Assembly: GCF_001457595.1 (NCBI RefSeq)
Contig: NZ_LN831039.1
Span: forward strand, 2,910,001 to 2,942,000
DNA from: Mycolicibacterium smegmatis
GTDB taxonomy: Bacteria; Actinomycetota; Actinomycetes; Mycobacteriales; Mycobacteriaceae
DNA length: 32,000 nt
Direction of reading: 5' to 3'
Below, one piece after another: positions 1 through 32,000 of the stretch. The first letter of the stretch is position 1. Each line of letters opens with the position of its first letter. The position numbers and the translations under genes are program-made. A model generated the notes under the pieces. That model worked only from the letters and a program-made list of their open reading frames with translations. It did no database searches and was not told the origin of the DNA.

Positions 1-1
1 C

Positions 2-250
2 GTCGAGGACAACGGTCTGCACGGCGGCATCGGGTCGTCGGTGTCGGCCGCGCTGCGGCACGCCGAGATCGACGTGCCGTGCCGTGACGTCGGTGTACCG
101 CAACAGTTCCAGGACCACGCGTCACGCGGTGAGGTGCTCGCCGAGGTCGGCCTGACCGATCGTCACATCGCCCGGCAGATCACCGGGTGGGTGGCCGCGA
201 TCGGCACCCGCTCGGCCGCCGAGGACGAAGTCGGGCAGACGCTCGACTAG
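2..250 (+). CDS. dxs: 1-deoxy-D-xylulose-5-phosphate synthase, C-terminal fragment (gene begins upstream of window)
   Basis: The frame is open from nt 2 and reads [51 protein letters not shown]..., a typical Dxs C-terminal tail. Stop at 248-250. The neighbourhood (rnd, hemE) matches the mycobacterial dxs1 locus. Confidence 0.85.
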
Positions 251-287
251 CAGCCCTCGGGCTCCTCGCGGCCAGTAGGCTGCCGAG

Positions 288-1202
288 ATGCACGATGAAC
301 TGCAGCGCTGGAAAGACGCCGGGCAGTACTTCGACTACCTGGGATTCGACATCTTCTACCGGGTCGACGGCGTGGCGCCGGGCACCGGGCCGAATCTGCT
401 TCTCATCCACGGATATCCGTTCAACTCGTGGGACTGGTCGCTGATCTGGCCCACGCTGACGCAGCGGTTCACCGTGATCGCCCCGGACATGATCGGCATG
501 GGGTTCTCGGACAAACCGGTGGCCTACGAATACCGCGTCACCGACCACGCCGACATCCACGAGGCGCTGCTCGCGCACCTCGGGATCACCAGCACGCACA
601 TCCTCGCCCACGATCTCGGTGACTCGGTGGGGCAGGAGATGCTGGCCCGTCACGAATTCGGCGGTCAGGCGTACGGCGGTTTCCAGATCGAATCCGTCAC
701 GTGGCTCAACGGGGGACTGTTCAACGAGGCCTACCGGCCCCGCCTGATGCAGAAGGTCATGTCGCGAACACCGTTGGGCGACATCCTCAGTCCACTGCAG
801 GGGTCACCGCTGTCACGGCGGGTCTTCGAGTCGACCCTCGACCAGATGTTCGGAGTGAACACCAAGCCGTCGCGCGAGATGATCGAGAAGTTCCATCAGA
901 TCCTCGACCACAACGACGGAAAACGCGTGCTGCACAAGGTCGGACGATTCGTCACCGATCGCTACACCCACCGCAACCGGTGGGTGCGCGCGATGCGTGA
1001 GACGTCGGTGCCGATGCGGTTGATCGACGGGCCGTCGGATCCGAACTCGGGCCGCCACATGGCACAGCGCTATCTCGAGGTCATCCCGGATCCCGACGTC
1101 GTGATGCTCGCCGACGACATCGCCCACTGGCCGCAGATCGAGGCGCCGGACGCTGTGCTCGCACACTTCCTGGAGCACATCGACCGCGTCGTCGCGCTCT
1201 GA
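288..1202 (+). CDS. alpha/beta-fold hydrolase, epoxide-hydrolase/MEST-like subgroup
   Basis: 304-aa ORF with an HGYP oxyanion motif (LLLIHGYPFNSWDW) and an Asp-type nucleophile elbow (AHDLGDS). Third codon positions are G/C-rich. Confidence 0.85.
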   Translation: MHDELQRWKDAGQYFDYLGFDIFYRVDGVAPGTGPNLLLIHGYPFNSWDWSLIWPTLTQRFTVIAPDMIGMGFSDKPVAYEYRVTDHADIHEALLAHLGITSTHILAHDLGDSVGQEMLARHEFGGQAYGGFQIESVTWLNGGLFNEAYRPRLMQKVMSRTPLGDILSPLQGSPLSRRVFESTLDQMFGVNTKPSREMIEKFHQILDHNDGKRVLHKVGRFVTDRYTHRNRWVRAMRETSVPMRLIDGPSDPNSGRHMAQRYLEVIPDPDVVMLADDIAHWPQIEAPDAVLAHFLEHIDRVVAL

Positions 1203-1229
1203 AACCGGTTTGAATCCGGCCGGCCTGCA

Positions 1230-2477
1230 TCAGTTCTCGGCCAGCGCGACGGTGAGCACCGGCACGGTGAGCTCGCGCTGCCACGGCCGCACCTGGTTGT
1301 CGACCAGGAATTCCTCGACGGTCGACGCGACGTCGGCCACGGGTTGCCAGTCCCAGCACAGCCGGCGCACCACCTCGGGGGTGATCAGGTTCTCGGCCGG
1401 CACCGAAACGCGTTCGGACAGTTCGGCCAGGCCGGCACGGGCCGCCTCCAGGCGTGCGGCGGCCTCGGGTTTGCGCCGTGCCCAGCGCGCCGCGGGCGGC
1501 GGGCCGTTGGACGCCTCTGACGCCGACGGCGGATCGGGGTTCTGTCGCGCGCGGTTGAGGGCGTCCAGCCAGACCTGGGCGCTGCGCCGCTGCTTGGCGC
1601 CGCCGAACACCGGGAGCGCGGTGAGTTCCGCGGTGGTCTTGGGGTCGACGGTGGCCGCGTTGATGATCGCGGCGTCGGGCAGGATCCGGCCGGGGGCGAT
1701 GTCACGGCTGCGGGCGATGTTGTCCCGCGTGGTCCACAGCTCGCGGACCGCGGCCAGCGCCCGCGGGTTGCGCACCTTGTGGATGCCCGACGTGCGCCGC
1801 CACCGGTCCCGGCGCGTCGGTTGCGCGACGTAGGTGCGCAGGTGCTCGAATTCCTGTGCAGCCCATTCGGTCTTGCCCTGCTCTTCGAGCACCGCGGCGA
1901 TCGCGTGGCGCAACTCCAGCAGCACCTCGACATCCAGCGCCGCATAGTTGAGCCACTCGTCGGGCAGCGGACGCTTGGACCAGTCGGCCGCGCCGTGGCC
2001 CTTCATGAGCTGCAGCCCCAGCAGTCGCTGGACCATCGCCGCGAGGTTGACGCGTTCGAACCCGGCAAGCCGGCCCGCCAGTTCGGTGTCGTACAGCTTG
2101 CCCGGACGCAGACCGATCTCGGCCAGACACGGCAGATCCTGATCCGCGGCGTGCAGCACCCATTCGTCGTCGGCCAGGGTCTGCGCGACGGGCTCGAGCG
2201 TGTCGATCGGCGAGCCGCCGTGGTTGACCGGGTCGATCAGTGCGGTGCCTGCCCCGGCGCGGCGGATCTGCACCAGGTACGCGCGGTTGGAGTACCGGAA
2301 ACCCGACGCGCGTTCGGCATCGATCGCGAACGGACCGCTACCACCCGCCAGCTGACGTGCGGCCGCGGCGATCTCGTCGGCGCTGACGCAGAGTTCGGGG
2401 ACGCCTTCGGCGGGGGTCAGAAGCGGTGTCGCTTCTGCCTCCTCCACATCGGCAGGTTCGGTATCCCCTTGGGTCAT
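1230..2477 (-). CDS. rnd: RNase D-like 3'-5' exonuclease with HRDC domain (Rv2681-like)
   Basis: The ORF track gives 1230..2741. The N-terminal 88 aa are Arg-rich junk, so I start at ATG 2477 (MTQGDTEPADVEE...). The sequence FAIDAERASGFRYSNRAYLVQIRR...LHAADQDLPCL is a DEDD exonuclease core, followed by an HRDC-like C-terminus. Confidence 0.85.
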   Translation of the reverse strand: MTQGDTEPADVEEAEATPLLTPAEGVPELCVSADEIAAAARQLAGGSGPFAIDAERASGFRYSNRAYLVQIRRAGAGTALIDPVNHGGSPIDTLEPVAQTLADDEWVLHAADQDLPCLAEIGLRPGKLYDTELAGRLAGFERVNLAAMVQRLLGLQLMKGHGAADWSKRPLPDEWLNYAALDVEVLLELRHAIAAVLEEQGKTEWAAQEFEHLRTYVAQPTRRDRWRRTSGIHKVRNPRALAAVRELWTTRDNIARSRDIAPGRILPDAAIINAATVDPKTTAELTALPVFGGAKQRRSAQVWLDALNRARQNPDPPSASEASNGPPPAARWARRKPEAAARLEAARAGLAELSERVSVPAENLITPEVVRRLCWDWQPVADVASTVEEFLVDNQVRPWQRELTVPVLTVALAEN

Positions 2478-2479
2478 CT

Positions 2480-3091
2480 CTATGCGCGGGTACGGGAACT
2501 CAAGTCGGTGACGCCGGCTGGTGGCAGTCCGGCGGCGTGCTCGAGCACTTCGCAGAACGCTTCCACGTGCGGGCCGAGTTCCAGCGTCGTCGCCGTCCAC
2601 GACGCGCGCAACTCCAGCTGGTGGGCGCGCGGTGGGCCGGCGATGTCGCCGTAGCGCACGGATGTGGTCGCGGTGACCGTGCCGCCCAGTGCGGTGACCT
2701 GGTTGGCGCGCGCATCGAGCGCGTCCACCAGCCAGCTCCACGCCACCTCGGGCAACAGCGGGTCCACGGCCTCACTGGAGTCCAGATCGGCCTGGATGTA
2801 GGCGACCAGGCGCATCGTGCCGTCCCACGCCTCGGCGCCGTCCGGGTCGTGCAGCAGGATGAGCCGTCCGAAGGCGTCGCCCTCGGAGCGTTCGGGAACT
2901 ATCGCGGTGTCCGGATGCCGGACCTCGGCGCCCAGGGCATAGCTGTACGGCGCCAGCCGCTGCGGCGGGCGGATCGGGCCCAGCTCGATTTCCGGCCGTA
3001 CGGTGGTGGCATTCATCGCCGCCACCGCCGTCCGGAACTGTGCCGGTTCGGCAGAGGTCACGGCGTTTGACGCTAGTCCATCTGGGCACAA
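2480..3091 (-). CDS. DUF3000-like conserved actinobacterial protein (Rv2680-like)
   Basis: 203-aa ORF whose stop lies 2 nt upstream of the rnd start, suggesting an operon. An alternative GTG start at 3061 is possible. The call rests on synteny and general resemblance only. Confidence 0.7.
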   Translation of the reverse strand: MCPDGLASNAVTSAEPAQFRTAVAAMNATTVRPEIELGPIRPPQRLAPYSYALGAEVRHPDTAIVPERSEGDAFGRLILLHDPDGAEAWDGTMRLVAYIQADLDSSEAVDPLLPEVAWSWLVDALDARANQVTALGGTVTATTSVRYGDIAGPPRAHQLELRASWTATTLELGPHVEAFCEVLEHAAGLPPAGVTDLSSRTRA

Positions 3092-3182
3092 CAGGGGACA
3101 GGCGCGCCGTAACGACCTTCATCGAAGGTGAAGACGAGCGCGTCACACCAGGGAAAATTCGCTCGTGGCACGATAGGACGCG

Positions 3183-4244
3183 ATGAATACCCGCCGTGAG
3201 CTGCCCGAGTCGCCCTATTTGGCCGCCGCAAGCGGCCGCAGCCCACACCGCGTGCCGGTGTGGTTCATGCGGCAGGCCGGCCGGTCGCTGCCCGAGTACC
3301 GGGAGCTGCGCGCCCAGCACAGGATGTTGCAGGCCTGCTTCGACGCCGAGCTGGTGTGCGAGATCACCATGCAGCCGGTCCGCAGGCACAAGGTGGACGC
3401 GGCCATCCTGTTCTCCGACATCGTCGTGCCGCTCAAGGCCGCGGGTATCGGGCTCGACATCGTGCCCGACGTCGGGCCGGTCATCGACAACCCCATCCGC
3501 ACGCTCGGCGACGTGCAGGCCATGCCGGCGCTGGAGTCTCCCCAGGTGGCCCCGGTCGCCGAGGCCGTGAGGCTGCTGACCGCCGAACTGGGCGACGTCC
3601 CGCTGATCGGCTTCGCAGGCGCCCCGTTCACGTTGGCCTCCTACCTGGTGGAGGGCGGTCCCAGCCGCCACCACGAGCGCACCAAGGCGATGATGCTGGG
3701 GGAGAGCTCGACCTGGCACGCCCTGATGACGGCGCTGACGGATCTGACCATCGCGTTCCTGCAGGCGCAGGTGGACGCGGGCGTGGACGCGTTGCAGGTG
3801 TTCGACTCGTGGGCCGGGACGCTGTCGCTGACCGACTACCGCGAGTACGTGCTCCCGCACAGCAGCCGCGTGTTCGCGACCATGGCGGCCGCCGGTGTCC
3901 CGATGACGCACTTCGGCGTCGGCACGGCCGAACTGCTCGGCGCCATGTCGGAGGCCCTGGCCCCGGGTGCGGCCCGGGTCGTCGGCGTGGACTGGCGGAC
4001 CTCACTGGCCGATGCCGCGGCGCGGGTGCTTCCCGGCGCCGCGCTGCAGGGCAACCTCGACCCGGTGGTGCTGCTGGCGGGCTGGCCTGTGGTCGAGAAA
4101 GCGGTGCGTCGCGTCGTCGAGGACGGCAGGGCCGCGGTCGCGGCGGGCGCCGCCGGACACATCTTCAATCTGGGCCACGGTGTGCTGCCCGCGACCGATC
4201 CGGGCATCATCACCGACGCGGTGGAGTTGGTGCACTCGCTGTGA
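3183..4244 (+). CDS. hemE: uroporphyrinogen decarboxylase
   Basis: 353 aa. The N-terminus [19 protein letters not shown] and the C-terminus [10 protein letters not shown] are hallmark HemE motifs. Confidence 0.95.
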
Positions 4245-4246
4245 CC

Positions 4247-5602
4247 ATGCGGTTCTGCGTCGTCGGCGGCGGGATCTCCGGCCTCGTCGCCGCTTACCGC
4301 TTGCGCCGGGCCGCGGGTCCGCACGCCGACATCACGCTGCTCGACCCGGCCGACCGTCTCGGCGGGATCCTGCGCACCGAGCGCGTCGGCGGGCAATGGC
4401 TCGACGTCGGCGCGGAGGCGTTCGTCGCGCGTCGGCCCGAGATGCCCGCGCTGCTGGCGGAACTCGGCCTGGCCGGACGGCAGATCGCGACCTCCGGTGC
4501 GCGTCCGCTGATCTACAGCGGTGCGCGGCTGCACCCGCTGCCGCAGGGCACCCTGCAGGGCATCCCGGCGCAGGCGTCGTCGCTGCTGGGTCTGGTCGAC
4601 GACGCGACGGTCGCGCAGATCATCGACGAACGTGCGCGCCCGTTCGCGTGGCGGCCGGGATCCGATCCGTCGGTCGCCGACGTCGTGGGCGACCGGTTCG
4701 GGATGCAGGTCGTGTACCGCTCGGTCGACCCGCTGCTGACCGGGGTGTACGCCGGGTCCTCGGCGACCATCGGATTGCGTTCTGCGGTACCGACCCTGGC
4801 CGCGGCGCTGGACCGCGGCGCCCCCAGCCTGACCGACGCCGTGCGTGACGCGCTGCCGCCGCCGGTCACCGGCTCGGTCTTCGGCGCGCTCGACGGCGGC
4901 TACCGCGTGCTGCTGGAGGAACTGCAGCGCCGCGCCGCCGTGCGCTGGGCGCAGGTCACCGCTGTGCGCGTCGATCGTGACGCCAACGGCTGGCTGGTGT
5001 TCGACGACGAGGGCACGAACTGGAACGCCGACGGTGTGGTGCTGGCCGTGCCCGCACCGGCCCTGCCGGCCCTGATCGAGCACGTCGCGCCGAGGACGGC
5101 CGCGGCCGCGCGCCGGATCAGGGTGGCGTCGGCGGCGGTGGTGGCGCTCGCGCTTCCCGGCGGGACGCCGATCCCGCAGCAGTCGGGCGTGCTGGTGGCC
5201 ACCGGCGAGGCGGGCAGCCTCAACGCCAAGGCCGTGACCCTGTCGTCACGCAAGTGGGGCCGGCGCGGCAATGTCGAACTGCTGCGGTTGTCGTTCGGTC
5301 GCTACGGCGACGATCTCGCCCGCAGCACGGGCGACGAGGATCTGCTGGCGTGGTCGACGCGCGATCTGAACACGCTGTTCGGCATCACGGTCGACCCCGT
5401 CGACTGGCACATCCAGCGGTGGATCGACGCCATGCCGCAGTACGGCCCGGGCCACCTGGATCTGGTGGCCGAACTGCGTGCGGGACTGCCGCCGAATCTC
5501 GCGGTGACGGGCAGTTATCTCGACGGCATCGGGGTCCCGGCATGTGTGGGCGCGGCCACCCGAGCGGCCCTGACGCTGGTGAAAACCGGCGTGGCACGAT
5601 AG
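4247..5602 (+). CDS. hemY: protoporphyrinogen/coproporphyrinogen III oxidase (HemY/CgoX type, FAD)
   Basis: [19 protein letters not shown] is a dinucleotide-binding GxGxxG motif. The gene starts 3 nt after the hemE stop; an in-frame GTG at 4241 would overlap it. The ORF-track entry 3260..5602 is an artefactual 5' extension. Confidence 0.9.
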
Positions 5603-5606
5603 GCCT

Positions 5607-6302
5607 ATGGCCAAGCTCGATTTCGACGCACTCAACTCCACCATCCGGTACCTGATGTTCTCGGTGTTCGCCGTTGCCCCCGGTGAACTGGGCGAGGACC
5701 GCGCCGACGTGATCGACGAGGCCGCCACGTTCCTCAAGCAGCAGGAGGACAAGGGCGTCGTGGTGCGGGGCCTCTACGACGTCGCGGGCCTGCGTGCCGA
5801 CGCCGACTTCATGATCTGGACGCACGCCGACAACGTCGAGGCGCTGCAGTCCACGTACTCCGACTTCCGCCGCACCACCGCGCTGGGCCGGATCAGCGAC
5901 CCGGTGTGGAGCAGCGTCGCGCTGCACCGGCCCGCCGAGTTCAACAAGAGCCACATCCCGGCGTTCCTCGCCGGTGAGGAGCCCGGCAACTACATCTGCG
6001 TGTATCCGTTCGTGCGCTCGTACGAGTGGTACCTGCTTCCCGACGAGGAGCGCCGCCGCATGCTCTCCGAGCATGGCATGGCCGCCCGTGGCTACAAGGA
6101 TGTGCGGGCCAACACCGTGCCTGCGTTCGCACTCGGCGACTACGAGTGGATCCTGGCGTTCGAGGCGCCCGAACTGCACCGCATCGTCGACCTGATGCGC
6201 GACCTGCGGGCCACCGACGCGCGTCGCCACACCCGCGAGGAGACGCCGTTCTTCACCGGCCCGCGCATCAGCGTGGAGAACCTGATCGCCAAGCTGCCCT
6301 AG
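5607..6302 (+). CDS. hemQ: coproheme decarboxylase / chlorite-dismutase-like heme synthase (Rv2676c-like)
   Basis: 231 aa, 4 nt after hemY. It reads as chlorite-dismutase family (YLMFSVFAV...FMIWTHA...[14 protein letters not shown]). This is the third gene of the hemE-hemY-hemQ cluster. Confidence 0.9.
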
Positions 6303-6333
6303 TTACCGGGTTTTCGGGCATCCGTCCGTCATC

Positions 6334-6654
6334 ATGGTGGCCGTGAAGACACACGTTTTGCTCGTCGCGGCCATCGCGGCGGGTGCGCTGGCAACGGCGC
6401 CGGTCGGTTTCGCGCAGGCACCCGATGTCGAGCGGTGTGACCCGCAGGCCGGTCAGGTCATCGACATCGTCGCCGGCGACATCGACTGCGTCACGGCGTC
6501 GCACTTCGCGGCGCAGTACAACCCCATGGGCGAGAAGTACCAGGAAATCGGGCCGTTCACGTGCTACTCGGGCACCGCGGCATCGGCGCCGCTGCTGTTC
6601 CAGTGCGTCTCCGACCTCGAGGGCGGCACCGAGTTCGCGGTCTATCCGGCCTAG
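6334..6654 (+). CDS. small secreted Cys-containing hypothetical protein
   Basis: 106 aa with a Sec-type signal peptide (MVAVKTHVLLVAAIAAGALATAPVGFAQA|P). The mature part has 4 Cys. No family recognised. Confidence 0.6.
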   Translation: MVAVKTHVLLVAAIAAGALATAPVGFAQAPDVERCDPQAGQVIDIVAGDIDCVTASHFAAQYNPMGEKYQEIGPFTCYSGTAASAPLLFQCVSDLEGGTEFAVYPA

Positions 6655-6701
6655 TTCTCGTCGACATTCCTGCGTCGATATCGCGCGAACTCAGCGGCGA
6701 T

Positions 6702-7115
6702 TCACTCCGCGGGGACCAGGCGCAGCGAGATCGAGTTGATGCAGTAGCGCTTGTCGGTCGGCGTCGGGTACCCCTCGCCCTCGAAGACGTGGCCGAGGTG
6801 GCTGTGGCAGTTGGCGCACAGCACCTCCACGCGGCGCATACCGAGCGAGTCGTCGGGCCGCAGGATCACCGCGTCGGAGTCGGCCGGGTCGAAGAATGAC
6901 GGCCACCCGCAGTGCGATTCGAACTTCTCACTGCTGCGGAACAGTTCGGCGCCGCACGCCCGGCACTGGTAGACGCCCTCAGTCTTGGTGTCGGTGTACT
7001 CGCCGGTGAAGGGGCGCTCGGTGCCCGCCCGGCGCAGCACGGCGAACTCCTGGGGCGTGAGCTTCTCGCGCCATTCGTCGTCGGTGAGGGAAAGCTTGGG
7101 GGCAGGGATCGTCAT
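6702..7115 (-). CDS. msrB: peptide-methionine (R)-S-oxide reductase
   Basis: 137 aa with two CxxC pairs (CRACGAELF, CANCHSHLGHVF) and a GWPSF motif, typical of MsrB/SelR. Confidence 0.95.
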   Translation of the reverse strand: MTIPAPKLSLTDDEWREKLTPQEFAVLRRAGTERPFTGEYTDTKTEGVYQCRACGAELFRSSEKFESHCGWPSFFDPADSDAVILRPDDSLGMRRVEVLCANCHSHLGHVFEGEGYPTPTDKRYCINSISLRLVPAE

Positions 7116-7166
7116 GTCCCCAAATTACGTGCGCGAGAGGAAGCGCGCCAGAACCACCGCGCGTGC

Positions 7167-8459
7167 TCACACGGGGGCAGGCGTGCGTTCCCTGGCCATC
7201 CACGGCGGGTCGATGCCCTGGTCGAGGCGGCCGTCCTGTTTGGCGTCGAGGTAGCGGAAGTACAGCACGCAGAACACCACCACCAGCATGAGCGACCAGC
7301 CGTAGGTGATCTTCATGTACTCCAGGAAGCGTCCGGTGGTCGGCCAGTGCCCCAGCAGCCAGCGGTCCATGGTCATGAACCCGTAGATCGCCAGCCACGC
7401 CGGCCAGTTGCGCAGCACCGAGTTCGGCAGCACCACCGTCATCAGGAACGGGAACAGCATCGTCGAGTAGTAGCCCTGGCCAAGGGACAGCAGCAGGAAC
7501 GATGCGGTCAGCAGCACGCCCGAGGACGTCAGCAGCCAGAACCGCGGATCGCGTTCACGGTAGTACCGGTACAGCAGCCACAGGCTGCCGACGGCCAGCA
7601 GCAGGAACACCACGCGCAGCAGCAGGATCAGCCACATGGGCAGGCCGTAGTAGATGCCGTTGCCCACGATCGAGGAGTTGAAGTAGTCGCGCGTCGACAT
7701 GATGTAGGGGACCGTGTGGCGCACGAAGTTCATCGGGTCCGGCACCAGCGGCCACGCGGCGATGTTGAACACCAGCGGCACACCGAACGCGGTGATCAGT
7801 GTGTAGAACTGCCGGTTGAGTACCGGCAGCAGCAGAAGTGGCGCCAGCGACGGTTTCACCACCAGGGTCAGGCCGATGGCCGCTCCGGCGAGCAGTTCGG
7901 CGTTGCGTCCGCCCTTGAGCAGCCAACGGAAGAACAACACCGCGCCCAGCAGCATGCAGCCGTTGATGTTGGTGAAAACCAGTGTGTTGGTGACCGATTC
8001 GGTGCAGAACATGGCCAGCACCAGGGCCGGGGCAGCCACCGAGGACAACGTGTAGTCGAAGATCCGCAGCATCAGATAGGCCGCGATCAGGAACGCCAGC
8101 ACGTTGAAACTGATGTACCAGTAGCGCGACGCGTCGACCGGCAGGTAGCCGAACGGCGCCAGCAGCAGCGTCCCGCCGGGCGGGTACAGGTAGTGCGGGT
8201 CGACGTGGTCGAACTGCTCGTTGTAGATGTCGAGCCCGAGCTTGAAGTTGATCACCGCGCGGTACACCGGGCCGAAGTCGTCGGTGATGTAGCCGTTGGT
8301 GCCCAGCACGTAGCTGCGGTGGATCACCGACAGGATCGCGATCGGCCACAGCACCGAGCGCAACACCGTGGCGGTGCTCGGCGCAGAGGTGCGGGGGCGG
8401 AACGCGTTCAGGAGCTTCGTGGTGATGGAGTCTGTCGCCGTCACCAGCGCACAGTACAC
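7167..8459 (-). CDS. aftC: GT-C family arabinofuranosyltransferase AftC (Rv2673-like)
   Basis: 430-aa polytopic membrane protein with N-terminus MYCALVTATDSITTKLLNAFRPRTSAPSTATVLRS... It lies between msrB and the Rv2672-like gene, as in other mycobacteria. Confidence 0.85.
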   Translation of the reverse strand: MYCALVTATDSITTKLLNAFRPRTSAPSTATVLRSVLWPIAILSVIHRSYVLGTNGYITDDFGPVYRAVINFKLGLDIYNEQFDHVDPHYLYPPGGTLLLAPFGYLPVDASRYWYISFNVLAFLIAAYLMLRIFDYTLSSVAAPALVLAMFCTESVTNTLVFTNINGCMLLGAVLFFRWLLKGGRNAELLAGAAIGLTLVVKPSLAPLLLLPVLNRQFYTLITAFGVPLVFNIAAWPLVPDPMNFVRHTVPYIMSTRDYFNSSIVGNGIYYGLPMWLILLLRVVFLLLAVGSLWLLYRYYRERDPRFWLLTSSGVLLTASFLLLSLGQGYYSTMLFPFLMTVVLPNSVLRNWPAWLAIYGFMTMDRWLLGHWPTTGRFLEYMKITYGWSLMLVVVFCVLYFRYLDAKQDGRLDQGIDPPWMARERTPAPV

Positions 8460-8480
8460 CGGCGCCGATCTCGCCAGACG

Positions 8481-10061
8481 TCAGGCAGGACAGTACGTGT
8501 CGGTCTCGGGCAGTTTGCCGTTGTCGAGGTATGAGGTCACGGGCGCTATCGCGCACGTGTCGTAGATGCTCGCGCCGTGCCCGATGCCCTGCCAGATCAC
8601 CCGCCGGTTGTTGGCGCCCGCGTTGATGATCGTGGCGGCCACCGCGGCAACGCCTTCGTTGCCGACGATCGGGTCGTTCTGCACGCCGAGCAGCAGCACC
8701 GGAACGGGCAGTTCCTTGGGGTCCTGCGGCGCCGACCCGCTGGGCCAGTTGAGGCACTGCACCAGGCTCAGTGCGCCGACGGCACCGAACTGCGGGTAGA
8801 GCTTGCCCCACGCGACGACGAGTTCGCGGACCCGGTCGGGGGTCGGCCGGTTCAGCGCGTCGCTGCACGAGTTTACGAAATGCCCGTCGGTGAGGCGCGT
8901 GGTCTCGGTCTCGGCGATGAGGTCGGTCAGCGGATTGGGGTCGCCGTCGCGTGCGGCGGCGAGGGTGCGCGCGAGTTCTGCCGTCGCGGTCACGCGGTCG
9001 CCCCGCGGGAAGCCCAGCGCGGTGGTGATCGCGTCGACGACGGTCGCCACCGACGCGCCACCCGGCCCGCGGCCGGCCCTGGCGTCGGCGAGCAGCGAAT
9101 CCACCGCGGCTTTGGGGTCGGGGCCCAGCGGGCAGCCCGTGGCGACGCATTGCGCGGCGAACGCGTCGAGTGCGGCCTGCTGGCCTTTGACGCGCTGCTC
9201 GGCGGCAGCCTCGGCGCCGATCGCCAGGGGCAGGGGCGAGTCGAGCACCAGCCGCGACACCTTGGTGGGGTGCGCGCCCGCGTAGGCCAGCGCGACCTGC
9301 GCGCCGTTTCCGACTCCCAGCAGCGCGAGCGTCGGGACGTCCCACGTGCTGCGCAGGCGTTCCAGGTCCTCGGCCGCGTGGGCGTTGTCGTACGCCGAGT
9401 CGCCGGGGGCGATGGTGTCGGTGCAGCTGGTGGTCGCCGTCATGGTGATCGAGCCCAGGTTGGCCACGGGGTCGTTGCCCGACTGGAACTGCGCCTGGTC
9501 CAGCATCTCCTGGCGGTCGTACAGGTCGCGGCAGTCGATCGCACCGGACATCCCCGTGCCGCGCCGGTCCACTGCCACGATGGGATGCGCCTTGAGCACG
9601 TCGGCTCCTGTGCGCGACAACCACGCGGGCAGCTGAATCGACGATGCGATGTCGGATCCGGTGGTCATCACGATCGGGCCCGCGTCGTCGGGGGTGTCGG
9701 CGGCCTTTGCCCGCACGACACCGATCTGCAGGGTGCCCGACGCGCCTTCGAGCGGGTCGAGGTCGGCGTCGTAGTTCGCGCAGTCCAGGGTGACGCCAGG
9801 GATGGCGGGCACGCCGGCGTCGCCGAACACGCGAGAGGTGCAGTCGCGCCACGACAGATCGCTCTTGGGGGTCTCGATCGACGGCGGCCCGGAGGGCTCG
9901 GCGCTGGTGGTTTCCGGCTGTCCCTGCGGATGCGCACCGGAATCCGTGGCGTAACGCGGGTCCGCGGCGAACATCGGTGTGCACGCGGTGAGCACTGCCA
10001 GTGACATCACGGGGACCACCACGCCCGACACGCGCAGGGCCCGCACCAGCTGATCACGCAT
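8481..10061 (-). CDS. secreted lipoprotein, TAP-like alpha/beta hydrolase (Rv2672-like)
   Basis: I prefer the start at ATG 10061 (MRDQLVRALRVSGVVVPVMSLAVLTAC, lipobox LTAC). The ORF-track start 10097 is a GTG overlapping the upstream gene. DRRGTGMSG, LVLDSP and the C-terminal GIGHG match the tripeptidyl-aminopeptidase-like family. See the finding on the nucleophile elbow. Confidence 0.8.
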   Translation of the reverse strand: MRDQLVRALRVSGVVVPVMSLAVLTACTPMFAADPRYATDSGAHPQGQPETTSAEPSGPPSIETPKSDLSWRDCTSRVFGDAGVPAIPGVTLDCANYDADLDPLEGASGTLQIGVVRAKAADTPDDAGPIVMTTGSDIASSIQLPAWLSRTGADVLKAHPIVAVDRRGTGMSGAIDCRDLYDRQEMLDQAQFQSGNDPVANLGSITMTATTSCTDTIAPGDSAYDNAHAAEDLERLRSTWDVPTLALLGVGNGAQVALAYAGAHPTKVSRLVLDSPLPLAIGAEAAAEQRVKGQQAALDAFAAQCVATGCPLGPDPKAAVDSLLADARAGRGPGGASVATVVDAITTALGFPRGDRVTATAELARTLAAARDGDPNPLTDLIAETETTRLTDGHFVNSCSDALNRPTPDRVRELVVAWGKLYPQFGAVGALSLVQCLNWPSGSAPQDPKELPVPVLLLGVQNDPIVGNEGVAAVAATIINAGANNRRVIWQGIGHGASIYDTCAIAPVTSYLDNGKLPETDTYCPA

Positions 10062-10089
10062 GGGCACCACAGTAGCGATCGGCTCCGGG

Positions 10090-10872
10090 CTACCCACGGA
10101 CGTAACGCGTGTACAAGTAGCCCTCGTCGTCGGTCAGCAGGTGCGACACCCGCATCCGGGTCCGCGCCTGCCCGATACCGGCCGCGATGCGTGGCGCCCC
10201 GCCGCCGACGAGGACCGGGGCGATGGTCAGGCACAGCTCGTCGAGCAGGTCGTGTTCGATCAGCAGACCCAGCAGGCTCGGCCCGCCCTCGGTGAGCACC
10301 CGGAACAGCTTGCGCTCGGCCAGGATCTGCAGCGCCCGCGCCGGGTCGACGCGCGTGCGGTCGGCGCCCGAGGCGTCGAGCACCTCGGCCACCCCGCCCA
10401 GCCGGCGGCGCGCGTCCGAGACGGTGTGCGCGGTCGTGAGGATCAGGGGGCGCACCTCGGTGCGGGTGAAGATCTTGGCGTCGGGTTCCAGATCGGCCGA
10501 CGCGGTGACGATCGCGATCGGCGGCACCTCGGCCTGACCGCGGCGCTGCCGCGCCTGCCGCTGCGGCACCGACAGCTGCACGCCCGAGTAGTTCTCGATG
10601 CGCACCGTCGATGCGCCCATGAGAATCACGTCGGCGGTCTCGCGCATGAGATTGAACACAGCCCGGTCACCGGCGCCGCCGAGGCCACCGGACTTGCCGT
10701 CCTGTGTCGCGGCGCCGTCGAGGCTGACGATCATGTTCGCTCTCACGCGACATTTCCGCAGGTCGTCGGGGTAGGCGTAGAACCGCGTTGTCAGTTCGTC
10801 GTCGCCGCTGCCGACGGTTCTGCCGCCCGCCGTGAGCTCGGTGAACCGGGCCGGGGCGGTGTCATCGGACAT
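10090..10872 (-). CDS. RibD C-terminal domain reductase (Rv2671-like; dihydrofolate-reductase-like fold)
   Basis: 260 aa. RANMIVSLDGAATQDGKSGGLGGAGDRAVFNLMRETADVILMGASTV is the RibD_C/DHFR-like core. Confidence 0.85.
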   Translation of the reverse strand: MSDDTAPARFTELTAGGRTVGSGDDELTTRFYAYPDDLRKCRVRANMIVSLDGAATQDGKSGGLGGAGDRAVFNLMRETADVILMGASTVRIENYSGVQLSVPQRQARQRRGQAEVPPIAIVTASADLEPDAKIFTRTEVRPLILTTAHTVSDARRRLGGVAEVLDASGADRTRVDPARALQILAERKLFRVLTEGGPSLLGLLIEHDLLDELCLTIAPVLVGGGAPRIAAGIGQARTRMRVSHLLTDDEGYLYTRYVRG

Positions 10873-10906
10873 GAACTGAATTTGAGCACGTCGTTACGCT
10901 TCCTGC

Positions 10907-11944
10907 ATGCACGGGTCCAGCGGTGTCGCTTCTCTTTCCGATCGTCGTCCCTCCGTCACCCCCGAACGGTTGGTCGCCGAACTGGTGCCGCCGCCCACCT
11001 TCGCCGACGTCAGCTTCGACAGCTACCGGCCCGATCCGGCCGAACCGACGCAGGCCGCCGCGGTGCAGTCGTGCCGGCAGTTCTGCGAACAGGCCGCCGA
11101 GCGGCGTGCGGGCAAGAAGAAGTTGTTCGGCAAGCGCGAGGTGCTGCCCGGCGTCGGCCTGTACCTCGACGGCGGATTCGGTGTCGGCAAGACCCACCTT
11201 CTGGCCTCGACCTACTACACGCTCTCGCAGGGCAACGCCAAGACCGCGTTCGCGACCTTCGGCGAACTGACCCAGCTGGCAGGCGTGTTCGGCTACAACG
11301 AGTGCATCGACCTGCTGGCCGAGTACGTGGTGGTGTGCATCGACGAGTTCGAACTCGACGACCCGGGCAACACGACGCTGATCTCGCGGCTGCTGTCGGC
11401 TCTCGTGGAGCGTGGCGTGTCGATCGCGGCGACGTCCAACACGCTGCCCGAGCAGCTGGGCGAGGGCCGGTTCGCCGCGCAGGACTTCCTGCGCGAGATC
11501 AACACGCTGGCAAAGATTTTCACGACCGTGCGCATCGAGGGCCCCGACTATCGGCACCGCGATCTGCCGCCCGCGCCGGAGCCGCTTTCGGACGCCGAGG
11601 TGGCCGAGCGCGCGGGCGGGGTCGACGGCGCGACGCTCGACGACTTCGACGCGCTGTGCGCGCACCTGGCCACCATGCACCCATCGCGTTACCACGCGCT
11701 GATCGAGGGCGTGTCCGAGGTGTTCATCACCGGGGTGCACCCGATCGAGGACCAGAGCGTGGCGCTGCGTCTCGTGGCACTGACCGACCGGCTCTACGAC
11801 GCGGGCATCCCGGTGCTGGCGTCCGGGACCAAGCTGGACACCATCTTCAGCGACGAGATGCTCGCGGGCGGGTTCCGCAAGAAGTACCTGCGCGCGACGT
11901 CACGCCTGCTGGCGCTGACCGCCGCGGCGCAGGAGAAGGCCTGA
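10907..11944 (+). CDS. zapE: AFG1/ZapE-family ATPase (Rv2670c-like)
   Basis: 345 aa with Walker A GGFGVGKTHL and Walker B VVCIDEFELDD. Confidence 0.85.
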   Translation: MHGSSGVASLSDRRPSVTPERLVAELVPPPTFADVSFDSYRPDPAEPTQAAAVQSCRQFCEQAAERRAGKKKLFGKREVLPGVGLYLDGGFGVGKTHLLASTYYTLSQGNAKTAFATFGELTQLAGVFGYNECIDLLAEYVVVCIDEFELDDPGNTTLISRLLSALVERGVSIAATSNTLPEQLGEGRFAAQDFLREINTLAKIFTTVRIEGPDYRHRDLPPAPEPLSDAEVAERAGGVDGATLDDFDALCAHLATMHPSRYHALIEGVSEVFITGVHPIEDQSVALRLVALTDRLYDAGIPVLASGTKLDTIFSDEMLAGGFRKKYLRATSRLLALTAAAQEKA

Positions 11945-11945
11945 G

Positions 11946-12476
11946 TCAGACCGGGCGCACCATCACGTAGTCGTTCTCGATGCCGGCGCCGAGCCGAAAG
12001 GTCTTGGTGCCGTTGATGGTGAAGCCGTGCTTGGAGTAGAACCGCTGCGCGCGCTCGTTCTGCTGGTTGACGCCGAGCCACACACAGCTCATGTCGAGTT
12101 CGGCCGCCCTGGTCAGGGTCGCGGTCATCAGCGCGGTGGACGCGCCGGTGCCGTGCCGGTCCGCCAGCACGTAGATCTTCGACAGTTCCAGCGCCGGGCG
12201 GGCCGGGACGGCGCGCTGCACGTCGGCGTCGTCGGGGACACCGCGGATGAGCATCGCGTAACCGATGATCGACGAATCCTCGCGCGCCACAAGCACAGTG
12301 CGGTCGGGGTCGGCGAGGTAGTCGCCGAAACGCCGCTCCGACAGGGTCTCTTCGATGAACGCCGCGATGTTGTCCGGGGTCGCCGAGGGCGGGCACGCCA
12401 GGGGGAAGGTGGCGGCGGCCACGGACGCGAGTTCGGGAAGGTCCGCGGGTTGGGCGATGTCGACGACGACGGGCAT
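11946..12476 (-). CDS. GNAT family N-acetyltransferase (Rv2669-like)
   Basis: Start taken at ATG 12476 (MPVVVDIAQPADL...). The acetyl-CoA motif reads ADRHGTGASTALM. The stop is 1 nt from the zapE stop (convergent). Confidence 0.8.
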   Translation of the reverse strand: MPVVVDIAQPADLPELASVAAATFPLACPPSATPDNIAAFIEETLSERRFGDYLADPDRTVLVAREDSSIIGYAMLIRGVPDDADVQRAVPARPALELSKIYVLADRHGTGASTALMTATLTRAAELDMSCVWLGVNQQNERAQRFYSKHGFTINGTKTFRLGAGIENDYVMVRPV

Positions 12477-12480
12477 GCCG

Positions 12481-13014
12481 TCAGGGTAGCGGCGCCCCCG
12501 GCTGCCACAGATTCCACTGCGCCAGATGCTGTCCGGTCTTGCGGTCGGTGAGCACCACATTGGTGACCAGTGCGCGGTAGACGTCCCAGTACACGTCGCC
12601 GTTGACCGTCGCGCCAGGGGGAGCGTTGCGCAGCGCGAGTTCCAGCGCGTTGGGCGCGTCGGTGTGCTTGGGCTGGTACGCGTCGGCGTACGGGGTCACG
12701 CCGTTGAAGTTGAACGACAGTGCCATCGCGTACGGGGTGGGGGAGGACACCGTCGTGACGGTCACCGGTGCCCGCCAGGGGCTGCCTTGTGCCCGCCAGC
12801 GCGGGGAACCGTTCCAGCCCCAACCGGGCGGCACCTCGGAGGCGAGGACGTCGTGCACGGTGACGTCGGCGACGATGCCGTTGTGGTCGACGCGCAGCGT
12901 CTCACCGATCCGCCCGATCGGGGTTCCCGCGGCGGCCGCGTGCGGGGCCGTGAGCCCGGCGAGGACCGTCAGGGCGGAGACCAGGAGTGCGAACCAGCGA
13001 GCCATGCCACGCAT
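12481..13014 (-). CDS. exported protein, MPT63/DUF1942-like (tentative)
   Basis: 177 aa with signal peptide MRGMARWFALLVSALTVLAGLTAPHAAAAG. The beta-rich mature part (GDVYWDVY...VVLTD) resembles MPT63-type proteins by eye only. The stop is 4 nt upstream of the GNAT start. Confidence 0.55.
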   Translation of the reverse strand: MRGMARWFALLVSALTVLAGLTAPHAAAAGTPIGRIGETLRVDHNGIVADVTVHDVLASEVPPGWGWNGSPRWRAQGSPWRAPVTVTTVSSPTPYAMALSFNFNGVTPYADAYQPKHTDAPNALELALRNAPPGATVNGDVYWDVYRALVTNVVLTDRKTGQHLAQWNLWQPGAPLP

Positions 13015-13052
13015 GATCGCACAGACTGAAACGTGTTACAGCCGCTTGGGCG

Positions 13053-13484
13053 TCACGACACCCAGGGGCCGACGCCGCCGACCTTGTCGATGCGGATGCG
13101 GGTGAGCCACCCTTCGGGGGCGTCTTCCGGCGGAAATCCGGAGTCCGGTGCGGCCAGGGTCTGCGCGAGTCTCTTCAGCAGATCCTTGGCGCCGCCCTCG
13201 ACGATCCGTGCGGTTCCCGTGATGGACAGGTACGGGCGCATCACCTTGCCGACCTTGCCCGGGTCGGCGATCGTGACGGCCACGCGCGGGTCGCGGCGCA
13301 CGTTGCGCACCTTCTTGTGCTCGGACAGGTGCGCGGTGACCAGTTCGTCACCGTCGGGGGTGGACTCGAAGGCGACCCACACCAGCGTGGCCTGTGGGCT
13401 GCCGTCTGGGTTGAGGGTGACCAGGGTGGCGTCGGCACCGTTCCCGATGAATTCACGCGCGGCGTCGTTGAGTTTCATGACCAC
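13053..13484 (-). CDS. PPOX-class (pyridoxamine 5'-phosphate oxidase fold) probable F420-dependent enzyme
   Basis: 143 aa. ATLVTLNPDGSPQATLVW...KKVRNVRRDPRVAVTI...YLSITGTARIVEGG is typical of the actinobacterial PPOX/F420 family. Confidence 0.75.
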   Translation of the reverse strand: MVMKLNDAAREFIGNGADATLVTLNPDGSPQATLVWVAFESTPDGDELVTAHLSEHKKVRNVRRDPRVAVTIADPGKVGKVMRPYLSITGTARIVEGGAKDLLKRLAQTLAAPDSGFPPEDAPEGWLTRIRIDKVGGVGPWVS

Positions 13485-13520
13485 TATCTACAGTGGCGCG
13501 GCCGCGTACATTCCCGCGTT

Positions 13521-14255
13521 TCACTCCGCCGGTTTGGTCATGAACGGTTCCAGCGCGGTGCGCAGGTCGGCCTCGAAGCGTTCGGCGTCGACCCCGAGCC
13601 GGTGCAGCGGCCCGTCCCCGTCCTCGGCGTCGACGAGCGCGAGCAGGATGTGCTCGGTCCCGATGTAGTTGTGGCCCAGACGAAGTGCCTGACGGAAGGT
13701 CAGCTCCAGGGCCTTCTTGGCTGCCGTGTCGAACGGGATCAGCGCGGCGGCCTCGCCGGTCGACGGTGGCAGCGTCACGGCCGCGCGCACCGCGTCGGCG
13801 TCGACGCCCTGGCCGGCCAGCAGCTTGGCGGCCAGGCCCTCGGTGTCGGCGAACAGTCCCAGAAGCAGGTGGTCTGGCGTGATCTCGGCGTTGCGCGCGT
13901 CGTGTGCGAGGTTGTGGGCGACGACGATGACGTTGCGGGCGCGCGGCGTGAACCGGCCGAACCCCTCCTCCGGGTTGAGCGCGGTCGGGTCGAAGTCGGG
14001 CACCTTGGGGACGAAACGCTTCTGGGCGGCCTGCTTGGTGACGCCCATGCACTTGCCGATCTCGGTCCACGACGCGCCCGAGCGGCGCGCCTGGTCGACG
14101 AAATGACCGATCAGGTGGTCGGCGATCTCGCCGAGCGCGTCGGCCGCGATGACGGCGTCGGTGAGTTGTTCGAGCGGTTCGGTGTGCGCGTGCTTGATGC
14201 CGTCGATGAGGTCGTCGAGGCGGACGGGGTTGGTGATCTTGGCGTGTTCGACCAT
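13521..14255 (-). CDS. clpC2: ClpC2-like protein: N-terminal HTH-like region plus Clp N-terminal repeat domain, no AAA+ module (Rv2667-like)
   Basis: Two Clp_N repeats (RFTPRARNVIVVAHNLA..., FDTAAKKALELTFRQALRLGHNYIGTEHILLAL). An HTH-like stretch reads SWTEIGKCMGVTKQAAQKRF. I prefer ATG 14255; the ORF-track start 14291 is a TTG inside a palindrome. Confidence 0.8.
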   Translation of the reverse strand: MVEHAKITNPVRLDDLIDGIKHAHTEPLEQLTDAVIAADALGEIADHLIGHFVDQARRSGASWTEIGKCMGVTKQAAQKRFVPKVPDFDPTALNPEEGFGRFTPRARNVIVVAHNLAHDARNAEITPDHLLLGLFADTEGLAAKLLAGQGVDADAVRAAVTLPPSTGEAAALIPFDTAAKKALELTFRQALRLGHNYIGTEHILLALVDAEDGDGPLHRLGVDAERFEADLRTALEPFMTKPAE

Positions 14256-14257
14256 GC

Positions 14258-14304
14258 CGTCAACGTTAGGTTGACGATGATTCGGCGTCAACCTCGGGTT
14301 GACG
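14258..14304. promoter_or_regulatory. two tandem perfect 7-5-7 palindromes (candidate operator pair) in the clpC2 / kinase divergent region
   Basis: CGTCAAC-GTTAG-GTTGACG at 14258-14276 and CGTCAAC-CTCGG-GTTGACG at 14286-14304, with centres 28 bp apart. On the minus strand the first spacer contains TAACGT (TANNNT), 7 nt upstream of ATG 14255. Confidence 0.5.
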
Positions 14305-14356
14305 ATCTTGAGGTCGGGGGCGCAGGGCCGCGCGGCGGATCGGGCAAGATAGCGCC

Positions 14357-15754
14357 GTGACTTTCGAAGAGCGCATGATCCGCCTGCTGCGGCCCGTACT
14401 GCGGCCGGTGATGCGGGTGCTGTCGTTGCGCACGATCGTCATCGTCGCCGCGCTGTCCGTGGTGGTCCTGGTGCTCACGCTCGGCACCTGGGTGTGGATC
14501 GGCGTCACCAACGACCAGTACGCCCAGTTGGACCGGCGCCTGGATTCGCTCAGCAGCCTCGGCGACGTCAGCACGCTGCTCAACAGCACGCGCGAGACCG
14601 ACGCCGACAACGCCGGCCACGACGACGGCGGGCTGGTGCGCACCGCGTACATCGGCGGCGTCACGGTCTCGGTGCCCAGCGACATCGTGCTGCCGCACCT
14701 GGAGAACGGGTACGCCAACACCACGATCGACGGCGTCGAATACCGCGTGCGGACCTTCACCGCGGGCCCGGCGACCATCGCGCTGGGCGCGCCGCTGGCC
14801 GAGACGCAGCGGCGCATCGACGAACTGCATCTGCGCGTGGTGCTGATCTGCGCGGGCGTCATCGCGGGCACCGTGGTGGTCGGCTGGGTGATCTCGCTGG
14901 TGATGATCAACCCGTTCCGCCTGCTGGCCCAGCAGGCGCGTGCCATCAACGCGCAGTCCAACCCAGAAGAGGTCAAGGTGCGCGGCGTGCGTGAGGCCGT
15001 CGAGATCGCCGAGGCCGTCGAGGGGATGCTCGCGCGCATCGGCAGCGAACAGGAACGCACCAAGGCCGCCCTGGAATCCGCGCGCGATTTCGCGGCGGTC
15101 GCCTCGCACGAACTGCGAACGCCGCTGACGGCGATGCGCACCAACCTCGAGGTGCTCTCGACGCTGGACATGACCCCCGAACAGCGGCAGGAGGTGATCG
15201 GCGACGTCATGCGGACCCAGAGCCGCATCGAGGCCACCCTCACCGCGCTCGAACGCCTCGCGCAGGGTGAGCTGACCACGGTCGAGGACTTCGTCCCGAT
15301 GGACGTCACCGAACTGCTCGACCGCGCCGCGCACGACGCGCAGCACACCTATCCGGGGCTCAAGGTCACGCTCATGCCGTCGCCGACGGTGCTCATGCTG
15401 GGTATGCCCGCGGGGCTGCGCCTGGTGATCGACAACGCGATCGCCAACGCGGTCAAGCACGGGGGCGCCACCGAGATCCGGCTGAGCGCGGTCAGTTCGG
15501 CCGACGACGTCGAGATCGCGGTCGACGACAACGGATCCGGCGTGCCCGAGGCCGAACGCGCGGAGGTGTTCGAACGCTTCGCGCGGGGTTCGACGGCGTC
15601 GCGCTCAGGCTCGGGGCTGGGGCTCGCGCTGGTCGCCCAGCAGGCCGAATTGCACGGTGGCAAAGCCGCTCTGGAGGAGAGCCCGCTCGGTGGGGCGCGT
15701 CTGCTGCTGCGGTTGCCGATCAACCGGTCCCGCGGCGACGACGCCTCGTTCTGA
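14357..15754 (+). CDS. sensor histidine kinase (2 TM, HAMP, HisKA, HATPase_c), no adjacent response regulator
   Basis: 465 aa with a GTG start. H-box ASHELRTPLTAMRTNLEVL, N-box NAIANAVKHG, G-boxes DDNGSGVP and GSGLGLALV. Confidence 0.85.
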   Translation: MTFEERMIRLLRPVLRPVMRVLSLRTIVIVAALSVVVLVLTLGTWVWIGVTNDQYAQLDRRLDSLSSLGDVSTLLNSTRETDADNAGHDDGGLVRTAYIGGVTVSVPSDIVLPHLENGYANTTIDGVEYRVRTFTAGPATIALGAPLAETQRRIDELHLRVVLICAGVIAGTVVVGWVISLVMINPFRLLAQQARAINAQSNPEEVKVRGVREAVEIAEAVEGMLARIGSEQERTKAALESARDFAAVASHELRTPLTAMRTNLEVLSTLDMTPEQRQEVIGDVMRTQSRIEATLTALERLAQGELTTVEDFVPMDVTELLDRAAHDAQHTYPGLKVTLMPSPTVLMLGMPAGLRLVIDNAIANAVKHGGATEIRLSAVSSADDVEIAVDDNGSGVPEAERAEVFERFARGSTASRSGSGLGLALVAQQAELHGGKAALEESPLGGARLLLRLPINRSRGDDASF

Positions 15755-15757
15755 CGG

Positions 15758-16435
15758 TCAGCCCTGCGGGTCGGGCGTCTGCGCCAGCAGGTCGTCGAGG
15801 AACCCGCCGGCTTCGCGGCCTGCGCGCTCGACGTCACCCGCGGCGATGGCCTCGACGAGCCCGCGGTGGCTGACCTTGCCGTCGGGCCGGGCGCTCGCGG
15901 TGGCCACGCTGGCGGTGATCGCCTCGATCAGGCCCCGGTAGAGCTCGATGAGCACGCTGTTGTGCGACGCGCGCACCACTGCGAGGTGGAATGCGGTGTC
16001 GCTGTGCACGAAGTCGTCGTCGTCGGAGGTTTCGGTGCGGTCCAGGAACGCGCGCAGCTCGGCAAGATCGGCGTCGGTGCGGTTGCTCGCGGCCAGCCGC
16101 GCGCCCTCGACTTCGAGGCAGCGTCGCACCTGGAGCACCTCGCGCAGTTCCGAGCCGCACAGCCGGCGCAGTGCGCCGGAGACTTCGCTGGTGGCACGCA
16201 CGTAGGTGCCGTCGCCCTGGCGAACCTCCAGGATGCCGCTGTGGGCGAGCGCCCGGACGGCCTCGCGGAGCGTGTTGCGGCCGACGCCGAGGGTGTCGGC
16301 GAGTTCCGGTTCGGTGGGGATCTTCGTTCCGACGGGCCATTCCCCGGAGCTCACCGAGGCACGAAGTTGCTCGATCACCTGATCGACCAGTCCCGTCCGG
16401 CGGGTGGACGCGAGCGGCACGGATAACCCTTTCAT
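15758..16435 (-). CDS. GntR-family transcriptional regulator, FadR (FCD) subfamily
   Basis: 225 aa. The winged HTH reads KIPTEPELADTLGVGRNTLREAVRALAHSGILEVRQGDGTYV, followed by an all-helical FCD-like C-terminus. Confidence 0.85.
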   Translation of the reverse strand: MKGLSVPLASTRRTGLVDQVIEQLRASVSSGEWPVGTKIPTEPELADTLGVGRNTLREAVRALAHSGILEVRQGDGTYVRATSEVSGALRRLCGSELREVLQVRRCLEVEGARLAASNRTDADLAELRAFLDRTETSDDDDFVHSDTAFHLAVVRASHNSVLIELYRGLIEAITASVATASARPDGKVSHRGLVEAIAAGDVERAGREAGGFLDDLLAQTPDPQG

Positions 16436-16559
16436 CCAATCATGGGATGTATGGGACCCTAGCGGAGTGAACCGGAACGTGCCCAGAAACTCTCTCGACA
16501 GCTATGAGCACGACCTGGAGCTCGAGATCGACGGGGCCGCGGAGTTCCGCGCACCCGCG

Positions 16560-17720
16560 ATGGCCGCGGGCGGTGTGCTCCTGGCCGTCGCCGTGGTGCT
16601 GACGGCGCTGAACCTGCGGCCCGCGATCACCAGCGTCGGCCCGCTGCTGGGGGACATGCGGTCGGACCTGGGCGCCTCCGGGGTGTGGGCCGGCGTGCTC
16701 ACCACCATGCCCGGGCTGTGTTTCGCCGCGGCCGGTCTGGCCGCCCCCTGGCTTGCGCGCAAACTCGGTCTGGGATGGGCGATCTCGCTGGCCATGGGGG
16801 TGCTGACCGTCGGACTGCTGGTGCGTGTGCTCGACGGCGCGCTGGTGGTGCTGGGCGGGACGCTGGTCGCCACGGGCGGCATCGCCCTGATCAACGTGCT
16901 GATCCCGGTGGTCATCAAGGGTTCGTTCCCGGCCCGCATCGGCTTGATGACGGGCATCTACACCGCGGCCCTGCAGGGCGGCGGCGCATTGGGTTCGGGC
17001 GTGACGTCGCCGCTTCAGGACGTGCTCGGCGGATGGCGCGAGGCGCTGGGAAGCTGGACCGTGCTGGCGCTGGCCGCACTGGTGGTGTGGCTTCTGGCCG
17101 CACGCAGCATCCACGGTGCCCGCACCACTCCCATGACCGCGTCCGGCAAGAGCCGGTCGTTGCTCCGGAACCCGCTGGCGTGGACGGTGACGCTGTTCTT
17201 CGGCTGCCAGGCGTTCCTGGCCTACATCGTGATGGGCTGGCTGCCAGAGGTGTTCATCGACAGCGGTGTCGGCAAGACCCAGGCCGGGCTGCTCGTCGGC
17301 CTGGTGTCACTGCTCGCGGTGCCCATCAGCCTGGTGGTCGCGCCGCTGGCCGCGCGCCAGTCCGGTCAGACCGGATGGATCGTCGGCCTCGGCGTGGTGG
17401 GGTTCGCCGGAATGGTCGGTCTGCTGGTCGACCCGGGTGCCGCGCCGCTGTTGTGGAGCGTGCTCGTGGGTCTCGGCATGAGCGTGTTCTCGTTGGCGCT
17501 CACCGTGATCGCGTTGCGTGCCCGCACCGCCGACGACACCGCGCAGCTGTCCGGGATGGCGCAGGGCTTCGGCTACCTGCTGGCCGGTTTCGGCCCGTTC
17601 CTGTTCGGTCTGCTGCACGACGTGACCGGCGGGTGGACCGCGCCGTGGGCCCTGGTGCTGGCGGTCTATCTCGTGCAGATGGGGGCCGGAGCCCTCGCGG
17701 GTCGCAACCGCTACGTCTGA
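16560..17720 (+). CDS. MFS transporter, CynX/NimT-like
   Basis: 12-TM-like protein. Start placed at ATG 16560 (MAAGGVLLAVAVVLTALNLRPAITSVGPLL). The ORF-track start 16404 overlaps the GntR gene, and GTG 16467 is also possible. Divergent from the GntR gene. Confidence 0.8.
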   Translation: MAAGGVLLAVAVVLTALNLRPAITSVGPLLGDMRSDLGASGVWAGVLTTMPGLCFAAAGLAAPWLARKLGLGWAISLAMGVLTVGLLVRVLDGALVVLGGTLVATGGIALINVLIPVVIKGSFPARIGLMTGIYTAALQGGGALGSGVTSPLQDVLGGWREALGSWTVLALAALVVWLLAARSIHGARTTPMTASGKSRSLLRNPLAWTVTLFFGCQAFLAYIVMGWLPEVFIDSGVGKTQAGLLVGLVSLLAVPISLVVAPLAARQSGQTGWIVGLGVVGFAGMVGLLVDPGAAPLLWSVLVGLGMSVFSLALTVIALRARTADDTAQLSGMAQGFGYLLAGFGPFLFGLLHDVTGGWTAPWALVLAVYLVQMGAGALAGRNRYV

Positions 17721-17898
17721 TCGGTCACAAAGCGACGTTGTGGCCCCACAATCACGTGGTGCCTACCGCGAGGCACCGGGCTTCGGCAGCATCGGTGAGG
17801 TGAGCATCGACATCAGCCTCGACCCCGACACCGCTTTCGACACCGCACCACGCCCGTTCCACCTCGCGTGGTGTGCCCAACCACCGCGCCGCGCTTCG

Positions 17899-18950
17899 AT
17901 GTTCGCCCACATCACGCCCAACTGGTTCGCCTCGGTGATGGGCACCGGCATCGTCGCGACGGCCGCGGTGACCCTGCCCGTGCAGGCATCCGGTCTGCGC
18001 GCCTTCGCCACCGCGGTCTGGATCCTGGCCGCGGCCCTGCTGGTGGCGCTCACTGCCGCGTTCACGACGCACTGGATGCGGCACCGCCACCATGCCGTGG
18101 GCTATGCGAATCACCCTGTCATGGCCCAGTTCTACGGCGCCCCGGCGATGGCGCTGCTGACCGTCGGCGCTGGATCACTACTCCTCGGCCCCGCGGTGAT
18201 CGGCGAGTCTGCCGCCGTTCGGCTCGGCGTGGCGCTGTGGGTGGCCGGCACCGGTCTCGGACTCGCTGTGGCCGTGGTGATCCCGTACCGGATGATCACC
18301 CGGTGCGGTCGAGAAGTGGCGGCGGTGCCTGCCTGGATGATGCCGGTGGTGCCGCCGATGGTCTCCGCGTCCACCGGGGCATTGCTGCTCGGTCATCTCG
18401 GCCCCGGGCAGGCGGGGGAGACGCTGCTCATGGCGTGTTACGCGATGTTCGGGCTCAGCCTGCTGGTGGGGTTCGTGACCGTGACGATGGTCTACTCGCG
18501 GTTGATGCACGGCGGTCTGCCCGAGATGCAGGCCATCCCGACCGTCTGGATCGTGCTGGGTGTCATCGGTCAGTCGATCACCGCGACGAATCTTCTTGCC
18601 GCCCACGCCTCATCAGTGGTCACCGATACCTCCGTGGTGAGCGCACTCCACGCGTTCGGGATCGTGTACGGGGTGGTGATGGGCGGGTTCGGGGCCTTTG
18701 TGTTCTGCGTGGCGGCCGCGTTGACGGTGCACGCCGCGCGGCGCGGGTTGTCGTTCACGCTGACGTGGTGGAGTTTCACGTTCCCCGTCGGCACGTGCGT
18801 GACCGGTGCGTCGGCGCTGGGGCCGCGACCGGGGCGGTGGTGTTCTCGGGCCTTGCCGTGCTGCTCTACGTCGCGTTGCTGGTGGCGTGGGTCACCGTCG
18901 CCATGCACACGGTGCGCGGTGTGGCATCCGGGCGGTTGCTGGCGGGCTGA
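17899..18950 (+). pseudogene. TDT (TehA/Mae1, SLAC1-like) family transporter interrupted by an apparent -1 nt frameshift
   Basis: Frame 1 reads MFAHITPNWFASVMGTGIV...FTFPVGTCVTGASALG, then degenerates into Arg/Pro junk. The hydrophobic C-terminus AATGAVVFSGLAVLLYVALLVAWVTVAMH...LLAG* continues in frame 0 and stops at 18950. The switch is at the GGGG run 18819-18822. The start is uncertain (GTG 17800 is possible). Confidence 0.7.
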
Positions 18951-18955
18951 GCCGT

Positions 18956-19870
18956 TCAGCGGGCCGCGGCGATGTGGCCGAGCAGGTCGCGCACCGCGCC
19001 GGCGGGCGGCGTGCGGGTGCCCGACCAGACGGCCCGCAGATCGCGACGCAGATCCAGCCCGGCCACCGGGACCGCGCGCAGCCGGCCCAGGGTCAGGTCG
19101 TCCTCGACCGCCAGCCGGCTCATCACCGCAGGTCCGGCGCCCGCCGCGACGGCCGCCCGCATCGCCGCCGCCGAGGACAGTTCGATCGCGGGCGCGGCCT
19201 GCGTCGTGTCGCCGAGTGCCCGACGCAGCGCGGTGCTCAGGGCTTCGCGGGTGCCGGAGCCGGCCTCCCGCGACACCAGGGGTGTGTCGTTGAGTTCGGC
19301 CGGTCCGATCGGCGTCGACCGGCGGTCCCACTTGTGCCCGGGCGGCACCACCACGATCAACTCGTCACGGGCAACCACCCGGGTATGCAAACCTCTTGGT
19401 GTACCCGGTGATTCGATGAAGCCCAGCTCGGCGGAGCCGTCGCGCACCGCGCCGATCACGTCTTCGCTGTTGGCCGCGGTCAGGATCACCTCGGGCGTGG
19501 GAACCCCGCGTCGCCGCGCGTCGGCATGCAACGACACCAGCCAGCGCGGCATGAGTTGCTCGGCGATGGTCAGGCTCGCCGCGACGGTCAGCCGTGTATG
19601 GCTCTCGCTGCGCAGCGCGGCCAGTCCCGCGTCGACGCGTTGGGCGACCTCGAGTAGCTGATCGGCCCACTCGGCGACCACCACGCCGGCCTGCGTCAGC
19701 TGTGAACCGCGACTGCTGCGCTGTACCAGGCGCACGCCGGTCTGCGCCTCGATCGAGGCCAGCCGGGCCGACACCGCCTGCTGCGTCAGCCCGAGTTCGC
19801 GGCCCGCCGCGCCCAGGCTGCCGGTGCGGGCGATCGCCAGCAGCACGTCGAACGCGGCCAGCTCGGGCAT
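18956..19870 (-). CDS. LysR-family transcriptional regulator
   Basis: Start taken at ATG 19870 (MPELAAFDVLLAIARTGSLGAAGRELGLTQQAVSARLASIE, the canonical LTTR HTH). ATG 19888 and 19912 are alternatives. Confidence 0.85.
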   Translation of the reverse strand: MPELAAFDVLLAIARTGSLGAAGRELGLTQQAVSARLASIEAQTGVRLVQRSSRGSQLTQAGVVVAEWADQLLEVAQRVDAGLAALRSESHTRLTVAASLTIAEQLMPRWLVSLHADARRRGVPTPEVILTAANSEDVIGAVRDGSAELGFIESPGTPRGLHTRVVARDELIVVVPPGHKWDRRSTPIGPAELNDTPLVSREAGSGTREALSTALRRALGDTTQAAPAIELSSAAAMRAAVAAGAGPAVMSRLAVEDDLTLGRLRAVPVAGLDLRRDLRAVWSGTRTPPAGAVRDLLGHIAAAR

Positions 19871-19908
19871 GCGTGAACTCAGCGGCATGCTGCGGATCGT
19901 AACGCCGG

Positions 19909-19927
19909 TCACAATCCCGGCTTGTGA
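19909..19927. promoter_or_regulatory. LTTR-type dyad TCACAA-N7-TTGTGA (fits T-N11-A)
   Basis: Perfect 6-bp inverted repeat with a 7-bp spacer in the LysR/DAHP-synthase divergent region. It is centred about 66 bp upstream of the proposed TSS at 19984 and about 48 bp upstream of the LysR start. Confidence 0.4.
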
Positions 19928-19971
19928 ACGTGGGTCTGCGGGGGCGATTTCAGGTCTTTGCGATCGTCGTG

Positions 19972-19977
19972 TAACCT
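19972..19977 (+). promoter_or_regulatory. candidate -10 hexamer TAACCT (TANNNT)
   Basis: The hexamer ends 6 nt before GTG 19984, which is the geometry expected for a mycobacterial leaderless transcript. No experimental support is available here. Confidence 0.35.
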
Positions 19978-19983
19978 GGCCGC

Positions 19984-20025
19984 GTGACTATCGGTGTGTG
20001 CGCCTCGTATTGGCGCTTTATCTAG
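19984..20025 (+). CDS. putative leaderless 13-codon leader peptide V/M-T-I-G-V-C-A-S-Y-W-R-F-I
   Basis: GTG ACT ATC GGT GTG TGC GCC TCG TAT TGG CGC TTT ATC TAG. The Tyr, Trp and Phe codons (20008-20019) overlap the 5' arm of the following hairpin. Purely predictive. Confidence 0.3.
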   Translation: MTIGVCASYWRFI

Positions 20026-20050
20026 GCTCCGGGCGGAGCCGATAAAGCGC
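20013..20050 (+). promoter_or_regulatory. long leader hairpin: GCGCTTTATC-TA-GGCTCC-GGGC-GGAGCC-GATAAAGCGC
   Basis: 16 of 16 arm positions pair (10-bp outer stem plus 6-bp inner stem). GGCTCCGG (20025-20032) can alternatively pair with CCGGAGCC (20071-20078). Confidence 0.5.
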
Positions 20051-20080
20051 AGCATCAAGCACGCATCCACCCGGAGCCCA

Positions 20081-20114
20081 AGGCAGCTGACCATCGGTCG
20101 CTGCCTTTCGTCGT
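20081..20114 (+). terminator. terminator/attenuator-like stem-loop about 50 nt upstream of the DAHP synthase start
   Basis: AGGCAGC-T-GACC-ATC-GGTC-GCTGCCT (11 bp with one bulge), followed by TTCGTCGT, a weak U-tract. Confidence 0.4.
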
Positions 20115-20164
20115 AAAAGGGCGCCGGACGCAGCAGGTGCCCACCATCCAAGGAAGGCACCTCA

Positions 20165-21217
20165 ATGAATCTGGCGCAGATCGCCAACCCGCCCGCGACG
20201 TCGGATCGGCGTATCCGCAGCTTCAGCGCGATCCCCAGCCCGCACGACGTGCTCACCGAATTCCCGCTGGGTGCCCGTCGCGCCGAGCGTGTGGCCGCCG
20301 ACCGCGACGAGGTCGCCGACATCCTCGCAGGCCGCGACAACCGGCTGCTGGTCGTGGTGGGCCCGTGCTCGGTGCACGACCCGGCCGCCGCGCTCGAATA
20401 CGCGAGCCGTCTGGTCAAGGTGGCCGAGGAGCTCAAGGACACCGTCAAGATCGTGATGCGGGTGTATTTCGAGAAGCCGCGCACCACGATCGGCTGGAAG
20501 GGCCTGATCAACGATCCGGGCATGGACGGCACGTTCGACGTCGCGCGCGGTCTGCGCATCGCACGTCAACTGCTGCTCGACATCATCGACATCGGTCTGC
20601 CGGTCGGGTGTGAGTTCCTGGAGCCCACCAGCCCGCAGTACATCGCCGACGCCGTCGCGTGGGGCGCGATCGGTGCCCGCACCACCGAGTCGCAGGTGCA
20701 CCGTCAGCTGGCCTCGGGCCTGTCGATGCCGGTGGGCTTCAAGAACGGCACCGACGGCAACGTCCAGGTCGCCGTGGACGGCGCGAAATCCGCCGCGGCC
20801 GAGCACGTGTTCTTCGGCATGGACGACATGGGCCGCGGCGCCGTGGTGAGCACCGCCGGCAACGAGGACTGCCACGTGATCCTGCGCGGCGGCACCCGGG
20901 GACCCAATTACGACGCCGAGTCGGTGCGGGCCGCCGCCGCCAAGCTGGCCAAGGCGGGACTGCCCGGTCGCGTCGTGATCGATTGCAGCCACGCCAATTC
21001 CGGCAAGGACCACATCCGCCAGGCCGTCGTCGCGACCGAGGTCGCCCAGATGGTGCGTGACGGTCAGCCGATCAGCGGTGTGATGCTGGAGAGCTTCCTC
21101 GTCGGTGGTGCGCAGAGCCCGGACGCAGAGACGCTGACCTACGGCCAGTCCGTCACCGACAAGTGCATGGATTGGGACGCAACCGATCTCGTGCTGCGCG
21201 AGCTCGCCCGGCGTTAG
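20165..21217 (+). CDS. 3-deoxy-7-phosphoheptulonate (DAHP) synthase, class I alpha (E. coli AroF/G/H type)
   Basis: 350 aa, collinear by eye with E. coli AroG: LLVVVGPCSVHD, VMRVYFEKPRTTIGWKGLINDP, WGAIGARTTESQVHRQLASGLSMPVGFKNGTDG, DCSHANS. SD AAGGAAGG lies 7 nt upstream of the ATG. Isozyme feedback specificity cannot be inferred. Confidence 0.9.
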   Translation: MNLAQIANPPATSDRRIRSFSAIPSPHDVLTEFPLGARRAERVAADRDEVADILAGRDNRLLVVVGPCSVHDPAAALEYASRLVKVAEELKDTVKIVMRVYFEKPRTTIGWKGLINDPGMDGTFDVARGLRIARQLLLDIIDIGLPVGCEFLEPTSPQYIADAVAWGAIGARTTESQVHRQLASGLSMPVGFKNGTDGNVQVAVDGAKSAAAEHVFFGMDDMGRGAVVSTAGNEDCHVILRGGTRGPNYDAESVRAAAAKLAKAGLPGRVVIDCSHANSGKDHIRQAVVATEVAQMVRDGQPISGVMLESFLVGGAQSPDAETLTYGQSVTDKCMDWDATDLVLRELARR

Positions 21218-22026
21218 TTTCCGCTCGGCTGGGTGTATTTCGCGGAATTGGGGTCGAACCGCGGCTGCCGAGTGTGGTCGAGGTCGATCAGCACGTCGGC
21301 CCCTGTGGTTCCCGGCCTGTGGGTGACCACCATCGCGGTGCCCGCGCGTGGTACGCGGCGCGTGGTGGTCACCATGCTCGCCGTGACCCGTTGTGCGCCA
21401 TGCTCGGTGGGGAATTCGACGACCACGGTGAACACCGGCTTGCCGTCGATCCATCTGCTGAGGAACTTGACCTCGCGCAGGAACCCTGGTGTGCGGGTGC
21501 CGTATCGGCGCATCCAGCTGATCCACGCGTGACGCCTTTGTGTGTATCGGATTCCGCGCCAGGCGCTGAGCGTGACGATCGCGGCGATGACACCGCACGC
21601 CGCGGCGGCCAGGGCGACCCAGCCGCCGGTGGGCCCGCCGATCCATATCGCGGCGCCCAGGATTCCCAGTCCCGTGCCGGCCAAGGCCGGGACGGTGGCG
21701 ATGCGTTTGGCCGTCCAGCGTTGCCCGACAACCTTCGTGGCCTCGTCGGTGACGATGCCGGACACCAACAACGGCAGGAACGTGTAGAGGATGTACAGCA
21801 CGCCCAGCCACCAGATGAACTGGGATGTGTGCTGCCGTAACGAGTTGAAGAACAGCACGCCGCCCACACCTGCGGGGACGTACAGCAGACCGGAGACGAC
21901 GGCGAAAAACGTGAGCAGTGACGGTCCGAACGGCAGCGTGGTGATGCGGTCGCCTTTTTCGTGTGTCGAGAAGTGTGGCAGGTGCTCGTCCCACCCGGGG
22001 AGCTCGTCCACGGTCTCGTGGGCCAT
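21214..22026 (-). CDS. hypothetical membrane protein (about 4 TM plus a beta-rich C-terminal domain)
   Basis: 270 aa with a good SD (GAAGGGAG, 6 nt upstream of ATG 22026). The hydrophobic segments are plausible and there is no Arg/Pro junk. The stop overlaps the DAHP synthase stop by 3 nt (convergent). Confidence 0.7.
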   Translation of the reverse strand: MAHETVDELPGWDEHLPHFSTHEKGDRITTLPFGPSLLTFFAVVSGLLYVPAGVGGVLFFNSLRQHTSQFIWWLGVLYILYTFLPLLVSGIVTDEATKVVGQRWTAKRIATVPALAGTGLGILGAAIWIGGPTGGWVALAAAACGVIAAIVTLSAWRGIRYTQRRHAWISWMRRYGTRTPGFLREVKFLSRWIDGKPVFTVVVEFPTEHGAQRVTASMVTTTRRVPRAGTAMVVTHRPGTTGADVLIDLDHTRQPRFDPNSAKYTQPSGN

Positions 22027-22214
22027 CAGCGCTCCCTTCGTTCCGTGTTGCTGCGGGGAGCCTCCAGTATTGCCACGAGTTGTCCGGGTGGGCCGCGTGA
22101 GACAGGCCTGAAGGCGGGATTCTCACCAAAGGCTCACAGCTTCACCAGAACTCACCACAAGTCTTGTTCGTGGCGGTGCGGATCTCATGGTCTCTGCCGG
22201 CGGGGATCACTTCC

Positions 22215-22247
22215 GAAAGGCGATACCGTATGCGATATCGCCCTTTC
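22215..22247 (-). terminator. stem-loop downstream of the FMN reductase gene
   Basis: GAAAGGCGATA ... TATCGCC(C)TTTC gives an 11-bp stem with one bulged C and a 10-nt loop. It begins 14 nt beyond the stop at 22261 (minus-strand sense). No clear U-tract. Confidence 0.4.
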
Positions 22248-22260
22248 GCCCTTCGTGTCG

Positions 22261-22743
22261 TCAGGCCCCCTGGGGAACGAACTTGCGCGCGATCTGCAGC
22301 CAGCTCTCCAGTTCGGCAGCGGTCTCGTAGTCCGAGTCCAGCAGGTACAGGCTCGGGGCGGGCACGCTCGCGCCGATCTCGACCAGAACCGGCCGCAGCG
22401 TCAACTCGGGGGCCAGCGCGTGCGCCCACGAGCCGCCCAGCATCAAGGGGAACGTCGTGACCTGGCCCAACTCGCCCTGGCCGAACTGGTCCAGGAACAG
22501 CTTGAGCAGGCCGGTGTAGGTGGCCTTGTACGTCGGCGAGGCGACCACGAGGACGTCGGCGGCTTTCACGACGTTCTTGGCCTCGGCGACCTTCGGGTCT
22601 CCCCAGCCCAGCAGTCCGGCACCGAGGTCGACGACATCGATGACGTGCTCGGGCGCCGAGCCGGTCAGTTTCTCGACGACCAGCTCGGCGGCCGCGCGGG
22701 TGCGTGAGTTCGGCTTGGGGTTTCCTACGACGACGACGGCCAT
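22261..22743 (-). CDS. NAD(P)H-dependent FMN reductase family oxidoreductase
   Basis: Start at ATG 22743 (MAVVVVGNPKPNSRT...). The flavodoxin-like pattern VVASPTYKATYTGLLKLFLD is typical of the SsuE/MsuE-like family. Confidence 0.8.
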   Translation of the reverse strand: MAVVVVGNPKPNSRTRAAAELVVEKLTGSAPEHVIDVVDLGAGLLGWGDPKVAEAKNVVKAADVLVVASPTYKATYTGLLKLFLDQFGQGELGQVTTFPLMLGGSWAHALAPELTLRPVLVEIGASVPAPSLYLLDSDYETAAELESWLQIARKFVPQGA

Positions 22744-22951
22744 GTATGAGTCTCCGGTATCGGTCACGACGACAAGCGGGCCCGGTGCGGTGCCCGTGAC
22801 AGGGTAAACCGCGACGATGCGGTGCGCTTGCCGCTCGGCGGTGACAAGCGGTGGCCCGGCATGGCGATCCCCGGCACCGTGGCCGCGCCCCGAATATTTG
22901 CCGTGCCGTCAACATCAGTCGGCGTCCGTGACGGCCAGTAGGGTTCCTGGC

Positions 22952-23441
22952 GTGGTGGGCGAGTTCTTTCTGCGGTCTTTTGTGTCGGTGCTCTGGCTCT
23001 GGCCGGTGTTGCTGGTGGTGGCCGCGTCCGTTTGGCGTACCGAGGTCTTGATCGGCCGGGTGCTTTCCGGTCAGGCCGAGCTCAAGTCCTCTGTCGAACA
23101 GGCGCGCCACGAGGCGGCACGGGCGTATGACCTGGCCTCCGAGAAATCCTTCGTCGCCTGGGACGTGAAGCGCGTCGGGGATGACCGGATCCGCGTCGTC
23201 AACGTCGGCCGCGACGAGGCGCGGTCGGTGACGGTCACCGCGTCGAACTCCGACGGCGTGGCCGAACAGACGGTGAGCTCGGTGCCGGCGTCGCGCGGGG
23301 AGGACGACCGAACCCCGGGAGTGGCGGTGGAGCTGGCCGGCTCCGGTAGTGGAGAGGTGCGCGTCGAGATCACCTGGCGCTCGCCTCTGGGCCGGTGGAC
23401 CACGGAGCGGCAGATTCTCCACGGAGCGTCCGGCTCAGCGC
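22952..23441 (+). pseudogene. N-terminally membrane-anchored hypothetical protein whose 3' end appears displaced; the formal ORF runs on to a stop at 24263-24265
   Basis: GTG 22952 (VVGEFFLRSFVSVLWLWPVLLVVAASVW, then a beta-rich domain). About 85% G/C at third positions by hand count up to ~23440. Beyond that the same frame falls to 45/77 and the opposite strand carries the coding signal. The start is uncertain (22817-22955). Confidence 0.55.
23431..23441. repeat. left copy of 11-bp direct repeat CGGCTCAGCGC
   Basis: Exact match to 24268-24278. It contains the stop codon (TCA, minus strand) of the 101-aa ORF. Confidence 0.6.
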
Positions 23442-23740
23442 TTGGGTTTGAGCACCCACGCCGGGATCCAGTGCGTGACGTTCTTCGTCGTGGCGCCGTA
23501 CCGGATGGGGTAGGTGACCAGGCCCCACCACTGGCCCTGCTCGCACAACGCCCAGCAGGTCAGCTTGCCCTCGACGATCCGGTTCATCTGCAAGCCGCAG
23601 GGGTTGTAGCGGCCGTGGCAGTGCGGTTCGCGAGGGAACAGGGCGACGAGATCGACGAGAACGGCCGTCGGTGGCCGCACCACGCGGAAGATCTCCTGGA
23701 CAGGCTGCCCGCCGTAGCCGATCGCCTGCATGTCGCCCAT
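23435..23740 (-). CDS. small basic Cys-containing hypothetical protein (101 aa)
   Basis: Minus-strand third positions are G/C in 72 of 77 hand-counted codons. The composition is protein-like (W, Y, H, C present). Cys pattern C-x6-C ... C-x3-C. Net charge about +5. No family recognised. Confidence 0.65.
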   Translation of the reverse strand: MGDMQAIGYGGQPVQEIFRVVRPPTAVLVDLVALFPREPHCHGRYNPCGLQMNRIVEGKLTCWALCEQGQWWGLVTYPIRYGATTKNVTHWIPAWVLKPKR

Positions 23741-23774
23741 GCATCGATCATATGTTCGAATGGGTCGGCGCGGG

Positions 23775-24104
23775 TCACTGCCCGTCGATCGTCATCCTCA
23801 CGTGGTGCGCCAGGGGCCGGCAGATGTCGATGCTGTGCGCCACCGCGGCCGGATCGCTCCACGGCGGATCTACCGTGGCGGGGATCTCGGTGCCGGTCAG
23901 CACGGTCATCACCACCCACTGTGCCAGGCCGCGTGCATCATCCCAGCCGAGGCCGTCGAAGGCGGCCTCGGCGTCGAGGTCCATCGCGAGTTCCCGCAGG
24001 GCGGCATGGATGCCGGGCTGGGGGAGATGCTCGGCCCAGCGCACGATCACATCGAGGGCCGCGGTCCTGGTGTCCGTCGGGTGATCGGGAACCATGTATC
24101 CCAT
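23775..24104 (-). CDS. small acidic hypothetical protein (109 aa)
   Basis: Third positions are G/C-rich on the minus strand. ATG 24104 is preceded by TACCCT (TANNNT, plus-strand 24111-24116) with a 6-nt gap, which is leaderless geometry. 12 Asp, 4 Glu, 6 Arg, 0 Lys. The ORF-track start 24293 adds Arg/His-rich junk. Confidence 0.6.
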   Translation of the reverse strand: MGYMVPDHPTDTRTAALDVIVRWAEHLPQPGIHAALRELAMDLDAEAAFDGLGWDDARGLAQWVVMTVLTGTEIPATVDPPWSDPAAVAHSIDICRPLAHHVRMTIDGQ

Positions 24105-24267
24105 GTCGGCAGGGTAGTGCGGTGAAACCGCCAGGGCAACAAGGCAATACGTGCCCATCGATCGCCGGGTTTTGTTTTCTGAAGCGGCATCGTGGCGATG
24201 TGTTGGGCAGTAAGCTGAGTGGTTGCGCTTGGGGCCATGAGGGCGTCGGTGGTTTCGGGCAGTGACA

Positions 24268-24278
24268 CGGCTCAGCGC
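24268..24278. repeat. right copy of 11-bp direct repeat CGGCTCAGCGC
   Basis: Exact match to 23431-23441. The copies are offset by 837 bp (3 x 279). Confidence 0.6.
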
Positions 24279-24363
24279 GGTCCTCGCCGCCATCGCCTGT
24301 GCAGCTGTGCCCGTTGCGCTCGCCTGATCGGCGGGTAGCCTGGCATGGATTCAGGAGCTGTCT

Positions 24364-25473
24364 GTGACGGAGGGGCGTGTGCAGAGTGGTCCGGTTTCCG
24401 CGTCGCTTGAGCAGCGCGTCCTGTCCGTAGCACCGCAGCCGGTTTTCGTGGTGGATCACGAGGGCCGTGTGGTCTTCGCCAACAATGCCGCTGCGCGCGG
24501 GTTCGGCTATGACCATCCGGAAGACATGATCGGCCTGCCGAGCCATCAGACCTGGCATCACCGCCGCCCAGATGGCACCCCCATCCCCACAGACGAATGC
24601 CGCTTGTTGGCTGCGACGCGCGCCGGCGTGGCGGCACACGGCACCCATGAGTGGTTCGTGCGGGCCGACGGTTCGATGTTCCCGACAACGTGGTGGTGTG
24701 CACCGTTCGAGGTCGATGGCGACATCGGTGCGGTGTTCGCGTTCACTGATCTGACGGAGCGGCACGCTGCGGAGGAGGCCCGGCGAGCCCGTGACGCCGC
24801 CGAGATTCGTGCCGCCGAATCGCTGGCGGCGCAGCGGCGCATTCTCGAGGCCGCGACATCGGCGCGCAGGCAGATCGCCCGCGACCTACATGACGGTGCT
24901 CAGCAACGAATGCTCAATGTTCTGCTGGCGCTTCAGCTCACACGCGAACACGTGCCCTCCGAACTCGAAGCGCTCGACAGCATGCTGATGGACGCCATGG
25001 CCGAGGCTCGCCATGCGATCACCGAATTGCGGGACCTGGCGGCCGGTATACATCCCACGATCCTCAATACTCGCGGGCTTGTCCCGGCCCTGCGCTCGCT
25101 GAGCGCGCGGACGGCCGTGCCGACGAGCGTGACAGCGCACGACTACGGGGGTGCCGCCGCCGAGATCGAGTCGTGCGCCTATTTTGTGGTGGCCGAGGCC
25201 CTGACGAATGTCGTCAAGCACGCCTGCGCCACCGTCGTCGAAGTGGACGTCGACGGCGACGCAGACACTCTGCAGATCACGGTGCGAGACGACGGTTGCG
25301 GCGGAGCGACGCCCGGACGTGGTCTCGGCCTCGTCGGCATGGCTGACCGCGTCACCGCCATGGGCGGTGAACTGAGCATCACGTCACCGCCCCGTCGTGG
25401 CACGACGATATGTGTGCGGTTACCGCGACGCAGTGCGCCCGTACGCCCGTCTTCGTCTCTGCCGGCGTCGTGA
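24364..25473 (+). CDS. cytoplasmic PAS-domain sensor histidine kinase (HisKA_3 / NarX-DesK type)
   Basis: 369 aa with a GTG start and SD AGGAG at 24352-24356. PAS-like N-terminus (VFVVDHEGRVVFANNAAARGFGY). H-box RRQIARDLHDGAQQRM. HATPase motifs VVAEALTNVVKHA and GRGLGLVGMADRV. No TM segment. Confidence 0.85.
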   Translation: MTEGRVQSGPVSASLEQRVLSVAPQPVFVVDHEGRVVFANNAAARGFGYDHPEDMIGLPSHQTWHHRRPDGTPIPTDECRLLAATRAGVAAHGTHEWFVRADGSMFPTTWWCAPFEVDGDIGAVFAFTDLTERHAAEEARRARDAAEIRAAESLAAQRRILEAATSARRQIARDLHDGAQQRMLNVLLALQLTREHVPSELEALDSMLMDAMAEARHAITELRDLAAGIHPTILNTRGLVPALRSLSARTAVPTSVTAHDYGGAAAEIESCAYFVVAEALTNVVKHACATVVEVDVDGDADTLQITVRDDGCGGATPGRGLGLVGMADRVTAMGGELSITSPPRRGTTICVRLPRRSAPVRPSSSLPAS

Positions 25474-25483
25474 GGAGCTGAGC

Positions 25484-26134
25484 GTGGCCACAGTCGTTGT
25501 CGCCGATGACCATTCCCTGATCCGGGAAGGTGTGGTGCGCGTCCTCGAGCGCGGCGGACATCGTGTCCTCGCGGTCGCCGCCGACGCGGTTGAATTACTT
25601 GTGCAGGTCGACATCCATCGGCCCGATGTCGTCGTCACCGACATCGAGATGCCGCCTAGCTGCAGCGAGGACGGTTTGGCCGCGGCTGTCGACATTCGTG
25701 GACGCCACCCGGAAACGGCTGTGATTGTCTTGTCGCAGTACCTGGAAGATGACTACGCGCTGACGCTTGTCGGGGATCGCCCGCAAGGTGTCGGGTATCT
25801 GCTGAAAGAGAAGATCGCCGATCCGGACATCCTCAATGATGCTGTGCGACGAGTGTCGGTCGGGGAGTCGGTGCTCGATCCCGATGTCGTGACGTGCCTG
25901 GTGCGACGCGGACGACCGCACGACCCGCTGAACACTCTGACACCGCGAGAACGTGAAGTGCTCGGGCTGATGGCCGAAGGGCATTCGAACACCGGCATCG
26001 CGGCGCGATTGGCGGTCACGGTTCCCGCGGTGGAGCGCCATGTCACGAACATCTTCGTCAAACTCGGCTTGTCCCAGGCCAACACCGACCAGCATCGACG
26101 GGTGCTGGCGGTCCTCACATTCCTGAGAGGCTGA
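25484..26134 (+). CDS. NarL/LuxR-family response regulator
   Basis: GTG 25484 with GGAG 6 nt upstream. The receiver domain starts VATVVVADDHSLIREGV and the C-terminal LuxR HTH reads LTPREREVLGLMAEGHSNTGIAARLAVTVPAVERHVTNIFVKLG. Confidence 0.9.
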   Translation: MATVVVADDHSLIREGVVRVLERGGHRVLAVAADAVELLVQVDIHRPDVVVTDIEMPPSCSEDGLAAAVDIRGRHPETAVIVLSQYLEDDYALTLVGDRPQGVGYLLKEKIADPDILNDAVRRVSVGESVLDPDVVTCLVRRGRPHDPLNTLTPREREVLGLMAEGHSNTGIAARLAVTVPAVERHVTNIFVKLGLSQANTDQHRRVLAVLTFLRG

Positions 26135-26316
26135 CCGCCGCGCCGCAGCGCACGGCATAGAACAGGTTGCATCGGGAAAACCCCACAGCCCACCGGGGGC
26201 TGACCGGCACGTGCCTTGTTGTGCCAGCAGGGAAGACATCAGCCACGGCGGCAACGAATCATTGTCGGTGTCGGCATGAGCCGGCGCCCAATGCAGGGAG
26301 TGGGAAGGAGACCCAA

Positions 26317-27192
26317 ATGGCTGTTTGGCTGATCACCGGTGCATCACGTGGACTCGGCAGTGCGATCGCACGGGCGGCACTGGCTGAGGGACACACCGTC
26401 GTTGCGGGCGCACGAAACGTCCCCGCTGCCGCAGCCGAGCTGCCGCACAGTGATGCGCTCACCGTGATCGATCTGGATGTCACCAACTCCGCGCAAGTGA
26501 GCGCGGTCGCCGACGCCACGGCCAAACGCCATGGAGGCATCGATGTCCTGGTGAACAACGCCGGCTACAGCGTCCTGGGCGCCGTCGAAGAACTCACCGA
26601 CACTGAGACACGAGACATGTTCGAGGTCAATGTCTTCGGGCTGCACCGGATGACTCGCGCGGTCCTGCCACACATGCGGGCCCGTGGCCGCGGCCGCATC
26701 CTCAACATCGGGTCTGTCGGAGGCTTCGCCGCCGTCGCGTCATCCGGGCTCTACGGTGCGACGAAATTCGCCGTCGAGGCGATCACCGAAGCGCTCGCCC
26801 TCGAGCTGAGGGGCAGTGGTGTATCGGCGACCGTCATCGAACCAGGAGCTTTCCGCACGGATTTCCTTTCACCGCGTAGCGTCCGATTCGCGGCCACCGA
26901 GATCGACGCCTACGCCGATACCGCGGGCGCAGCACGCACCGCGTTCGCCGCCCTCGATGGTCACCAGCCCGGCGATCCTGACAAGGCGGCAGCCGCGATC
27001 CTGGCTGTCGCCGCCGCCGATCCGGCTCCCCTGCGCGTTCAGCTCGGACGCGACTGCGTGGCCAGAGTCGAACGCAAGCTGCTCGATGTCTGCCAAGAGC
27101 TGGGACGCTGGCGGGCCATCGCCGAATCGACCGATTTCTCAACCAGCCCCGCCGAATCGACCAGTGGCACCCGCACCGTCGGTGCCGCTTGA
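26317..27192 (+). CDS. classical short-chain dehydrogenase/reductase (SDR)
   Basis: ATG 26317 with SD GGAAGGAG. Motifs TGASRGLG, NNAG and the YGATK catalytic tetrad. Confidence 0.9.
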   Translation: MAVWLITGASRGLGSAIARAALAEGHTVVAGARNVPAAAAELPHSDALTVIDLDVTNSAQVSAVADATAKRHGGIDVLVNNAGYSVLGAVEELTDTETRDMFEVNVFGLHRMTRAVLPHMRARGRGRILNIGSVGGFAAVASSGLYGATKFAVEAITEALALELRGSGVSATVIEPGAFRTDFLSPRSVRFAATEIDAYADTAGAARTAFAALDGHQPGDPDKAAAAILAVAAADPAPLRVQLGRDCVARVERKLLDVCQELGRWRAIAESTDFSTSPAESTSGTRTVGAA

Positions 27193-27218
27193 CCGCGACG
27201 AGTTCTCAGGAGACCCTC

Positions 27219-27665
27219 ATGCCCAACGTTTATTACAGCAGGATCATCGCCGCACCGGCAGCCGGCGTGTGGAAGATCGTCGGCGACTTCGGATCCCTCC
27301 CTGTCTGGTTTCCCTTCGTCACAGCGAGCGAACTGGATCCGCCGGGCGGCCGGCGAGAGGTCGGCGCCTTGCGCACCAACCACATCGACGACGGAACGGT
27401 GGTCGTGGAACGGCTCGTCGAGCTGTCGGATCGTGATCGACGTGTCACATACGACGTCGTCGGCGGTCATGCGCCGGTGCAGAATTACACCGCGACCATC
27501 ACCGTTCACGAGATCTCCGACCAGGAAGCGTGTTTCGTTACCTGGACCGCTTCATTCGACGTCATCGGTGACGCGGATTCCATCGTGGATTGGGTGCGCA
27601 ACGGGATCTTCCGTGACTGTCTGGCAGAACTCGAGCGCGTCCTGGGCGTCACCGCACCAGCATGA
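27219..27665 (+). CDS. SRPBCC (Bet v1 / polyketide-cyclase-like) ligand-binding protein
   Basis: ATG 27219 with SD AGGAG 7 nt upstream. 148 aa; the pattern IIAAPAAGVWKIVGDFGSLPVWFP is typical of SRPBCC proteins. Confidence 0.8.
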   Translation: MPNVYYSRIIAAPAAGVWKIVGDFGSLPVWFPFVTASELDPPGGRREVGALRTNHIDDGTVVVERLVELSDRDRRVTYDVVGGHAPVQNYTATITVHEISDQEACFVTWTASFDVIGDADSIVDWVRNGIFRDCLAELERVLGVTAPA

Positions 27666-28787
27666 CAGCGGGGGATCTCCAGCACCGCGGCATGTCGACT
27701 CGTCAGACGGTCCTGTTTGCGCTCGCCGGCGCAGTGGCAGTCGGCAACCTGTACTACACCCAGCCGCTACTGCACGTCATCGGCGTCAGCTTGCACACCG
27801 ACGTAGGGCATGCCGGTTTCCTCGTCACGGCGACGCAGATTGGCTACTCGCTGGGCGTGCTGCTGCTTGTGCCGCTCGGCGACAGTCGCGACCGCCGCCG
27901 CCTGATCCCGACCTTGATGTTGCTGTCGGCGGCTGCGCTGACCTGGTGCGCGGTGGCGCCGACCCTGTCGGCGCTTGCCGTGGCAAGTCTCGCGCTGGGG
28001 CTGACCACGGTGTCAGGTCAGCTGTTGACCCCGCTGGCGGGTGATCTCGCCGATGACCGTAGCCGTGGACGCGTGGTCGGGATCGTAGTTTCGGGTCTCG
28101 TCACCGGCATCTTGGTCTCCCGAATTGCCGGCGGTGTCATCGCGGGTGCCTGGGGTTGGCGCGCTGTCTTCGCGATCGCTGCGGCGATCACTGCGGTCCT
28201 GGCCCTCGTGCTCGCCGCTGCCGTTCCACGGGTGCCGCCCACCACGCGCGTCGCGTATCCGAAGCACGATGTTCTGGACCGCGCTGACCTTCCTGCTCAG
28301 CGGTGCGCCGTATGACTTCACCGCATGGCAGATCGGCCTGGTCGGCGTTGCGGGTCTGGTCGGCGCACTCGCCGCACAGGGCGCCGGGCGCCTGCACGAT
28401 CGCGGCCGAAACGTGGCAGCCACGGGAGCGTGCTGGTGCCTCGGGCTCGCTGCATGGGCGGTCGCGGCGGTGTCCCACAATCTTCTGATCGGGATCATCG
28501 TCGCGGCCATCGTCCTCGACGTCTCCGTTCAGGGCCTCAACATCCTGAACCAATCACGCGTGTTCGTGGTGGCACAGGAGGCGCGCAGCCGGGTCAATAC
28601 CGCCTACGTCACCGCCAATTTCGTTGGGGGAACAGGCGGGTCGCTGGCCGCTGCAGTGCTGTGGAGCGTCGGCGGGTGGTCGGCGATCACGGTGGCGGGC
28701 GCAGCCATGTCGGTCCTCGGCTGTGCAGTCTGGGCGGCGGCCCGGCGCGGAGCGCTGAGGGCGAGTCGAGACGTGCACACGTCGTGA
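27662..28787 (+). pseudogene. MFS transporter split into two frames with part of the central loop and TM7 missing
   Basis: The N-half (frame 2, ATGA overlap with the SRPBCC stop) reads GNLYYTQPLL...RVAYPK. The C-half (frame 0) reads MFWTALTFLLSGAPYDF... and stops at 28787. The junction is at ~28262-28268. Confidence 0.7.
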
Positions 28788-28860
28788 ACGCAGCATTCTG
28801 TTGTGGCCGTTTCCCCGCCTCGTCGGTGGCGCAGCGCTTCCCGCGTTGTGGCGTCTTTCG

Positions 28861-29727
28861 TCAAATGCAAGTGATCCAGCGGTCGGCGAGGGCGTCCACC
28901 CAGTCGGCGGCCACGTCGGGATCCTGCGGTGGGGATTCCACGATCACCAACTCGTCGACACCGAGATCGACCAGTGCCGGGATGCCGCCGACCGCCGGTG
29001 CCTGAAGAGCTACCGCGCAGTGCAGGTCATCGACGTCGCGACCGGCGCGCGCGCAAAGGCGCCGTAGCATGTCCATCCGTTCGCCGACCGCGGCGACGCC
29101 GTCCAGGTTGAATCCGTACCAACCGTCACCCCAGGAAGCGACGCGCGCCAAGGCGCGATCACCGTTGCCACCGACAATGATCGGGATGGAACCCGCCGAC
29201 GGCTTCGGGTGTAGGCGCACCGCGTCGAAGGCGGCGAACTCACCGGTGAAGTCGGCGACATCCTGCCGCCACAGGGTGCGCATGGCCTCGACGTACTCTG
29301 CCGTCCGGGCGCCACGTCGGGCGAACGGGACGCCGAGGGCCTCGAATTCCTCACGCGACCAACCGATACCGACACCGAGGAGCAGTCGTCCGCCGCTGAG
29401 TTGGTCCACCGACGCGGCCTGCTTCGCCATGATCACCGGGTTGTGTTCCGGCAGCAACAGCACTCCGGTCGCGATGTGAATCGTCGACGTCGCCGCTGCG
29501 GCGAAACTCAACGCGATCATCGGGTCCAGCCAGTCGGCATCGGCAGCTACCGCGATGCGGCCGTCGGCCGAGTACGGATAGCGTGACCGGGGACGGTCCA
29601 CCATCACGACGTGCTCACCGCACCACAGCGTGGTGAAACCTGCGCGCTCGGCGGCCACCGCGACAGCGTCGATGATCTCACGCCGGGCGCCGGCGCCAAT
29701 GCCCAACGCGTGCAGGGAGATTTGCAT
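28861..29727 (-). CDS. luciferase-like (LLM class) probable F420-dependent oxidoreductase
   Basis: 288 aa with a TIM-barrel LLM pattern (GFTTLWCGEHVV..., LPEHNPVIMAKQAASVDQLSGGRLLLGVGIGW). SD GAGAGAGGA; 22 nt downstream of the desaturase gene. Confidence 0.85.
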   Translation of the reverse strand: MQISLHALGIGAGARREIIDAVAVAAERAGFTTLWCGEHVVMVDRPRSRYPYSADGRIAVAADADWLDPMIALSFAAAATSTIHIATGVLLLPEHNPVIMAKQAASVDQLSGGRLLLGVGIGWSREEFEALGVPFARRGARTAEYVEAMRTLWRQDVADFTGEFAAFDAVRLHPKPSAGSIPIIVGGNGDRALARVASWGDGWYGFNLDGVAAVGERMDMLRRLCARAGRDVDDLHCAVALQAPAVGGIPALVDLGVDELVIVESPPQDPDVAADWVDALADRWITCI

Positions 29728-29749
29728 CCGCGTATCCTCTCTCGTCTTT

Positions 29750-30622
29750 CTAGGTTGTCAAGGAAGGCGCCGGAACGGCTTTCTCGCTCCATCCGGGCGG
29801 ACCGACGACGTAACCGAACCGGGCCCGCCACGTCTTGGCGTGCGCGACATCGCGCAGCATGGCCACCGTCTCCAGGTAGTTGAACTTGACCGGGTTCTGT
29901 GACCCGACGTCGTGAATCAAGCCGTAGCGGACCGGTTCGACTTCCGCGGCATAGGTGCCGAACAGTCGATCCCACACGATGAACACTCCGCCGTAATTCT
30001 TGTCGATGTATGACTTGTTCGAGCCGTGGTGCACGCGGTGATGAGACGGCGTGTTGAACATGAATTCCCAAGCCGGCCAGAGCTTCTCGATACGTTCGGT
30101 ATGGCACGGGATCGGGAAGAGCAGCCCGGCGGTGTTGAGGACGAAGATCATCCACACGGGAAATCCGAGAAGGGCCACGGGTACCCACGCAAGGCTTCGC
30201 AACGTGTAGGACACCGGGTGAAACCACGGCAGTCGAAGGTTGGTCGACAGGTTGAAGAACCTGCTGGCGTGGTGCACGCTGTGCGCCGTCCACAGCAGCC
30301 GCACACGGTGGTCGGCGCGATGCGCCCAGTAGTAGCAGAAGTCCGTGGCGATCAGGCAGGCCACCCAGACCCACCAGTGACGAGGAGACAGCCGCAACGG
30401 GGTCAGCGACGACGCGATCACGATCGTCGAGAACGGCAGCAGGTACTGCCCGGCGAACTTGAATGCCGCGTTGAGCGCGTAGGTCGCCCAGTTGCCCGCA
30501 TAGTCGCGCGCCGAGAACTTCTGCGCATATTGCGGATCCCGTCGTTCGTCGAGCCACTCGACGAACGACAGCACCACAAAGGCCGGAGCGGTCCACAGCA
30601 GCATTGTCATCGTGATGTCCAT
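29750..30622 (-). CDS. sterol desaturase / fatty-acid hydroxylase superfamily membrane di-iron enzyme
   Basis: Start at ATG 30622 (MDITMTMLLW...). His boxes HRADH, HSVHH and HHRVHH. The ORF-track 5' extension to 31036 is Arg/His junk. Confidence 0.85.
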   Translation of the reverse strand: MDITMTMLLWTAPAFVVLSFVEWLDERRDPQYAQKFSARDYAGNWATYALNAAFKFAGQYLLPFSTIVIASSLTPLRLSPRHWWVWVACLIATDFCYYWAHRADHRVRLLWTAHSVHHASRFFNLSTNLRLPWFHPVSYTLRSLAWVPVALLGFPVWMIFVLNTAGLLFPIPCHTERIEKLWPAWEFMFNTPSHHRVHHGSNKSYIDKNYGGVFIVWDRLFGTYAAEVEPVRYGLIHDVGSQNPVKFNYLETVAMLRDVAHAKTWRARFGYVVGPPGWSEKAVPAPSLTT

Positions 30623-30721
30623 GGCAATCGACGGTAGAAATCTCGAGCCGACGAAACATCGCCCGTCGGAGCGATTTCGTGTCCCCCGCGAGAGGGATGC
30701 GTCCGCGGTGCCGGGCCGCCG

Positions 30722-31933
30722 ATGCTGTCTCAACTTCCGGCTGTGTCGGGGCTGCGGCGAGTATTCTCGCCTGGCATGGCCACCGGCGAGCTCAGCGGCG
30801 CGCGGCGGTCGTTGGCCCGTCAGTCGGTGGTGATCGCACTTCTGGCGGCCGCGGTGGACGTCGGCATCTTCGTCTCGTCCGGAATCTTCCGGGTTGCGTT
30901 CGCGTCGGCTTGCGCCATGACCGTCCTCTTGGTGTTGGCCGATCTGGCGTTGGCGCTGCCTGCCCACGCGACGGCCGTTGTGGCAATCGTCCAAGTGGTC
31001 ATCAGATTGGCGGTGTGCTGGCTGCTCAGTCGGCACGGCCTCGCCGCAGGCATAGGCGACGTCGGCATACTCGTCGCCGGCTACCGCGTGGGCGCCTGGT
31101 TACCCACCCGCGTCGCACTGCTCGTGGTGCCGGTGCTGGCGGCGGGTGTGTCCGGTGCGGCGGTGATCAACGGCGCTGGACGGACCTGGCGGGAGGTTGT
31201 GCTCATCGCCGTGTCGAATGCGGTGGTGCCGTGGCTGGTGGGTCGGTACACGGCAGCAGGCCGAGCATACGTCGACCAACTCGAACGGCATCAACAGCAG
31301 CAGCAGGCAGCGCTGGAACGCGCCTTGGCCGACGAACGGGAGGCCATCGCCCGCGATCTTCACGACGTCATCTCGCATCACGTGAGCGCCGTCGGCATCC
31401 ATGCCGGGGCGGCTCGGTTGGCGCTCGGCACAGATCCAGATGCGGTCGCCCGGTCACTGGCCGCCGTCGAGTCGGCCAGCCGCTCAGCCATGATGGACCT
31501 CCGTCGCCAACTCGACCTGCTGCACGGTGCCGACAGCGCGGGGGAGCGTCAGCCCGGCCTCGCCAACGTGTCCCACCTGGTCGATACCGTCCGCCAGGCC
31601 GGGTTGTCGGTGGAGCTCGAGCTTCCCGATGCCATGCCGGCGTTGTCGCAGTCCCTCGACGTCACGGTTTACCGCATCGTGCAGGAACTGCTGACGAATG
31701 CGCTGCGTCACGGTGACGGGACGGCGCGGCTGCAGGTGCGGCGCACAATCAACGAGGTGATCATCGACGCTTCGAATCCCATTGCCGACGGGAGATTCTC
31801 GGGGGAGTCACCGGGGCGCGGCCGGGCCGGTGTGCGGCGCCGCGCGGAACTCTTCGGGGGAACAATGCGAGATGGCAGCGACGACGGAGTGCGGTGGCGC
31901 ACCGTGGTGTCGATCCCTGTTCCGCCGTCATGA
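30722..31933 (+). CDS. membrane sensor histidine kinase, HisKA_3 type with about 5 TM and short loops
   Basis: H-box REAIARDLHDVISHHVSAV and HATPase motif IVQELLTNALRHG. The N-terminal 170 aa are hydrophobic with no sizeable extracytoplasmic domain. The start is uncertain (30722 or 30776). Confidence 0.8.
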   Translation: MLSQLPAVSGLRRVFSPGMATGELSGARRSLARQSVVIALLAAAVDVGIFVSSGIFRVAFASACAMTVLLVLADLALALPAHATAVVAIVQVVIRLAVCWLLSRHGLAAGIGDVGILVAGYRVGAWLPTRVALLVVPVLAAGVSGAAVINGAGRTWREVVLIAVSNAVVPWLVGRYTAAGRAYVDQLERHQQQQQAALERALADEREAIARDLHDVISHHVSAVGIHAGAARLALGTDPDAVARSLAAVESASRSAMMDLRRQLDLLHGADSAGERQPGLANVSHLVDTVRQAGLSVELELPDAMPALSQSLDVTVYRIVQELLTNALRHGDGTARLQVRRTINEVIIDASNPIADGRFSGESPGRGRAGVRRRAELFGGTMRDGSDDGVRWRTVVSIPVPPS

Positions 31934-32000
31934 CCTCGCCGATCCGCACGCTCGTCGCCGACGACCATGCCATGTTCCGCGCGGGTCTGCGCGCGGTTCT
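31930..32000 (+). CDS. NarL-family response regulator, N-terminal fragment (runs off window)
   Basis: The ATG overlaps the kinase stop (ATGA). MTSPIRTLVADDHAMFRAGLRAV is a typical receiver N-terminus. Confidence 0.7.
   Translation, partial: MTSPIRTLVADDHAMFRAGLRAV

Follow-up and report, generated by a model that had tools for sequence, protein, structure and literature searches.

A leaderless short ORF and a set of alternative RNA helices upstream of the DAHP synthase gene MSMEG_2799 of Mycolicibacterium smegmatis very probably constitute a ribosome-mediated leader-peptide attenuator, which would tie expression of this gene to the supply of charged aromatic tRNAs. An earlier note on the 32,000-nucleotide stretch of DNA analyzed here (the window) had proposed an aromatic-amino-acid attenuator at this location. 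That central reading is supported by a published transcription start site (TSS) and short ORF (sORF) listing, by conservation, and by an architecture shared with the aroR-aroF leader of Corynebacterium glutamicum. The response to aromatic amino acids that we propose for the M. smegmatis leader is argued from homology and from comparative analysis.

Synthesis of Phe, Tyr and Trp begins with DAHP synthase, and control of the aromatic pathway in mycobacteria has been discussed mainly in terms of enzyme feedback. The element described here would provide, in a model organism, a leader that is easy to mutate and in which a single codon serves to sense each of three amino acids. The comparative set built around it, about 40 genomes and more than 80 metagenome variants, yields a testable structural model and could seed an Rfam family; it contains natural variants that lack the Trp codon, lack the U-tract, stop early or read through. 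An "on" helix beside a terminator-like hairpin is also a feature of the C. glutamicum leader, for which attenuation has been demonstrated. Because its layout is odd, the locus is well suited to asking how termination is prevented and whether transcriptional and translational outputs combine. Some practical interest also attaches to such leaders: the aroR element has already been deliberately removed in production strains.

Elements of the leader and its mini-ORF

The elements of the leader are collected in Table 1. The promoter hexamer just before the GTG, the 13-codon ORF and the two-tier hairpin, all pointed out in the earlier note, are read in the sequence, and the identity of the downstream gene as a DAHP synthase, also claimed there, is clear from sequence. 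The mini-ORF reads GTG ACT ATC GGT GTG TGC GCC TCG TAT TGG CGC TTT ATC TAG. Hairpin 1 consists of a tier of 10 bp (GCGCUUUAUC/GAUAAAGCGC) and a tier of 6 bp (GGCUCC/GGAGCC). The segment CCGGAGCC (20071-20078) is complementary to GGCTCCGG (20025-20032), and it is 51 nt from the tail of the terminator-like hairpin D:D' to the DAHP synthase ATG at 20165. The predicted fold of the 187-nt leader has an energy of -88.5 kcal/mol, compared with -64.6 +/- 4.3 for shuffled sequences (z = -5.5; none of 200 shuffles equaled it). Because the fold surpasses the shuffles and the arrangement recurs at orthologous genes, we regard the structure of the leader as more than chance.

Table 1. Elements of the MSMEG_2799 leader and flanking features, in positions of the window
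Feature	Positions	Strand	Remarks
-10 promoter hexamer TAACCT (TANNNT)	19972..19977	+	6 nt 5' of TSS/start codon
Leaderless short ORF VTIGVCASYWRFI-stop, 13 codons plus TAG	19984..20025	+	sequence; Canestrari 2020 Table S1
Sensor codons UAU UGG CGC UUU (Tyr Trp Arg Phe)	20008..20019	+	invariant in alignments A1-A3
Hairpin 1, predicted to sequester box B	20013..20050	+	MFE fold; A:A' 20013-20022/20041-20050, B:B' 20025-20030/20035-20040
Box B GGCUCCGGGCGG	20025..20036	+	5 nt 3' of Phe codon; partner is B' or box C
Box C CCACCCGGAGCC	20067..20078	+	partner is B (starved state) or E
Hairpin D:D', terminator-like, 12 bp and one bulge	20080..20107	+	1-2 nt 3' of box C; tail UUUCGUCGU to 20114
Box E GGGCGCCGG	20119..20127	+	partner is C (D:D' enclosed) or F
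Hairpin F:G (AGGUGCC / GGCACCU)	20135..20162	+	Shine-Dalgarno AAGGAAGG (20150-20157) partly in stem; F alternatively with E
Class I (AroF/G/H-type) DAHP synthase MSMEG_2799, putative regulated gene	20165..21217	+	TIGR00034, 500 bits
Dyad TCACAA-N7-TTGTGA, probable operator of divergent LysR gene	19909..19927	.	centre 66 bp upstream of leader start; outside conserved attenuator

Published data bear directly on the start of this ORF. The peptide VTIGVCASYWRFI is listed as a leaderless sORF at 2863607 on the + strand, with MSMEG_2799 as the downstream gene (Canestrari 2020 Table S1, bioRxiv 10.1101/834739). The mapped TSS is the sORF start, and the table gives the peptide without an assigned function. 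It is one of 304 leaderless sORFs based on TSS mapping and ribosome profiling, a list that the authors themselves call "putative". The proposal that the mini-ORF is leaderless, with a TSS at the GTG, is thus borne out by a listing of the exact peptide 5' of MSMEG_2799. In the text of the supplements of Shell 2015 and Martini 2019, neither the peptide nor its coordinate was found.

Two of the sensor codons are rare choices among synonymous codons in the genes of the window (UAU, 11.6%; UUU, 3.1%), and both are invariant in the leader. The stop after Ile is found in M. smegmatis alone; in relatives, the codon at this position is GAG or AAG, and their ORF continues through the hairpin to a stop approximately 13 nt 5' of box C. 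Truncation of the M. smegmatis peptide at codon 13 leaves the RNA helices unaltered. In two lineages, the Trp codon is replaced by CGG, so sensing of Trp is presumably not universal.

Conservation and covariation

The same arrangement is found 5' of the same enzyme in some 40 genomes of actinobacteria and in over 100 metagenome contigs. The shared parts are a -10 box 6 to 7 nt ahead of a GTG or ATG start, a short aromatic ORF, box B (GGCUCCGGG, located 5 nt 3' of the Phe codon), a complementary box C (CCCGGAGCC), a strongly covarying hairpin adjacent to C and usually a U-rich tail. The -10 box and the in-frame aromatic cluster are present in more than 80 of the contigs, and in nearly all of these a class I DAHP synthase is the next gene. 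Of 41 actinobacterial loci, which represent at least eight genera, nearly all have a TANNNT hexamer 5 to 8 nt before the GTG or ATG together with an in-frame aromatic cluster; L011 and L029 were found only by a fallback search that does not require the hexamer. Every actinobacterial locus with enough upstream sequence has the arrangement, except L025. Conservation of a Tyr/Trp/Phe mini-ORF and of covarying stems upstream of orthologues, which had been suggested as a check on the attenuator, is therefore observed: the start, the aromatic codons and the B:C pairing are conserved.

A covariance model recovers held-out leaders of M. avium and Tsukamurella (88 and 64 bits). It does not reach the Nocardia and Amycolatopsis variants, and these are tied to the others by architecture alone. 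The Rfam search proposed in the earlier note assigned the window region to no family (best score, 19.5 bits; cut-off, 37.6), and eight related loci gave no Rfam matches.

The aromatic cluster appears as Y-W-R-F, WYWRF, YFWF, YSWF or FYF, and persists even in lineages with different RNA around it. This observation bears on whether the aromatic codons might be incidental, either to a pure RNA sensor, be it a riboswitch or a leader bound by a protein, or to a functional small protein. Nucleotide conservation is indeed very high, third codon positions included, and the peptide would be made. However, the start by the -10 box and the in-frame cluster persist in Nocardia, Amycolatopsis, Corynebacterium and proteobacteria despite their different RNA. 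Residues outside the cluster vary freely, the early stop in M. smegmatis spares the helices, and the absence of Rfam matches also weighs against this view. We give this explanation hardly any credence.

Conservation also separates the leader from the LysR-type (LTTR) dyad that the earlier note had included in the attenuator. The dyad itself is read directly at its reported location, and it is not random: two perfect copies and one near-copy occur in the window, where 0.45 are expected. As a perfect 6+6 dyad, it stands where an LTTR activation site is typical relative to the mapped start, and it is kept in both relatives that have the LysR gene. The divergent regulator could therefore be what chiefly controls the DAHP synthase promoter, by way of the dyad at -66, with the leader playing a minor part; we consider this distinctly unlikely. 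The second perfect copy (17726-17742) is directly 5' of a SLAC1/TehA-like transporter gene 2.2 kb away, such that the dyads bracket a two-gene module. In relatives that lack the module (L005, L023, L003 and others), an MFS gene is directly 5' of an intact leader, and the dyad is missing. The LTTR binding motif is T-N11-A, whereas the symmetric positions here are C-N11-G, and the location of the dyad 21 to 39 bp 5' of the called LysR start fits autoregulation. The dyad travels with the LysR-transporter pair and is absent wherever the pair is absent, rather than being co-conserved with the regulated promoter. It belongs to an inserted LysR-transporter module and not to the conserved attenuator.

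Among the helices, B:C is paired in 94.5% of cases with three compensatory pairs in a MAFFT alignment, and in 98.5% with compensatory changes in four of nine pairs among 91 model-aligned sequences; its mean duplex energy is -23.2 kcal/mol. The alternative pairing that had been noted by eye in M. smegmatis is thus conserved, with compensatory changes, across many genera. Compensatory pairs number 9 of 12 in D:D' and 10 of 10 in a larger set. The competing hairpin 1 is 86% paired in its A:A' tier, with five compensatory pairs, and 93% paired in B:B', although B:B' by itself is no better than shuffled loops. C:E is 82% paired, and E covaries with the 3' end of C. In most of 86 sequences, the C:E duplex surpasses its shuffles (mean, -18.3 versus -13.8 kcal/mol; median z, -1.9). 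A further candidate helix, P0 (19993-20001 with 20059-20067), was rejected as weakly supported, with only 64% of cells paired.

Predicted fold switch and its read-out

In the mechanism that we propose, transcription would begin at the G of the GTG at 19984, and a ribosome would at once translate the leaderless ORF. With Tyr-, Trp- and Phe-tRNA in ample supply, the ribosome would pass the sensor codons and box B, terminate and leave. Hairpin 1 would then lock box B, C would be free and later pair with E around D:D', and the gene would be poorly expressed. When aromatic tRNA is scarce, the ribosome would be parked on the Tyr or Trp codon, or possibly the Phe codon, covering the 5' arm of hairpin 1. 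Because a ribosome stalled in this way would leave box B exposed, B:C (9-12 bp) would form, and this helix would represent the conserved "on" structure. We infer the stalling and its sensing, the increase in expression on formation of B:C and the manner in which that increase comes about.

Constrained folding with a ribosome placed on the leader ORF is consistent with such a switch. The pairing probability of hairpin 1, 0.9 in the free RNA, falls to 0 when the Tyr or Trp codon is occupied by a ribosome, and the C:E probability in the window falls from 0.77 to 0 once B:C forms. With a Tyr or Trp stall in 19 sequences, B:C rises from 0.22 to 0.97 and C:E drops from 0.57 to 0.02; E:F increases from 0.07 to about 0.45, and F:G decreases from 0.83 to about 0.44. 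The isolated 3' domain behaves in the same way on the modeled switch. With a stall on the Phe codon, box B is perhaps partly covered, depending on the ribosome footprint assumed. In silico, then, hairpin 1 and B:C, and likewise C:E and B:C, are mutually exclusive folds selected by ribosome position, and covariation backs both alternatives.

As to how B:C would act on the gene, our preferred reading is that it reduces termination at D:D' and the U-rich tail. The analogy is with C. glutamicum, whose leader has the same layout with a canonical terminator at its end and shows more read-through when Phe is limiting. The terminator-like stem described in the earlier note stands in so far as a covarying stem with a tail is present. 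However, a simple terminator scan does not call D:D', because its tail, UUUCGUCGU, is poor in U (4 U in 8, versus the criterion of 5 U in 8). A U-rich tail is present in about half of the family, with good U-tracts in Williamsia, Tsukamurella and Corynebacterium, and part of the family has none.

The earlier note had recognized no convincing antiterminator overlapping this stem, and constrained folding with the ribosome on the Tyr, Trp, Phe or stop codon, in nine lineages, found none either: the stem always forms. D:D' has no competitor among upstream segments and retains a probability of about 0.9 in every modeled state, so a defining feature of classical attenuators is absent. B:C ends 1 to 2 nt 5' of D and shares no nucleotides with the terminator. 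Pairings proposed by eye (the tail of A' with D' and the U tail, or B:C extended into D) proved weak and are not conserved. Given that B:C abuts the D:D' stem without overlapping it, we infer that B:C works by crowding, a mode for which we have no precedent to cite: with its 5' flank fixed in a rigid helix beside a stalled ribosome, the terminator hairpin would need to close its base within RNA polymerase.

A broader proposal would have these leaders be a widespread, undescribed RNA family, spread over many actinobacterial genera and more than 100 metagenome contigs and absent from Rfam. B:C would clamp the ribosome, once stalled, onto the base of the terminator hairpin, which could then not be completed inside RNA polymerase, and would thus be a steric ribosome-tethering antiterminator; the C/E toggle would lead to both transcriptional and translational outputs. 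We hold this broader proposal to be unlikely.

The same sensor could instead have a translational read-out, with D:D' as a mere spacer. C:E would lead to F:G, which holds the Shine-Dalgarno sequence, and B:C would free E to form E:F and thereby open the ribosome-binding site. We regard this as possible, if somewhat doubtful. In the isolated 3' domain of most Mycolicibacterium and Williamsia leaders, the best structure is E:F for a free E and F:G for a masked one, and E:F forms first cotranscriptionally in all of those leaders. The helix probabilities shift accordingly on modeled stalling, C:E is widespread and covaries, many relatives lack a U-rich tail, and one paper calls aroR translational control. 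E:F is also the equilibrium winner in many relatives. It is never so in the window, however, where F:G has a probability of 1.0 and E:F of 0 in all equilibrium states. Moreover, the Shine-Dalgarno sequence lies mostly in the F:G loop anyway, and conservation of the F/G arrangement does not extend to Gordonia, Tsukamurella or Corynebacterium. The unpaired probability of the Shine-Dalgarno sequence is not altered by the switch in the M. smegmatis clade, and across the family it is 0.45 versus 0.44, with as many sequences moving up as down. A general ribosome-binding-site relay was accordingly rejected, as equilibrium accessibility is the same in both states in the clade and in the family.

A translational read-out is compatible with reduced termination, and the two may coexist. 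Beside termination, a second and clade-specific layer is likely, in which E, once freed, pairs with F and so opens F:G, the hairpin in which part of the ribosome-binding site is held. Direct base pairing between the aromatic codons and the Shine-Dalgarno or start region, which RNAalifold proposed on alignment A1, was rejected: the duplex has an energy of -10.6 kcal/mol versus -9.5 for shuffles (z = -0.5). Across the clade such pairing does not exceed chance, and it reaches significance in just a few metagenome variants.

Termination could also depend on Rho. Under this explanation, the C-rich segment GCACGCAUCCACCCGGAGCCC would serve as a Rho loading site when single stranded and would be hidden by B:C. 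The region 20059-20079 is C-rich, untranslated and just 3' of the point where the leader ORF of relatives ends; B:C masks the segment; the U-tract is poor; and premature termination in M. tuberculosis is reported to be shaped by Rho and by the translation of upstream ORFs. Yet the exposed stretch comprises just ~20 nt, the "off" fold also pairs part of it (P0, C:E), and the C. glutamicum homologue has a canonical intrinsic terminator. We judge a Rho-dependent read-out to be highly improbable and retain reduced termination at D:D' as the preferred one.

Relation to known attenuators

Classical attenuators (E. coli trp, pheA and his; M. tuberculosis ilvB1) share with the M. smegmatis leader a short ORF enriched in codons for the end product, hairpins chosen by ribosome position, and a hairpin with a U-rich tail before the structural gene. 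The ilvB1 leader indicates that classical leader-peptide attenuation operates in mycobacteria (PMC13236596). The M. smegmatis leader differs in that it is leaderless rather than led by a Shine-Dalgarno sequence, and that it carries codons for three amino acids, one codon each. In addition, its "on" helix abuts the terminator-like stem without overlapping it, and the 3' partner of C, box E, is downstream of the terminator-like hairpin.

The polycysteine leaderless sORF attenuators (Canestrari et al. 2020) come from the same organism and catalogue. They too have their regulatory codons within the sORF and a transcript that begins at its start codon, and stalling has been proposed to rearrange their leader. 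Those codons, however, pair directly with the region around the Shine-Dalgarno sequence, whereas in the M. smegmatis aro leader they pair with the local A' segment.

Leaders with similarities also precede the same enzyme family (55-60% identity) in beta- and alpha-proteobacteria (Bordetella, Achromobacter, Pusillimonas and Bradyrhizobium). In them, a GC-rich segment with a downstream pairing partner lies 5 nt beyond the aromatic cluster, and the peptide tail is similar (KPLAEEG, compared with EAPGGA and KPARGG). For aromatic leader peptides at class I DAHP synthase genes of proteobacteria, no description was found in the literature searched. These ORFs differ in starting with an ATG led by a Shine-Dalgarno sequence, and in having five to eight aromatic codons of FYFYF type. 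The segment found 5 nt beyond the last aromatic codon repeats the sequence of the terminator's 3' arm, and its downstream partner (C) provides the 5' arm of this canonical terminator; these leaders are therefore predicted to form a textbook antiterminator.

The closest known system is the aroR-aroF attenuator of C. glutamicum, which was reportedly characterized by Neshat et al. in 2014 (J Biotechnol 190:55). It had been predicted by Mentz et al. 2013 (PMC4046766). According to three papers (PMC11802643, PMC7356990, PMC11525245), aroR attenuates transcription of aroF, and limitation for Phe relieves attenuation, with increased read-through. Both leaders are 5' of an orthologous class I DAHP synthase, and the AroF proteins are homologous. 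Each has a short ORF right after a -10-like box, with an aromatic cluster using UUU and UAU. In C. glutamicum, box B (GGCUCCGG) is likewise 5 nt after the last aromatic codon, the complementary box C is CCGGAG(U/C)C, the leader stop is 12 to 15 nt before C, and a GCAGC...GCUGC hairpin with a U tail is directly 3' of C. The aroF leaders of the C. glutamicum group and C. efficiens have a leaderless-looking ATG, a peptide MFAARFYF... and a box B of GGCUCCGGGG. A covariance model built without Corynebacterium placed its best full-length match on the aroR leader in both loci, at marginal scores of 14.3 and 11.8 bits (E = 0.029 and 0.13).

The two systems also differ. The C. glutamicum peptide has FYF and no Trp, compared with YWRF in M. 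smegmatis, and the M. smegmatis ORF ends 5' of box B, unlike aroR. Corynebacterium lacks hairpin 1 (A:A'), box E and the F:G hairpin, and its terminator has a canonical U-tract (UUUUUUGUUU), in contrast to the M. smegmatis tail. Because the B box, the C box and the terminator are the same, we place the M. smegmatis leader with the aroR-aroF kind. To judge from sequence, it is probably related to the attenuator that works in C. glutamicum.

The leader ORF of MSMEG_2799

The RNA upstream of MSMEG_2799, which encodes a class I DAHP synthase at the entry to Phe, Tyr and Trp synthesis, is likely to be a ribosome-stalling attenuator of that gene. An earlier note, made from the sequence alone, had interpreted the region as an aromatic-amino-acid attenuator. 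This interpretation is essentially right, given a published transcription start, conserved aromatic codons, covariation of a helix designated B:C, and likeness to the aroR leader of Corynebacterium glutamicum. The sequence elements listed in the note were all recovered at their coordinates by direct reading.

Features of the leader and its flanks. Boxes A to G are segments of the leader RNA, in which position 1 is window position 19984.
Feature	Window position	RNA position	Strand	Remark
LysR-family gene	start called ~19888 or 19870		-	left flank of region 19909-20164
Dyad TCACAA-N7-TTGTGA	19909-19927			from sequence
TAACCT	19972-19977		+	6 nt ahead of GTG 19984
Leader ORF VTIGVCASYWRFI-stop	GTG start 19984		+	from sequence
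Hairpin 1 (A:A' and B:B'), 10 + 6 bp	20013-20050		+	Trp, Arg, Phe, Ile codons on 5' arm
A:A'		30-39 with 58-67		
B:B'		42-47 with 52-57		
B:C		42-53 with 84-95		
CCGGAGCC	20071-20078		+	complement of GGCTCCGG at 20025-20032
D:D', stable terminator-like stem	20080-20107	97-124	+	then UUUCGUCGU
C:E		88-96 with 136-144		
E:F		136-142 with 153-159		
F:G		152-158 with 173-179		
Shine-Dalgarno		167-174		
AUG		182		
Class I DAHP synthase (MSMEG_2799)	20165-21217		+	TIGR00034 aroFGH, 500 bits

Transcription-start mapping and ribosome profiling underlie a published list of Mycobacterium smegmatis leaderless short ORFs (Canestrari et al. 2020, bioRxiv 10.1101/834739, Table S1), in which 'VTIGVCASYWRFI-' is entered at coordinate 2863607, plus strand, with MSMEG_2799 as the downstream gene and without an M. 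tuberculosis orthologue. A transcription start at the GTG, which the earlier note had proposed as a check, is therefore already on record. Because aromatic amino acids are mentioned nowhere in that paper, the ORF has no assigned function there. No entry for it was found in the accessible supplement text of the two underlying data papers.

Conservation of codons and helices, and the flanking dyads

Our comparison set consisted of fetched loci encoding relatives of the DAHP synthase, with Tsukamurella and M. avium added later. An aromatic mini-ORF, for which the earlier note had proposed to search, proved to be conserved in the orthologues' upstream regions across several actinobacterial genera. 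The leader precedes the DAHP synthase gene in Mycolicibacterium, Williamsia, Gordonia, Catellatospora, Promicromonospora, Tsukamurella and M. avium, always with the peptide core Y-W-R-F, and almost all leaders of this YWRF group have a TANNNT box 5-8 nt ahead of the GTG. Nocardia and Amycolatopsis carry a variant core, YFWF or YSWF. A metagenome pattern scan yielded 120 further contigs, many of which encode VSRWYWRF, with two Trp codons; where the downstream sequence extends far enough, a class I DAHP synthase nearly always follows at a distance of 150-340 nt. One fetched contig labelled Betaproteobacteria bacterium PRO4 (L012) combines a Mycolicibacterium-type leader with a DAHP synthase that shares 82% identity with that of the window, and is probably a mis-binned actinobacterial contig.

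Peptide residues beyond the aromatic cluster vary freely, and indels between start codon and cluster add up to multiples of three. The Tyr and Phe codons are always retained, and are UAU and UUU in every actinobacterial lineage despite their rarity in the genes of this window (11.6% of Tyr and 3.1% of Phe codons, respectively). In two unrelated lineages, Mycobacterium sp. 141 (L005) and an actinobacterial MAG (L029), UGG has become CGG (YRRF), so that the RNA pairing is preserved but the sensor no longer contains Trp. Sensing of Trp can thus be dispensed with.

All relatives have GAG or AAG directly behind the Ile codon, and their ORF extends across the hairpin (for example, YWRFIEAPGGADKAQH), stopping ~13 nt ahead of box C. 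In M. smegmatis, the codon behind Ile is TAG (20023-20025), the usual TAA is lost (CATCAA versus CACTAA, 20054-20058), and the peptide has 13 residues versus ~24. Because both changes fall at unpaired positions, the RNA helices are untouched. Such shortening with intact helices argues against a function of its own for the C-terminal portion of the peptide. It also argues that what counts is whether ribosomes occupy the aromatic codons and box B.

The 187-nt leader folds at -88.5 kcal/mol, versus -64.6 +/- 4.3 for shuffled sequences (z = -5.5), and no Rfam family matches the region. In a MAFFT alignment of 33 leaders, paired cells amounted to 94.5% for B:C (3 compensatory pairs), 86% for A:A' (5), 82% for C:E (2) and 93% for B:B', and 9 of the 12 pairs of D:D' were compensatory. 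Among 91 distinct model-aligned sequences, whose alignment is biased toward structure by having been fitted to a covariance model, B:C was 98.5% paired (4/9 pairs compensatory) and D:D' 97% (10/10), versus 34-53% for slid controls. In most of the 86 leaders compared, C:E outperforms shuffles, and changes in E are matched by changes at the 3' end of C (GCCC with GGGC, GCCAG with CUGGC). By itself, B:B' is no better than chance against shuffles; what gives hairpin 1 its strength is A:A', a feature of the Mycolicibacterium-Gordonia-Williamsia-Tsukamurella group. The tail after D' (20108-20116 and its equivalents in relatives) is kept in sequence beyond mere U-richness (UUUCGUCAUU, UUCGUCGUUU, CUUGUCAUUU).

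The earlier note had also listed an LTTR dyad in the region. This dyad is not part of the conserved attenuator, and among the fetched loci it is limited to those with a LysR-transporter module. The window holds two perfect copies of CACAA-N7-TTGTG (17726-17742 and 19910-19926), and three matches with one mismatch allowed, versus 0.45 expected; the third, CACAAGTCTTGTTCGTG (22156-22172), is downstream of the DAHP synthase locus. The first copy has an MFS transporter gene, which stops at 17720, on one side and the start of a SLAC1/TehA-like transporter gene on the other. The perfect pair, ~2.16 kb apart, recurs in L001 (98-114, 2256-2272) and L002 (75-91, 2253-2269), the two relatives having the LysR gene, and is absent from all other fetched loci outside M. 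smegmatis strains L081-L085. Between the MFS gene and the leader, the two dyads enclose a LysR-transporter module of two genes and ~2.2 kb, an insertion when compared with species such as L005, L022 and L023. L005 and L023 have neither the LysR nor the SLAC1-like gene, and in them an intact leader follows the MFS gene directly. The dyads therefore look like operators of the inserted module, one at a target site and one at the regulator's own promoter. The copy at -66 could still affect the DAHP synthase promoter in M. smegmatis.

Modelled switching and possible read-outs

To model the switch, we masked the nucleotides that a ribosome would cover while its A site held the Tyr or Trp codon, and averaged helix probabilities over 19 leaders. 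Between free RNA and either stalled state, the means fell from 0.70 to 0 for A:A', from 0.57 to 0.02 for C:E and from 0.83 to about 0.44 for F:G, and rose from 0.22 to 0.97 for B:C and from 0.07 to about 0.45 for E:F; D:D' was about 0.9 in both. For the window leader alone, B:C rose from 0 to 1.0 under the same masking, C:E dropped from 0.77 to 0, and F:G was constant at 1.0. Box B starts 5 nt past the Phe codon in all lineages, proteobacterial ones included; judging from ribosome footprints in general, the entry channel of a stalled ribosome would end at about this place.

The earlier note had found no convincing antiterminator pairing, and we agree: a constrained-folding search revealed nothing that pairs in competition with D:D'. 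In Corynebacterium and the YWRF group, C lies outside the terminator-like stem, ending 0-3 nt from it in inspected genomes and up to 7 model columns away in metagenome variants with B:C extended on that side. Intrinsic termination at D:D' would be one read-out, and we see a roughly even chance that it is the main one; it is preferred since the C. glutamicum counterpart has a canonical terminator at its end and, as reported, acts on transcription. B:C would then have to interfere by crowding, a rather unlikely mechanism in which the 5' flank of the terminator stem would be held in a rigid helix with its other strand emerging from the stalled ribosome, leaving the hairpin base unable to form within RNA polymerase. 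We know of no citable precedent for this.

In a second possible read-out, an E:F / F:G relay might act on the ribosome-binding site, as fold modelling supports in part of the clade. In isolation, E:F has -14.5 kcal/mol and would form ahead of G transcription. At equilibrium in this window, however, the relay is unsupported, and accessibility of the ribosome-binding site shows no change. Rho loading on the C-rich segment is another possible read-out.

Polycysteine-type pairing, of regulatory codons with the initiation region, is at chance level for the aromatic codons of this leader. In a few metagenome variants (L092, L101, L106, L109, L133, L200), UGGUAUUGGCGCUUU, which holds the aromatic codons, forms ~15 bp with the region around the DAHP synthase start codon, and the unpaired probability of the AUG goes from ~0 to 0.4-0.9 with a stalled ribosome; such pairing is significant versus shuffles in only ~7/83 variants.

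A subclade of metagenome leaders, among them L102, L104, L106, L119, L123, L133, L136, L138, L146, L172 and L191, has no stop ahead of box C and no U-rich tail. Here the ORF runs 30 to over 400 codons further. In L123 and L146 it ends 2 nt short of the DAHP synthase start; in L138, L172 and L191 it is apparently in frame with DAHP synthase. This layout suggests translational coupling or interference, not termination, in the subclade.

Relation to aroR and proteobacterial leaders

In C. glutamicum, the leader peptide gene aroR upstream of aroF, encoding Phe-Tyr-Phe, was predicted in 2013 (PMC4046766). Work from 2014, as cited in later articles (PMC11802643, PMC7356990, PMC11525245), showed that it attenuates aroF transcription and that limiting Phe relieves the attenuation. 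We compared the aroF upstream regions of one C. glutamicum-group strain and C. efficiens. These have an ATG 8 nt past TAAGGT, a peptide MFAARFYFMSGSGAF..., box B (GGCUCCGGGG) 5 nt past the last Phe codon, a stop 12-15 nt ahead of box C (CCGGAG(U/C)C) and, directly after C, a hairpin GAGCAGC...GCUGC followed by UUUUUUGUUU. A covariance model of 25 leaders, none from Corynebacterium, recovers held-out leaders of M. avium (88 bits) and Tsukamurella (64 bits). With filters off, its best match in each Corynebacterium locus is full-length and exactly the aroR leader, at marginal scores (14.3 and 11.8 bits, E = 0.029 and 0.13). From these sequence comparisons, we conclude that the M. smegmatis element is probably a diverged homologue of the aroR leader, or at least has the same architecture.

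The Nocardia/Amycolatopsis variant (L030, L032, L035, L038-L041, L043, L049, L054), undetected by the YWRF-type model, has a leaderless ORF VQRVYFWFSKPARGG... or VQRYSWFTKPAPGG..., and the pairing partner of its box B is the 5' arm of a hairpin without a U-tract.

Beta- and alpha-proteobacterial DAHP synthase orthologues also have aromatic leader peptides (for example, MKFASPAFYFYFFGFLKPLAEEG), which we did not find described in the literature searched. They are Shine-Dalgarno-led, with 5-8 aromatic residues (for example, MKFASPAFYFYFFGFLKPLAEEGTRSI) and a canonical terminator next, and lie ~100-260 nt upstream of the DAHP synthase match (L033, L037, L047, L050, L055, L058, L059, L063, L065, L068, L072-L078); three loci tested gave no Rfam match. 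In these leaders, the segment 5 nt past the last aromatic codon copies the 3' arm of the terminator, as in a textbook antiterminator. This layout fixes the polarity, such that, by analogy, B:C would be the 'on' structure.

The aroR-type aromatic attenuator is known, and the M. smegmatis element probably joins that type, with an architectural twist that is interesting, not revolutionary.
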